Under the pieces are notes generated by a model. It made no database searches and was not told where the DNA came from. It worked only from the letters and a program-made list of their open reading frames with translations. Positions 1-64,000 of a stretch of DNA of 64,000 nucleotides are shown in pieces. A program made the position numbers and the translations under genes. The DNA is from Armatimonadota bacterium. GTDB lineage: Bacteria; Armatimonadota; SYMT01. Positions within the stretch are counted from its first letter, which is position 1; every line of letters starts with the position of its first letter. The stretch spans positions 24,234-88,233 of the forward strand of contig JBKBRF010000014.1 of the NCBI GenBank assembly GCA_046292385.1, given 5' to 3'.

Positions 1-237
1 GGGGGGTGGATTGTCGCCGTTTCCCAAAAAAAGCCTCCCCCCGCTTCTTTTCTCAGCGCCTATCGCGGGCCAGGTTAAAAGCCGCATCGGTCCCGGAAAT
101 AATCGACCGATAGATAAGCCCGCCTTGGGCCACTAAGGAGGTGAAGGCGTCCCGGAGGCGGTTCTGCCGGCGCCTGCCGTCTAACCTGCGGAAGCCTGCC
201 GGGTTAGCGAGTGCGAACGGTGACGAAAGCTGCGGTC

Positions 238-861
238 ATGAAACAGGATGGAGCAACGACGCTTCCCGACCTGCGGAGCAAGCGGGAACGACAGTCCGCG
301 GAAATCCGGGAGCGGCTGTTCAACGCCGCCATCGAGCTCTTTGCGGAGCGCGGCCTGGATGGCGTGACGATCGGTGACATCACCGACCGCGCCGACGTAG
401 GGAAAGGCACCTTCTTCAACCACTTCTCCAACAAGGAAGCGGTGCTCACCCACTTCGGGGTCACGCAGCTCGAGCGTCTCCAGCGGGCGATCCGGGACGG
501 CCGGATAACCGGCAGCCCGTCAGAGCGGATCGTGCAGCTCCTGATTCTCCACGCGCAGCACCCGGCGCTCACCCCGGACCTGGCGCGGGGGCTTTTCGTG
601 GCGCACCTGAACAATCCGCAGGTCGCGGAGCTCGACAATCCGAACATCTGGCACGTGACCGAGCTGATCACCGAGCTGCTGGTGGAGGGCCGGGACGCCG
701 GCGAGCTCCGGTTCCCGGGAGATGCTCGCGAGATGGCGCTCTTCATCTACGGTCAGTTCTTTCTTGCGATGCTGGCGTGGGCGACCGGCTTCGCGCCGGA
801 GCCGCTCCCGGAGACGGTGGAGCGCTACGTCTGCCTGGCGCTGAACGGTCTGCGCCCGTAG
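238..861 (+). CDS. TetR/AcrR family transcriptional regulator
   Basis: N-terminal TetR HTH (LFNAAIELFAERGLDGVTIGDITDRADVGKGTFFNHFSNKEA); ATG at 238. Confidence 0.93.
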   Translation: MKQDGATTLPDLRSKRERQSAEIRERLFNAAIELFAERGLDGVTIGDITDRADVGKGTFFNHFSNKEAVLTHFGVTQLERLQRAIRDGRITGSPSERIVQLLILHAQHPALTPDLARGLFVAHLNNPQVAELDNPNIWHVTELITELLVEGRDAGELRFPGDAREMALFIYGQFFLAMLAWATGFAPEPLPETVERYVCLALNGLRP

Positions 862-980
862 CTCCGGGCGAGGAGACCTGCGCCCGGCGTGGAGTCTCTG
901 TTGGGCTGGGAGGTCTTGCCGCGGGGGCGGACCAATACCGGAGTGGCGCATCCCCGCGCTCCCGTCCGCCCTCCACCTCC

Positions 981-3900
981 ATGCGTCTCTCGCTTCTGCC
1001 GCTCCTCCCCGCCCTCTCGGCTGCCTGGCTGCTCGCCGGCGCCGCCGCGCCCGCTGCTACCCAGGGCGCCACGGAAGGTTACTACCGCTTTCCGGACCTC
1101 CATGGGAGCACCCTCGTCTTCACGGCCCACGGCGACCTCTGGAAGGTCGACGCCGGCGGCGGCGTGGCCCAGTCGCTCACCAGCCACGCCGGCAGCGAGA
1201 CCCACCCGGCGATCTCCCCGGACGGCGCGCAGGTCGCCTTTACCGGCACCTACGAGGGGCCGGCGGAGGTCTACGTGATGCCGCTGAGCGGCGGGCTGCC
1301 GACGCGGCTCACCTACCACGGCGAGAGCGCGACGGTGGTCGGCTGGACCCCGGACGGTAAGGTGCTGTGTGCCACGCGGTGGGGTACCGGCCTGCCGGAC
1401 ACGCGGCTGGTGGCGATCGATCCCCGGACGCGGGCGTCGTCGCTCGTCCCGCTCAGCCAGGCGGCGGAAGGGAGCTACGGGCCGGACGGCACGCTCTACT
1501 TCACGCGGCAGGCGTTCCAGGGCAGTCACACCAAGCGGTACCGCGGCGGCACGGCGCAGCAGCTCTGGAAGTTCGCCGGAGAGGGGCGGGAGGCGCTGCC
1601 GCTCACCCGCGACTATCCCGGCACCAGCAAGACCCCGATGTTCTGGAACGGCCGGGTCTACTTCGCCTCCGATCGTGACGGCACGATGAACCTCTGGTCG
1701 ATGGCGCCGGACGGGACCGCGCTCACGCAGCACACCCGCCACGCGGGCTGGGACGTGCAGTCGCCGGCGCTCTCGGACGGCCGGATCGCCTACCAGCTCG
1801 GCGCCGACCTCCATCTCTTCGACCTCCGCACCGGCGAAGACCGCAAGCTCGCGATCCGTCTCCAGTCCGACCTCGACCAGACGCGCGAGAAGTGGGTAAA
1901 GGAGCCGGCGGAGTACCTCACCTCCGCCCGCCTCTCCGCCGACGGCAGCCGCGTGGCGCTGACCGCGCGCGGGCAGGTCTTCGTGGCGCCCGCGGAGCCG
2001 GGCCGGCTGGTGGAGGTGACGCGCCGCCCCGCCGCGCGGTATCGGAACGCGCGGTTCCTGCCGGATGGGAAGTCGCTCCTCGCCCTCTCCGACCAGACCG
2101 GTGAGACGGAATTCTGGCGGCTGCCCGCCAGCGGGATCGGGGAGGGAGAGCCGCTGAGCTCCGGGAGCAAGGTGCTGCAGATCGCGGCGGAAGTCTCCCC
2201 CGACGGCAAGCGCGTGGCGTTCTCCAACCTCGCCTCCGAGCTCTGGATCTTCGACCTGGACGACCGCGAGCAGCGGCTGGTCGCCCGCTCCCAGGACGGG
2301 CCGTACCGCGACTTCAGCTGGTCGCCCGACTCGCGCTGGCTTGCCTACGCCCAGGACACCGATACCTTTACGAAGGTGATGCTGCACCAGGTGGGGAGCG
2401 AGACGAGCACCGCCGTGACCTCCGGCCGCTCGGACGCCTACAGCACCGCCTGGAGCCCGGACGGACGCTGGCTCTACTTCCTCTCCGACCGCCACTTCAG
2501 CTCCCAGGTGCCGAGCCCGTGGGGGCCGCGCCAGCCGGAGCCGTACTTCGACCGCCAGACGAAGCTCTACCAGGTGGCGCTGCGGAAGGGCCTCCGCTCT
2601 CCGTTCAGCCCGGACGACGAGCTGAGCGGCGAGAAGCCGTCCGCCGGTGGTGAGGAGAAGGAGAAGGAGAGCGCGCCGAAGGTGGAGATCAACCTCTCCG
2701 GTCTCGAGCGGCGCGTGTGGGAGCTGCCGGTCGCTCCCGGGAACTACTCCGGCCTCTCCGTCACCGGCAGCCGCGTCCTGTGGCTCGCGTCCGAAACCGG
2801 CAGCGGCACGAGCCTGATGGCGCTCGACATCACGAACAAGAGCCCGGAGGCCAAGGCGCTGGCGTCCGGCGTCTCCAGCTACGAGCTCTCCGGAAACCTG
2901 CGCAAGCTCCTGCTTCGCCGCGGCAGCTCGCTCTACGTGATCGACGCCGGTGCCCCCGCGCCTGCCTCCCTGACGAAGAAGGACGTGAGCCTCTCCGGCT
3001 GGAGCTTCGCGCTCAATCCCCGCGAGGAGTGGCGCCAGATGTTCGTCGATGCCTGGCGTCTCGAGCGCGACTACTTCTACGACCCCAAGCTCCACGGCGT
3101 CGACTGGAACGGGGTGCTGAAGCAGTACCTGCCGCTGGTCGACCGCGTGACCGACCGCGACGAGCTGAGCGACCTGATCGCGCAGATGGTCGGCGAGCTC
3201 TCCGCCCTGCACAGCTACGTCTTCGGCGGCGACACGCGGCGTGGCGACGACTCGGTCTATCCCGCCTCGCTCGGCGCGGAGCTGGCGCGGGACGAAGCCG
3301 CGGGCGGATACCGGGTGACGCGGATCTACCGGGCCGATCCCGACTATCCGGACGACCTCGCCCCGCTGCACCGGCCGGGAGTCGACGTGGAGGAGGGGGA
3401 CGTCATCGAGTCGATCAACGGCGTGGCGACCCTCAGCGTGCCCGATCCGGCGATCCTGCTGCGGAACCAGGCGGGCCGGCAGGTGCTGCTCCAGGTAAAG
3501 CCGGGCGGTGAGAAGAAGAGCCGGCAGGTGATCGCGACGCCAATCGCGCCGGCTCGGCTCCGCGCGCTGCGGTACACCGATTGGGAGCTCTCCCGCCGCG
3601 ACCGGGTGGACCGGGAGGCGGGCGGGCGGATCGGGTACGTCCACCTGCGCGCGATGGGCACCTCCGACATGGCGCAGTGGATGCGCGAGTTCTACCCGGT
3701 GGTGAACCGCCAGGGCCTCATCATCGACGTCCGCCACAACGGCGGCGGCAACATCGACAGCTGGATCCTCTCCCGGCTGCTCCGCAAGGCCTGGTTCTAC
3801 TGGCAGCCGCGCAACGGCCGGCCGACCCCGAACATGCACTGGGCGTTCCGCGGCCACATCGTGGTGCTCTGCGACGAGTGGACCGCGTCCGACGGCGAGG

Positions 3901-4259
3901 CGTTTACGGAAGGCTTCCGGCGGCTGGGGCTGGGAAAGGTGATCGGCACGCGCACCTGGGGCGGCGAGATCTGGCTCAGCTACAACAACTATCTCTCCGA
4001 CAACGGGATCGCCTCCGCCGCGCAGACCGGCGTCTACGGGCCGGAGGGGGTCTGGCTCATCGAAGGCCACGGAGTCGATCCGGACGTCGTGGTCGACAAC
4101 CTCCCGCACGCCACCTTCAAGGGAGAGGACGCGCAGCTCCAGGCGGCGGTTGCGCACCTGGAGAGGCTGATCCGGGAAGACCCGCGCCCCGTGCCGAAGG
4201 CGCCGCCGTACCCGGACAAGTCCCACCGGCCCGCCGCCGGCCCGGCGAGCCAGCCATGA
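981..4259 (+). CDS. Tricorn-like S41 protease (signal peptide, beta-propellers, PDZ, S41 domain)
   Basis: GYYRFPDLHG start motif, SPDG propeller repeats, IIDVRHNGGG, TASDGEAF catalytic Ser motif, IEGHGVDPD. Confidence 0.95.
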   Translation: MRLSLLPLLPALSAAWLLAGAAAPAATQGATEGYYRFPDLHGSTLVFTAHGDLWKVDAGGGVAQSLTSHAGSETHPAISPDGAQVAFTGTYEGPAEVYVMPLSGGLPTRLTYHGESATVVGWTPDGKVLCATRWGTGLPDTRLVAIDPRTRASSLVPLSQAAEGSYGPDGTLYFTRQAFQGSHTKRYRGGTAQQLWKFAGEGREALPLTRDYPGTSKTPMFWNGRVYFASDRDGTMNLWSMAPDGTALTQHTRHAGWDVQSPALSDGRIAYQLGADLHLFDLRTGEDRKLAIRLQSDLDQTREKWVKEPAEYLTSARLSADGSRVALTARGQVFVAPAEPGRLVEVTRRPAARYRNARFLPDGKSLLALSDQTGETEFWRLPASGIGEGEPLSSGSKVLQIAAEVSPDGKRVAFSNLASELWIFDLDDREQRLVARSQDGPYRDFSWSPDSRWLAYAQDTDTFTKVMLHQVGSETSTAVTSGRSDAYSTAWSPDGRWLYFLSDRHFSSQVPSPWGPRQPEPYFDRQTKLYQVALRKGLRSPFSPDDELSGEKPSAGGEEKEKESAPKVEINLSGLERRVWELPVAPGNYSGLSVTGSRVLWLASETGSGTSLMALDITNKSPEAKALASGVSSYELSGNLRKLLLRRGSSLYVIDAGAPAPASLTKKDVSLSGWSFALNPREEWRQMFVDAWRLERDYFYDPKLHGVDWNGVLKQYLPLVDRVTDRDELSDLIAQMVGELSALHSYVFGGDTRRGDDSVYPASLGAELARDEAAGGYRVTRIYRADPDYPDDLAPLHRPGVDVEEGDVIESINGVATLSVPDPAILLRNQAGRQVLLQVKPGGEKKSRQVIATPIAPARLRALRYTDWELSRRDRVDREAGGRIGYVHLRAMGTSDMAQWMREFYPVVNRQGLIIDVRHNGGGNIDSWILSRLLRKAWFYWQPRNGRPTPNMHWAFRGHIVVLCDEWTASDGEAFTEGFRRLGLGKVIGTRTWGGEIWLSYNNYLSDNGIASAAQTGVYGPEGVWLIEGHGVDPDVVVDNLPHATFKGEDAQLQAAVAHLERLIREDPRPVPKAPPYPDKSHRPAAGPASQP

Positions 4260-4831
4260 CGATCGTCCTCGGCTCCTCGTCGCCCTGGCGCCAGGCGCTG
4301 CTCCGGGAGATGGGGTACGACTTCCGGGTCGTCTCTCCCGACCTCGACGAGCAGTCGATCCGCCGCGACGATCCGCGGGAGCTGGTGCGGGCGCTGGCGG
4401 AGGCCAAGGCGCGCGCCGTGGCGGCAAAGCTGGCGGAACCGGCGCTGGTGGTGGCGGCGGACCAGGTGATGACGCACGGCGGCGTGATCCGCGAGAAGCC
4501 GCGCGGTGCGGACGAAGCCCGGCACTTCCTTCGCACCGCGCACCAGGCGCCGCTGGAGACGGTGAGCGCCGTCGCGGTGCTCGACCCCGCCACCGGCCGG
4601 CTTGCGTCGGACACCGACGTGGTGCGGCTGGAGGTGGAGCCGATCCCGGACGAGACGATCGAGCGGCTCCTCGAGCAGGGTGAGGTGCTCTACTGCGCGG
4701 GCGGGATGCGCTTCGAAGACCCGCTGCTCCAGCCGCACATCCGGCGCATGGACGGAACCCTCGACAGCGTGATGGGTCTCCCCAAGGCGCTGACGGAGCG
4801 GCTTCTCCGCGAGGTCAGCGGCGGCGCCTAA
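4256..4831 (+). CDS. maf: Maf-family nucleoside triphosphate pyrophosphatase
   Basis: IVLGSSSPWRQALL, AEAKA, ADQV, EKP, SVMGLP motifs; ATGA overlap with the upstream gene. Confidence 0.9.
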   Translation: MTIVLGSSSPWRQALLREMGYDFRVVSPDLDEQSIRRDDPRELVRALAEAKARAVAAKLAEPALVVAADQVMTHGGVIREKPRGADEARHFLRTAHQAPLETVSAVAVLDPATGRLASDTDVVRLEVEPIPDETIERLLEQGEVLYCAGGMRFEDPLLQPHIRRMDGTLDSVMGLPKALTERLLREVSGGA

Positions 4832-5925
4832 CGCTTCCGGACCGACTGGATGAGCCGCACCACGTCCGGCCGCTGGGCTTCCCGCGCCACGTCGGCCGCG
4901 GTCCGGCCCCGCTCGTCCTTCGCGCCCGGGTCGGCGCCTTTCTGGATCAGCGTGTGGATCAGCCGGGCGGGGGCTCCGCCGGCGCACGCCGCCATCAGCG
5001 GCGTGATCCCGGCGTCGGAGCGCGCGTTCAGGTCGGCGCCGCGCTCCATCAGGAATTCCGCCACGGAGACGCGTCCTTCCTGAACCGCCGTCATCAGGGG
5101 CGTCCAGCCGTCCGCGTCCCGCGCGTCGACCTCCGCACCTCCGTCCAGGAGCGCCTTCACCGTCGTGATGTCGCCCTCGACGGTCGAGGCGTGCAGCTTC
5201 CGCGTCGTCTCGGACACGGTGCGCAGCGCTCGCGAAGTGCGCGGCGCTCCCGAAGGTCGCGACGGCGCGGGAGCCTCCACCCGGCGGGTCGGCGTGCCGG
5301 CGCGAGGAGGGGAGTCCGCGGTCCCGATTTTCGAGACCGCCAGGCGGAACCGCAGCTCGGGATCCTCCAGTTCCCGCTCTCGGGAGGGCTGGTCTTCGAC
5401 GAAGTCGAGCCAGCTCTGCAGAAAGAAGAGCTGCCGGTTCGCGGCCTCCAGCGCCAGCAGTTGATCCCGCTGGCTCCGACTCGCCGCTCCGTCGGCCGGA
5501 GCGCTGAGTGCCGCCCTCCGCGCCGCCGCGAGCCTGGGCTCCCACTCTCGCACCTGCTCCAGCGCCTCGCGCCAGGTCTCCCCCGGCTTGGAGGCGGTAC
5601 GCCGGGTGCAGCCCCGGCAGGCCGGCTCGGTAGGGCGCAGGTAATGGCTGTCCCGGCTCTCTCCCATTACCTGGCGGTAGCGCGCCTGGAAGCGCTCGAT
5701 CTCCCGCACCTTCTGCTCCACCTCCTCGCGGCTCCGGGCGGCCACCGCGCCCCACGGCTGCCCCGCCGGCGTCCGCCACGCCACGCGCCACTCCCCGCAC
5801 GGGCACGGCTTACGACGGGCGGTGCAGGGACACTGGTGCGCGGGAGCGGAAGCGGGCGCCGCCGCGGCGGAGACGGCGAGGGCACTCAAGACGGCGAGCG
5901 CGGAGAGGCGGAGTAGTGGGAGCAT
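4828..5925 (-). CDS. Secreted ankyrin-repeat protein with Cys-rich N-terminus
   Basis: Signal peptide; C-terminal ankyrin repeats (DGWTPLMTA, GITPLMAA, GRTAAD). Confidence 0.8.
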   Translation of the reverse strand: MLPLLRLSALAVLSALAVSAAAAPASAPAHQCPCTARRKPCPCGEWRVAWRTPAGQPWGAVAARSREEVEQKVREIERFQARYRQVMGESRDSHYLRPTEPACRGCTRRTASKPGETWREALEQVREWEPRLAAARRAALSAPADGAASRSQRDQLLALEAANRQLFFLQSWLDFVEDQPSRERELEDPELRFRLAVSKIGTADSPPRAGTPTRRVEAPAPSRPSGAPRTSRALRTVSETTRKLHASTVEGDITTVKALLDGGAEVDARDADGWTPLMTAVQEGRVSVAEFLMERGADLNARSDAGITPLMAACAGGAPARLIHTLIQKGADPGAKDERGRTAADVAREAQRPDVVRLIQSVRKR

Positions 5926-6064
5926 GAGCGTTAACCGGTAGAAGCAGCGATCCGTATCGTTCTTCCACCCGGAACCCGCTCCCCTAACAGCAGAAAGCAG
6001 ACTCGCCGCCGATGCTGGTGGTGTTATCGCGAGGGCTGTGGACGGGTAGCGCCCACCGTGCACG

Positions 6065-6101
6065 CGGCCTCACCCCCGGCCCCTCTCCTGCGAGGAGAGG
6101 G
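6065..6101. repeat. REP-like palindrome (CCTCACCCCCGGCCCCTCTCC...GGAGAGGGG)
   Basis: Intergenic hairpin CCCCTCTCCT-GCG-AGGAGAGGGG with a CCTCACCCC leader. Confidence 0.55.
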
Positions 6102-6197
6102 GAGCTATCGGTGTAAGGTAAGGCTGCTACGGCGGGTGAGGCCGCGCCGGAGCGCCTACTCTTCGGAGAGCGCAACGCACAGTCACGAGACTGCAGG

Positions 6198-6521
6198 CTA
6201 TCGCACTTCGACCAGCACCTGCAGGGTGCCTTCGTCGTCCGAGAGGCGTGCTTTCAGCTCCGCCAGGTACCGTTCCACCAGCGCCTCGGAGGCGGCGCGG
6301 CGGTCTTCCGGGTAGTGGACGCCGATCTCGAGCGTCACGCCGTAGGCGGCGCCGTTCGTCTCGTGATGCGGCAGCCAGAGCCGCTGCCCCAGGAGCACGA
6401 TGCTATCGACCGGCTCCTCTTCGGACATCGCCAGGCGCTGGATCTCCTGCCAGCCGCGGACGCCCTTCTCGATGAGCCGCGCCGCGCGCTGCTCCAGCGG
6501 TATGTATCGGCACTCCGACAT
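6198..6521 (-). CDS. Hypothetical protein (~107 aa)
   Basis: ATG with GAGGAG SD; protein-like composition (MSECRYIPLEQRAARLIEKG...). Confidence 0.65.
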   Translation of the reverse strand: MSECRYIPLEQRAARLIEKGVRGWQEIQRLAMSEEEPVDSIVLLGQRLWLPHHETNGAAYGVTLEIGVHYPEDRRAASEALVERYLAELKARLSDDEGTLQVLVEVR

Positions 6522-6728
6522 CGCACGCTCCTCACACCGGGCCGGCGCCCCAAGCGGCAGCCGCACCGCATGGTATCGCAGTCGCTCGGGCGGTGTAGCC
6601 GCGGCGCCGCGCGGCTTCCGAGAAGGGAAGTCGACCCTGGCGGCGAAACTCGCTCTTGTGGGCGGCGGCTGGAGACCGATCCGGTCCGCCGGCGTTCCCA
6701 CCGCCCGCTGTTTGCGGAGGTTACATCG

Positions 6729-7934
6729 ATGTCGAAGCACCAATCCCACGAGCCCGCGGAGGGGCGGGTTACACGACGAGCGCTGCTGCGGGCGGGAACG
6801 GCCGCGGTGGCGCTGAGCGGAGCCGGCGCGGTCGCCGGCGCGGCGCCGTGCGCGGCCGCGGCGGTGGAAGCGGCGAAGCCGGAGTGGCGCAACCGGAAGC
6901 CGGGAATGGCTTACCGGATGCTCGGCCGCACCGGGATGATGGTTTCCGAGGTGGTCTGCGGGGGCGACCCGGTCCACCCGGGCAACTGGCGGCACCTGGA
7001 GCTGGCGCTCGACATGGGGCTGAACTACCTCGACATGGCGCCGCAGTACGGCGACGGCGAGTGCGAGCGCGCGTTCGGTCAGCTTCTCGCGGCCGCGCCG
7101 GGCCGCCGGGACCAGGTGTTCCTCACCACCAAGGTGAGCGGCTTTACCCAGATGCGCGAGCGGATGTACCGGGAGATCTTCGACGGGCTCCCCGGCGGCA
7201 AGAGGGACGATCTGGTCCAGCGCGCCATGGAGCTGCGCCGGCAGCGCCGCGTGGAGCAGCCGGGGTACTTCCTCACCTACTTCCCCGGGCAGCAGGGACA
7301 GTTCGATCCGGCCTACCTCCGGGTGGCGATGATGCCGGAGTACTCCGAGCGGGTGGAAGGCAGCGACGCGTTCAAGAGATACGTGGCCGAGTCGCTGGAG
7401 GGCAGCCTCAAGCGGGTCGGGACCGACCACTTCGACCTCCTGATGTGCCCGCACGGCGCCAACACACCGGAGGAGCTCGACTGCCCCCAGATCTCGGAGG
7501 CGTTCCAGGAGCTGAAGAAGCAGGGGAAGGTCCGCTTCCTGGGGGTGACGGCCCACAACGATCCCGCGGGGCTTCTCCGCGCGGCGGCGGACGGCGGCCA
7601 GTACGATGCCGTGATGCTCGCCTACAACGTCATCAACGGCGGCTACCTGGAAGACGCGATCCGGCACGCCCACGGCAAGGGGGTCGGCATCATCGCGATG
7701 AAGGCGGCCCACGCCATCGCCACGCACCACCAGCAGCTCCAGCCGGTGCCGCAGTGGCGAATCGACAAGATCAACCGGGTGATTCCCGGCGACATGAAGC
7801 CGCCGATGAAGGCGTATCTCTGGGCGCTCCAGAACCCCGGCATCACCGCCGTGATCTCCAACCTCTGGGACGAGACCTACGTGCGGGAAAACCTCTCCCT
7901 GGCGGGGAAGAAGGTGGAGCTGCAGGCGGCCTGA
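6729..7934 (+). CDS. Aldo/keto reductase with Tat signal
   Basis: TRRALL Tat motif; YRMLGRTGMMVS, DMAPQY, TTK, GKVRFLGVT, IIAMK motifs; GGAGG SD. Confidence 0.9.
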   Translation: MSKHQSHEPAEGRVTRRALLRAGTAAVALSGAGAVAGAAPCAAAAVEAAKPEWRNRKPGMAYRMLGRTGMMVSEVVCGGDPVHPGNWRHLELALDMGLNYLDMAPQYGDGECERAFGQLLAAAPGRRDQVFLTTKVSGFTQMRERMYREIFDGLPGGKRDDLVQRAMELRRQRRVEQPGYFLTYFPGQQGQFDPAYLRVAMMPEYSERVEGSDAFKRYVAESLEGSLKRVGTDHFDLLMCPHGANTPEELDCPQISEAFQELKKQGKVRFLGVTAHNDPAGLLRAAADGGQYDAVMLAYNVINGGYLEDAIRHAHGKGVGIIAMKAAHAIATHHQQLQPVPQWRIDKINRVIPGDMKPPMKAYLWALQNPGITAVISNLWDETYVRENLSLAGKKVELQAA

Positions 7935-7955
7935 GGCGGAGCCGCGCCGACGCAC

Positions 7956-7994
7956 AAACGCCCTCCCCGGCCTTCGAGGCCGGGGAGGGCGTTT
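7956..7994. terminator. Bidirectional intrinsic terminator hairpin between convergent genes
   Basis: AAACGCCCTCCCCGGCC-TTCGA-GGCCGGGGAGGGCGTTT. Confidence 0.8.
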
Positions 7995-8020
7995 GCGGTT
8001 CCGGGTGCTCCGGCCAGCTA

Positions 8021-8404
8021 CTAAGTGGGGACCTGGTTGGTCGCCAGGACTTTCTCCACGTGGCGCAGCACGTCTCCGGTGGCGTACGGCTTGGTAAAGA
8101 AGCCGGCCAGGTTGAACTGGCGCACCTGATCGAAGTCTTCCCGCGCGCTCTTGGCGGTGAAGATCACGATCGGCACCTTGCGCAGCTTCTCGTCTTCCGA
8201 GAGCGAGCGGCAGACTTCCCAGCCGTCCTTGCCGGGGAGCATCAGGTCGAGAAGCAGCAGGTCCGGGGTGAACTGCTTCATCTTCTCGAGCGCTTCGTTG
8301 CCGTCCCACGCCTGCTCCACGTGGTAGCCCGCACGGGTGAGATTATAGTGAAGAAGGTCGTTGAGCTCGTCGTCGTCTTCCACGACCATGATCGTTGCCG
8401 GCAT
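8021..8404 (-). CDS. Single-domain response regulator (receiver)
   Basis: VVEDD, LLDLMLPG, IFTAK, TKP receiver motifs. Confidence 0.93.
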   Translation of the reverse strand: MPATIMVVEDDDELNDLLHYNLTRAGYHVEQAWDGNEALEKMKQFTPDLLLLDLMLPGKDGWEVCRSLSEDEKLRKVPIVIFTAKSAREDFDQVRQFNLAGFFTKPYATGDVLRHVEKVLATNQVPT

Positions 8405-8456
8405 CAGGCGATTCCTCGTCAGGGTGCCGCGGCGGGCCCCTGCTGTAGTTTGTGTG

Positions 8457-9986
8457 TCAGGTCCCCGCTGGGACCGCTTCCGGAGAAGGAGAGGGCTTTC
8501 CCCCCGGCTTCTCGGGCTTCAGGGGAAGGACGATCTCGAACTCCGTCCCTTTCCCCACTTCGCTGCGCACGTGGATGGAGCTCTGGTGCGCCTCGAGGAT
8601 CTGGTGCACGATCGCCAGGCCGAGGCCGGTTCCGCCGGTGCGGCGGGTGCGGGCCTGCTCCACGCGGTAAAAGCGATCGAAGATGTGCGGCAGGTGCTCC
8701 GGCGGCATTCCCTCGCCGGTATCCGCGATGGTGATCACGAGGGACTGGTCCCGCTGGTGCGCTGCCACTCGAACGTTTCCCCCGGCGGGGGTGTGCCGAA
8801 CCCCATTATCGATCAAGTTTAGAAAAACCTGGGTCAGCCGGTCACGATCAGCTGTGATCTCGGGCAAGTTTTCGGCGACCTCCATGTCGATTCGCACTTG
8901 GTTCTGGCGTGCCCCCTCGGCACAGACGTGGACCGCGTCCTCGATCACCGCGTGGATCGACGTCGGCCCGAAATTCTCCACCAGGTTGCCGCTCTCGATC
9001 TGCGCCAGGTCGAGGAGCTGGGAAGCGAGCCGCGCCAGTCGCTCCGTCTGGCTGATGATCCGGGGCAGGTAGCGAGCCCGCAGGGTGGGGTCGGTGTTGC
9101 CGTGCTCCATCATCGTCTCCGCCATGCCGCGGATCGCCGCCAGCGGCGTCCGCAGCTCGTGGGAGACATTGGAGACGTACTGCCGCCGCAGGCCCTCCAG
9201 CTGCAGCAGCCGCTGGGTCATCTGGTTCAGGGTGGCGCCGAGATGGGTGATCTCATCGGTCCCCTTCACCTCGACCCGGTGCTCCAGGTCGCCCGCGCCG
9301 ATCCGCTGCGCGCTGCGGGTGATCTCTTCAACCGGCCGCACGATGCTCGTCGCCAGCCGCACGGTCAGGAAGATGATCAGCACCGCGTAGAGCGCGAAGC
9401 TCGACTGCAGCGTGATGCGGACCCGGGCGATGTTGTTCTGAATCTCCGTCAGGGTGTACGCCACGCGGACCGCGCCCACGATCCGGTCGCCGTCCTTGAC
9501 CGGCGCGTTCGCGTACATCGTGTCCTGGTTGCCGTACTGGGGGTTCTTCCAGACCGTGGAGGTCGGCTCCCCCTGCAGCGCGAGAAGCATTCCCGGCCGG
9601 CGCTCTTCGGTAACCAGGGTGTTGACGTCTTCCGGGGTGACCGACGCCTTGATGATCCCGTTGGCGTCGGCGATGGTGACGCGCACGTCGGAGTACTGTC
9701 CCCACTGCCGCACCATGCGCTCCAGCGCCTTGGGATTGTCTTCCGTCTCCGGGGAGAGAATCGGGGCAGCGGCGTCCGCGATGATGAAGGACTTGGCCTT
9801 CAGCTCGCGGCTCATGTTCTGGGTGTAGTAGTCCCAGAGCAGGTTCGCGAGGACGACGCCCAGGATCACCAGCGGTATGCTGATGGCCAGGAGACTGCTG
9901 ACAATCAGCTTCCACCGGATGGTGCGGAAGAGCGGGAAGCTGGCGAACGCAGGGGAGGATTTCGGGTCGGTGGTGGGAGGTGTCAC
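8457..9986 (-). CDS. HAMP-domain sensor histidine kinase
   Basis: Two TM helices, HAMP, NVSHELRTPL H-box, N/G1/F/G2 boxes; GTG start approximate. Confidence 0.93.
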   Translation of the reverse strand: MTPPTTDPKSSPAFASFPLFRTIRWKLIVSSLLAISIPLVILGVVLANLLWDYYTQNMSRELKAKSFIIADAAAPILSPETEDNPKALERMVRQWGQYSDVRVTIADANGIIKASVTPEDVNTLVTEERRPGMLLALQGEPTSTVWKNPQYGNQDTMYANAPVKDGDRIVGAVRVAYTLTEIQNNIARVRITLQSSFALYAVLIIFLTVRLATSIVRPVEEITRSAQRIGAGDLEHRVEVKGTDEITHLGATLNQMTQRLLQLEGLRRQYVSNVSHELRTPLAAIRGMAETMMEHGNTDPTLRARYLPRIISQTERLARLASQLLDLAQIESGNLVENFGPTSIHAVIEDAVHVCAEGARQNQVRIDMEVAENLPEITADRDRLTQVFLNLIDNGVRHTPAGGNVRVAAHQRDQSLVITIADTGEGMPPEHLPHIFDRFYRVEQARTRRTGGTGLGLAIVHQILEAHQSSIHVRSEVGKGTEFEIVLPLKPEKPGGKPSPSPEAVPAGT

Positions 9987-10068
9987 GACAACGCTTGTCT
10001 TACCCGGCCGAGCACTGCCTGAAACCTCTTTTCGAGGGACTCGCGGCTGCGGGCAGCGGGGCGGGCAG

Positions 10069-10359
10069 CTACCCGGCTCCCTCCGGCTCCGAGTCCGAGA
10101 GCTGGAGCGGCGGCGGGGAGTCCGCGGGATAGAGCCGCGAGTAGTGGAACAGCGCGACGCGGTAATCGTCGACGATCTCCCGCGCCCACTGTTCTCCCTG
10201 CGCCTCCATCTCACAGGCGCGGCTGAATCCCGCCAGCAGGCAGCGATAGCCCGCGCAGGGATCCCCGTGCTGCAGCAGGCGCGTGGCGTCGTTTACCGCC
10301 CGGCACAGCAGCTTGTACTCGATGCGGCGCATCACCCCCGGGTCCAGCTCCGTCAGCAT
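10069..10359 (-). CDS. Hypothetical protein (~96 aa)
   Basis: ATG after GGAGG; helical protein-like sequence. Confidence 0.6.
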   Translation of the reverse strand: MLTELDPGVMRRIEYKLLCRAVNDATRLLQHGDPCAGYRCLLAGFSRACEMEAQGEQWAREIVDDYRVALFHYSRLYPADSPPPLQLSDSEPEGAG

Positions 10360-10588
10360 CTCCCGCCTCCGCTTCTTCTCCCTCGCTCTCCGGGTGCTTT
10401 GTACCGGTTCCTCGCTCGCTCCACACGAGGCGCGTCCCCGTGCGAAGGACAAGCGGGCCGGCGCCTGCACTCTCTCCCTCCCCCGCCGCTCGCCGCCCGC
10501 TGTAGCGAGGAGGACCGAAAGCGATAGAACTGAGGAGGGGGTAAGCGGGTCCGGCCCGCCCGCCCCACGCTCGGAAACGGGAGGAACG

Positions 10589-11158
10589 ATGGCGGAGGCG
10601 CGGCGTCTCATCGTGGGAATCACCGGCGCGACCGGCATCGCCTACGGAATCCGGATCCTGGAGCTGCTGCGGGAGACCGACGTGGAGGCGCATCTCGTCA
10701 TCTCCCGCGCGGGAGAGCTGACGCGGAGCTACGAGAGCGAGCTTTCCTCGGATCAGCTCCGCGGCCTGGCGGACGTGGTCTACCCGATCACCGACGTCGG
10801 CGCGGCGATCGCGAGCGGCTCGTTCAAAACGCTGGGAATGATCGTGGCGCCCTGCTCGATCCGGAGCCTCTCCGAGATCGCCACCGGGGTCACGAGCAGC
10901 CTGCTGACGCGCGCGGCCGACGTGGTGCTGAAGGAGCGGCGCCGCCTGGTGCTGATGGTGCGGGAGACGCCGCTGCACGCCGGGCACCTGCGCAGCATGC
11001 TGGCGGTCACGGAGGCGGGCGGCATCATCGCCCCGCCGGTGCCCGCCTTCTACACGCGCCCGGAGACACTGGACGACATCGTCACCCAGACCGCCGGGCG
11101 GATGCTCGACCTGTTCGACATCGAGACCGGCGTGGTGAAGCGCTGGCGAGACGAGTGA
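10589..11158 (+). CDS. ubiX: Flavin prenyltransferase UbiX
   Basis: GITGATG, IASGS, APCS, RAADVVLKERRRLVLMVRETP, PPVPAFY. Confidence 0.95.
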   Translation: MAEARRLIVGITGATGIAYGIRILELLRETDVEAHLVISRAGELTRSYESELSSDQLRGLADVVYPITDVGAAIASGSFKTLGMIVAPCSIRSLSEIATGVTSSLLTRAADVVLKERRRLVLMVRETPLHAGHLRSMLAVTEAGGIIAPPVPAFYTRPETLDDIVTQTAGRMLDLFDIETGVVKRWRDE

Positions 11159-11177
11159 CGGGGAAGCGAGGTTTGCG

Positions 11178-13262
11178 GTGACCACGCAAGTACGGGGCGC
11201 CTGCCCTCACAACTGTCCGGATACCTGCGGCTGGGTCGTGACGCTGGACGACGCCGGCACTCCGGTGAAGATCCAGGGCAACCCGGAGCATCCCTATACC
11301 GGCGGCTGGCTCTGCACCAAGGTGAACCGCTACCTGGAGTGGGTGCTGCACCCGGAGCGGCTGCGCCGGCCGCTGCGCCGGGTCGGCGCGAAGGGGGAGG
11401 GGCGCTTCGAGCCGATCTCCTGGGAGGAAGCGCTGGACGAGATCGCCTCGCGCTGGCAGGGCCTGATCGCGGAGCACGGACCCGAGGCGATCCTGCCCTA
11501 CAGCTACTCCGGCACGCTGGGTCTGGTGCAGTGCGAGGTGGCGAACCGGAGGCTCTGGACCCGGATGGGCGCCTCCGGGCTCGACCGCACCATTTGCTCC
11601 GTCGCCGGCACGGAAGCGCTGCGGGTGACGGTCGGCGGCAGCTTCGGCACCGACCCCGAGGCGGTGGTCGAGAGCCGGCTGGTGCTGCTCTGGGGCACCA
11701 ACCCGGCGAGCACCCACCCGCACTTCATCCCCTGGCTGGACGAAGCTCGCCGCCGCGGCGCGAAGGTCTACCTGATCGATCCCCACCGCTCGCTCACCGC
11801 CCGGCGCGCCGACGTCCACCTGCGGCCGAGGCCGGGCTCCGATGCCGCGCTGGCGCTCGCGCTGATGCACCTGCTGTTCCGGGACGGGTACGTCGACGAA
11901 GCCTGGGCCGCGGAGCACACCGTCGGGCTCGAGGCGCTGCGGAGCCGCGTCGGCGAGTGGACCCCGGAGCGGGCGGCGGAGGTGACCGGCATCCCCGTCC
12001 CGCAGATCGAGGCGCTGGCGCGCGACTACGGCACCCTTCGGCCGTCGCTGATCCGCACCTCCATGGGGCTGCAGCGCCACAGCAACGGCGGCAACACCAT
12101 CCGCACCCTGGCCTGCCTGCCGGCGCTGGTGGGGCAGTACGGCAAGCCGGGCGGCGGGCTCCTCTACAGCACCGGAGGTTACCTCGCCTGGCCGGGGCAG
12201 GTGCTCTGCCCGGACGAGCTGCGCGCAGCCAGCCCGAACCCGAGCCCGCGGGTGATCAACATGAACCGGCTGGGGGCGGCGCTGGAGCAGGCGGAGCCGC
12301 CGGTCCGCGCCCTCTACGTCTTCAACAGCAACCCGGCCGCGGTGGCGCCGAACTCCAACCGGGTGGCGCGGGGACTGGCGCGGCCGGATCTCTTCACCGT
12401 GGTGCACGAGCTGTTCCTGACCGATACCGCGAAGTGGGCCGACCTCGTGCTGCCGGCGACCAGCCAGTTCGAGCACTGGGATCTGCACAAGGCGTACGGG
12501 CACCTCTACCTCTCGCTGAACCGCCCCGCCATGGCGCCGCTCGGGGAGGCGAAGAGCAACTGGGAGGTGATGCGGCTCCTGGCGGCACGGTTGGGCTATG
12601 CGGAGCCTGCCTTCGCGGAGAGCGCGGAGGAGATCATCCAGGCGGCGCTGGCACAGGGCGGGCCGGCGGTCGAGGGGATCACCTGGGAACGGCTGCTCGA
12701 AGAGGGCTTCTGCCGCCTCAACTACCCGCGTCCGCACGTGCCGTTCGCCGGGGGCCGCTTCCGGACGCCGAGCGGCAAGGTGGAGCTGTTCAGCCAGCAG
12801 TTGGCGGACGCCGGCATGGACCCCCTGCCGGGCTGGGTGCCCGACGTGGAGAGCGCGGAAGGCAGCCCGGAGCGGCAGCGCCGCTATCCCCTGCAGCTGG
12901 TGAGCGCCGCCAGCCACTACTTCCTGAACAGCAGCTTCGGGAACGTCCCGAGCCTACAGCGCCGCCACGGCGACCCGAGCCTGGAGATCCATCCGGACGA
13001 CGCGAGCTCCCGCGGCATCCGGGACGGGGACTGGGTGGAGGTGGCGAACGATCGCGGCGCCTTCCTGGCGCGGGCGCGGGTGGGGGAGACGGTCTCGCCC
13101 GGGTCTCTCTTCAGCCCGACGGTCTGGTGGCGCCGGCACGCGCCGGACAGCCGCAACGCCAACTGCACCACCAGCGACGAGCTCTCCGACTACGCCGGCG
13201 GCGCTACGTTCCACGGGAACCTGGTCGAGGTCACCCTCGCCCCCGCACCCCCCGCTACGTGA
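11178..13262 (+). CDS. Molybdopterin-dependent oxidoreductase with N-terminal 4Fe-4S motif
   Basis: CPHNCPDTC...LCTK, ISWEEALD, TIC, ADLVLPAT, TPSGK, C-terminal bisPGD-binding domain. Confidence 0.92.
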   Translation: MTTQVRGACPHNCPDTCGWVVTLDDAGTPVKIQGNPEHPYTGGWLCTKVNRYLEWVLHPERLRRPLRRVGAKGEGRFEPISWEEALDEIASRWQGLIAEHGPEAILPYSYSGTLGLVQCEVANRRLWTRMGASGLDRTICSVAGTEALRVTVGGSFGTDPEAVVESRLVLLWGTNPASTHPHFIPWLDEARRRGAKVYLIDPHRSLTARRADVHLRPRPGSDAALALALMHLLFRDGYVDEAWAAEHTVGLEALRSRVGEWTPERAAEVTGIPVPQIEALARDYGTLRPSLIRTSMGLQRHSNGGNTIRTLACLPALVGQYGKPGGGLLYSTGGYLAWPGQVLCPDELRAASPNPSPRVINMNRLGAALEQAEPPVRALYVFNSNPAAVAPNSNRVARGLARPDLFTVVHELFLTDTAKWADLVLPATSQFEHWDLHKAYGHLYLSLNRPAMAPLGEAKSNWEVMRLLAARLGYAEPAFAESAEEIIQAALAQGGPAVEGITWERLLEEGFCRLNYPRPHVPFAGGRFRTPSGKVELFSQQLADAGMDPLPGWVPDVESAEGSPERQRRYPLQLVSAASHYFLNSSFGNVPSLQRRHGDPSLEIHPDDASSRGIRDGDWVEVANDRGAFLARARVGETVSPGSLFSPTVWWRRHAPDSRNANCTTSDELSDYAGGATFHGNLVEVTLAPAPPAT

Positions 13263-13947
13263 GGCGGGCGTAGATCCTGGCAAGCAGCGGGAGCGGGACG
13301 TGGGCGGCGTAGAGCGCGAGGATGAGCGCGTAGAGGGCCGTGGTGCGGTACGGGCCGTGGCGCTCGTAGCGGCGGGGGCTCGTCTCGATCTCGAGCGGAA
13401 GCTGCCGGACCCGGCCGTGCTTCCGCAGCCGGCGGTAGAGCTCCGCGTCTTCCATCAGCGGCACGTCCGGATAGCCGCCGACCGCCGCGAAGACCGCGCG
13501 GCGGCAGAAGATGCCGTGGTCGCCGAGCGCGATCCGGAAGAGATCGACTCCCAGGTTGCCCAGGCGGTCGCTGATCCGGTAGACCGGCTCCGGCCGCGGA
13601 ATCCGGAGCCGGAAGCAGCCGCCGGCGAGACGCGGATCCCGCAGCGCCTCCGCCAACGCGGCCGCGGACCGCTCCGGCAGGCGGGAATCGGCGTGGACGA
13701 ACCAGAGCAGCTCTCCGGAGGCGGCGCCCGCGCCCGCGTTCATCTGGCGGGCGCGGCCCGGAGCCGACTGGACCACCCGGTCCGCCAGCGGCCGCGCCAG
13801 CTCGGGCGTGCCGTCGGTGCTGCCGCCGTCGGCGACGATCACCTCCGCGTCCGGCGCTCGCTCGCGCAGGTGCCGCAGGAACGCCTCGATCCCCTCCGCC
13901 TCGCCGCGGGTCGGGACGACGATCGAGAGCGTCAGGCCGGCTTCCAC
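13255..13947 (-). CDS. GT2 glycosyltransferase, TIGR04283-like
   Basis: SIVVP, DGGSTDGT, GRARQMNAGA, FVHAD, GDHGIF, LMED, TSPRR; GTG start approximate. Confidence 0.88.
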   Translation of the reverse strand: MEAGLTLSIVVPTRGEAEGIEAFLRHLRERAPDAEVIVADGGSTDGTPELARPLADRVVQSAPGRARQMNAGAGAASGELLWFVHADSRLPERSAAALAEALRDPRLAGGCFRLRIPRPEPVYRISDRLGNLGVDLFRIALGDHGIFCRRAVFAAVGGYPDVPLMEDAELYRRLRKHGRVRQLPLEIETSPRRYERHGPYRTTALYALILALYAAHVPLPLLARIYARLT

Positions 13948-14894
13948 AGCGGGGCCAGGTCCCGATAGCTCACCCGCTTCACCCCCTCGCGCTCCAGCAG
14001 CTTCCGGGCGGCGGGATCGGTGCAGAGGCGGAGCTCGTTGTAGCGCGGCTCCCAGTTGCCGGTGACGTGGCGGATCTCCTCGTCGTTGCCGGCCAGGTGG
14101 ACGATCAGCTCCGTCACGCCCGGCTTCAGCTCCCGCACCAGCTTTTCGAACTCGGTCATCCGGGCCTCGTAGGTGCTGCCGGTGAGGCTCGTGACCAGCC
14201 GGTCGAGGATGACGAAACCGCCCGCCTGAAGCCGCTCGACCATCTTGCCGTAGTCGATTCCGAGCTGCCGTGCCTCGAGCAGGATCTCCGGGGTGGGGCC
14301 GGGGAGCATCGGCATCAGGCGGGTCTCCGCGGCGACCTTCACGTACGCTTCGAAGAAGTCGGGCCGGGAGAAGAGGGTCCCCATGTGGGAGTCGACGTGG
14401 GTCGGCTTCAACCCGAAGGCGAGGGCGCGGTCGATCTGCGCCCGGATCTCCCGCTCCACTTCCTCCGCCCTGGCGTGCTTCGCCACGTCCTCCACGCGCC
14501 GCCAGAGGAAGCCGTCCGGATCGAGCAGGCCCGGGACGCGGTCGGGCGGGGTCACGGGCCGCCAGCGGTAGTGCTGCCACTCGCTGGTGAGGGTGAGGTG
14601 CAGCCCCAGGCACGCCTCCGGGTGCGCCTTCGACCAGGCGGCGATGGCGGGGAACCAGGGACACGGCACCATGATGCTGCCGGAGCTGACGATTCCCTCG
14701 GTCAGTGCCCGCTGCGAGGCGGCGTTGACCGAGTGGCACATCCCGATGTCGTCGGCGTGGATCATCAGGAGCCGGGTCTCCGGCCCGTGTCCCAGCCGCT
14801 CCGCCAGGGTTGCCGCGCGCGCGGGCCGCCCGCCCGCCAGCGACCAGGCGCCCAGCGCCCCCGCACCCAGGGTCAGCAGTTTCCGCCGGTTCAC
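13932..14894 (-). CDS. YdjC/ChbG-family carbohydrate deacetylase with Tat signal
   Basis: NRRKLL Tat motif; IHADDIG, GLHLTL, THVDSHMG, ELIVH. Confidence 0.9.
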   Translation of the reverse strand: MNRRKLLTLGAGALGAWSLAGGRPARAATLAERLGHGPETRLLMIHADDIGMCHSVNAASQRALTEGIVSSGSIMVPCPWFPAIAAWSKAHPEACLGLHLTLTSEWQHYRWRPVTPPDRVPGLLDPDGFLWRRVEDVAKHARAEEVEREIRAQIDRALAFGLKPTHVDSHMGTLFSRPDFFEAYVKVAAETRLMPMLPGPTPEILLEARQLGIDYGKMVERLQAGGFVILDRLVTSLTGSTYEARMTEFEKLVRELKPGVTELIVHLAGNDEEIRHVTGNWEPRYNELRLCTDPAARKLLEREGVKRVSYRDLAPLWKPA

Positions 14895-15062
14895 GCTCCG
14901 CCGTCCTTTCCGGGCCGCCACTGCGGCTCGCACCAGAGACAGGTCAGCGACCGCCCGACCGGATTCCTGCGCCCGGGGATGGTGCGGCGCCCGACCGGGG
15001 AATACCGCTATAGTGGAATTGGCGGCGCGGTGCAGGGTACGGGGGGCGAGGGCGGCAATCTG

Positions 15063-16310
15063 ATGCTTGAGATGACCTGGCCCCGCTCCTCCATCGCTTT
15101 CCTCCTGCTCGCCGGCGGCATCAGTGCCGCCTCCGCTGCGCCTGCCGTCGCCCCAAAACCGGCCGCGGCTCCGAATCCGGCCGCGGCTCCCGCGCTGCGG
15201 GCGCCGGAGGTGACGGTCGACGGCTATCGGTTTGTCATCGAGCGCATCACGCAGCAGGAGAACCTGGCGCTCGACCTCGAGCCGGCCGGCGCTCCGGTGC
15301 AGGGGCAGCAGTTCGTCTTCCTGGAGCTGGCCGTCTATCCGCCCGATCCGAAGCAAGCGGTGAACGTGGAGGGACTCGACGCGCGGCTGGTCGCGTTCGC
15401 CAACGGCTCCCGGGCCGTGGCACTGCAGCCGCAGGGTGCGGAGGAGAACGACGCCCGCTCCACCGGCGTCTGGCGCACGCGGCTGATGGCTTCCGGGCTC
15501 GATCTCTCGGTGGGGCGGCTCAGCCGGCTGCAGGGCGAGCTGGTGGTCTACCCGCAGTCGCAGCTCCTGACCCTAGACTTTCCGCTCGCCGAGAAGCTGC
15601 CGCTCACGCGCCGCGCCGAGAGCTTCCGCGCGACGCTGAAGCGGGTCCAGCCGCGGAACGAGGCGATCACCGCCGTGGTGGAGATGGCCTGGGACTCCGG
15701 CAGCAGCATCGCCCGGGCGAATCCGGAGGCGCCGTTCGGCATCACCGCGGTCACCAAGGGCGGCGCCGTCCTGCTCCCGAACGGCGGGGGCAGCAGCAGC
15801 CCGGTGGTGCGCGGGCCGATCACCACCCGGGAGTATACGGTGACGTTTACCGACCTGGCCGAGACACCGGCTTCCGTCCGCGTGCAGCTCCTCCTGCGCT
15901 ACGGCACGCCGAAGCGCCTGGCGTTCACGCTTCCCGAGATCCACCTGCCGGACACGCTCCCGCTGGCGGAGCACCTGGCCGGCGAGGAGACCGAGGCGCC
16001 GCCGCTCTGGCCCGGCCACCCGCTCTACGCGGAGCGCGGCGGCACGCTCAAGGTGCTCGGAAAGGCCGCGGCCGAAGAGCAGAAGCCGCTGCGGCTCGGC
16101 TTCTCCCGCAAGTCCGCGGCCGCCTTCGGTCCGTGGCGCTGGCTGCTGGTTCCGGTCGGCGCGGACGGCACCGCCACGCTGCGCCACCTGCTGCCGGGCC
16201 GCTACCGCGTAGCGCGCGCCGGGGCGCCGGAAGGGGAGGCGCCGGTCGAGATCGAGATCACCGCCGGTGGGACGGCGTCCCTGCCGGGCGCGGGAGGGTT
16301 GGGCCAGTGA
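15063..16310 (+). CDS. Secreted hypothetical protein; C-terminal carboxypeptidase-regulatory-like beta domain
   Basis: Signal peptide; ADGTATLRHLLPGRYRV motif; paralogous to the next gene. Confidence 0.7.
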   Translation: MLEMTWPRSSIAFLLLAGGISAASAAPAVAPKPAAAPNPAAAPALRAPEVTVDGYRFVIERITQQENLALDLEPAGAPVQGQQFVFLELAVYPPDPKQAVNVEGLDARLVAFANGSRAVALQPQGAEENDARSTGVWRTRLMASGLDLSVGRLSRLQGELVVYPQSQLLTLDFPLAEKLPLTRRAESFRATLKRVQPRNEAITAVVEMAWDSGSSIARANPEAPFGITAVTKGGAVLLPNGGGSSSPVVRGPITTREYTVTFTDLAETPASVRVQLLLRYGTPKRLAFTLPEIHLPDTLPLAEHLAGEETEAPPLWPGHPLYAERGGTLKVLGKAAAEEQKPLRLGFSRKSAAAFGPWRWLLVPVGADGTATLRHLLPGRYRVARAGAPEGEAPVEIEITAGGTASLPGAGGLGQ

Positions 16311-17197
16311 GATGGTATGCCGCCGCCGGCCGAGCGGTCACGCTTCTGCTGCTGGGACTCTCCGCGCTCTCCGCGCCCGCCACCGGAGCCCAGAACGGCT
16401 CACGCGTGACGGTGGGCCCCTACCGGGTATCGGTAGACCGCGTCACCTCCGTGCGGAAGCTGGTGGTCGGCTTCGACGTGCCGGGCCGGGAAAAGGCGGA
16501 GGCGGGCGCGCAGGCGAGCCGGACGGTGCAGCTCCAGGTTTCGGTGAACACCGACGATCCGAAGGCGGCGGCGGGGCTGGTCACCTTCAAGCTGGAGGAG
16601 ATGCTGGTAGAGCAGGGGCGGCGGCTGGTCTCGCTGCCGCACTACGGCGGGGTGCTGGAGACGGCAAACGACTCGGCCGTGGTCCGCGCCTATCTCTACG
16701 TCCCGAGCTTCCCGGCGCTGCATTCGGAGATCCGCTCCTTGCAGGGAGAGATCGCGGCGTATGAAAACGCCTCGATCGAGGAGCTGATGCTGCCGGTCGA
16801 TCCCGCCGGCCCCACCACGGTGGAGGGGCGCGGCGGTCTCAAGGCGACCTTGCAGAGCGTAAAGGTGGAAGGCTCCACCGCGCGGGTCGAGCTGGACCTC
16901 TCCGGGCCGGAGGGCACCCAGCTCCTGGCGCCGCTGGCGGACGGCACGCACGGGGTGACCCTGCAGGACGCGCAGGGGCGGGAGGCGGCGCCCTCCGGCG
17001 GGAGCATGGAGCATCCCCGGCCGGGGAGCGCGGAGTATCGGGTCGGGTTCCGGGGCCTACGCGGCGAGCCGAAAACGGTGGCGCTGCGCGTGCTGGTGCG
17101 CTCCGGCGCCCGGCGCATCTATCCGTTCCGGCTGGAGCGAATTCCGCTCCCGGTTCGGCCGGTCGCGGGGGCCGAGCAGGCCGCTGACGAGGAGTAG
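16307..17197 (+). CDS. Secreted hypothetical protein (paralog of upstream gene)
   Basis: GTGA overlap; signal peptide; collinear similarity to 15063..16310. Confidence 0.7.
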   Translation: MRWYAAAGRAVTLLLLGLSALSAPATGAQNGSRVTVGPYRVSVDRVTSVRKLVVGFDVPGREKAEAGAQASRTVQLQVSVNTDDPKAAAGLVTFKLEEMLVEQGRRLVSLPHYGGVLETANDSAVVRAYLYVPSFPALHSEIRSLQGEIAAYENASIEELMLPVDPAGPTTVEGRGGLKATLQSVKVEGSTARVELDLSGPEGTQLLAPLADGTHGVTLQDAQGREAAPSGGSMEHPRPGSAEYRVGFRGLRGEPKTVALRVLVRSGARRIYPFRLERIPLPVRPVAGAEQAADEE

Positions 17198-17722
17198 CAT
17201 CAGCACCAGCCCCGCCACGAGCATCGCGAGCGCCGTGGCGAGGAGGCGCTTGCGGCGGTCCCGCAGGTACTGGATCATCTCGGTCACTTCGGTGCTGCGG
17301 GCGGCGTAGCTCCGGGCCAGCACCTCCTGCTCCGGCACCACCGGCTCTTCCTGCTCGATCTGCGGATCGAGGGTGAGCAGCGACAGCTCTCCGGCCAGCT
17401 CGGAGACGGTGCGGAGGGCGCGGTCCACTACCGCTTCATCCTGCAGGAACGGCACGTAGAGATGGAGGCCGGTCTCCTCATAGGGGAAATCGGCGCGGCC
17501 TCGCTGGGCCTCCGGGTCGTCCTCCGGAGGCTCGAAGGTAAAGGCGAACTCCCCGCCGGAGGCATCGACGCACCGGTAGAGCACCGACGTCGCCGTATCC
17601 GGCTCGTCGTCCTCGGAGGTCTCCCGGCTGAACCCCGGACGGGTCGCCAGGGCGGTGTCGAGCTCCTCAACGTGGAGCACCGGCTGACCGACGCGGCGGT
17701 AGAAAATCAGCTCCCAGGCCAC
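17057..17722 (-). CDS. Hypothetical protein with C-terminal TM helix
   Basis: GTG start after GGGAG; acidic globular region, then RRKR and a hydrophobic helix. Confidence 0.65.
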   Translation of the reverse strand: MAWELIFYRRVGQPVLHVEELDTALATRPGFSRETSEDDEPDTATSVLYRCVDASGGEFAFTFEPPEDDPEAQRGRADFPYEETGLHLYVPFLQDEAVVDRALRTVSELAGELSLLTLDPQIEQEEPVVPEQEVLARSYAARSTEVTEMIQYLRDRRKRLLATALAMLVAGLVLMLLLVSGLLGPRDRPNRERNSLQPERIDAPGAGAHQHAQRHRFRLAA

Positions 17723-17852
17723 TTTGTCTCCCTAACCCACCGTCGCGCCTGCCGCGGGGCCGGCGGCGCTTGCCCTGGCAAACGGCTACGTGGTACGATG
17801 GCGGCACGGAGCCGCCCTTCTCACCTTCGCGCTCGCTCCGCCGGATACATTC

Positions 17853-18281
17853 ATGGGACGCGCAATCGCCATACTTTCGGTCGTGGTGGTCTGCAGCTTC
17901 GGACTGGTGCTGCTCCTCCTCTGGATGCGGCGTCCCGGTGCTTCGGACCGCCCGCCGACCCCACGGACGCTCCTGCAGACCCGGGAAGACGGCTCCCTCT
18001 ACTCCGTCGGTCTCCGCATGGAGCGGCTGGAAGACCGGCTGGTCGACGAGGAGAAGCGGTCGCTGCGCCTGGAGCAGCAGCTCGAGACGCTCCGCCAGGA
18101 GCGGGACACGCTGCAGGGTAAGATCGGTGGGCTGGAAGGCGAGGTGAGCCGCCTCCAGCGCCAGCTCCGCGAAGCGCAGCAGCGCCGCGAAGAGCCGGAG
18201 GAGCCGGCCCCCGAAGTGGAAACCCCGGAGCCGACCCCGGAGCCGAATACGCCCGGCGTAACCCCCGCTCCCACCCCGTAG
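17853..18281 (+). CDS. Membrane-anchored coiled-coil protein
   Basis: N-terminal TM, heptad coiled coil, Pro/Glu tail. Confidence 0.7.
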   Translation: MGRAIAILSVVVVCSFGLVLLLLWMRRPGASDRPPTPRTLLQTREDGSLYSVGLRMERLEDRLVDEEKRSLRLEQQLETLRQERDTLQGKIGGLEGEVSRLQRQLREAQQRREEPEEPAPEVETPEPTPEPNTPGVTPAPTP

Positions 18282-18404
18282 CACCCCCTAGAGAGTGATT
18301 CGAACCAGAGTAGAGAAGGAGAACGAGAAGGAGTAGGAGTAGGAGCGGCCGTGCCCGGGAGGTCCGGCTTCATCCCTCATCCTTCCTCGTTCATCCCTCG
18401 AAAG

Positions 18405-21690
<3,286 letters not shown>

Positions 21691-21698
<8 letters not shown>

Positions 21699-21774
21699 AA
21701 GGCGAAAGGCAGAAGGCAAAAGGCAAAAGGCAAAAGGCAAAAGGCAAAAGGCAGAAGGCAGAAGGCAAAAGGCT
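21691..21774. repeat. Heptamer tandem repeat (RAAGGCD)x12
   Basis: Twelve consecutive AAAGGCA/GAAGGCA-type units counted by eye. Confidence 0.95.
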
Positions 21775-21847
21775 AAAGGGTGGACCCGGGAAGTGCTGTT
21801 CTGCTTTCGGGGCGGGGTCGCTTTTCGGGCGCAAGCCTGTGCCAGCG

Positions 21848-21910
21848 GTACTGCCGGAGTGACGCGCTTGCGCGGCCCTTCATTCCGTGGTGAAGTCGGC
21901 TTCGCCCAGC
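21848..21910 (+). repeat. REP-like dispersed repeat, core GGAGTGACGCGCTTGCGCGGCC (copy 1)
   Basis: Identical 22-nt core at 51744 (+) and 51852 (-). Confidence 0.85.
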
Positions 21911-22169
21911 AGGGCCCCGCAGAAGGAGTACCTCCGAGATATCAATCTTATGTTTGCATTCTACAGCATAAGACGCCGCTCCGGCCCCCGGTTGTCTCCC
22001 CGCAGAGGTGGCAGTTTGCGGCAATCGGCCCGCCTGCGGCTCGAGCACGATGCTCCCTCCGCTCGGCGAAGGCGTCGGCCATTTGTCACCGCCTGTGAAA
22101 AAATGGACAAAACGCCGGAGTAAAACTCCCCACCCGTAGACCGCGGGCGAACTTCCTTGTGGAGAGGAG

Positions 22170-23420
22170 GTGAGCCCCCTGTTACGAGGTGGAGACGTGC
22201 AAGAGATTCAGACCCTTAAACGGCAGGGCCTGTCGATCAGCGCCATTAGTGCTCTGACCGGCTTCGATCGCAAGACGGTGCGCAAGTATCTGGCCGAGGC
22301 GGCGCCGGTGCCGGCCTACGGCCCCCGCACTCCCCGGCCCAGCAAACTGGAGCCGTTCCGGCACTATCTCGACTCCCGGCTGCAAGCCGGCGTCTGGAAC
22401 GCACAGGTCCTGCTCCGAGAGTTGCGGGAGCAGGGCTACCCGGGCGGTTACACGCTCGTCAAAGACTACCTGCAGCCGCGGCGGCAAGCCGCGCGGGAGG
22501 TCGCGGTGCGGCGCTTCGAGACCCCAGCCGGACACCAGGCACAGGTGGACTGGGGCGATCTCGGACACCTGGAGAGCCCCGACGGACGGCAGCCGCTCTA
22601 CGGCTTCGTCCTCACCCTCGGCTACAGCCGGGCGATGTTTGCCCAGCTCGCCACGGACCAGACCCTCTCCACGCTGCTCTCCCTGCACGAGGCGGCGTTC
22701 CACGCGCTCGGAGGCGTGCCGCGGGAGATCCTTTATGACCGGATGAAGACGGTGGTGCTGGGGGTGGACGAGCGCGGCGAGATCCGCTGGCACCCGCTGT
22801 TTCAGGACTTCGCCCGGTACTGGGGCTTCACGCCGCGGCTCTGTCGGGCTTACCGCCCCCAGACCAAAGGCAAAGTCGAGAGCGGCATCAAGTACGTGCG
22901 CCGCAACTTCCTCTGTGGGCGCACCGCCACCTCGCTCTCCGATCTGCAGGATCAGCTGCGGGTCTGGACCGCCGAGGTCGCGCTGCCGCGCGTCCATGGC
23001 ACCACGCATCGAGTCGTGCGGGAGGCCTGGGAGGAGGAGCGGCCACACCTCCTGCCGGTGCGGGGACGGCCGCCGTTTCCCCACTGCCCCGCCCTGGTGC
23101 GGCGGGTGAGCCGCGATGCTTTCGTGAGCTACCGGAGTAACCGCTACTCCGTGCCCTGGACCGCCGTCGGCCAGGAGGTGACCCTGCGTGAGCGCGGCGG
23201 AGAGCTGGAGATCGAGCTCGGAGGCGTCCGGCTCGCTTGCCATCCGCTCTGTCTCGGTAAGCACCAGGTGCGCACGGTCCCGGCTCACCACGACGGCCTG
23301 CCGGAGGCAGTCAGCGAGCGGCCCGGCGGTAAGACCCGGATCACGGTCCCGCTCTCGGGGCCGGAAGTCGAGGTGCGCTCCCTCTCCGCCTACGAGGCGC
23401 TGGCGGGAGTCGCGGCATGA
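22170..23420 (+). CDS. istA: IS21 transposase IstA
   Basis: HTH, RFETPAGHQAQVDWG, LGYSR, YDRMKT, RPQTKGKVE, RVHGTT. Confidence 0.96.
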   Translation: MSPLLRGGDVQEIQTLKRQGLSISAISALTGFDRKTVRKYLAEAAPVPAYGPRTPRPSKLEPFRHYLDSRLQAGVWNAQVLLRELREQGYPGGYTLVKDYLQPRRQAAREVAVRRFETPAGHQAQVDWGDLGHLESPDGRQPLYGFVLTLGYSRAMFAQLATDQTLSTLLSLHEAAFHALGGVPREILYDRMKTVVLGVDERGEIRWHPLFQDFARYWGFTPRLCRAYRPQTKGKVESGIKYVRRNFLCGRTATSLSDLQDQLRVWTAEVALPRVHGTTHRVVREAWEEERPHLLPVRGRPPFPHCPALVRRVSRDAFVSYRSNRYSVPWTAVGQEVTLRERGGELEIELGGVRLACHPLCLGKHQVRTVPAHHDGLPEAVSERPGGKTRITVPLSGPEVEVRSLSAYEALAGVAA

Positions 23421-24237
23421 GCCGGACGAGCAGCACGAGCCGGGTGGCGGTCATCGACCGGGTGCATCAGGCGCTGGTGAGCCTGGGCTTGCCGGAGATG
23501 GATGGGGTCGTGGAGACGCGCCTGGAGCAGGCCACCCGGCAGGAGCAGGCCTACGGCGAGTTCCTCGCGGAGCTGCTGGAGACCGAAGTTCAGGCCCGCC
23601 GGGAGCGGTATCTCCGCACCCGGATGCGCCTGGCCCATCTCCCAGCAGTGAAGACGCTGGAGCAGTTCGACTTCGGCTTTCAGCCGAGTATCGACGAGCG
23701 CCAGATCCGGGAGCTGCAGACCCTGCGGTTCGTGTCAGAGGGGAGCAACGTGATTCTGCTGGGACCGCCGGGGGTGGGCAAAACCGGGTGCCCCCTGGGC
23801 GCATGGCGATCGCGCTCGCGGTGGAGACGGTGCGCTCCGGGCACGGCGCGTACTTCATCACCGCCCACGATCTGGTGAGCGATCTGGGACGTGCCGCGCG
23901 GGAGAACCGGCTGGACCGACGGCTGCGGGTCTATCTGGCGCCGAAGGTGCTGGTGGTCGACGAGATGGGCTACCTGCCGCTGGATACGGTGGGGGCGACG
24001 ATCTTCTTTCAGCTCGTGAGCGCCCGGTATGAACGCGGCAGCATCGTGCTGACCAGCAACAAGAGCTACGGCGAGTGGGGCAGCGTGTTTGGGGATCCGA
24101 TCATCGCCACGGCGATCCTGGACCGATTGCTGCACCACTCGACCACGGTGAACATCCGAGGTGAGAGCTACCGGCTCAAAGAACGCCGGAAAGCGGGTCT
24201 CCTCTCCGCCCCCAAACCGGAGGAGACCCGTCCGTAG
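23417..24237 (+). pseudogene. istB: IS21 helper ATPase IstB, frameshifted by a 14-nt insertion after Walker A
   Basis: KTLEQFDFGFQP and GPPGVGKT in one frame; MAIALAVE, VDEMGYLP, TSNK, AILDRLLHH, GESYR in another; removing 23786-23799 restores the frame. Confidence 0.9.
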
Positions 24238-24319
24238 AGAGAGCTGGGTGGGGAAGATTACTCCGGCGATTTGGGGATTTTCACTTCGGCGTTGACACAT
24301 TCGCATGGTGCGGCAGCTC

Positions 24320-24598
24320 GAGCCCGAGGCGTCCGGAGGCGCAGCCGGAGGAGGCCACTTGTGACCACCCCTGGAGCTTCAGGGGTGGTCGCTCGAAGGC
24401 CCGGGAGGCAGCCCGTGAACACAGGCAAGGTCGAGATGACGGTGGTGGCGCGGGAAGAGCCTGACGGGGAATGCTCCCGCAGCGGCCTGCTAGCGGAGGC
24501 GAAGCCGGAGCGTGAAAAGGCCGCGGAGGGCCTTCGTCGCGGGAGGGCTGCCTCCCGGGACAAGGGCGCGGGGTCGGACCGCGGGGCCGACGCTGCTC
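24320..24598. other. Structured dispersed element or candidate ncRNA, copy A
   Basis: Homologous to the reverse complement of 34249-34542; 43/44-nt identical core; compensatory long-range stem. Confidence 0.7.
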
Positions 24599-24651
24599 TG
24601 CGAGATGAGGAGCGTCTCACGCGCGGACGGAAACGAAACGGAACAAACGCA

Positions 24652-24686
24652 GAGAGGCCCCTCCATCGCTGATGGAGGGGCCTCTC
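24652..24686 (-). terminator. Intrinsic terminator downstream of tRNA-Glu
   Basis: 16-bp stem GAGAGGCCCCTCCATC/GATGGAGGGGCCTCTC followed by a T-rich run on the minus strand. Confidence 0.85.
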
Positions 24687-24692
24687 ACTCGA

Positions 24693-24766
24693 TAGCCCGT
24701 AGGGGATTCGAACCCCTGATCTCCTGGCTGAGAACCAGGCGTCCTGGACCACTAGACGAACGGGCC
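24693..24766 (-). tRNA. tRNA-Glu(CTC), CCA not encoded
   Basis: GGCCCGTTCGTCTAGTGGTCCAGGACG-CCTGG-TT-CTC-AG-CCAGG-AGATCAGGGGTTCGAATCCCCTACGGGCTA cloverleaf. Confidence 0.97.
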
Positions 24767-24941
24767 TCGCTGACGAAAGAGATCTTAACATGCAGGTGCG
24801 TGGCTGGCAAGCCCCAGATTTTGAGGTTTCGTGAGAGACCGTCGGAAGGAGTTGGAGGAGAAGCAAGGGAGCGCAGCGAAGCATTCGCCGGAAGTCCGCC
24901 GAACTGCCGCTCGACCTGCGGTACCGTCGAGGGAGGGGCTC

Positions 24942-25352
24942 GTGGTCCGAGTGCTCTGCGTGGAAGACGATCCGCTGGTCCGCACCTACCTGGCCACCCG
25001 CCTGGCGCTGGAGCGGGACCTGGAAGTGGCCGCCGTAGTCGGCACCGCCCCCGAGGCGCTTGCCTACCTGGCCGCGCACCCGGTCGACGTGGTGCTGCTC
25101 GACTACGTGCTGGAGAACAGCCCGGACGGCATGCAGCTCCTCGGCGCCATTCTGGCGCGGCGGGCGGAGCAGGGCTCCCGCACCCCGCGAGTGCTCTTCT
25201 GCACCGGCATGGCCGACCTCGACTTCGAGCGGCGCGCCCGTGCGGCGGGCGCGGACGGCGTGCTCGCCAAGAACCGGATGGCGGACGACCTTACCACCGC
25301 CGTCCGCGCGGTCGCCTCCGGCGCCTGCTGGTTCTCCCCGAAGGGCGTTTAA
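24942..25352 (+). CDS. Response regulator receiver protein
   Basis: CVEDD, VLLDY, FCTG, LAK motifs. Confidence 0.85.
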   Translation: MVRVLCVEDDPLVRTYLATRLALERDLEVAAVVGTAPEALAYLAAHPVDVVLLDYVLENSPDGMQLLGAILARRAEQGSRTPRVLFCTGMADLDFERRARAAGADGVLAKNRMADDLTTAVRAVASGACWFSPKGV

Positions 25353-26161
25353 CTCTCTCCGACCGGGTCGGTGCCGCCGGGGAGCGGGAGGCCGCCGTGG
25401 GCGGTCCAGCCGCCGTCGACGTAGAGCGCGGTGCCGGTGACGAAGCTGCTCTCCCGCGCGGCGAGGAAGACCGCGGCGCTCCGGATCTCCCCCAGCTCTC
25501 CCCAGCGGTGCTGCGGAATCATCCGCAGGTACGACTCGAACAGCTCCGGGTTCTCCTGCAGGCGCAGGTTGTACGGAGTCCGGAACGGGCCGGGGCAGAT
25601 CGCGTTGACGGTGATGCCGTGCTGCGCCCACTCCAGCGCCATCACCCGCGTGAGCTGGAGCAGGCCGCCCTTCGCCGCGCAGTAGGCGCCGCGCTCCGGC
25701 AGGGCGATCGAGCCGAGCGACGAGGAGATGTTGAGGATCCGCCCGTAGCCCGCGCGGAGCATGTGCGGCGCCACCTCCCGAGCCAGCATGAACGGCGCGT
25801 CGAGGCAGACCCGCAGGATGCCGCTCCACTCCTCGTCCGAAAGCTCCAGCAGCGGACGCCGCAGCCCCGCCCCGGCGTTGTTCACCAGGATCTCCAGGTG
25901 GCCGAATTCCTCCAGCGCGGTAGAGACGAGCCGGCGGACCTGCTCCCGGTCGGTCACGTCCGCCTCGACCCCGACCACGCGGCGGCCCGTCTCCCGGGCG
26001 ATCCGCTCCGCCGCCTCCGCCGCCTCGGCGCCCTTGCGGCTGCAGAGCAGCAGGTCCGCCCCCTGCTCCGCCAGCGCCGTCGCCATCTCGTAACCGAGCC
26101 CCCGGCTGCCGCCGGTCACCAGTGCTGCCTGTCCGGAGAGATCGAACACGAAAGACTCCAT
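25349..26161 (-). CDS. SDR oxidoreductase
   Basis: TGGSRGLG, NNAG, YCAAK, VDGG. Confidence 0.93.
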   Translation of the reverse strand: MESFVFDLSGQAALVTGGSRGLGYEMATALAEQGADLLLCSRKGAEAAEAAERIARETGRRVVGVEADVTDREQVRRLVSTALEEFGHLEILVNNAGAGLRRPLLELSDEEWSGILRVCLDAPFMLAREVAPHMLRAGYGRILNISSSLGSIALPERGAYCAAKGGLLQLTRVMALEWAQHGITVNAICPGPFRTPYNLRLQENPELFESYLRMIPQHRWGELGEIRSAAVFLAARESSFVTGTALYVDGGWTAHGGLPLPGGTDPVGES

Positions 26162-26271
26162 TTGATGTGTAAGAAAGGAGATAGGGGGATGAACTGGGGA
26201 TACGGGGATGTCTTAAGGGCAGAGGGATGAGAGCGGAGTGCGGAATTCACACCCTGTGCACGAGAGGTTCG

Positions 26272-26331
26272 GTCCTCTGCACTCCGCCCTCTGCACTCCG
26301 TCCTCTGAATTCCGTCCTCTGCACTCCGTCC
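26272..26331. repeat. Heptamer tandem repeat (TCTGCAC/TCCGTCC units); related copy at ~55932-55961
   Basis: Alternating 7-mers read directly. Confidence 0.8.
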
Positions 26332-26338
26332 TGATTGA

Positions 26339-28879
26339 TCATCGCTCCCGCTCCAGGTCATTCTCCTCCCGGCAGAGGCGGACGGACCGCACGGCGCGGC
26401 GGCCGGCCATCGGAAGCGTGGCGACCAGCAGGATCGAGAGCAGCGCGCCGAAGACGAGGAGCAGCGCCGGCAGCAGCTCGCTCACGGCCTGCTGGCTCAG
26501 GAGCCGGCGGACCATGAAGAGGCTGCCGAAGAGCAGCGCCATCGGCATTCCGATCGGCACGATCAGGCGCGCGGTCTTGATCAGGTTGCGAAGCAGGCTG
26601 GGCGGGCGCCAGTCGTCGAAGGCGGAGTAGGCGCCGTGGAGCGACAGCAAGACGATGAGCGCGAAGCTCCAGAGCCAGACCGCCGCGGTCCACCACGGCG
26701 CGTGGAAGACCAGGGCGGTCACCAGCGCCGCCGCCGCAAGGGAGAGGCAGCTGGCGAAGAACGGCAGGTTGGTCGCAACCGCCGCCGCGACGGTGCCGGC
26801 AACCAGGTCGCGATCGTCGGCGCAGGTGATGAGGAGGTAGTGGAAGCGCTTCTGCTGGCGTCCGGTGGAGCTCTCCATCATCACGTGCGACATCAGCCCG
26901 AGTACCCCGCCCTGCATCAGGGTCCAGAGGATCAGCAGCGAGATCCCGAGTGCGATGGCGCCGCCGACCTGAACCTCCCAGAAGGCCGGCTGCAGCAGGA
27001 ACGCGAGCACCAGGCTCGGATAGCCGAGCTGCGCCATCGTGAAGAGGAGCCCCACCATCAGGAGCAGCATCACGCCCAGCGAGGCCGAGATGCCGAGCTG
27101 GATGCCGAGCTGGACCGGCCGCCGCAGCATCCGGTGGGCGGCCAGGGTGAACTGGGCGTTGTCCCACCGCTCCGCCAGCCGCAGCAGCCACCGCTCCGCC
27201 CAGTCCCGGTTCAGCCGCTCCGCGCGCGCCTTCTGCTCGCGGGAGCGCGGACGCAGCTTCAGGCCCAGCGCCAGCAGCAGCAGGCCGGCAGCGGCGGGCA
27301 GCGCCAGCGTCGCCGCCGCGGGCAGCGGGGAGCCGCCGCGGGCCAGGCCCGGCAGGAGCTGCATGAAGGTGTAGAGCGGGCTCCAGGCCGCGGCCCAGTG
27401 CGCCCACTCCGGCAGCCCGGGCCGGGTGGCAACCCCGAGCGGCGCGATGTAGCCGACGACCGCCAGGAACGACGCGGCGACCGCCCAGCCGGGGGTCTGG
27501 ACCTGGCCCGACTTCGGATCCGGCGCGCCGAGGAAGCTGCGCCATCCGGCGCCGAAGAGCACCACCACCGCCGCCAGCACCAGTAGATCGCCGAGGGCGT
27601 GGACCGTGTCCGGCCAGGGGGAGACCCCGCCCAGCGCGCCGCAGAGCAGCACCAGCAGCGCCGCTTGGCCGAGCCATAGCAGCGCATCGCTCGTCCCTCC
27701 GCGCAGCACCGTGCCCGGGCTGGTGCTGCCGTACCAGCCGAAGCGCTGCCGCTCCAGCGTCGCGATCAGCCCCATCCCGCCGTAGAGCACCAGCAGCCCC
27801 GCCAGGCCCGCCGCGGGTGTGGCGGAGCCGACCAGCCGCCCCAGCGTGCCGCTCTCCACCATCCCCCACGAGAAGCCGGCGACGGTGACGAAGAGGAGCG
27901 CGCTCCCGATGCGGCCCAGGCGCTGCTTGAGCAGCCACTCTTCCTTGCGCGCCGTCTCCTCCGGCAGCAGCACCTGGGTCCGACCGCCGGGGAGCGACTG
28001 CACGAACGGCTCGCGGGTCCACATCTCCGCCCCGCCGGTGAGCGCGTGCGCGCGGGAGACGGCCCAGACGAAGAAGAGCGGCCAGGCGGGCGTGAGCACC
28101 CAGTCGAAGAAGCCCTGCGGCTGCCAGATGAGCCGCGCCAGGGCGGCGATCACGCTCAGCGGCAGGATGGCGCCGTACTGGCTGCCCACCGCGCGAGCCA
28201 CCTGCCGGAAGATCGCAGTGATCAGCGGCAGGATCACCGGGCGCATCAGGAACTGAAAGCCGAACTGGAACGACAGGATCCAGACGAGACTCTGGCTCGC
28301 CTGCGCCTGGCTCACGTTCTTCCCCTTGGCCGTCACCGCGTCCGGCGAGTGACGGGCCACCAGCCCCATGGAGACCTCCATCGGGCCGGGCGGCGCGAAG
28401 AGGAGGGCGCCGTAGAGGATGTAGAGCGCCACCACGTCGCCCGGGTTCACGCTGCCGTAGGCGATGAGCAGCGCGTAGAGCGGCAGCGGCACCAGGATCG
28501 CCACCGTCCGCAGGAAAGCGCGCGCCACCCCGATCTTGCCCAACAGCTCTCGCGGCGCCTGCGGCAGGATCCGGATGAAGTCGAGGCGGTCGGCGGTCGC
28601 CTCCTGCTGGAGGGAGTAGGTGGCGCTCCAGCAGACGGCGGCCACCACCAGGTGGAGCAGCGAGAGGATGCTGAAGAGCACGATGCCGGCCGGCGCGGGC
28701 AGGGAGCGCGGCTCGACGAGGCCGAAGGCGTCCAGGGCGTGGAAGCCGAGGATCGGCAGCGACAGCGCGAGGATGCTTCCCAGCGAGATCTTCCAGCCGA
28801 AGCCGCGGCGAGCCCAGCGGCGCATGTCCCGCCAGAGGAACGGGTTGTCGGCGACCCAGTCGGTCCAGAGGTGGCGCAT
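26339..28879 (-). CDS. Polytopic membrane protein, internally duplicated ABC-2-permease-like (paralog 1)
   Basis: WVADNPFLWRDMRR start, second WDNAQF..RML unit, many TM helices. Confidence 0.8.
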   Translation of the reverse strand: MRHLWTDWVADNPFLWRDMRRWARRGFGWKISLGSILALSLPILGFHALDAFGLVEPRSLPAPAGIVLFSILSLLHLVVAAVCWSATYSLQQEATADRLDFIRILPQAPRELLGKIGVARAFLRTVAILVPLPLYALLIAYGSVNPGDVVALYILYGALLFAPPGPMEVSMGLVARHSPDAVTAKGKNVSQAQASQSLVWILSFQFGFQFLMRPVILPLITAIFRQVARAVGSQYGAILPLSVIAALARLIWQPQGFFDWVLTPAWPLFFVWAVSRAHALTGGAEMWTREPFVQSLPGGRTQVLLPEETARKEEWLLKQRLGRIGSALLFVTVAGFSWGMVESGTLGRLVGSATPAAGLAGLLVLYGGMGLIATLERQRFGWYGSTSPGTVLRGGTSDALLWLGQAALLVLLCGALGGVSPWPDTVHALGDLLVLAAVVVLFGAGWRSFLGAPDPKSGQVQTPGWAVAASFLAVVGYIAPLGVATRPGLPEWAHWAAAWSPLYTFMQLLPGLARGGSPLPAAATLALPAAAGLLLLALGLKLRPRSREQKARAERLNRDWAERWLLRLAERWDNAQFTLAAHRMLRRPVQLGIQLGISASLGVMLLLMVGLLFTMAQLGYPSLVLAFLLQPAFWEVQVGGAIALGISLLILWTLMQGGVLGLMSHVMMESSTGRQQKRFHYLLITCADDRDLVAGTVAAAVATNLPFFASCLSLAAAALVTALVFHAPWWTAAVWLWSFALIVLLSLHGAYSAFDDWRPPSLLRNLIKTARLIVPIGMPMALLFGSLFMVRRLLSQQAVSELLPALLLVFGALLSILLVATLPMAGRRAVRSVRLCREENDLERER

Positions 28880-29065
28880 AGGGGATTACGTCAAAGCCGG
28901 GCCGAAAGGCAGAGTCGCCGGGAGCGCGCCGGGCGGCTCCCCCATACCAACGTTGGAGAGAGTACGGAGGTTACCCTTGTTTCCGCACGGCCGAGGTGGC
29001 GAACGATCAAGCCGGAGCCGGGTCGACCGCCGCCCCGAAGCGCGTGCCGGAAGGAGTAGCCTTCC

Positions 29066-29155
29066 CGCCCCGGAGGGGCGAGAGAAGATAGCCGGGGGTC
29101 AGCGCAGCGCAGCCCCCGGAGTCCGCGCCGCACCCACCGCCGCCCTGGAGGGGCG
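29066..29155. repeat. REP-like composite palindrome (CGCCCCGGAGGGGCG ... CCGGGGG/CCCCCGG ... CGCCCTGGAGGGGCG)
   Basis: Two near-identical 15-nt palindromes flanking an internal hairpin. Confidence 0.65.
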
Positions 29156-29270
29156 GGAGCACCACGCCGGCAGTCCCCCGCCGGAGATCGATACTCTCGG
29201 CGGGGGACGCGGCGGAGAGCGAGGGTCGCCAGCGAGCAGGAGCAGGACCTCCCGTTCACGGAGGGTTCGG

Positions 29271-29319
29271 CTTTAGCCTTTAGCCTTCTGCCTTTAGCCT
29301 TTAAGGGCCTTTTGCCTTT
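29271..29319. repeat. Heptamer tandem repeat (CTTTAGC/CTTCTGC/CTTTTGC), same family as 21691-21774, inverted
   Basis: Read directly. Confidence 0.8.
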
Positions 29320-31379
29320 CAGAGGCGTTTCTCCAGGCTCTCCGGGCGCCGGGCCTGCCGCATGAACCGGATTGCGGCCCGGTAGGACGCCGGGAGCCGC
29401 GCTGCCAGGTAGACGGGCAGCAGCAGCAGCGTGAGCAGGAACGCCATCGGGAACAGGCCCGGCCGCTGGTCCCAGACTGCCGCCAGGATCACGACGAGTA
29501 GCACCGCCGCGCCGATCGCCAGGAGTAGAGCCCGTCGCCGCGGGCGGAGGGTCCAGATCTCGAACTCCTGCAGCGCGCCGTGCGCCACCAGCAGCGCCAG
29601 GGTAACCGTTCCCCACAGCCAGACGAGGGCGATCCACCACGGCACTCCGAGGGCGAGCGCGCCGAGGAGCCAGACGGCGCTGGCGCCGAGCGCGCCCGAC
29701 GAGGTGATCGCCGCCTGCACCAGCCCCAGCGACAGGTACCCTTCCACCAGCCGCGCATCTTCCAGCGGCGTCAGCAGGAGCGCGATCACGTGGTCGTAGC
29801 CGGTATCGGACGGGCGGTACCCCTCGTGGACCGCGTTCCAGAACGAGACGACCGAAACGAGGCCGCCGATCGCGAGCACGCCGCCGCTGACCCCCAGGGC
29901 GACGGAAGCGGGGTCGCCGCCGGGGGAGCTTAGCCAGCGGGAGAGATCCTGCGGCTGGCTGATCAGGTAGGCCACGAGCAGCGGCAGCGTGAAGCCGAGC
30001 GACATCACGAAGCCGAGCACCGGCGCCACCAGGAGACGCACCAAGGGCGAGTGAAGGTGCCGGGTCACCTGTCGCAGCGAGCGCGTTAGCAGCGGATTGT
30101 CGACCCGCCGCGCGTACCCCAGCAGCCGCTGCTCCAGGCGGTCGGTAACCTCCTGCGCCGCCGCTTCGGGAGCGCTCGGCTTCTCGTCCGGCGCGATGGC
30201 CGGTGTTTGGGATTCCGGGCTCGCCGCGCCGCGCGCCTCCCGCCAGCGGCGGAAGAGGACGAAGGCAGCCCCGGCCGCCACGAGCAAGAGCAGCGGCCCC
30301 TCCCCGAGCTTTGCCGCCACCCCGCGCCAGTAGTACCCGCCCAGGAGCAGGAGGAGTAGCGCGCCACGGAGAGAGCGGTCGCGGCGGATCCGGCGCTCGG
30401 TCGGCGAGTCGCCGCTAAAATCAAACGTGCTCCGGTCCCAGGCGAAGGCCGCTTCCCGGGCGACGGCGGTGCGGGAGAGCACGATCCACGCGAGCAGGGG
30501 GAGCGCGGGAGGGAGCGACAGGTGGAAGAACGGCAGCGGCTCCCAGAGCAGCCGCGCGACCGCCACCATCACCCCGAACGGCAGCAGTGGGAAGAGCTCT
30601 CGAGGGACCACGGAGATCAACACTTCGAACACGGGTCGGAACGGCAGCCGGACCACGCCGCTGATGCCCAGTGCGACGAGGATCCCGAGGGCTAACGCGC
30701 AGCCGCCCATGCATCCCGCTTCGGAGGCGAGGTCGCCGGCCCCGTACGGCCGCCGAAAAGCCTCCGGCCTGGACCAGCGGGTCGATGGCTCACGGGGGCT
30801 CGCTTCCGAAGCGTCTTCGGTCTCTCTCTCGCCTTCCTCGTCTTCGTCCTGTTTGGCCCCGACCGGATGGACGGGAAGCTGCTCCGCGGAGGGCGGGGCC
30901 CAGAGCGGCAGCAGGTGGAGCAGCAGGATCGTCGCGACGTCGCGGGGCTGGACCCCGCCGTACGCCAGGCAGAGCAGGTAGAGCGGAACCGTCCCCAGCG
31001 CGGGCAGCAGGCGCGCCGCCGCCCGCGCCGCGGTGATCTGGCGCACCAGCTCCCGACCCGTGAGCGGGATAAGCCGCAGAAACTCCGTGCGCCCGGCCTC
31101 CGCCTCGTCCGCGAGAGAGAAGGGTGCGGGGCCGTTCCAGAGGCGGACCGCCACGTGGGCGAGCGAGACCCCGTACAGGAGTGCTGCACCGAGGGGGAGC
31201 TTCCCGAAGTAGTCCGGCCCCCACTGCCGCTCCGCCAGCAGCACCGCCGCGAAGACCAGCGCCGGCAGCCCCACCGCCCAGAGCGGCAGCCGCCACGGAA
31301 GGCCCTTCCGGCTCCGGCGCGCGAGGTCCCGGAGCAGGAAGGCGTTATCGGCGATCCAGGGTGGCCAGGAGGGGAGCAT
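29319..31379 (-). CDS. Polytopic membrane protein, ABC-2-permease-like (paralog 2)
   Basis: WIADNAFLLRDL, LADEAEAGRTEFLRLIP, VDNPLLTRSLR, LLLTPL. Confidence 0.8.
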   Translation of the reverse strand: MLPSWPPWIADNAFLLRDLARRSRKGLPWRLPLWAVGLPALVFAAVLLAERQWGPDYFGKLPLGAALLYGVSLAHVAVRLWNGPAPFSLADEAEAGRTEFLRLIPLTGRELVRQITAARAAARLLPALGTVPLYLLCLAYGGVQPRDVATILLLHLLPLWAPPSAEQLPVHPVGAKQDEDEEGERETEDASEASPREPSTRWSRPEAFRRPYGAGDLASEAGCMGGCALALGILVALGISGVVRLPFRPVFEVLISVVPRELFPLLPFGVMVAVARLLWEPLPFFHLSLPPALPLLAWIVLSRTAVAREAAFAWDRSTFDFSGDSPTERRIRRDRSLRGALLLLLLGGYYWRGVAAKLGEGPLLLLVAAGAAFVLFRRWREARGAASPESQTPAIAPDEKPSAPEAAAQEVTDRLEQRLLGYARRVDNPLLTRSLRQVTRHLHSPLVRLLVAPVLGFVMSLGFTLPLLVAYLISQPQDLSRWLSSPGGDPASVALGVSGGVLAIGGLVSVVSFWNAVHEGYRPSDTGYDHVIALLLTPLEDARLVEGYLSLGLVQAAITSSGALGASAVWLLGALALGVPWWIALVWLWGTVTLALLVAHGALQEFEIWTLRPRRRALLLAIGAAVLLVVILAAVWDQRPGLFPMAFLLTLLLLPVYLAARLPASYRAAIRFMRQARRPESLEKRL

Positions 31380-31395
31380 GGTCCGGGGTAGCGAC

Positions 31396-33342
31396 TTACT
31401 CTCTTCGATAGACGCCCAGGCTCGCCAGTGCCAGCCGGTAGGAAGTGGGGAGCAGCAGGGCGAGCACCACCGGACCGGCGAAGCAGAGGACCCGGAAGAG
31501 CAGCCGCAGCGGGTCGTCCGCAGTCGTGTCGTAGTCTCGCGAGGAGGGGAGTTGGTAGATCAGCTCCAACGCCGTGCCAATCACTACGGCGGTCAGCGCG
31601 GCGGGAACGGCGTAGTCGGAGAGCCGGTCCTTCCGATCGACCCAGCCGCGGAAGGTAAGCAGCGACCCGTGGACGAGCAGCAGGCCGGCGCTTGCGCACG
31701 CGACCAGGTAGATGGCGACCCAGAAGATCGGCGCACCCGCGCCGGCCGCGACCAGCGTCCAGACCAGCACCCCGGCTCCGATTCCCGCTGTCAGCGGTGC
31801 CGAGCGGAGCCAGGCGAGGGTGACGTGCCCCTGCAGCAGCGTCCTCGCGCCGGCGGGAGTCAGCTTCAGCCCCGGAACGTGCGGCGAGGTGCTGAGCCTG
31901 AGCCAGATACCCACCGCGCCGAGAACCAGGGTGACGCTGCCCGCCCACATCGCGACTGCCGCTAACGGAGGGAACTGCTCGCCTGCCCTCGGAGAGAGCA
32001 CCGCCGCCCACGTGGCGCTGCTCGTGACGAGGTTCGGGCCGAGGTTGAACATCGGAATCAGGGCACTCCAGGCGAGGGTCAGTAGGGCGGCCTGCGCCCC
32101 CTGGCGGAGGAGCGGAACGCGGCTGCGGAGCTGTCGCCTCACCTGCAGGGTGATGAGCGGGTTGTCCTCGCGCGCTGCCGCGGTGTCGAGCCACCGCTCC
32201 AGGGCGTCCCGCGGGCGGTTCGGGCGGACCACCCGACCCGTCTCCTCCGCGCGGGGGCGGTGCTTCCGGATGCGCGTGGAGCGCCAACCGGCGAGTCCGC
32301 CGATCCAGAGGAGCAGGGCAAAGGCCAGTACGCTCCCGCCGACCGCGTGGAGCGGCAGCCAGAAGAAGCCGAGCAGCACGATGCCCGTCACCGCGCCCAG
32401 CACTGCCGCGGACGGAGAGCGGTCTCCGTCCCGCGTCCCCTCGGCCACGGCATCCGGGGCGGCGTCCCACATCTCGGACGCTTCTCGCCACCGCACCACC
32501 AGGTAGACCAGTCCGGCGAGCCCGACCGGTACCAGCGGGGGCACGACGACGGTGAAGAAGGGGCGGGGCACCCAGAGGAGCCGGAGCAGAACCACTGGCG
32601 CGGTAAGCGGCCCTCCCCGGAGCAGCACCGGATCGATCCCCCCGGCCCAGGCCGCCGCGAGCAGGCGCCCGAGCCACACTCCCACGGGCTGCAGCCAGTT
32701 CTGCACGGTGCCCGAGGTAAGGAGCATCCCCAGCGCCAGCTGAACCACGATCATTCGCAAGGACGACCACCCGAAGCAGCCATCCCTCCTGGCCGGTTGC
32801 CGGTCGACCTTCGCCTGCAGGTGCTGGAATGCGCTGCGGACCTCCAGCGGCGTGGGCGGCCGGAAGAGCAGCGCCAGCATCACCAGTTGGGCCGTGAGGA
32901 GGTCCTGCGGCTTCGGGCCGCCGAGGGCGAGGGCCACGACGTAGATCGGCAGCGGCACCACCGCCGCCAGCAGACCGAGCGCGGCCCGCTCGATCCCGAT
33001 CAGCCCGAGAATCCGGCGCCCGTTCCGGGGGAGCAGCAGCCACGAGGTGAGCCGGCCGGTCACCGCCTCCGAGAAGAGGGAGATGCCGCTGGAGCGAGAC
33101 CAGAGCACCGCGATCCACTGGGCGGCGACGACCGCTCCCAGCAGCGTGTATCCGGCGGCGCCCGGCAAGAGCGGCCGCCGGATGCTCCACCCGTAGAAGG
33201 CGATCAATCCCAGCGCCAGCCCTACGGGGGACGCGGAGATCAGGAGGGCGCGCCGGAGCGTGCGGCGCCGCACCCACCGCAGCAGCGTCAGGCGGAGGAA
33301 CGGATTATCGGCGAGCCATTCCTGCCACGGGCGGGAGATCAC
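31396..33342 (-). CDS. Polytopic membrane protein, ABC-2-permease-like (paralog 3)
   Basis: WLADNPFLRL, SEAVTGRLTSWLLLP, EDNPLITLQVRR; GTG start approximate. Confidence 0.8.
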   Translation of the reverse strand: MISRPWQEWLADNPFLRLTLLRWVRRRTLRRALLISASPVGLALGLIAFYGWSIRRPLLPGAAGYTLLGAVVAAQWIAVLWSRSSGISLFSEAVTGRLTSWLLLPRNGRRILGLIGIERAALGLLAAVVPLPIYVVALALGGPKPQDLLTAQLVMLALLFRPPTPLEVRSAFQHLQAKVDRQPARRDGCFGWSSLRMIVVQLALGMLLTSGTVQNWLQPVGVWLGRLLAAAWAGGIDPVLLRGGPLTAPVVLLRLLWVPRPFFTVVVPPLVPVGLAGLVYLVVRWREASEMWDAAPDAVAEGTRDGDRSPSAAVLGAVTGIVLLGFFWLPLHAVGGSVLAFALLLWIGGLAGWRSTRIRKHRPRAEETGRVVRPNRPRDALERWLDTAAAREDNPLITLQVRRQLRSRVPLLRQGAQAALLTLAWSALIPMFNLGPNLVTSSATWAAVLSPRAGEQFPPLAAVAMWAGSVTLVLGAVGIWLRLSTSPHVPGLKLTPAGARTLLQGHVTLAWLRSAPLTAGIGAGVLVWTLVAAGAGAPIFWVAIYLVACASAGLLLVHGSLLTFRGWVDRKDRLSDYAVPAALTAVVIGTALELIYQLPSSRDYDTTADDPLRLLFRVLCFAGPVVLALLLPTSYRLALASLGVYRRE

Positions 33343-33553
33343 GACGTTTCTTCTGATCTGCGGGAGTGGGAGCAAGGGGGAGTGGGAGAGCCGCTCCCTC
33401 GTGGCTGTTAACGGGTTTCCGTTGGGCAGGCTCCAGGTTCCGAATCCCACCCACCGGGCAGTTCAACCTGCAACCTGCAACGTGCTAACTTGGAACAGAC
33501 GTCGCCCACTCTCCCTTGCCAAATCCGCCCCTCCATCCCGGACCGACGGAGTA

Positions 33554-34078
33554 CTACGTCCCCGGGACCGGTTTTCCCTCGTGGTCGAAGAGCTGGATCG
33601 CGCCGCCCGCGAAGCCGGAGGAGAGCAGCAGGCCCGGCTTCCCCTCGCCGTTCTGCACGCTCATCACGCTGCTGCCGGCACCGGTGGAGAGGAGGATCCG
33701 GCCGTCGTCGACCCCGCTCGTGAGGCCGCAGACGCCGCTGTCGCCGGAGGCGAGCAGCGCCGCGACCATCTTGCCGCCGCGGTTGTAGACGCGGACGCGG
33801 CCGCCGTCCGCGCTGGCGGTGAGCCCGGAGAGCATCGTGCCGTCTGCGTCGTAGAGGTCCATCCCGCCGCCGGCTGCGTCCGCGAAGAGGACCGCCACCG
33901 GGCGGCCGTCGCGGTTGTAGAGGCGCAGGCACGGGATGTTCTCCACGATGCCGACGTCGAGCAGGGTCTCGCCTCCGGGGCCGGTCACGCGCAGCGGCGC
34001 CGGGATCTCCCCCCGCTCCGCCTCCAGCTCCGCCACCCGCCGCTCCAGGCGCTCGATCCGCTCCAGCAGCTCTTCCAC
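33554..34078 (-). CDS. Hypothetical protein (N-terminal coiled coil, repeated beta hairpins LY.RDG)
   Basis: GTG after GGAGA; periodic LY[ND]xxG motifs. Confidence 0.7.
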   Translation of the reverse strand: MEELLERIERLERRVAELEAERGEIPAPLRVTGPGGETLLDVGIVENIPCLRLYNRDGRPVAVLFADAAGGGMDLYDADGTMLSGLTASADGGRVRVYNRGGKMVAALLASGDSGVCGLTSGVDDGRILLSTGAGSSVMSVQNGEGKPGLLLSSGFAGGAIQLFDHEGKPVPGT

Positions 34079-34248
34079 GGCCTCTCCTTCCGGACCCCTA
34101 CGCGATTGGACCCATGGAACCTTAACGCAGGGGAGCGGTTCGGGTTGCGGAAGATTGGAGAGCGGGTGAGCTGCTCCCACGGGGTAGTTCACAGCGCGGC
34201 TGATGCCGCAACCAATCTCAAGGCGGCGGGGGAATGCTTGGTAAGACG

Positions 34249-34542
34249 AGATCAGCATCTCTCCGAGGATCCACCCCGCGCCCTCCCCGCGCGGAGCGGC
34301 CCTCCCGCGTGGGGGGCCCTCCGCGGCCCTTTCACGCTCCGGCTTCGCCTCCGCTAGCGGGCGCTGCGGGCGTGCTCCCTGGCGCGCTGCGTTCCGCGTC
34401 CGAAGGCGGCACCTGCAGCGGGAAGACGGTTCACGGGCCGCTCCGCGCGGCTCAAGCGACCACCCCTACCGCCCGCAAGCGGGCACCCGGGTAGTCACAG
34501 GTGAAACCCTCCAGCCCTGCCTCCGGCAGCGCTTCCGGGCTC
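34249..34542. other. Structured dispersed element or candidate ncRNA, copy B (inverted relative to copy A)
   Basis: See copy A; stem CCGCGCGGAGCGGCCC/GGGCCGCTCCGCGCGG. Confidence 0.7.
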
Positions 34543-34601
34543 CTTCGGAGCACTCCCCGCGCAGAAGCTGCACGTCCCGACAAGATTCTCACTGCGAGTA
34601 G

Positions 34602-34690
34602 TGCAGGTTCCAGGTTTCAGGTTTGCAGGTTCAGAACCCCGCCTCGCGGAGGGCTAACTTGCAACCTGCCAACCTGCCAACCTGCAACCA
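34602..34690. repeat. Inverted clusters of 7-8-mer repeats (GCAGGTT / AACCTGC); related cluster at ~33425-33485
   Basis: Read directly. Confidence 0.7.
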
Positions 34691-34721
34691 ACTTCCCCCA
34701 TTCACCCGCTCTTCCCGCGCA

Positions 34722-35792
34722 TCACGCCTTGCGGGCGGCGCCGCCGAGCCAGCGGCCGAGGAGGTTCATCTGGCGCACCTGGTTGAAGACCACCGCCGCC
34801 AGGAGGACGCCGCCGACCACCATTCCGCGCCAGAAGGTGGGGTTGTCCAGCGTCAGGTTGATGATGTTCAGGATCCACTCCAGCAGCATCACGCCGAGGA
34901 GGGTGCCGATCACGCTGCCGCGGCCGCCGGTGAGCGCCGCGCCGCCGATGACGGCCGCGCTGATGGCGTTCAGCTCGAACATCACGCCGGCACTCGGGTC
35001 GCCCTGGCCGCCGTAGCCGGCGTAGAGGATGCCCGCCACGCCGCCGAAGAGGCTGCAGGCACCGTAGGCGAAGAGCCGGACCTTGAAGACGCTGACGCCG
35101 GAGAGGCGGGAGGCTTCTTCGTTGCTGCCGACGGAGTAGACGTGCCGCCCCACCTGCGTCAGGTGGAGGGTCAGCATCATCGCGCCGGCCAGGACCACCA
35201 GGAGCAGGGTGGAGACCGGGATCCCGAAGCCGGTGCCGGCGAGCCAGATCTTCTGGTTACCCAGGAACGAGATGAACGGGAAGCGCTCGATCGGGAGCGG
35301 CAGCGCGTTGTTCAGCAGGAGGGCGCCGCTGCGCAGCATCGACATGGAAGCGAGCGTCACCACGAACGACGGCAGCTTGAGGAACTGGATCAGCGCGGCG
35401 TGGATCACCCCGAGCAGCAGCGAGGCGCCGAGCACCACCAGGATCCCCACGCCCATCGCCGCCGGGACGCTCACGCCGCCGTCCGCGAGCCGGGACATGA
35501 CGACGGCGAGCAGCATGCCGGCGAACGCGACCAGGGAGCCGATACTGAGGTCGATCCCGCCGGTGATGATCACCACCAGCACGCCGACGGCGAGGAACGA
35601 CTGCAGGCTGATCGTGCGCGTCAGACTGTCCCGGTTGAACTCGTTCGTGAACATGCCGAACCGCCCGGTCGCCGCCATGTAGATCAACAGCGCGACGAGG
35701 ACGATCAGCACGCTCGTCTCCGGCGCGGCGAACCAGCGGCGCAGGGCAGAGGTGGTCGGCTTGGTGTCGGAAAGCGTGGCCCCGTGGCTCAA
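34722..35792 (-). CDS. Sugar ABC transporter permease (RbsC-like)
   Basis: IITGGIDLSIGS, GRHVYSVGSNEEASRLSGV, ELNAISAAVIGG. Confidence 0.94.
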   Translation of the reverse strand: MSHGATLSDTKPTTSALRRWFAAPETSVLIVLVALLIYMAATGRFGMFTNEFNRDSLTRTISLQSFLAVGVLVVIITGGIDLSIGSLVAFAGMLLAVVMSRLADGGVSVPAAMGVGILVVLGASLLLGVIHAALIQFLKLPSFVVTLASMSMLRSGALLLNNALPLPIERFPFISFLGNQKIWLAGTGFGIPVSTLLLVVLAGAMMLTLHLTQVGRHVYSVGSNEEASRLSGVSVFKVRLFAYGACSLFGGVAGILYAGYGGQGDPSAGVMFELNAISAAVIGGAALTGGRGSVIGTLLGVMLLEWILNIINLTLDNPTFWRGMVVGGVLLAAVVFNQVRQMNLLGRWLGGAARKA

Positions 35793-35897
35793 CGGTCTAC
35801 TCCTTGGGGGTTGGTTGGGCGGGATCGGTGGGGAAATGGGAGAGGCGGCTCCGGCCGGAGCCGCCTCTCGGGACGGGTCGATGACAGCGGTCGGAGA

Positions 35898-37022
35898 TCA
35901 GGAAGACTTGATCCCCATCTTCGCCAGCTTATCGCGGTACTCCTTGACGTTGGCGGGGGTGATCGTCTCCACGCCGGTGTCATACAGCAGCGAGTCCGGG
36001 ATGTTCATCTCCTTCTTCGCCTCGCTGAAGCCCTTTCGGTTGATCAGCGTGAGCAGCTTGACGGAGAGATAGCCGAAGTCGTACGGCTTCTGCACGATGG
36101 TGGCGTCGATCAGCCCCTTGTCGAGCGCCTGGAGGGTCTGCGGCTCGGCGTCGAAGGCGACCACCTTGTACTGGCTCTTGCGGTTGCCGACCGCCTGCAC
36201 GATCGCCGGGCCGTTGTAGCTGTAGAGACCGAGGAGACCGTCGACATCCGGGTACTTCTGCAGCGCGTTTTCCACGTTGGAGCGCGCGCGGGCCGGGTCC
36301 TTGTCGTCCCCGATCACTTCCTTGAGGGTGATGCCGGCTTCCTTGGCGGTCTTCTCGAAGCCCTCCTGCCGCTCGCGAGCGTTCTCCGCGGAGATGTTGC
36401 CGACGAACCCGAGGAACTCGCCGCCGTTCGGGAGCAGCTCCGCCGCCGCGCGGCCCGCCGCCTCACCCGCGGTGACGTTGTTGGTGCCGATGTAGGCGAG
36501 CCGGCGGGAGCCGGTGGAATCCGAGTCGAAGGTGACGAGCGGCACGCCCTTGCTGATCACCATGTCGATCATCTCCTTCGAGGCGTCGCCTTCGATGCAG
36601 GAGAGGGCGATACCGTCCGGATTGGTGGCGAGCGCCTCCTCCAGCATCTTCTTCTGGTTCGCCACGTTGGCCGGGTCCGGGCCGCGCCACGACGCCTCGA
36701 CCCCCAGCTCCTCGGCCGCGTCCTTCATGCCGACCGCCATCGGGTCCCAGAACGGGGAGATGCCGTTGGTGACGATCACGAACTTGAGCGGGCCTTCCGG
36801 CTTGCGGGGAGTCTCGAACTCGGCCGTCGCCGGAGTGCCGGTGGCGCCGCCGCCGTTCTCGCCCGTGGAGGCGACCGGCGCGGCGTTGCCGCCGCCGTTG
36901 CCGGTGGAAGGCGGCTCAGTGGTGCAGGAGGCGAGCAGCACGCTGAGCGGCAGCAGCGCGCCCGCCAGCAGCCACGCTGGGCGCCGGCCGCGCGCGGGCC
37001 GCGGGGAGAGAGAAATCGACAT
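35898..37022 (-). CDS. Sugar ABC transporter substrate-binding lipoprotein
   Basis: LASC lipobox; SPFW, VTFDSD, YIGTNN, QKPYDFGY. Confidence 0.92.
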   Translation of the reverse strand: MSISLSPRPARGRRPAWLLAGALLPLSVLLASCTTEPPSTGNGGGNAAPVASTGENGGGATGTPATAEFETPRKPEGPLKFVIVTNGISPFWDPMAVGMKDAAEELGVEASWRGPDPANVANQKKMLEEALATNPDGIALSCIEGDASKEMIDMVISKGVPLVTFDSDSTGSRRLAYIGTNNVTAGEAAGRAAAELLPNGGEFLGFVGNISAENARERQEGFEKTAKEAGITLKEVIGDDKDPARARSNVENALQKYPDVDGLLGLYSYNGPAIVQAVGNRKSQYKVVAFDAEPQTLQALDKGLIDATIVQKPYDFGYLSVKLLTLINRKGFSEAKKEMNIPDSLLYDTGVETITPANVKEYRDKLAKMGIKSS

Positions 37023-37188
37023 CGAAGAATCCTCCGAGATGGACACACGGGAACCGCCGGAGCTGCGGCGCTCCGGCGGCGGTATCTACCTAATTTGCGG
37101 GCGCCCGCGGCACATTCCTGCGCCAGCCGCCTTCGCCGAGGGCAGCCGATCCCCTGGGAAGAACGGAGCACAGGCGGTCAGGGGCGCA

Positions 37189-37481
37189 GTGCGTATCGCG
37201 TATTCCGTAGCGAGCGCGGGCCTGTCTTGGCGCGCATCGTGCCGGACGAAGGCCTGCAGAGAAGCATATCACCCGGCACGATACCGAAGTGAACAGAGTA
37301 AGGCTCTGCGCTGGAGGCAGGCGGCTTGTTGCATATTCCGTATCTCGTATCGCGTAGCGGGTCGCCGGCCCCGATTTCCGTAAGGTCGTGCCGGGCGGAG
37401 TGGCTGCAACGCGTTCCGCCCGGCAGGATCCGCTGCAGAGCGGTATAGGGCTACCGCTACGCAATACGGAATACGCAATAC
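37189..37481. repeat. Three CGCTAC(GSRATAC)n heptamer clusters (two inverted, one direct); fourth at ~48778-48808
   Basis: GCGTATCGCGTATTCCGTAGCG, TATTCCGTATCTCGTATCGCGTAGCG, CGCTACGCAATACGGAATACGCAATAC. Confidence 0.75.
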
Positions 37482-37492
37482 TCGACAGCCGT

Positions 37493-39313
<1,821 letters not shown>

Positions 39314-39643
39314 CGCTTCTCACTCCTCCGGTCGCCCGCCCCGAACGACCCTACGCTTGATTAACTGGTAACCACAAGACTGTTGGTGGTCGAAGGCCCC
39401 GCCTCCGGTTCGGTGCAGCGCTCCCAATCATACCGCGGTTCCACCGAAATCCCCGGCCGATTCTCGACGACCGAGGCTCACACTATCTATATGCCGCACG
39501 GTACGTTTCCTAATCACTGCGGCGGACGGAAGTTAGTAAGGAGAGCGCTCCCTCTGCAGGCGCCCCCTCTGCAGTCGCCCGAGGAACGACCGGCCGTCGA
39601 GGCGAACGCTCTCCGGCAGACGCAGTTCCATTGGGAGAGAGGC

Positions 39644-40375
39644 ATGAGCAGGCTCGAGGGGAAGACGGCAGTCGTGACCGGCGGCAACCGGGGGATCGGG
39701 GCGGCGATCGCGCGGGCGATGGCAAAGGAAGGCGCCTCCGTGGTGGTGGCGGCGCGAGACGCCGCGCGGCTGGAGGAGGTCGCCGCCGGCATCGCGGCAG
39801 AGGGCGGCGCGGCGCTGGCGGTGCCGACCGACGTGACCGACGAGGCGCAGGTGGAGGCGCTCTTCCGCCAGGCGGTGGAGCGGTTCGGGAAGGTCGACAT
39901 CCTGGTCAACAACGCCGGCGCCTTCGACGGCGGCCCGCTGGAGGAGCTCTCCCTGGAGACCTGGGAGAAGGTGATGGCGGTCAACCTGCGCGGCCCGTTC
40001 CTCTGCACCCGCGCCGCCTTCCGGCTGATGAAGGAGCAGGGCGGCGGCCGCATCATCAACATCGCCAGCATCTCCGCCCAGCGGGTGCGCCCCCACTCCG
40101 CCCCCTACAGCACCAGCAAGCACGGTCTCTGGGGCCTCACGCAGGTCACCGCCCTGGAAGGCCGCCCGTACGGCATCGCCGCGAGCTGCCTCCACCCCGG
40201 CAACACCCTGAACGAGCGCCGCGCCCAGCGCGCCACGGAGCAGGACGAAGAGCCGATGATGAGCTGCGAGGAGCTGGCCGAGACCGCCCTGCTGATGGCT
40301 TCGCTGCCGCCCCACGTGAACATGCTGGAAGCGATTGTACTGCCGGTGGAGCAGCTCTACGTCGGGCGTGGCTAG
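39644..40375 (+). CDS. SDR oxidoreductase (island insertion-site gene)
   Basis: TGGNRGIG, NNAG, YSTSK. Confidence 0.93.
   Translation: MSRLEGKTAVVTGGNRGIGAAIARAMAKEGASVVVAARDAARLEEVAAGIAAEGGAALAVPTDVTDEAQVEALFRQAVERFGKVDILVNNAGAFDGGPLEELSLETWEKVMAVNLRGPFLCTRAAFRLMKEQGGGRIINIASISAQRVRPHSAPYSTSKHGLWGLTQVTALEGRPYGIAASCLHPGNTLNERRAQRATEQDEEPMMSCEELAETALLMASLPPHVNMLEAIVLPVEQLYVGRG
40181..40375 (+). repeat. Left direct repeat (3' end of SDR gene)
   Basis: About 15 mismatches over 195 nt against 45926-46120 by manual alignment. Confidence 0.93.
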
Positions 40376-40547
40376 CGGGTTCCACAGTCGACACCGCATG
40401 TCAGGCAACGGGATCTAAACAGAGGTCCAGATTCAGAGTTGCCGTCAACGGGCACAGCGGTGTTCTTGATTGATGGCTCGTGTCCGGCCGGAGCAGATTA
40501 CCGGGCCACGCAGTGTAGCTGGCTGTTGACGAGAATGAGCAGGGGAA

Positions 40548-41903
40548 ATGTCGGGGCAGGGTAAAGTTCACACTTCGGAAGACGAAACCGCACGAGGAAC
40601 GCTGGTTACGAAGTCGTCGGAAGCGCTCGAGCAAATGCTGAGAGACTATCAAGTGAGCCAGCGTCCACTTGAGGTGAATTTCAGGACCCTCGTGGGAGCG
40701 ATACCGATACATGATCTTACCCATTCAATTTGCCCCTATCCCGCGCGCCTTCTCCGCCAGATCCCTCGCTTCTTTCTCCATTGCGAGCAACTTTCGACGC
40801 GGGATACGGTCGTGGTCGATCCATTTTGCGGTTCAGGCACGGTGCTAGTGGAGGCGGTAGCGGCCGGCAAACAGGCTTGGGGCATAGACAAGAACCCTTT
40901 CGCTCGTCTGCTTTCGCAGGTGAAAACCACCCATGTAGATTGCCAAGCGGCAAATGCCGCGGCGTTAGCGGTGCTCGAAAGGGCGAAAAGGAGCCGAACG
41001 GTTGTAGAACCGGAAATAGTTAATGCTGAACTCTGGTTTGCACCCAAGGTTAGGAGCGCTCTGCGGCGAATAAAAGGAGCGATCAGCGATTCGAAGCTCC
41101 CAATCGAAATAGAGAGATACCTACTCGTCTGTTTAGCCGTTACCGCCGATAAGTGTAGTTTACGTGATCGGCGCATCCCCGTACCCGTTCGTCGTAGCGA
41201 CTGGCAGCAGTTCTCAGTGAAGCAAGACTCCCGAACCGTATGGATGAGTTTTGAAGCTGTAGCACATGCAGTCGCCGCTCGGATAAGCGGATTGCCAAAG
41301 TCCACCGGAGCCGCATTCGTATATGGGGATGACGCACTCAACGTAGATGAATTCTATGACGCTTCGATGTCAGGAATAATTCAAAGACCGAGTTTGCTCG
41401 TCACAAGTCCGCCCTACGGGGCGGCGCAAAAGTACATCCGAAGCAGCAGCCTCGCTATCGGGTGGACTGGACTGGCAAGCCCGAAGGGCCTAACGCAGCT
41501 CGAAAGAGAACTCATCGGAAGAGAACATTTAAGAAAGCCCGATTTGGAGATGCTGCAATCTCCATCTCCGCTGATTGACCATGAAATCAGATGCATCTTC
41601 AAGAGAGATCCTCAGCGGGCGGCGATATATGCGGAGTACTTCAGAGCCATGGATAAGGCGATAGCAGCCTTCGGAAGACTCCTGCAGCCGGGAGCATTCT
41701 CGGTAGTCATAGCAGGAACCAATATAGTTGCTGGCAGGATGATTGAGACACACAGATTCCTACGAGATCTTTCGGTGAATCACGGATTCTCGCCAGTGCT
41801 AGAACTGAGAGACACAATTCGGGGTAGGACTCTGCTGACTAAGCGCGCATCTACTGCGAGACCGCTGTCACACGAAACCATCCATGTTCTCCAGAGGAGG
41901 TAA
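40548..41903 (+). CDS. Amino-DNA methyltransferase (SPPY type, probably N4mC; motif I before motif IV)
   Basis: HSICPYPARL, DPFCGSGT (SAM binding), TSPPY (catalytic). Confidence 0.88.
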   Translation: MSGQGKVHTSEDETARGTLVTKSSEALEQMLRDYQVSQRPLEVNFRTLVGAIPIHDLTHSICPYPARLLRQIPRFFLHCEQLSTRDTVVVDPFCGSGTVLVEAVAAGKQAWGIDKNPFARLLSQVKTTHVDCQAANAAALAVLERAKRSRTVVEPEIVNAELWFAPKVRSALRRIKGAISDSKLPIEIERYLLVCLAVTADKCSLRDRRIPVPVRRSDWQQFSVKQDSRTVWMSFEAVAHAVAARISGLPKSTGAAFVYGDDALNVDEFYDASMSGIIQRPSLLVTSPPYGAAQKYIRSSSLAIGWTGLASPKGLTQLERELIGREHLRKPDLEMLQSPSPLIDHEIRCIFKRDPQRAAIYAEYFRAMDKAIAAFGRLLQPGAFSVVIAGTNIVAGRMIETHRFLRDLSVNHGFSPVLELRDTIRGRTLLTKRASTARPLSHETIHVLQRR

Positions 41904-41908
41904 AGTGC

Positions 41909-42871
41909 ATGGGCAGTGATACCGAGGAAGAATTGATCCGTCGGATCAAGACTTTGTCCGAGCAAGTCTGGGAAGGCAGGTGCAAATCTCCAGATATGGG
42001 TGAGTGGCTACGGAACTTTACCGGCCGCCATTGCGGAAGTGCCGAGGTTGAGCATCTCCACGCGTTGCACCTACTCGCTCATGTCTCATACTTCGGGCTC
42101 AGAGAATTGCGGATTCTACTGCGCGCGATGTATCGCGAACTATTCCGCTATCCAATCGTACAGCAGATTCGATCCGATCTTGGAGGAAGCCGTGACGCGG
42201 CCTCAATTCATCGCGTTTACTCCGATGAACTGAAGTCGACACGTTTTGTGGGTATGGGGAACCCGGCCGAGAGTGGCACGCATTTGCTCTACTACTTCAG
42301 GCAGGAGAACCAGCTTCCTCGAAAGTGCTTCGCCAGCCAACACGAACTCCTCAACGCTGGTATCACAGATGCTAAAGTAGACTTTTCCGACCCCGGTCTC
42401 AAACGAGTAGTATTCATTGACGACTTGTGTGGGAGTGGAGATCAAGCGGTGCGGTATAGCAGAACCCTGTTGAAAGATCTGCGTACTATCGCAGTAAGGC
42501 GTGGCCGGGAATTACAGTTTCAATACTTGGTACTCTTCGGGGCGGTCCCGGGTCTGGAGCGTGCGGCGACTTCAACCGAATTTGACATCGTGAAGGCGGT
42601 AAATGAACTAGATGAGTCTTGCCAAGTATATGCCACCAACTCGCGGCTGTTTCGGAAACCCCCTCCCGGGATAGACGCGGCGCTGTCGCACGAACTGGCA
42701 TCCGGCTACGGTGAGGAGTTGTGGCCGGAACATCCGCTAGGGTTTTCGAACGGACAATTACTGTTGGCCTTTCATCATAACGTGCCGGACAACTCGTTGC
42801 CAATTCTCTGGCACGATGATGAGACGCCACCGTGGAACCCGATTTTTCCTCGACAACCCAAGCTAGACTGA
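41909..42871 (+). CDS. Phosphoribosyltransferase-like protein
   Basis: VVFIDDLCGSG PRPP-binding-like motif; HNVPDNSLPILW. Confidence 0.75.
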   Translation: MGSDTEEELIRRIKTLSEQVWEGRCKSPDMGEWLRNFTGRHCGSAEVEHLHALHLLAHVSYFGLRELRILLRAMYRELFRYPIVQQIRSDLGGSRDAASIHRVYSDELKSTRFVGMGNPAESGTHLLYYFRQENQLPRKCFASQHELLNAGITDAKVDFSDPGLKRVVFIDDLCGSGDQAVRYSRTLLKDLRTIAVRRGRELQFQYLVLFGAVPGLERAATSTEFDIVKAVNELDESCQVYATNSRLFRKPPPGIDAALSHELASGYGEELWPEHPLGFSNGQLLLAFHHNVPDNSLPILWHDDETPPWNPIFPRQPKLD

Positions 42872-42879
42872 GGTGCTAG

Positions 42880-44886
42880 ATGCCAGCGAATCCGTTCGAG
42901 ATTACCAAAGCGGTAGATTTTACTGACGAGCAAATTGTGCAGAACTGGGTAGACTTGCCGGGTGGAGGCTTTCAGTCTCTCGCCGATCCCCGATCGCCCA
43001 TGCCCAGGTTCTTGGTAGGAGGAAAGGGTGGAGGTCGCACACATATGCTGCGGTACTTCTCCTATCCGCTGCAGCGGTTACGTCACGGGAATGACTTGCT
43101 TTCAGCAATACAGGATGATGGATATGCTGGAGTGTATTTCCGATGTACTGGTCTGAATTCTTCGCGGTTTTCGGGGAAGCAGCAAAGTCCCGAAGTATGG
43201 AGCGCTGTGTTTGCATACTACATGGAGATTTGGCTGGGCCGTCTCGTCGTCGACTTAATCAGGGAGTTAGGGTTGGGTAACGCGCAACTCGCTAACACCA
43301 CATCGTCGATGGACTTCGTGAAAGGCGTGAGAGGTCTCTTTGATGAAGAGATCGAGTCAAGCCTGTCGCAGTTGGACACGCTCGACCAATTAGCGGTCTC
43401 CCTTCATAACATCCAGCGCCAGCTTGATCTCTCGATCAACAATGTCGCTCTAACTAGATCCCTCGATGTGCGAATTGCGGTCACCCCTGGGCGGCTGGTT
43501 TTCGGAATACCGGAACTTGCAACCCGAACATTTCCGCAGATCTCTGGCTTAACATTTGCTTACCTCCTCGACGAGTTTGAGAATCTAAGCGAGGATCAGC
43601 AGCGCTATGTAAATACACTGGTGCGTGAGAAGCAACTTCCCACGACATTTGTCATTGGAAGTCGTCAGTTCGGATTGCGAACGCAAGAGACGCTAAGCGC
43701 CGGGGAAGAGAACAAGCAGGGAAGCGAGTTTGACCTGGTCGTATTAGAGGATGCATATCGAACCTCGGATAAGTACTATCACAGCTTTTGCGAAAGAATC
43801 ATTCGAAAGAGACTGGATGCCGCAGGAGTGGATGTCTATCGCCCGGAGAGGCTCGACGCTTATTTCAGCAAGCCATTGGGAGGGGTCTCCGGACTAGAGG
43901 AGCGAGCGCGGATTCATGTTTCGGAGTGCCTTGGTGATCAAGATGAGCGACCGTGGATCATCCGCCTTAAGGATCAACTTCTGCAGTGGTCACCGGGTCA
44001 GGATATAGGAAAGATCATTGAGGAAGTAAGGTTTCCGTCGAGTCCACTCCACGAGAAGTTTGCAGTGCTGCTGGTTTATCGATCCTGGGCCGATGGCAAT
44101 GACCCGCTACGAGAAGCGCGACAGTTCCGATTCCGGATAGAAGCACTAGCTAATGGCGCGCGCGTGGGAGATGACTTAGCCACAACCTATAAACACTACA
44201 GGGGAGATCTCTACGCACAATTGGTCTCGCAGTTGCGTCGGCCGCAGGAGTACCACGGGATTGACGATTTCGTGCTCATGTCCGGCTATCTCCCAAGGAA
44301 TCTTCTGGTGTTACTAAAGCAAGTGACGCGGTGGTCATTATTCCTTGGAGAACACCCGTTCCGCGGTGAGCTGATATCTTCGAAGGCTCAAACTGAAGGA
44401 GTGCGCGAAGCGAGCAACTGGTTTCTTAGCGACTCCAAGGGATTGGGGCGGATCGGTGAAGAAACGGAACTGGCGGTGCGGCGTCTTGGGGGTCTCTTTC
44501 GGGACATGAGATTCGCTGACAAACCGGTTGAAGTAAGTTGCTCGTCATTCTCAACTGATCGCCGGGGACTCACTGACAGAGCTATCGCCGTCCTGGACAA
44601 TGCCGTATCGCATAGTTTAATACTTAAGGTGCCAACTGGGCGGCGTGAGCGAAACACTCACGTACTACAGCACAAGTATCAATTGAACCCCATGCTTGCT
44701 CCATTGTTTGACTTGTCGGTCGCCAGAAGAGGCACAGCGAACTTTACTCCCGAGCAATTAGTCGCACTTTTTGATCCAAGTGTCGATGCAGAGCACTTCA
44801 TCGCTGAGCGAACGCGGCTCTTGGCGCGGCTGAATGCTCCGTTCTCTACTCCGACTCCGCAGCCAGCCCTGGATTTCTCTGAGTGA
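42880..44886 (+). CDS. ORC/CDC6-like P-loop ATPase
   Basis: NPF start, Walker A variant GGKGGGRT, Walker B YLLDEFENL, SGYLPRNLL sensor-like motif. Confidence 0.75.
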   Translation: MPANPFEITKAVDFTDEQIVQNWVDLPGGGFQSLADPRSPMPRFLVGGKGGGRTHMLRYFSYPLQRLRHGNDLLSAIQDDGYAGVYFRCTGLNSSRFSGKQQSPEVWSAVFAYYMEIWLGRLVVDLIRELGLGNAQLANTTSSMDFVKGVRGLFDEEIESSLSQLDTLDQLAVSLHNIQRQLDLSINNVALTRSLDVRIAVTPGRLVFGIPELATRTFPQISGLTFAYLLDEFENLSEDQQRYVNTLVREKQLPTTFVIGSRQFGLRTQETLSAGEENKQGSEFDLVVLEDAYRTSDKYYHSFCERIIRKRLDAAGVDVYRPERLDAYFSKPLGGVSGLEERARIHVSECLGDQDERPWIIRLKDQLLQWSPGQDIGKIIEEVRFPSSPLHEKFAVLLVYRSWADGNDPLREARQFRFRIEALANGARVGDDLATTYKHYRGDLYAQLVSQLRRPQEYHGIDDFVLMSGYLPRNLLVLLKQVTRWSLFLGEHPFRGELISSKAQTEGVREASNWFLSDSKGLGRIGEETELAVRRLGGLFRDMRFADKPVEVSCSSFSTDRRGLTDRAIAVLDNAVSHSLILKVPTGRRERNTHVLQHKYQLNPMLAPLFDLSVARRGTANFTPEQLVALFDPSVDAEHFIAERTRLLARLNAPFSTPTPQPALDFSE

Positions 44887-45848
44887 CGATGGACTACAGC
44901 CTTCTTCGCATTGATCAATATCAGGCAACGGAGCTTGAAGCGCTCCCCGAGTGGGATATCTTCATCTCCGCCTACAACGAGTCGCAGCGAGTAATCACTG
45001 TTTTTGACTCCGTGCGCGCGCAGCGTAAAGAGTGGGTAATCCATCCGGAGTACGACTTCGAGGATGGCGAATTGCCGAAGACCGGAGTTGTGCGAGTTCT
45101 GCATACGCGTGATGAAGCGGAGTTCTGGCATGACTACTTCTCTGAGGCCGACTTTCATAATCTTCCCCGTGATTCCCGGATTTGCGTCGATGTGACGGGG
45201 TTTATGCGTCCGCATTTGATGCTATTACCGCGGATGCTTCGATTGCTTGGATTCGCTCAACTGGATATAGTGTATTCTGATCCTCGTGAGTATCAATCGG
45301 GAGAAAAGACTCAATTCAGCAAAGGGGCAGTCACTGAGGTGCGGCAAATCCGTGGGTTTGAGGGTACACACCTGCCCAGTGGCGACGAGGACTTGCTGGT
45401 CATTGGGGCTGGATATGACGACGATTTGATCCGGAGAGTCTCCGAAGATAAGCGCGCGGCTCGGAAACTGATGATGTTCGGGCTTCCTAGTCTTCAGCCC
45501 CATATGTATGAGGAAAACCGTCTGCGCGCAGCAAGAGCCGAAGAGGCAGTAGGCCCGTTGCCGGCACGTTCTCTGTTGTTTGCGCCCGCCAACAATCCGT
45601 TTGCCACGGCGCAGGAGCTTCACGACAAGATACAACAGTTGCGCTCGACTGGCTTTACGAACCTGTACTTCAGCCCGCTTGGCACGAAGGCTCAAGCACT
45701 GGGATTTGCTCTCTACTATCTGTGCGAGTGTGTGGGTTCGAGTGCGAGCGTCGTATTCCCGTTCGCAGAGTATTACACTCGTGAGACATCCATCGGCTTG
45801 GCTCGCGTTTGGTGCTATCGGGTGGAACTCGATTGGCTGAACGTCTGA
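44883..45848 (+). CDS. Uncharacterised protein, possibly a duplicated CARF-like Rossmann fold
   Basis: GTGA coupling to the ATPase; ICVDVTGFMR and LYFSPLGTK motifs. Confidence 0.7.
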   Translation: MTMDYSLLRIDQYQATELEALPEWDIFISAYNESQRVITVFDSVRAQRKEWVIHPEYDFEDGELPKTGVVRVLHTRDEAEFWHDYFSEADFHNLPRDSRICVDVTGFMRPHLMLLPRMLRLLGFAQLDIVYSDPREYQSGEKTQFSKGAVTEVRQIRGFEGTHLPSGDEDLLVIGAGYDDDLIRRVSEDKRAARKLMMFGLPSLQPHMYEENRLRAARAEEAVGPLPARSLLFAPANNPFATAQELHDKIQQLRSTGFTNLYFSPLGTKAQALGFALYYLCECVGSSASVVFPFAEYYTRETSIGLARVWCYRVELDWLNV

Positions 45849-45925
45849 ATGTGTCGGTGGAGTTATTGCTCTAGTTTGTTTTCTCACATTGACCACTGGT
45901 CGGTTGGGTTACCGGATGTTCCGCG

Positions 45926-46120
45926 GCGAACTGCATCCACCCCGGCCACACCTTGAACGAGCGCCGCGCCCAGCGCGCTACGGAGCAGGACGAGGAGCCG
46001 ATGATGAGCTGCGAGGAGTTGGCCGAGACCGCCCTGCTGATGGCCTCGCTGCCGCCCCACGTGAACATGCTGGAAGCGATCGTGCTGCCGGTGGAGCAGC
46101 TCTACGTGGGAAGGGGATAG
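45926..46120 (+). repeat. Right direct repeat (orphan SDR 3' fragment)
   Basis: Encodes ANCIHPGHTLNERRAQR...EQLYVGRG*. Confidence 0.93.
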
Positions 46121-46384
46121 GGCTTCGCCCAGGGTCTAGGGTCCAGGGGTTAGGGTGTCGGACTGGCGGCGGGCGGGGGCGCCATGCGTGTACGGCCGCT
46201 CCTACTCATTCTCTTTCTCCTTCTCCTTCTCGGCTGCGATCCTTTCGCGGCGGAAGCCCCTCTCGTTTAGCGAGTACCTCGTTTCCGCTCGGCCCCGGTG
46301 GCGCGCGGCTGCGGGGTGCGCTAACATTTTCGCAGTACCCTGTCGCGGGTCCGCGGCGCCGGCCTTCGCCGCAAAGGAGCTGAC

Positions 46385-47119
46385 GTGAAACCGTCTACCA
46401 TTCGCCTTCCGCTGGTCCTGGCTTCTCTGGCGCTGCCTCTGCTGACCGCCGTGCCGGCCGCGGCCCAGGGGGCGCCGGCCGCGCCCGGGAGCGGCGACCT
46501 GCGCGCGCTGCTCTCCGGCAAGCAGGCGCCGCTGACGCTGAAGCTGCGCGAGCTGAGCCCGGAGTGGCGTCGGGTGACGCTGCGGACTCCGGCCGAGGCG
46601 CCGGGCGAGGGGAGCGGGTTCCTCGGCATGATGCTCGGCGGGATGTTCGGGCCGATGGCAAGCGGCCTCACGCCGTCCGCGCCGCCGGTCTACACCCAGG
46701 GCGACACGATCAGCCTGGGCGGAGAGCTCTACCTGATCGCTTACCGGCCCCCGAAGCCGGCGCTCGACCTGCTGGCGCTCAAGCGGGCCGCCGAGCAGAA
46801 TGCGGAGCTGCCGCCTCCCGAAGTGCTGAGGCCCGACACCGAGCTGTCGCTCTGGCTGATCCAGTTCCGCGACATCCAATCGCTCGGAGAGATCCGCCCG
46901 TTCAACCTCGACCTGGAGCTGCGGGAGAGCGAGAAGGCGGCGGCGGCTGAGACGGCGCTGCGGAAAGAGTTGATGGGCGGGGTGTTCGGCGGCGGTGCGG
47001 CACCCGCGGCTCCCGAGCCGGAGGTGTTTGCGGAGCCGGCGCTCCCGGAGGAGGCTCCCGCGCCGAAACCGGCTGCGAAGAAGCCCGCCCCCAAGAAGCC
47101 CGCCCCCAAGAAGCGCTGA
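46385..47119 (+). CDS. Secreted hypothetical protein with basic KKPAP tail
   Basis: AAGGAG SD, GTG start, signal peptide. Confidence 0.75.
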   Translation: MKPSTIRLPLVLASLALPLLTAVPAAAQGAPAAPGSGDLRALLSGKQAPLTLKLRELSPEWRRVTLRTPAEAPGEGSGFLGMMLGGMFGPMASGLTPSAPPVYTQGDTISLGGELYLIAYRPPKPALDLLALKRAAEQNAELPPPEVLRPDTELSLWLIQFRDIQSLGEIRPFNLDLELRESEKAAAAETALRKELMGGVFGGGAAPAAPEPEVFAEPALPEEAPAPKPAAKKPAPKKPAPKKR

Positions 47120-47207
47120 TACCCGCAAGCCGCCCCCGCACCCGGTTTGCCGGCCACTCGCCCGCGGAATATACAGGGCGAGGAAGCGGTCCATCGGGAG
47201 GCAACAG

Positions 47208-47957
47208 GTGAAGGGCTTTTGGGCTTGGCTGGTCGGGGCGTCGTTAGTGGTCGCCGGCGCGGGTGTGCAGGCGCAGGACGAGGTGCCGCCGCCACCCGCG
47301 GAGGTGCGGGAGGGGGTCACCTTCGCCGCGGAGCCGGGCGTGCTCTACGTGCCGGTGCGGGAGGCGGCGGAGTCGCTCGCGCTGCGCGCCCGGTGGGACG
47401 GGGAGCGGCAGACGGCGCTGCTGGAGGGAAAGCCGGTCTCGGACGCCGCCACCCGCCTGCTCCTGGAGGGGGCGACGCTGATCTCCGTGCGCGACCTGGA
47501 GCAGTGGGGGGCGAAGGTGCGCTGGGATGCGGAGCGCGGCGCGGCGCGGGTGACCCACGGCGAGCGGGTCTTCTGGGTCCGCAGCGGCCCCAAGCGAGTC
47601 GCGGTCAACCGCTCCACGCAGCAGCTCCGCGCCTGGCAGGGGGACCGGTTGGTGCTGGAGACACGGGTCAGCACCGGTGCGCCGGGGAACGAGACCCCCA
47701 CCGGGAGCTTCACCGCGGGGCCCTACCGGGCGAAGATGCACTATTCCAGTCTCTACGACAACGCCCCGATGCCGTGGAGCGTGCAGATCACCGGCAACAT
47801 CTTCTTCCACGGCTACCACTCGGTGCCGCCGCGCGCCGCCTCCCACGGCTGCATCCGGATACCGCTCTGGGGCGGCAACGCCGCGAAGTGGCTGTTCGAG
47901 TGGATCGACAACGGCACGCCGGTCACCATCGCGGACGACTGGCCGGCGGAGGAGTGA
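47208..47957 (+). CDS. L,D-transpeptidase (YkuD) with N-terminal stalk-like domain
   Basis: VSTG..TPTG, MPW, FFHG, ASHGCIR catalytic motif. Confidence 0.9.
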   Translation: MKGFWAWLVGASLVVAGAGVQAQDEVPPPPAEVREGVTFAAEPGVLYVPVREAAESLALRARWDGERQTALLEGKPVSDAATRLLLEGATLISVRDLEQWGAKVRWDAERGAARVTHGERVFWVRSGPKRVAVNRSTQQLRAWQGDRLVLETRVSTGAPGNETPTGSFTAGPYRAKMHYSSLYDNAPMPWSVQITGNIFFHGYHSVPPRAASHGCIRIPLWGGNAAKWLFEWIDNGTPVTIADDWPAEE

Positions 47958-48049
47958 GTGCCACGCGTTCAGCAGCGCCGCGCCGCTGTTAGCTCGAGTG
48001 GATCAAACCGGCACACTCGAGCTACGGCGAGAACGACTGCCGGATTCGC

Positions 48050-48100
48050 GCCTCGGACTGAAGTCGAGGCTACAGAAAGCGAAGCCCGCCTGCGCGGGCT
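48050..48100. repeat. REP-like double hairpin
   Basis: GCCTCGGACTGAAGTCGAGGC and AGCCCGCCTGCGCGGGCT. Confidence 0.6.
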
Positions 48101-48455
48101 GAGTTCTGCCGACCCCAGCACCACGCTGTACTTACGTCCCGCCCCCCAGTTTCCTGTGGTCCGAGGACTGCTCTACCCTCTCGTCGCCCGCCTCGTGATC
48201 GGCGTTTTCGCCGTGACAGTCGATACAGAGCAGCGCGCGGCGGTGGTGGCGCCCGGTGGCGTCTACGAATGGTGCCGCGGTCAGCCCTCGTCGCTTGTAT
48301 ACCCCGCAGCCATCGCAGAAGCCCTTGATGCTGAATCTGGAGCGGTCGGCTGGTTCCACGGCTTCAGGGATCTCCCGGCACGCAGGTGCTCTCGAGGAGG
48401 ACCTCCGGGGCCACCGTTCTCCGGTATCGGAGAGCCGCCCGCCGTCCTCATCGCC

Positions 48456-48698
48456 CTATCGCTCGAGCCGGTCTTGCCGCTCAACCGCTTTGCGGATACC
48501 GCGAATGAAGCCCCACGTTACGACTACCGCGACCACCACCCAGACCCCGAGCGCGATCTCGCGAAGACCTCCGTTCCAGGGGTGGGGGCCCGAAGTCCAG
48601 TTGGGCGGACGATAAGAGTACGCCAGCAACAGGACCCAGATCCACCACGGATAGAACGCTACCGCCGCAACGATACAGATGCTCCGGAGCCGTCGCAT
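48456..48698 (-). CDS. Small two-TM hypothetical protein
   Basis: GAGGAG SD, ATG, two hydrophobic segments. Confidence 0.5.
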   Translation of the reverse strand: MRRLRSICIVAAVAFYPWWIWVLLLAYSYRPPNWTSGPHPWNGGLREIALGVWVVVAVVVTWGFIRGIRKAVERQDRLER

Positions 48699-48808
48699 CT
48701 CTCCTCACCCAGAGCGCGGATACGCGCGGAAGCGGCGCTCCGCCCGGCACGATGTCCCGCGGAGCGGAGTACGCCCACCGCTACGGAATACGCGATACGG
48801 AATACGCC

Positions 48809-51664
48809 TCACCCCGTGCTCTGCATCCCCGCGGCGATCCCGATGATCGAGAGCAGCAGCGCGTTCCTCCAGGGGTCGTCTTCGCCTTCGTGGTGCTCGT
48901 CGAGGTCCATCAGGGCGACCTGCAGCTTGTTGAGCGGTGCCAGGGCAGGGTTGCGGAGGGCGACCGTCTTCCGGATCACCGGCGCCTGGGAGAGCAGCAC
49001 CTCGTCGCCGGTGACGCGCAGGATCCAGCGGCTGGTGCGCTCGTGCTCCGCCGCGATCAGGCCGTGGATCCGCTCCCCCAGCTCCGGCGGCTGCACGCGG
49101 GCGGCGTACCAGGCGGCGGTGCGGAGGTCGGCGCGCACCAGCTCGAGCTGGGTGTTGCGGACGATCGTCCGGAAGAACGGCCACTCCTGGTGCAGGCGGC
49201 GCAGCAGCGCCTCGTGCTCCGGAGACTGCTCCGCGAACCACTCCAGCGCGCTGCCGAAGCCGAACCAGCCGGGGAGCACGTAGCGCGCCTGCACCCAGGC
49301 GAAGACCCACGGCACCGCCCGCATGTGCTCTGGGCCGCCCTTGGCGCGGCCGGGCCGGAAGACGGGCCGGGAGGCGATGGAGAGGCGGCTGATCGGCTCG
49401 ATCGGGGTCGCCTGGAGGTAGAAGTCCCAGAAGTCGGGGTCGTGGTGGACCAGCGACTGGTAGACCTCCCGCGAGCGCTCCGCCATCGCGGCAATCGCTT
49501 CGGCTCCGCCTTCCGGCAGTCGGAGGCGCGCGGCGGTGCGGCCGGCGGTGAGCAGCACGGCGCTGGCGATCTGCTCCAGGTGCCGGTGCGCGATCGGCGG
49601 CAGGCCGTAGCGGAAGGAGATGATCTCCCCCTGCTCCGTGAAGCGGATACGGCCCTGGAAGCTCCCCGGCGGCTGCGAGAGGATCGCCTGGTTGGCGCGT
49701 CCGCCGCCCCGGCCGACCGTCCCCCCGCGCCCGTGGAAGAGGCTCACCTCCACCCCGGCGCGCCGGCCGACCGCCGCCAGGCGGCGCTGGGCGTCGTAGA
49801 GCAGCCAGTTGGACGCGAGATAGCCGCCGTCCTTGTTGCTGTCCGAGTAGCCGAGCATGATCTCCTGGCGGTCGCCGCGGGCGCGGACCTGGTGCGCGTA
49901 GGCGGGGTTGCGGAAGAGACGGCGGGTCAGCTCCTCGCAGTGGCGGAGGTCCTCCACCGTCTCGAAGAGCGGGACGATGTCGACGTCGCTCTCCAGCACC
50001 GGCTCGCCGCCCTCCTGGGTGCGCCAGCGCACCAGCCCCTCTTCCTTCGCCAGGAGCAGCGCCTCCAGCACGTCGCTCGCGCCGCGGGTCATGCTGATGA
50101 TGTAGGTGGTGACGGCGCGGGGGGAGAGGTAGCGCTGCGCGTGCCGGATGACTTCCAGCACCTGCAGGGCGCGGCTGCTCCCTTCGGAGCCTTCCCAGCC
50201 GCGCGGCAGCAGCGGGCGCGGGTTCAGCAGCTCCCGGGTGAGCAGGCGCACCTTCTCCGCCTCCGAAAGCTCCTTGTAGCTCCGGCCGGGCGGCAGCAGC
50301 CGGGCGGCGTGGACCAGCTCGTCCATCACCGCCTCGTGCTCGTCGCTGTGCTGGCGCACGTCGAGGGAGGCAAGGTGCAGGCCAAAGGTGCGCACCTGCA
50401 CGGCCAGGTGCGCCAGGCCGCCCTCGTCCGCCAGCGCCTCCGCGTGGTTCTCCCGCAGGCTGCGGCGCATCCGCTCCAGGTCTTCCAGCAGCTCCTCGGC
50501 GCCGGAGTAGGCGGGGGCGTGCGGGACGAACGAGGGACCTTCCGCGCGGAAGTCGGTCAGCGCGGCCAGGTGGTCGAGGGTCGCCTGCAGCCGCTCGCGG
50601 ATGAAGAGCAGCTTGCGGGAGTACGGCTCGGAGGCGGCGCGCGCCAGCAGCTCCTCCGGAACCGGGACGGTCTGGTGGTCGTGCTCCAGCGACTCGAGCA
50701 GCTCCGCGCTGGCCGGCACCTGCCGCGCGCTCACGGTCAGCTCCCGCCGCAGCGCCTGCGCGCGCTCCAGGTAGTACTCCAGCACCAGCTCCCGGTGGGA
50801 GAGCAGGGTGGTCCAGGTCACCTCCGGCGTCACCCTCGGGTTGCCGTCCCGGTCGCCGCCGATCCAGGAGTGGTAGACCACCAGCGGCGGGATGTCGAAC
50901 GTCACCCCCGGGTACGCCTCCGCCAGGGCGGCGCGGAGGTCGTCGTGGAGCCACGGCACCACGTTCAGGATGGTGCGCTCGAAGAAGAAGAGGCCGTTGC
51001 GTACCTCGTCGCCGACGGTCAACGGCGCGGCGCGCAGCTCATCGGTCTGCCAGAGCGCCGTCAGCGCCTGGCGCAGCTCCGTCTCCGCGTGCCCGCGGCT
51101 GTCGAGCGGCCGGTCGAGCCGCGGCAGGGAGGGCGGCTGCGCCCGCTCCACCAGGGCGGCGGCGATGCGCTGCAGCTTCTCCAGCACCGCCCGGCGGCGC
51201 GCCTCGGTGGGGTGGGCGGTGAGGGTGGGGCCGATGCGGACGCGGTTCAGCAGCGCCTGCATCTCCTCCGCGGTGGTGCCCGCCTGCCGCAGGCGCCGCA
51301 CCGCGTCCCGGATCGATTCCGGCCGGGCGCGGCCGTTCGCGCCGGAGATCCGCTCCCGGTTGACCCGGATGATCTCCTTCTGCTCCGCGGTGTTGAGGAG
51401 CTGGAAGAACACGGTGAACGCGCGAAGCAGTCGCTCCAGCGTCTGCGGGTCGCGCAGGGCGGGGAACCGGTCCAGCAGCCCCTCCGGCGCCTGCTCGTCC
51501 GCGTAGAGCGCGCGGGCGAGCGCCAGCAGCGATTCCTCGCCCTGCTGGATCAGCAGCTCGCCCAGCATCTGGTCCAGCAGCAGGATGTCGTCGCTCAGGG
51601 AGTCGGTGAGACCGATCTCGCGGGGAGTCAGGGGCAGGAAGCGGTCTTGCGGCGATTCGTGCAT
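48809..51664 (-). CDS. ppc: Phosphoenolpyruvate carboxylase
   Basis: LTAHPTE, WIGGDRDGNP, IMLGYSDSNKDGG, FHGRGGTVGRGGG, RAVPWVFAW, GMQSTG. Confidence 0.97.
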   Translation of the reverse strand: MHESPQDRFLPLTPREIGLTDSLSDDILLLDQMLGELLIQQGEESLLALARALYADEQAPEGLLDRFPALRDPQTLERLLRAFTVFFQLLNTAEQKEIIRVNRERISGANGRARPESIRDAVRRLRQAGTTAEEMQALLNRVRIGPTLTAHPTEARRRAVLEKLQRIAAALVERAQPPSLPRLDRPLDSRGHAETELRQALTALWQTDELRAAPLTVGDEVRNGLFFFERTILNVVPWLHDDLRAALAEAYPGVTFDIPPLVVYHSWIGGDRDGNPRVTPEVTWTTLLSHRELVLEYYLERAQALRRELTVSARQVPASAELLESLEHDHQTVPVPEELLARAASEPYSRKLLFIRERLQATLDHLAALTDFRAEGPSFVPHAPAYSGAEELLEDLERMRRSLRENHAEALADEGGLAHLAVQVRTFGLHLASLDVRQHSDEHEAVMDELVHAARLLPPGRSYKELSEAEKVRLLTRELLNPRPLLPRGWEGSEGSSRALQVLEVIRHAQRYLSPRAVTTYIISMTRGASDVLEALLLAKEEGLVRWRTQEGGEPVLESDVDIVPLFETVEDLRHCEELTRRLFRNPAYAHQVRARGDRQEIMLGYSDSNKDGGYLASNWLLYDAQRRLAAVGRRAGVEVSLFHGRGGTVGRGGGRANQAILSQPPGSFQGRIRFTEQGEIISFRYGLPPIAHRHLEQIASAVLLTAGRTAARLRLPEGGAEAIAAMAERSREVYQSLVHHDPDFWDFYLQATPIEPISRLSIASRPVFRPGRAKGGPEHMRAVPWVFAWVQARYVLPGWFGFGSALEWFAEQSPEHEALLRRLHQEWPFFRTIVRNTQLELVRADLRTAAWYAARVQPPELGERIHGLIAAEHERTSRWILRVTGDEVLLSQAPVIRKTVALRNPALAPLNKLQVALMDLDEHHEGEDDPWRNALLLSIIGIAAGMQSTG

Positions 51665-51743
51665 GGTCCTGGTTCGATTGATGCGGCAAAACAAGCCCGG
51701 AGCACCCGCTTCGGCCCGATGGGTCAGCCCTGCGTTCTCTCGC

Positions 51744-51881
51744 GGAGTGACGCGCTTGCGCGGCCCTTCTCTCGGTGTGAAGTCGGCTCCGCCAAGCACG
51801 GCCGCCAGGCAGGAGCCGAATGCTCGAAAGCAGGTGCCAGTACGCTGGGGAGGCCGCGCAAGCGCGTCACTCCGGCAGTAC
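51744..51881. repeat. Inverted pair of GGAGTGACGCGCTTGCGCGGCC REP-like repeats (copies 2 and 3)
   Basis: Identical cores at 51744-51765 (+) and 51852-51873 (-). Confidence 0.85.
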
Positions 51882-52034
51882 TCGGTGGCGTCTCCTGGCA
51901 CTCCGCGGGAGCGCTCCGCACCCGCATTTCACTGCCACGTCACACGGGAACGCGAAAAGGCCGGGCGCCACCCGGAAGCATACCACGCATCCGGAAGCGG
52001 CACCCGGCCTGCAGAGCCGGTGAGAGCCGGGACC

Positions 52035-53153
52035 CTACTTGATGCCGGCCTTCTCGATCGCCTCGCGCATGGCGGTCTCGTTGAAGCCGACGCCGCGCCA
52101 CAGGATCGTGCCGTCCGCCCCGATCAGGTAGTTGGTCGGGTAGGCCTGCACGCCGTAGGCCTTGCCGAGGGTGTACTTGTCGCGGTCGCCGCCCATCACG
52201 ATCGGGAACGACCAGCTGTTGTCCTTGATGTATTTCTGGACCGTCTCCAGCTTGTCGGAGGCGTTCACGGCGACCAGGCCCAGGCCCTTGTCCTTCAGCT
52301 CGGTGTAGATCTTCTGGAGGTGAGGAAACTCCTCACGGCAGGCGCCTCAGCCATAGAACCAGAAGTTGATCACCACCGCCTTCTTGCCCTGGAGCGCCTG
52401 CTCCAGGCTGAGCTGCTGGCCGTCCGGGGTGGGGAGCTGGAAGCTCGGCGCCTTGCTGCCGACCTTCAACAGGCTGTCCTCGAAGTCGGGCTGCTTGAAC
52501 TCTTCGAAGCCCGCCGGGACCTTGAACGCGAACTGCTGCGCGGTCAGCGGCGCGTCGAGCTTCAGGTTCTTGATCCAGATGCGCTGGGTCAGCTTCTGCT
52601 CGCCGTTGCCGAACGTCATCTCCGCCCCTTCCGGCACGCCGGCAGCGGTGAAGAAGAGCTTCTGGGTCTGGCCGCCCGCGCCGGAAACCTGCACTACCTC
52701 GTAGCTCTTGGCGCCGACCTTCTGCGTCCCCAGGTGCTTCGTCTCGCCCCCGGCTCCGAGGGAGTCCGGGTTGAAGAACGCCGCGCCGATCGGGCCCGCA
52801 GCGCTGCCGATCATGCCGCCCTTCTCGTCCGCAGGCTGCTTGAGGTACTGCTTCTGGGAGTCGAGCGTGATGTAGACTTCTTTCCCGGTCGACTGAAAAC
52901 TCTGGCTGCCTTCGGGCGTCTTCAGGGTCAGCTTGCCGAGGTTCGGCTTCAGAAGCTGCACCGTGCCGGTGAGCTCCTGCTTCTCCCCGTCGCTGTTGAT
53001 GTTGATCTGGAGATCCCCGGTCAGGCTCTTCGCCTTCTTCAGGCTCTCCCGCGCCTTCGCCAGGAGCGCGTCGGATTTCGAGTCCGCGTGGGCCGCCGCC
53101 ACCGCCACCAGGGCGGCCGCGCAGGCCAGCGCGGAGATGGGTCGCAAACGCAT
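52035..53153 (-). CDS. Probable selenoprotein: signal peptide + LolA-like domain + TlpA-like thioredoxin (UxxC); in-frame TGA at 52347-52349
   Basis: INFWFYG-TGA-GACREEFPHL continues in frame to YGVQAYPTNYLI; SECIS-like hairpin 52320-52336. Confidence 0.88.
52320..52336 (-). promoter_or_regulatory. Putative bacterial SECIS hairpin
   Basis: GTGAGGA-GTT-TCCTCAC, 10 nt 3' of UGA. Confidence 0.75.
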
Positions 53154-53216
53154 GGCATACCTCCGATGGGGCCGTGGAGCTCCGGCGAGGCCGCCGGATT
53201 CCGGACCTCGGTCACG

Positions 53217-54368
53217 CTACTTTACCCCGAGCTTCTCAATCGCATCCCGCAGGGTCTTCTCCGTGGCGGGAGAGAAGCCGACTCCCCGCCACGCGACCTT
53301 TCCTTCCGAATCGAGCAGGTAGTTGGTGGGGTAGGCGCGCACTCCGTACGCCTTCCCCAGCGTGTACTGCTCCCCCTTGCCGCCCATCACGATCGGGAAG
53401 GTGAACTTCCCTTCCTGCACGTACTTCCGGATCGTCTCCTCGCTGTCGCCCCGGTTGACGGCGATCAGCTCGAGACCCCGGTCCTTCAACTCTTCGTAGA
53501 TCTTCTGGAGGTGCGGAAACTCCGCACGGCAGGCGCCTCAGCCGTAGAACCAGAAGTTGATCAGGACCGCCTTCTTCTCTTTGAGCGCGCTTTCCAGGCT
53601 CAGTTGCCCGCCGCCCGGTTGGGGCAGCTGGAACCGTGGCGCCTCTTTGCCTACCGGGATCAGCTCCGCCGTGTAGTCCGGCGCCACCGGCTGCGCGATG
53701 ACATATTTCTGGTAGCCCTCCGGAATCTCCCGCACCAGCTCTTCCGGCTTCGCCGGCTCGTTCAGGCGCACTTCCGTGAGCCAGCCGGAGTTGCGCAGCA
53801 TCTGGTCGCCGGTGCGGAAGAGGAGCTCCACCCCGCGCAGCACTCCCGCTTCGTCGAAGAAGAAGCTCCGCTCCTGCGGCGCCCGCTCCGCCCGGAGCTG
53901 CAGCACTTCGTAGGTCCGGCCGTCCACCTCCTTCCGGCCGCCGTAGCTCAGCGTGCCGGCCTCCAGCTCCGCCTTCAGGTTCAAGAAGGCGTGCATCGGC
54001 ATGAACGTCCCACCGAAGCCGACGTTACGCCCCTGGGGATCGGCGGCCGATTCCAGGAACTGCTTCTGCGACGTCATCAGCCGGAGGAGCTGCTTTCCGT
54101 CCGAGACGACGGTCTGGACGGGGGCGCCCTCGAAGAGCACCGTGTAGCGTGCCAGGTTCGGGCGCTGGATGACCCCCTTGACCCGGTACTCGAATTCTCG
54201 ACCGCCGCCGCCGCGCGTGATCTTCATCTCACCGCGCAGCGTCTGGATCTTCTCCGCCGCCGCCAGGGCTCGCGCCTTCAGCGCCTCCGCCTGCTCGTCG
54301 GCGCGCGCCGCCAGGCCCAGCGCCAGCACGCCCAGCGCCGCCAGCAGTCCCGCATGCCGTCTCCTCAT
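53217..54368 (-). CDS. Probable selenoprotein paralog: signal peptide + LolA-like + TlpA-like thioredoxin (UxxC); in-frame TGA at 53538-53540
   Basis: INFWFYG-TGA-GACRAEFPHL continues in frame to YGVRAYPTNYLL; RPNLAR and VSDGK LolA-like motifs. Confidence 0.88.
53511..53527 (-). promoter_or_regulatory. Putative bacterial SECIS hairpin
   Basis: GTGCGGA-GTT-TCCGCAC, 10 nt 3' of UGA; compensatory pair relative to the paralog. Confidence 0.75.
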
Positions 54369-54606
54369 GCCGCCGCTCCTTTCCCGCCGCCGCCCGCGCG
54401 TCGGCCGTATCACTCTGTTGCCGATCCGGCACCGCGATCCCTCTCCTCGGCTCGCCGGCGGCGCGCTCCCGGAGAGGCACGCTTCAGGACGCCGGGGAAC
54501 AGGTATCCTTTAGAGGACGGCGACCTCGCGCGCGTTACGCCTGCACGGAGCGCCGATGGCCGGACCCATTTGCTTAGACGCACCGATTAGACGGAAGGAC
54601 CACCCC

Positions 54607-55797
54607 ATGTCGCTCCGCAGGCTTCAACCGTTCGCGGTGCTCTTCCTCGCGCTGGGAGCGCTGCTCCCCGGTCGCGCGCTGCAGGAGACCCCGCCGCCTC
54701 GCCCGGGTGAAGGTCACCTGGTCCAGTGGGAAGGCTGGAGCTTCCGCTGGTCGGTCCGCCCGCGCGAGGGGATCGTGCTCAGCGACGTGTCGTTCCAGGG
54801 CCGCAAGGTCTTAAAGCACGCCTCCATCGTGGAGATCTTCGTGCCGTACGACCAGGGCCAGCCGCGTCCGGAAGACTCGCTGGACGGGATGGGCGTCAAC
54901 CTGGTCGAGCTGCTCCCCGGAAAGGACTGCATCCCCGGCACGATCTGCCGCATGCTCAATGCCGAGGGCAAGGAAGAGGGGAAGCGGCTGGTGGGGCTGC
55001 ACGAGGAATACACCGGCCTGAACTACCTGGGCGACCAGGGCCGCTCCTACGGCAAGATGCTGGTGCTCTGGGGCAGCTCCCGGCTGGGGAAGTACACCTA
55101 CTTTCTCCGGTGGCGGTTCAGCAGCGACGGCAGCATGCACCCGGACGTGGGCCTCACCGGCCGCCTGGAGCATACCCGCCCCGGAACCACCACGCCGCAC
55201 GGCACGCAGGTGGGGCGCGAATCGAACGGTGAGCCGGTCTTCGCGCCGTCGCACGTCCACAATTTCTACTACCGCCTCGACTTCGACATCGACGGCGCCG
55301 CGGACGACGTGGTGGAGGAATCGAGCCACAAGCAGGACCAGCCCGGCCGGAGCCTCACCGCCCAGGACCAGTGGACGCCGGTGCTCCGGGAGGGCGGCCG
55401 CAGCCTCGACTCGGACGCGTTCCGCACCTGGCGGGTGGTCGACAAGAATTCGAAGAACGCCCTCGGACACCGGCGCTCCTACGAGCTGATGCCGGGCGGC
55501 AACGGCCGGTTCCGCGGCGCGGCGGAGGAGGCGTTCACCCAGGCCGACCTGTGGGTGACGCGCTACCGCCCCAACGAATTCCCGCTCAGCTCCGAGGTCC
55601 CGGTCCCCACCCGCCTCGCGCTGCCGCTCTTCACCAACCGGGAGCCGCTGGCGGAGCAGGACGTGGTGGTCTGGTACACGATGTCGGTCCACCATATCCC
55701 CCGCACGGAAGACTGGCCCGCCATGCCGGTCGTCTGGGCCGGCTTCAACCTGATGCCGAGAGACTTCCTGGACGGCAGCCCTTTGCGGCCGCAGTAG
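54607..55797 (+). CDS. Copper amine oxidase-like protein (catalytic domain only, secreted)
   Basis: W.GWSF, REGIVL, EIFVPY, HVHNFYYRLDFDIDG, LWVTRY, DVVVWY, HHIPRTEDWPAMP. Confidence 0.88.
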   Translation: MSLRRLQPFAVLFLALGALLPGRALQETPPPRPGEGHLVQWEGWSFRWSVRPREGIVLSDVSFQGRKVLKHASIVEIFVPYDQGQPRPEDSLDGMGVNLVELLPGKDCIPGTICRMLNAEGKEEGKRLVGLHEEYTGLNYLGDQGRSYGKMLVLWGSSRLGKYTYFLRWRFSSDGSMHPDVGLTGRLEHTRPGTTTPHGTQVGRESNGEPVFAPSHVHNFYYRLDFDIDGAADDVVEESSHKQDQPGRSLTAQDQWTPVLREGGRSLDSDAFRTWRVVDKNSKNALGHRRSYELMPGGNGRFRGAAEEAFTQADLWVTRYRPNEFPLSSEVPVPTRLALPLFTNREPLAEQDVVVWYTMSVHHIPRTEDWPAMPVVWAGFNLMPRDFLDGSPLRPQ

Positions 55798-56009
55798 CGG
55801 CCGGTTGAGGGTCTAGCGTTTAGGGTGTAGGGTGTAGGAGCTCGGCAGCCTGGCTCACCCAAACCGACGCGCACGGCTTCATCGGTAAGCGTCGCGCTGG
55901 GGCCGGACCGACCGTGCGCGGGAGGTTCGGATTCCGCACTCCGTCCTCTGCACTCCGCCCTAAAGTCATCCGCTCGCACGTCTCCCTATCTCCTGACGAG
56001 GCCCTGACC

Positions 56010-56747
56010 GTGACGTTTCCTTTCTCACCCATCACCTATCTGGAGCCGCTCGACGTGGGGCGGGAGATCCAGCTCGACGCGCGGACGATGGAGGCGCTGG
56101 TGTTCCGGCAGATCCGAGTCTCGGAGGCGTTCACCCTGCGGGACTCCGCGGGCGACTACTTCCGGGCCAGCCTGCGCGAGGCGGGTCCCCGGGGTGGGGC
56201 GGCCGTGGTCTACGAGCGGATGGAGCGCTCCCCGGAGAGTCCGCTGCAGCTCTCCCTCTACTGCGCGGTGCTCGCCCGGCAGCGGATGATGCTGGTGACC
56301 CAGAAGGCGACGGAGCTCGGGGTAGTCCGGCTGCAGCCGCTCTTCACGGAGCACTCGGTTCCGCCGGAAGGGCTGCAGCATGAGAAGGCGCACGCCTGGC
56401 CCAACCAGGCGCTGCGGGCGGTGCGCCAGTGCCGCCGCGCCAGCGTGCCGGAGGTCCGCCCTACCGTGCCGCTAGCCGAAGCCGTGCAGTACCCCACCTG
56501 GCAGCGGGCGGAGGCGCGCTTCTACCTGGATGACCGCGCCGCGGAGAAGACACAGCTCTGGCGCGGCCCGCGGGAAGTGGTGCTGGCGGTCGGTCCCGAG
56601 GGCGGCTGGAGCGACCCCGAGCGCAGCCTCCTCCAGGCCTCCGGCGCTCTTCCCCTCGCCCTCGGCGGCCGCGTCCTCCGCTCCGAGACGGCGGTACTGG
56701 TCGGCGTTACCCTCCTGCAGCACCTGCTGGGCGACCTGCAAGTCTAA
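56010..56747 (+). CDS. rsmE: 16S rRNA m3U1498 methyltransferase RsmE
   Basis: QKATELGV, AVRQCRR, VGPEGGWS, LGGRVLRSETA. Confidence 0.9.
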   Translation: MTFPFSPITYLEPLDVGREIQLDARTMEALVFRQIRVSEAFTLRDSAGDYFRASLREAGPRGGAAVVYERMERSPESPLQLSLYCAVLARQRMMLVTQKATELGVVRLQPLFTEHSVPPEGLQHEKAHAWPNQALRAVRQCRRASVPEVRPTVPLAEAVQYPTWQRAEARFYLDDRAAEKTQLWRGPREVVLAVGPEGGWSDPERSLLQASGALPLALGGRVLRSETAVLVGVTLLQHLLGDLQV

Positions 56748-56984
56748 TCAGCCCGAGCGGAGGTGTAAGAAAAGGGGATAGGGGGATGTATTGGGGATGG
56801 GGGGGATGTTTGGGGAAGCTAGCCGCGCCGCGGCTCGACTGATCCCGTGGAGCCAGCAGCGCCGCTGGCGTGACCGTCACCCGAGCATGGAGCCAGTTTC
56901 GGTTCCCGCACGCCAGGACTGAATCCCATCATCCCCTCATCCCCGTTCCTACATCTCCTCATCCCCTGAGAAGGTCCGGATCGC

Positions 56985-59159
56985 CTATTGCTCCACGGTC
57001 AGGTCGTCGATCAGCAGCGCGCCTTTTGGTTTGCGGGTGTCGTCCGGCTCTACCACGTAGACGGCTTCCAGCGAGATCGGGCCGGGGAGGTCTTCCGAGA
57101 GGGGGACGCGGAGCTCGCGCCAGGTGTCTTTCCAGTCGACGTTCCGGGCGATATCGACCAGGTGGGACGCTCCCTTCGCGTCCCGCAGCCGCGCGCGGAG
57201 CCAGGTGCCGAGTCCGTCACCAAAGACCCAGAGCTTGAACGCCAGCGGCTGGCCCAGCGGACGGCTGGCGAGGGCGTAGACGGCGCGGGTACCGGTGCCG
57301 GTGGTGAGGTCGTATTCCAGCCGCAGCGCGCGGGAGCCGGAGCGGGCTTTGCCGGCGCTGATCTGCACGGAGCCCTGCGCGCCGCCCGCGGTCTGGACTT
57401 TCCAGGCGCCGTCGGTCTCGAAGTCGTCCAGCGCCTTCGCGGCGCCGACCGCCACTTCCACCATCGCCTCGCCGGCGACGCCGTTCACCAGTGCCCGGAC
57501 CACGCCGCGCGCCGCCGCTTCGCCCGTCAGCAGCGTGCCGTCCGCGGCGAGCGTCCCGAGCTCCGGCGTGGCCTCCCACCGCACCTCGCCGGGCAGCGCC
57601 AGCGGCCGGCCGCGGGAGTCGACGGCGCGGACCGTGAAGGTAGACTGCAGGCGGGTGCCGAGGCGGGTGCTGCCGGTGACGACCACCTGCGACGGCCGCG
57701 GGTAGACGCGCACCGGGATCTCGCCCGCGGCGGCGCCGGCTTCCACGCGGATCCGGCCTTCAAGATACTCCGCGCCGGCGGGCGGCGAGGCTTCGGCCGA
57801 AGCGACGAAGCGGCCGTCCCGCACCGTCCCGAGCGCAGGATCGACACTCCAGCGCGCCGCTTCGGCCGGGAGCGCCACCGGGTTGTAGTGCTGGTCCTCA
57901 CCCGTGAGTGAAAGAGGCACTTCGGCACCGGCCAGCGCCGCCACTTCGCCCGGGGTGGTGATGATGCGCACCGCCTCGCCCTTCGGCGCGGTGCTGAAGA
58001 CGAGCAGGCCGTTTGCGACGGGGCGCTCCCGGCCGTCCGACGGTCGGTTCAGGATGCTGCCGCGCATCCAGAGAGTGGTGGAGCCGCCGCCGTCCATGTT
58101 CAGCGCGTCGGTGCAGCCGAGATCGACCATCGCCTGCGCCAGCTCGGGCAGGCTCATCCCGATGCTCTGTCCGGGCAGGCGCCCGTCCACCGTAAACAGG
58201 TAGAGCTTGCTGCCGTTGAAGCCGATGGCGGTGCGCGGATGGCGGGTGCGCGCAAAGGCGCCGTCGATGCTGCCGGCTTCCTTCTCGATCGAGACGCGGC
58301 CGTTGCGCACGAGGCGCGGCCCACCGCCGAGCAGCTGGTCTCCGGGGCCGACGGCAGGGTCGAAGTCGATCTTCAGCTCCAGCACGTCGTCCGGCTTCAG
58401 GCCGCGCAGCAGGAAGCCCGCCGGTCCGGAGCCGGAGAGCACCCAGCCGCCGGGCGCGATCGGCGCGTTCCCGGCACCGCTCTGGACCGCCCGCACCCGC
58501 GCCCGGTGGACTACTCCGTTTTGCAGCGGGAACTGCTCGGGCTCCAGGTAGACTTCCGTCCCCTCGGCAGAGGTACGTGTAGACGGCCCGAACCACGGGG
58601 TATAGATCACCAGCTGGTTTGCGCCGCGCGGGTGGTTCACGGAGGTGATCTCGCGCTCGATGCCGCTGGGGAGCGCCAGCTTGCCGGTGGCGCGGAAGAT
58701 CTGGATCGACGGAGTCCCGCTCTGGGGGAGCACCAGGCAGGAGCGGTTGAACGGGGTCCGGATCACCTCGCCGTTTAGAATGGCGGCATTTGTGGGGATG
58801 CCCGGCTGCTGGGTGCTGGGGTAGTAGAAGAAGTCGCCGTTCACGCCGGCGATCGGGTAGCGGGTCTCCTGCGTCAGCCGCTCGGCCTGGCGGGAAAGCG
58901 GCTCCAGGCCGAGGGTGCCGCCGCGGCCGAGGGAGACCCCGAGCTGGATCAGCGGCTGGGTGGTGTCCACTTCCACCGCGTAACAGACGTTCGGACCCTC
59001 CGCGGAGGCGCGGGTCCACTGCAGGAGCCGCACCCCCGGCCCGATGAAGCGCTCCGAGCGCTCCTGGGCCGCGGCGCCGGCGCAGAGGGCGAGCACGGCG
59101 CATAGAATGAAGACGAGCGAGGTGCGGCGGCGGATCACAGAACCGGGCAAGGCGGGCAT
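56985..59159 (-). CDS. Phosphodiester glycosidase (NAGPA-like) family protein with Ig-like and carbohydrate-binding-like domains
   Basis: GVNGDFF, GGGPRLV, HPRTAIG, VDGR, NMDGGGST, ERPVAN. Confidence 0.88.
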   Translation of the reverse strand: MPALPGSVIRRRTSLVFILCAVLALCAGAAAQERSERFIGPGVRLLQWTRASAEGPNVCYAVEVDTTQPLIQLGVSLGRGGTLGLEPLSRQAERLTQETRYPIAGVNGDFFYYPSTQQPGIPTNAAILNGEVIRTPFNRSCLVLPQSGTPSIQIFRATGKLALPSGIEREITSVNHPRGANQLVIYTPWFGPSTRTSAEGTEVYLEPEQFPLQNGVVHRARVRAVQSGAGNAPIAPGGWVLSGSGPAGFLLRGLKPDDVLELKIDFDPAVGPGDQLLGGGPRLVRNGRVSIEKEAGSIDGAFARTRHPRTAIGFNGSKLYLFTVDGRLPGQSIGMSLPELAQAMVDLGCTDALNMDGGGSTTLWMRGSILNRPSDGRERPVANGLLVFSTAPKGEAVRIITTPGEVAALAGAEVPLSLTGEDQHYNPVALPAEAARWSVDPALGTVRDGRFVASAEASPPAGAEYLEGRIRVEAGAAAGEIPVRVYPRPSQVVVTGSTRLGTRLQSTFTVRAVDSRGRPLALPGEVRWEATPELGTLAADGTLLTGEAAARGVVRALVNGVAGEAMVEVAVGAAKALDDFETDGAWKVQTAGGAQGSVQISAGKARSGSRALRLEYDLTTGTGTRAVYALASRPLGQPLAFKLWVFGDGLGTWLRARLRDAKGASHLVDIARNVDWKDTWRELRVPLSEDLPGPISLEAVYVVEPDDTRKPKGALLIDDLTVEQ

Positions 59160-59238
59160 GGCACTAATATCCGGCGGGCGGGTGTCGATTTGACGTGAAC
59201 TGAGGCGCCGCCTATCATGTCGGCCGGGAGACTAGAGA

Positions 59239-61431
59239 ATGATCAGTCGGAGCGCCAAGCGGCGAATTAAGAAGATCCTGCTCTGGATGGAGGTGACGCT
59301 GATCCTCGTCCTGGGAGCCGGCATGGGCGTGGCGCTCGGCGTATTCTACCAGATGAATCGCCTCCTGCCGCCGGACGCCGCGCTGGACACCTACCGCGCG
59401 CCGGTGGGCACCAAGATCTACTCTTCGGACGGCGTGCTGCTGGCCAAGCTGGCGGAAGAGAACCGCGAGCCGGTGCCGCTGGAGAAGATCCCGAAGACGA
59501 TGCAGGACGCGATCGTCGCGATCGAGGATGCCCGCTTCTACAGTCACAGCGGTCTCGACTACAAGGGTCTGGCACGCGCCCTCTGGACCAACGTGAGCGG
59601 CCGGGAGCTGGCGCAGGGCGCCAGCACCATCACCATGCAGCTCGCGCGGAACATGTTCTTCAGCCAGAAGAAGAAGATGTCCCGGAAGGTCAAAGAGATC
59701 CTGATGGCGGTCCAGATCGAGCGGAAGTGGACCAAGCGCCAGATCCTGGAAGCCTACCTGAACCAGGTTTACTTCGGAGCCGGCGCCTACGGCGTGCGCT
59801 CCGCGTCGCAGACCTACTTCCGCAAGAACCTCGACGACCTGACGCTGGAAGAAGCCGCACTCCTCGCCGGGCTGCCGCAGCGGCCCAGCGCGTTCAACCC
59901 GTTCCAGGTCCACGCCGAGGAGGGGAACTACAAGCGCACGAAGGCCCGGCGCGACGACGTGCTGGAGCGCATGGCGCAGCTCGGCTTCGTGACGCGCGAG
60001 CAGGCCGAAGAGGCGAAAGAGAAGCCGGTCAAGGTAGCCAAGAGCCGCCCGCAGACCGTCGGCTACTTCAAGGCGAAGTATTTCTGCCAGTACGTGGTGG
60101 ACGAGCTGAAGGAGCGGTACGGCTACGACCAGGACCTGATCGAGAAGGCGGGCCTTAAAGTCGTCACCACGCTGAACTGGAAGATGCAGCAGGAAGCGGA
60201 GAAGGCGGCGAAGCAGGGGCTGGCCAAGTACAGCGGCTGGGGCAACGTCTCCGAAGTGGCGCTGATCTCGCTCGATCCCAACAGCGGCTACATCCGCGCG
60301 ATGGTCGGCGGCGTGCAGGAGCCGTGGGACAAGTACCAGTTCAACTGCGCCACGCAGGCGAAGCGGCAGCCGGGCTCGTCGTTCAAGACGTTCGTCTACG
60401 CGGCGGCGCTGCAGGCGGGGAAGACCCCCTACTCCAGCGTAAACGGAAACGCCGCAATCCGGATGCCGGACGGCACGGTCTGGGCTCCGAAGAACCACGG
60501 CGGCGGTGGCGGCGGAATGATGTCGTACCGCAGCGCCTTCCAGAGCTCCGTCAACGGGGCGGCGGCGAACGTCTGCTACGACGTGGGCCCGCGCAACGTG
60601 GCCAACCTGGCGATGCGCCTCGGCCTGGAAGGTCCGATCCCGGCGTACCCGTCGATCGCGCTCGGGACGATCGAGGCGACGCCGCTGGAGATGGCCACCG
60701 CCTACGCGCCGTTTGCCGCGCGCGGAAAGAAGGCGGAGCCGCTGGCGATCCTCCGGATCCAGAACCAGGACGGCGAGATCGTGGAGGACGTGCAGCCGAA
60801 GGTGAAGGACTCCGGTCTGACCCCGCAGACGGTAGAGGGAATGGGCGAGCTGACCCGCGCCGTGGTAACGAGCGGGACCGGACGGGGCGCCAGCCGCGTG
60901 CCGAACGCCCACGGCAAGACCGGCACTACCGAGAAGAACACCGACGCCTGGTTCGTGGGCTACGTTCCCGGCGAGCTGGTGACGGCGGTCTGGGCGGGAA
61001 ACCGGAACAACCGGCCGATGTCGCACAGCCTCTACGGCGGCACGATCTGCGCGCCGATCTGGGCGGACTACATGGAAGACGCCGTGAAGCTCAACCCGGC
61101 CAACAAGAAGAGACCGAAGGTGGAGACGCTGGCGAAGGAGGCGCGTCCGCGGCGGGCTCGCCCCCGGCCGGCGCCGGCGGCGCCTTCCGCGGACGAGAAC
61201 GACCGCAACCGCGTGAGCGCTACGGTCTGCTCCGTGAGCGGGCTCCTGGCCCGGGACGGCTGCGAGAGCACGGAGCGGCTGGAGTTCCGGCTGGGACAGC
61301 AGCCGCTGACCCGCTGCACCCTCCACACCGGCGAGAAGCCGAAGCAGGACGCCAAGAAAGAGGAGTCGCAGAAAGCAGACGCCCCGGACGCCGGGACGCT
61401 CGCCCCCGCAGCCGCCGGCACGAGCGACTGA
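59239..61431 (+). CDS. Class A penicillin-binding protein (PBP1A family)
   Basis: EDARFYSH, GASTITMQL, YLNQVY, RQPGSSFK, SVN, GKTGT. Confidence 0.95.
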   Translation: MISRSAKRRIKKILLWMEVTLILVLGAGMGVALGVFYQMNRLLPPDAALDTYRAPVGTKIYSSDGVLLAKLAEENREPVPLEKIPKTMQDAIVAIEDARFYSHSGLDYKGLARALWTNVSGRELAQGASTITMQLARNMFFSQKKKMSRKVKEILMAVQIERKWTKRQILEAYLNQVYFGAGAYGVRSASQTYFRKNLDDLTLEEAALLAGLPQRPSAFNPFQVHAEEGNYKRTKARRDDVLERMAQLGFVTREQAEEAKEKPVKVAKSRPQTVGYFKAKYFCQYVVDELKERYGYDQDLIEKAGLKVVTTLNWKMQQEAEKAAKQGLAKYSGWGNVSEVALISLDPNSGYIRAMVGGVQEPWDKYQFNCATQAKRQPGSSFKTFVYAAALQAGKTPYSSVNGNAAIRMPDGTVWAPKNHGGGGGGMMSYRSAFQSSVNGAAANVCYDVGPRNVANLAMRLGLEGPIPAYPSIALGTIEATPLEMATAYAPFAARGKKAEPLAILRIQNQDGEIVEDVQPKVKDSGLTPQTVEGMGELTRAVVTSGTGRGASRVPNAHGKTGTTEKNTDAWFVGYVPGELVTAVWAGNRNNRPMSHSLYGGTICAPIWADYMEDAVKLNPANKKRPKVETLAKEARPRRARPRPAPAAPSADENDRNRVSATVCSVSGLLARDGCESTERLEFRLGQQPLTRCTLHTGEKPKQDAKKEESQKADAPDAGTLAPAAAGTSD

Positions 61432-61458
61432 CGCCCCCTCGCGCCCCTGACATGGGAA

Positions 61459-61500
61459 AGACCGGGATGGCAGCTACTCGCCATCCCGGTCTGCTTTTGT
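61459..61500 (+). terminator. Intrinsic terminator
   Basis: AGACCGGGATGGC/GCCATCCCGGTCT stem followed by GCTTTTGT. Confidence 0.8.
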
Positions 61501-61525
61501 CCGGCCCCGAAAACGCGCGGCTCGC

Positions 61526-62098
61526 TCAGCGCGGCTCCGGCAAGGTAAAGAGCGCGCCTACCCGGCAGCGGAGGTCCGGGATCAGCTCCGGCGCGGTCAG
61601 CTCGTCTTCGTCGCCGAGCCGCTCCACCGTCCCGTCCGCGCGATAGACGTGAACTGCCCTCAGCTCGGGGTTTACCCGCCAGACCAGCGGAACGCCGGCG
61701 CGGAGGTACTCCTCGACCTTGAGGTCGATCTCGTACGCCGTGTCGTTGGGGGAGAGCACCTCTACCGCCAGATCGGGGGCGATCCTGACGTGCCCCCGCG
61801 GGATGCGCTCCTCCGGAAGGCGCCCGCGGCGGATAAAGGAGACGTCCGGCCTCCGCACCTTCCGCGGATGGTTCCGGAAGCACTGGTAGCTCGCTCCCGA
61901 CTCGAGCGCCCAGCCAAGCCCCTGATCCTGTCCCAGCGTTGCCAGAAGCTGCAGGATCCGTGCGGCAACCCAGCTCGCGAAGCTCCCCGTGCCCTTCTTC
62001 ACCAACCGCCCCTTCACGAGCTTGAATCCCTTTCCGCCGCCTGCCAGCTTCAGCAAGGATTCCGGCGTGTGGGTTGGCTCCGGCACGGCTGCGCTCAT
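61526..62098 (-). CDS. Uma2-family PD-(D/E)xK-like protein
   Basis: RRPDVSF, APDLAVEVLSPND, KVEEYLRAGVPLVW. Confidence 0.9.
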   Translation of the reverse strand: MSAAVPEPTHTPESLLKLAGGGKGFKLVKGRLVKKGTGSFASWVAARILQLLATLGQDQGLGWALESGASYQCFRNHPRKVRRPDVSFIRRGRLPEERIPRGHVRIAPDLAVEVLSPNDTAYEIDLKVEEYLRAGVPLVWRVNPELRAVHVYRADGTVERLGDEDELTAPELIPDLRCRVGALFTLPEPR

Positions 62099-62188
62099 GG
62101 CACTTCTCCCAAAGCAGCGGACGGCATGGTCCTATCTCACAATACGGGAACACCCGTTCCCGGCTCGGTGGCGGAGAACTGGGGCGGC

Positions 62189-63439
62189 TTAGAACCGGTC
62201 CAGCTCGGAGATGAACGGCTCGCCGGCGGGGAAGAGCTGGTCCGCAAGCTCCAGCGCGCCCTCGCCGGAGACGCGCGCCAGCTCCTGGGAGACGGCCTCC
62301 GAAGGGGAGAGGTAGCCGCAGGCGAGCTGGGAGAAGACCTGGATGCTGCTCTCCAGGTACGGCTCGGCGGGGGCGTCGGGGCGGAGGTGGACGCGTGCGC
62401 CGTCGTGGGAGACGGTGACCGGCTCGGAGTTCTCCGGCAGCGCGTCATCGGAGATTCGAAAGCAGAGCGCGCCCGGCATCGCTCCGGCGGTCTCCGCGGC
62501 GAGCCGCAGCATGCCGGGGAGATCGACTACCCGGAACTGGAACATCGGCCGGGTGGTGACGATGCTCCGCGGCTTGAAGCCCTCCCGCAGGGGGGCCGTG
62601 GAGTGCAGGAGGCCGCTGGCGCAAAGCGAGACCGAGTCGGCGTGCCACTCGATCGACTCGCCGCCGAACTCGGAGAGGGAGCCGATCAGCGCGCGCCAGG
62701 CCCTCGGAGAGGCGGCGTCCATCTCCAGCACTCGCAGCACGCGACCGCCGTAGTTGTCGCGCGCTTCGGTGGAGATCAGGTAGCCATCGATCCGATTCTC
62801 GCCGACGCAGCGCGTGGTGAGGACGGGATCGCCGCAGACCCGTTGCCAGCGCGGCTCCGGCCGGGCGAGGGCGCAGGTGGCGCGCTCCAGCCGCTCCGTA
62901 TAGAACCGCGTGAGCCGCGGGACGTCCTCCGGCTGGGCCAACCGAACCGTCCGGCGCTCGGAGAACGCCGGCAGGCAGTTGGGGCGGCTCCAGAAGTGGC
63001 AGTGATTGCCGCCCAGCTCGTAGCCGAACTTACGGTAGTAGCGGAACGAGAACGGGAAGAGGACGGAAGCGGGCACCCCCTGCGCGCGCAGGTGACGGAG
63101 GCTGTCCCGGATCAGCGCGCTGGCGTAGCCCTGGTTCTGCTGCTCCGGATCGGTCGCCACGTGCCGGATGCCGCCCAACGGCACCGCCGCCCCCCGGATT
63201 CGGAGCTCCGCCCGCAGCAGGGTGAGGCAGGAGACCACGCGGTCCCCGAGGGCGACCACCCGGAGCTCGTCGGAGCTGCCGGGATGGGCCGGCGGGGCCT
63301 CGCCTTCCAGGTTGAAGGCTGCGCGCTGAAGCCGCCAGGCCGCCGCCCGCTCCTGGGAGTCGGCGCCGCGAACCTCCGGCAGGCGGTGCCGGACGGGCTG
63401 GGGAGGAAGCTGTAGATGGGGTGCCGCTGTACTTGCCAC
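62189..63439 (-). CDS. Eis-like GNAT acetyltransferase with SCP2-like C-terminus
   Basis: GIRHVATDPEQQNQGYASAL, LFPFSFRYYRKFGYE, FRVVD; start approximate. Confidence 0.88.
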   Translation of the reverse strand: MASTAAPHLQLPPQPVRHRLPEVRGADSQERAAAWRLQRAAFNLEGEAPPAHPGSSDELRVVALGDRVVSCLTLLRAELRIRGAAVPLGGIRHVATDPEQQNQGYASALIRDSLRHLRAQGVPASVLFPFSFRYYRKFGYELGGNHCHFWSRPNCLPAFSERRTVRLAQPEDVPRLTRFYTERLERATCALARPEPRWQRVCGDPVLTTRCVGENRIDGYLISTEARDNYGGRVLRVLEMDAASPRAWRALIGSLSEFGGESIEWHADSVSLCASGLLHSTAPLREGFKPRSIVTTRPMFQFRVVDLPGMLRLAAETAGAMPGALCFRISDDALPENSEPVTVSHDGARVHLRPDAPAEPYLESSIQVFSQLACGYLSPSEAVSQELARVSGEGALELADQLFPAGEPFISELDRF

Positions 63440-63781
63440 GACATTCTCCGGGCAGCCGACGTCCGTAATGATACCCCCGCAATCCGCCCGACTGCCAGAT
63501 TCGGGATCGAGCGCCGAATCGAGCCGCGGGTCCCCGGCGCCGCGTCGCGCGCTCGTCCATAGGCGCTGCCGATACCCGGTATGAGAACTTCGATGAAACA
63601 GCTCTGCGGGTGTGTACGTCTGAGGAGCCGGAGCGATTCTCCGTGACAGGCGGGCCTCCAGCCAAAATCGCTGACAGCCTGCCACCCTGGCCCGTAATCT
63701 ATATTCGGGAGTGCGGACATGTCCGCACCCGCGGTTTCTCACCCCGGCCCAGGCCGAACCCCGGAAGGAGGTGATACGCAG

Positions 63782-64000
63782 ATGAAGAAGCTAGCCCTCA
63801 TCCTCGCAGCGCTCGGGATGGCCGTCTCCGCCTTTGCGGCGAACGTCGAGTCCGGACTGAAGCCCGGCGAGCGATTGTCGCCATTTGACGTGGTGGACAT
63901 CTCCGGCCCCGACAAGGGAAAGCAGCTCTGCATCGTTTGAAAGAACGGTGGATCGCCGAACGTCGTTGCCTTTGTCAAGGACGAACCGGCGAAGGCTGCC
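63782..64000 (+). CDS. Probable secreted selenoprotein (thioredoxin-like, CxxU), 3'-truncated by the window; in-frame TGA at 63938-63940
   Basis: AAGGAGGT SD; signal peptide; SGLKPGE..PFDVVDISG...LCIV-TGA-KNGGSPNVVAFVKD stays open to the window end. Confidence 0.7.

Follow-up and report, generated by a model that had tools for sequence, protein, structure and literature searches.

Two adjacent genes in a 64,000-nt stretch of an Armatimonadota genome (contig JBKBRF010000014.1; hereafter, the window) are each interrupted by an in-frame TGA, which raises the question of whether this codon ends a LolA-like protein or is decoded as selenocysteine (Sec) in a longer one, and of what a LolA fold and a redoxin would do in the same polypeptide. 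Gene A lies 63 nt downstream of gene B, both co-oriented on the minus strand, and the two are 43% identical (Table 1). There is one in-frame TGA per gene, in place of the first Cys of a CxxC motif of the thioredoxin type, which here reads U-G-A-C, within VVINFWFYG-U-GACREEFPHLQ in gene A and VLINFWFYG-U-GACRAEFPHLQ in gene B. The initial annotation had placed the TGA at the same position in both paralogs, at the first Cys of the motif, and had followed the frame through the YPTNY loop to a normal stop; re-derivation of both minus-strand frames agrees with this, as they stay open past the TGA through AYPTNYL until a TAG. Gene B has an ATG at 54366-54368, preceded by AAGGAG and opening a signal-peptide-like N-terminus; a longer form from an alternative GTG start at 54413 is possible, although less likely. 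No promoters or terminators were found in a scan of positions 51800-54700.

Table 1. Features of the gene pair in window positions; Shine-Dalgarno-like motifs and putative signal peptides were read from sequence only.
Feature	Positions	Strand	Description
Gene B	53217..54368	(-)	383 codons; LolA-fold domain and Sec-redoxin; stop TAG
Gene B, Shine-Dalgarno-like AAGGAG	54376..54381	(-)	7 nt before ATG
Gene B, putative signal peptide	54300..54368	(-)	MRRRHAGLLAALGVLALGLAARA, then DEQ
Gene B, LolA-fold domain	53679..54299	(-)	approximately residues 24-230; from alignment with gene A
Gene B, redoxin (TlpA/ResA-like)	53220..53654	(-)	residues 239-383; Pfam AhpC-TSA 8.5e-23, Redoxin 1.3e-19
Gene B, Sec codon UGA	53538..53540	(-)	codon 277, first position of UxxC; frame and homologue column
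Gene B, SECIS hairpin GUGCGGA-GUU-UCCGCAC	53511..53527	(-)	-9.9 kcal/mol; 10 nt after UGA
Gene A	52035..53153	(-)	372 codons; LolA-fold domain and Sec-redoxin; stop TAG
Gene A, Shine-Dalgarno-like GGAGG	53160..53164	(-)	6 nt before ATG
Gene A, putative signal peptide	53085..53153	(-)	MRLRPISALACAAALVAVAAAHA, then DSK
Gene A, LolA-fold domain	52491..53087	(-)	residues 23-221; 11 strands and helical insert (model)
Gene A, redoxin (TlpA/ResA/DsbE-like)	52038..52472	(-)	residues 228-372; Pfam Redoxin 3.3e-23, AhpC-TSA 4.7e-23
Gene A, Sec codon UGA	52347..52349	(-)	codon 269; frame and homologue column; contig X4 record 26
Gene A, SECIS hairpin GUGAGGA-GUU-UCCUCAC	52320..52336	(-)	-8.6 kcal/mol; 10 nt after UGA

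Because of the Sec machinery of the genome, the column occupied by TGA or Cys in homologues, the kept and covarying hairpin behind the UGA, and the two-domain fold model, both genes are almost certainly genuine selenoproteins that have gone unannotated, and very probably Sec-containing proteins that combine a LolA fold with a redoxin.

In an alignment of six TGA and eight Cys full-length homologues (A1), the Sec/Cys column is invariant (C or U), and C272, P339, and T340 (gene A numbering) are nearly so. A census of this column, in which loci fetched twice were counted once, gave 39 forms with TGA, from 30 genomes, and 26 distinct forms with Cys, the Cys set leaving out two redoxin paralogues without CxxC at the column (L024 and L049); the position is occupied by TGA or Cys and never by Trp. 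From 401 genomes, 150 rows were listed, 35 of them with one TGA; it falls at the column in 34 of these 35, whereas in the last it lies upstream of the start of a Cys form. Sec and Cys forms are interleaved on the tree, with at least eight switches, at least three of them forced by well-supported branches. The two-domain fusion is matched at E<=1e-40 in 161 of the 401 sampled genomes of the phylum, across which the N-domain is conserved. One NCBI homologue (P0015, 34% identity) is labelled 'Abitibacteriaceae bacterium'. A pattern search of the genome contigs with A1 gave, among the matches listed, generic redoxins, the best of them 31–34% identical over the redoxin part only, and nothing new for the two-domain family.

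Were the genes pseudogenes, sequencing errors, or truly ended by the TGA, the product would be a LolA-like protein of 268 or 276 residues, and this is how public data present it, the window's own product being a 268-aa protein ending in NFWFYG, with six further short forms (261–284 aa) that end at the same motif. Such an origin is extremely improbable, because the open downstream frame matches Redoxin/AhpC-TSA across the stop, the TGA recurs at the same column in the 39 genes with the protein sequence conserved downstream of it, and, in the gene A model, truncation at the UGA would cut the redoxin fold within its first strand. A sequencing error in place of TGC or TGG is also countered by independent metagenome contigs, which retain the TGA: contigs from other runs bridge both TGAs with no listed difference there (X4 record 26, which spans the gene A UGA with 0 differences, and X2 record 21). 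RNA-library contigs (X10) cover the gene A UGA as well, which is no proof of transcription; all four runs consist of contigs that show the presence of the TGA and nothing reliable on expression, and their uncovered parts carry no meaning.

The decoding apparatus on which the Sec proposal depended is complete, as selB (367.5 bits), selA (577.9), selD (362.3, itself with one TGA), and the tRNA-Sec specified by selC (66.6) are all present in the same genome above curated cut-offs. At the same time, TGA is a normal stop in the vicinity, where the genes for PEPC and PBP1 end in it, and internal in-frame TGA codons are absent from five of five neighbouring Pfam-supported genes. Eight UxxC redoxin genes of this genome share the SECIS type described below, so that its selenoproteome is under-called.

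The 7-bp hairpin with a GUU loop that had been reported 10 nt past each UGA is exact in both copies, including the single compensatory difference between them, from an A-U pair in gene A to a C-G pair in gene B. With 7 bp in the stem, a G-first loop of 3 nt, and 17 nt from UGA to loop, both hairpins lie within all four limits of the bSECIS model as given in section 5 of PMC13188914 (loop of 3–9 nt with G in its first two positions, stem of 4–16 bp, 16–37 nt from UGA to loop, and MFE <= -7.5 kcal/mol). Among the TGA forms, G is found in the first two loop positions in 39/39, and the MFE limit is reached in 38/39. Rfam at gathering thresholds gave no match at the hairpins and, over the whole window, only tRNA and a borderline CRISPR-DR28, while a covariance model (R1) recovered only its eight own-genome training loci among the 150 of 3425 candidates scored.

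As the stem sits wholly within the conserved codons for R-(E/A)-E-F-P-H, the hairpin might instead be a by-product of this peptide, the UGA being read by near-cognate Trp/Cys decoding or under a reassigned code. The folding energy fits such a by-product, given that the 63-nt hairpin windows fold no better than dinucleotide shuffles (z of 0.18 and 0.64), so that the support for the hairpin comes from the comparison between genes and not from energy; moreover, the conserved peptide motif holds the hairpin arms, and the pairing is therefore partly due to shared ancestry. That comparison, in which pairs are counted per sequence rather than per event and related genomes are non-independent, gives 94.1% of 273 pair cells paired across the 39 TGA forms, against only 37–66% at slid control positions. 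Changes on both sides are seen in four of the seven stem pairs (28 cells), and the covariation score is 0.327 versus 0.118 in shuffles, with 0/500 shuffles reaching it. In all 39 TGA forms, the synonymous third base of the Pro codon is complementary to its partner across the stem, and all four Pro codons are used among them (GAG-CCU 24, GCG-CCG 12, and one each of AAG-CCU, CGG-CCC, and UUG-CCA). Stem pairs are kept at 6.59/7 in TGA forms versus 2.96/7 in the 26 distinct Cys forms, and Cys forms whose peptide is identical or similar retain just four or five of the seven (CRAEFPHL 5, CRQEFPHL 5, CRTEFPHL 4, CRKEFPHL 4). Against these counts, and with TGA acting as a stop in neighbouring genes and the Sec machinery complete, the by-product origin is hardly credible. 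The family offers a clean natural experiment for SECIS biology, where each Pro codon is matched to its pairing partner and the SECIS visibly constrains the peptide.

Decoded through the UGA, the C-terminal half is a redoxin. Pfam Redoxin (PF08534) and AhpC-TSA (PF00578) score 82.5 and 81.9 bits in gene A and 70.9 and 81.1 in gene B, with cut-offs of 26.6 and 26, and their matches cross the UGA (residues 230-362, E 3e-23); PF13905 is also matched. The AlphaFold model of the gene A protein (pLDDT 90.6, falling below 50 at residues 1-3 and 10-22, in the signal-peptide region) shows a LolA fold at the N-terminus and, after it, one of the ResA/DsbE/TlpA type, the arrangement proposed initially. When superposed with VIA-align, the redoxin half matches 3gl3_A (Z 22.3), ResA (2f9s_A, Z 21.2), and TlpA (1jfu_A, Z 16.2). 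In this model, U269-x-x-C272 precedes the helix 270-289, and the Pro loop, which plays the cis-Pro role in thioredoxin folds, is conserved, as in a CxxC-type active site.

The peroxidatic signature of peroxiredoxins is P-x-x-x-T/S-x-x-C. Its Sec form is PxxxTxxU according to PMC13188914, and it is absent from both proteins: in the V-I-N-F-W-F-Y-G that comes before U, position -7 is not Pro and position -3 is neither Thr nor Ser. This weighs on the idea that these proteins are peroxidases acting on hydrophobic peroxides, with the LolA-type cavity presenting a lipid hydroperoxide to the selenol. The equal AhpC-TSA and Redoxin scores, the name 'peroxiredoxin/outer membrane lipoprotein-sorting protein' given by JGI to Cys forms, and the description of Sec as typical of peroxidases in the relevant part of PMC13188914 are in keeping with this idea; however, the active site is of the thioredoxin type (W-x-x-U-x-x-C), and in structure comparison disulfide reductases come closest, ahead of the peroxiredoxins, making a peroxidase decidedly improbable.

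The resemblance to disulfide reductases has its own limits. ResA, CcmG (DsbE), TlpA, and StoA have the fold (Z 16–22, rmsd 1.5–2.5 A over 130–139 residues), the CxxC position, and the YPT loop in common with the redoxin, which is 30–32% identical to ResA and DsbE. They are Cys-containing extracytoplasmic reductases, whereas genes A and B have Sec for the first Cys, and the putative signal peptide and LolA-fold domain stand where those proteins have a membrane anchor or lipobox. Scores remain below the family cut-offs of ResA (NF002854, 88.6 vs 170), DsbE (TIGR00385, 53.2 vs 123.15), TlpA (NF047696, 30.5 vs 230), and StoA (NF041202, 61.9 vs 210). With ResA, DsbE, CcmG, and TlpA as the best NCBIfam and structural matches and a CcdA-type transporter in the genome, a housekeeping role as reductases in the maturation of cytochrome c or the assembly of copper centres, with the LolA fold as a ligand-free spacer or anchor, deserves attention. 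This is nevertheless unlikely, considering how far the scores fall under the cut-offs, the conservation of the N-domain across the phylum, and the absence of an adjacent cytochrome-maturation or Sco gene both here and at the 28 homologue loci examined; in addition, the presence of eight UxxC redoxin genes in the genome makes specialised roles likely. In the window, the gene pair is neighboured by genes for a copper amine oxidase domain protein, RsmE, and PEP carboxylase. Neither these neighbours nor those of the 28 homologue loci include a conserved one that hints at a redox partner or client, and no partner recurs at these loci beyond close relatives (53 of 66 flanking ORFs were run through Pfam; the other 13 were short or were the two ORFs of L140, almost a duplicate of L139).

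The N-terminal half of the gene A model has the same 11-strand unclosed barrel with helical insert as LolA from Escherichia coli (1ua8/6f3z), Pseudomonas aeruginosa (2w7q), and Bacteroides uniformis (4mxt), with 14–19% identity. In VIA-align, this predicted half matches 4mxt (Z 17.4), 8orn_C (16.9), 8v1k_B (16.6), and E. coli LolA (6f3z_B, 16.0), with superpositions over 175–180 residues at Z 15.5–17.4 and rmsd 3.0–3.4 A, and Foldseek matches it to 2w7q at E 1.5e-12. An own-genome search with this domain finds that of gene B (31% identity, E 7.9e-25). In sequence, gene A stays below the LolA cut-offs (TIGR00547, 29.7 vs 112; PF03548, 14.8 vs 23.6) and gene B has no match, so that structural analogy is all that speaks for a carrier function. 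LolA is a periplasmic lipoprotein chaperone, whereas the N-domain of genes A and B is fused to a redoxin. A PF03548 scan of the whole 98.45%-complete genome at E <= 0.01 found nothing, a weak negative since the control was positive in only 5 of 14 genomes. Across the phylum, the Pfam LolA model gives 14 matches, and just 13 of the 101 genomes sampled have any; no fewer than four of these matches fall inside fusion genes, with a further three at ~2.5 kb or less from such a gene.

SelB, SelA, SelD, and tRNA-Sec supplied by the genome very probably decode the UGA via the SECIS, each gene giving one continuous protein of ~370–380 residues, in which Sec takes the place of the first, nucleophilic Cys of the CxxC of Cys homologues. 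The predicted product, an N-terminal LolA-type half-barrel followed by a C-terminal DsbE/ResA/TlpA-type redoxin, would be exported through the Sec pathway by means of a putative signal peptide, recognised by eye, that is of the AXA type and would be cleaved; a comparable hydrophobic stretch opens all 14 rows of A1. In the envelope, these proteins may act as selenol/thiol-disulfide reductases. TlpA/ResA/CcmG proteins are re-reduced by a CcdA/DsbD-type transporter, and the only such membrane electron transporter gene of this genome (DsbD_TM/CcdA, 93.1 bits, C84:7763-8395) may serve the same purpose. The likely task of the LolA-fold domain is to bring in or retain a client that is hydrophobic or lipidated, or else to tether the enzyme. 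If selenium or Sec-tRNA became limiting, termination at the UGA would leave the 268- or 276-residue product, devoid of the active site. These functional steps (export, reductase role, and client) are much less certain than the identity of the genes as Sec-protein genes. A role in lipoprotein maturation, as contemplated in the initial annotation, might be envisaged; its explicit form, in which the LolA half holds lipoprotein acyl chains or an oxidised membrane lipid and the Sec redoxin half acts on it, is quite unlikely. If true, it would define a redox module of the envelope directed at lipoproteins or lipids, and in these bacteria the family could replace the lipoprotein-carrier step or supplement it with redox chemistry.

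The claim that the module was undescribed holds in part: the literature search found no paper on the LolA-redoxin fusion or these proteins, nor, judging from the listing, did that on Armatimonadota and selenocysteine retrieve anything on the family, but the selenoprotein type is already known, and the fusion carries automatic names. Nothing here overturns current knowledge. Genes A and B, together with no fewer than six relatives in public data, are annotated as truncated LolA-like proteins. Public Cys forms of the two-domain architecture have the same length, both domains, and 34–46% identity, and bear automatic names (the JGI one quoted above and 'redoxin domain-containing protein'), some carrying PF03548 (LolA) and PF09865 alongside redoxin families; literature searches found no characterised member among them. 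They differ in having CPPC/CGPC where genes A and B have U-G-A-C, and in keeping no SECIS hairpin.

No class of predicted selenoproteins is commoner than that of the UxxC thiol-disulfide oxidoreductases. Two curated families of long or multi-part redoxin selenoproteins, NF041054 ('ResA-like WAxxUGC motif-containing protein', long form) and NF053656 ('TUGYCR motif thioredoxin fold (seleno)protein'), also have Sec in the redoxin fold, although they match the redoxin part only, at 41.4 and 37.5 bits against a cut-off of 300 and at 19.3 against 100, respectively, and the motif of the former is UGC rather than U-G-A-C. UxxC TlpA/Prx-like selenoproteins with Cys homologues are a catalogued kind in reviews, and LolA is nowhere mentioned in PMC13188914. 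The catalogued proteins share with genes A and B the Sec domain, the UxxC, the SECIS right after the UGA, and the Cys homologues, whereas, going by the descriptions in these reviews, genes A and B are set apart by their LolA-fold N-domain of ~200 residues; this fusion of a LolA fold to a TlpA-type reductase is uncharacterised, and a new use for the lipoprotein-carrier fold could come to light through the client of the fusion.

The data support the view that both tandem genes, A and B, encode a LolA-fold domain joined to a TlpA/ResA-type redoxin whose nucleophilic residue is selenocysteine (Sec, U), inserted in a SelB-dependent manner. As reported in the initial annotation, the two paralogs hold a TGA at the same motif (VVINFWFYG-U-GACREEFPHLQ in A and VLINFWFYG-U-GACRAEFPHLQ in B), with frames open to a normal stop, and every feature described there from the sequence is real and present in the window. 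Gene B is located 63 nt upstream of gene A on the coding strand, both starts show Shine-Dalgarno-like sequences, and the proteins share 43% identity over their full length.

Features of the window and of related genomes (C, contig of the own genome; G:C, contig of a sampled phylum genome)
Feature	Location	Strand	Details
Gene A	52035-53153	-	372 codons, TGA read through; stop TAG
Gene A in-frame TGA	52347-52349	-	codon 269; sole interruption under table 11
Gene A hairpin	52320-52336	-	GUGAGGA/UCCUCAC; -8.6 kcal/mol
Gene B	53217-54368	-	383 codons, TGA read through; stop TAG
Gene B in-frame TGA	53538-53540	-	codon 277; sole interruption under table 11
Gene B hairpin	53511-53527	-	GUGCGGA/UCCGCAC; -9.9 kcal/mol
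Copper amine oxidase domain protein	54556-55797	+	413 aa; enzyme domain E 1.5e-65
selA, selD, tRNA-Sec	C11:87438-90122		adjacent; loci L009, L010, L012
selB	C16:4680-6554		apart from the selA/selD/tRNA-Sec cluster
Further redoxin genes	C4:280343-280744, C17:7066-7515, C22:72639-73049		loci L022, L023, L025
Further redoxin genes	C18:43623-44024, C6:130686-131126, C13:85008-85391		loci L027, L028, L031
Stand-alone Pfam LolA ORFs	G048:C85:48402-48872, G035:C3:19981-20454, G018:C52:22101-22523		204-249 aa frames

The genome (7.04 Mb, 98.45% complete) holds the four components selA (577.9 bits), selB (367.5 bits), selC (tRNA-Sec, 66.6 bits) and selD (362.3 bits), each above its curated cut-off. SelD is probably a selenoprotein too, because its gene carries one in-frame TGA. 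A reassignment of TGA in this genome is ruled out by the PEP carboxylase and PBP1 genes of the window, which terminate in TGA, together with the absence of internal in-frame TGA from five of five Pfam-supported neighbouring genes. An assembly error is ruled out by contigs from other metagenome runs (X4 record 26, with 0 differences, and X2 record 21), which bridge the TGAs of both genes with no difference listed at either.

Homologues have Cys or TGA at this position. Alignment A1, which comprises 14 full-length sequences (six with TGA and eight with Cys), shows no residue other than C/U in the active-site column and near-invariance of the second Cys. The A1 profile matches 161 of 401 sampled phylum genomes at E <= 1e-40; among the 150 matches listed, 35 have one TGA, two have one TAG and 113 have none (our count). 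All 35 TGA rows were fetched, and in 34 the TGA occupies the active-site column; that of G400:C23, a contig of a sampled genome, precedes the start, and this gene is a Cys form instead. Adding five other redoxin paralogues of the own genome to these 34 rows gives 39 distinct TGA forms, which come from 30 genomes.

Each UGA is followed, 10 nt downstream, by a perfectly paired 7-bp stem capped with a GUU loop, and the stems of A and B differ by a single compensatory pair, exactly as first described. At these hairpins, in G+C-rich DNA, folding energy alone proves nothing: set against dinucleotide shuffles, the 63-nt windows show no better folding (z 0.18 and 0.64). The covariation test across the 39 TGA forms gives a score of 0.327, a value attained by 0/500 shuffles (0.118 in shuffles). 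In the gap-free alignment of these forms, where tallies are made sequence by sequence and related genomes do not represent independent data, standard pairs occupy 94.1% of 273 pair cells, with both-side changes at four of the seven pairs (28 cells), and shifting the 3' arm 1-3 columns away lowers pairing to 37-66%; the types of substitution are informative all the same.

Protein-level selection as the origin of this pairing is ruled out by pairing at synonymous sites and by the poor pairing of the Cys forms. In 39/39 forms the second base of the E/A codon forms a pair with the third, synonymous position of the Pro codon, all four Pro codons being used (GAG-CCU 24, GCG-CCG 12, and AAG-CCU, CGG-CCC and UUG-CCA 1 each). 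Moreover, R-to-H/N changes on the 5' side accompany CAC-to-CAU on the 3' side, and CGU-to-CGC accompanies His-to-Arg (CAC to CGC). TGA forms hold 6.59 paired positions of seven, vs 2.96 in 26 distinct Cys forms; Cys forms with a nearly identical peptide retain 4-5 pairs. The bSECIS model, as set out in section 5 of PMC13188914, comprises a loop of 3-9 nt with G in the first two loop positions, a stem of 4-16 bp, a UGA-to-loop distance of 16-37 nt and an MFE <= -7.5 kcal/mol. Both hairpins agree with it on all four counts (UGA-to-loop 17 nt), and across the TGA forms the G is found in 39/39 and the energy limit is respected in 38/39. Rfam at gathering thresholds returned no match to the hairpins.

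The Pfam Redoxin and AhpC-TSA domains span the UGA in both proteins, from residue 230 to 362 in A (E 3e-23) and from 239 to 376 in B. The active site is of the thioredoxin type, W-x-x-U-x-x-C at a helix start, and not the P-x-x-x-T-x-x-C of peroxiredoxins. The best NCBIfam matches (ResA, StoA, DsbE, the ResA-like WAxxUGC selenoprotein and TlpA) are all far under their cut-offs, which by sequence score places A and B outside every curated NCBIfam family. The N-terminal 220 residues give weak LolA/DUF2092 signals in A and none in B. The proposed fusion of a LolA-type fold and a redoxin was recovered in the AlphaFold2 model obtained for A from A1 (mean pLDDT 90.6, pTM 0.68): the part from residue 228 to 372 is superposable on DsbE (3gl3, Z 22.3), ResA (2f9s, Z 21.2) and TlpA (1jfu, Z 16.2), and residues 23-221, with 11 strands and a helical insert, align structurally with the LolA of Bacteroides uniformis (4mxt, Z 17.4), Xanthomonas (Z 16.9), Francisella (Z 16.6), E. 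coli (6f3z_B, Z 16.0) and Porphyromonas (Z 15.5), at an rmsd of 3.0-3.5 A over 175-180 residues; Foldseek concurs.

The Pfam LolA model, whose controls show a limited reach, finds no match in the own genome and matches 13 of 101 sampled phylum genomes; given this reach, its distribution is only a hint. Several matches lie inside fusion genes (e.g., G003:C15, G017:C33, G062:C47 and G076:C1), and three others lie ~0.2 to 2.5 kb from one (G048, G035 and G018); a free LolA-like protein may be paired recurrently with the fusion.

Among the 14 redoxin matches of the own genome, eight are UxxC redoxin genes with this type of SECIS, and the same eight are recovered by a covariance model (R1) trained on them. 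The six besides A and B have TGA at the same column, the same hairpin type and open frames of 172-837 aa, a range that points to different N-terminal parts; they look like additional unannotated selenoproteins. A tree of 52 full-length homologues (Sec in 31, Cys in 21) shows at least eight changes of state, at least three of them forced by well-supported branches. Locus L133 (G002:C469:15678-18041) holds a tandem two-domain pair with one Cys (CPPC) and one Sec (U-T-A-C) copy, whose position as sisters (SH-aLRT 97) suggests a recent switch following duplication.

No recurring partner gene beyond close relatives was found across 28 homologue loci, and the window neighbours are unrelated (RsmE, PEP carboxylase and, transcribed divergently, a protein with a copper amine oxidase domain). 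The last of these has a signal-peptide-like start and the catalytic domain only. One Cys form (L132:730-1650, G001:C15) adjoins an opposite-strand signal peptidase II ORF (LspA, Peptidase_A8, E 1.7e-33), a single case absent from the other loci examined. A lone Rfam CRISPR-DR28 match at 48078-48101 (+) (35.4 bits vs gathering 35, E 0.012) is probably due to chance.

Each protein begins with a basic n-region that is followed by a hydrophobic stretch, then AHA/ARA ahead of Asp, and since a comparable start is common to every homologue in A1 (n=14), A and B are likely exported via a putative signal peptide, presumably by the Sec pathway. Envelope TlpA/ResA-type proteins are reductases re-reduced by a CcdA-type transporter. 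By analogy, A and B would act as envelope reductases, with the one DsbD_TM/CcdA gene of the genome as a possible electron source, and the LolA-fold domain would recruit the client. Failed Sec insertion would yield a truncated, inactive product and no clean 'LolA-only' protein, since the UGA falls within the first strand of the redoxin fold.

The public protein collection stores the product of the window as a 268-aa protein, and six more proteins of 261-284 aa are truncated calls, because their ends coincide exactly with NFWF(Y/H/N)(G/S/T). Full-length Cys forms have received automated names, among them 'peroxiredoxin/outer membrane lipoprotein-sorting protein' and 'redoxin domain-containing protein'. 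The module had been considered possibly undescribed. A literature search found no paper on a LolA-fold/redoxin fusion, and 'LolA' has 0 occurrences in the 2026 review PMC13188914; the UxxC type, however, is already catalogued, as thiol-disulfide oxidoreductases among predicted selenoprotein families. In their Sec-bearing domain and motif, A and B are of this known kind, but they differ from it in the LolA-fold fusion; the finding as a whole is well supported.
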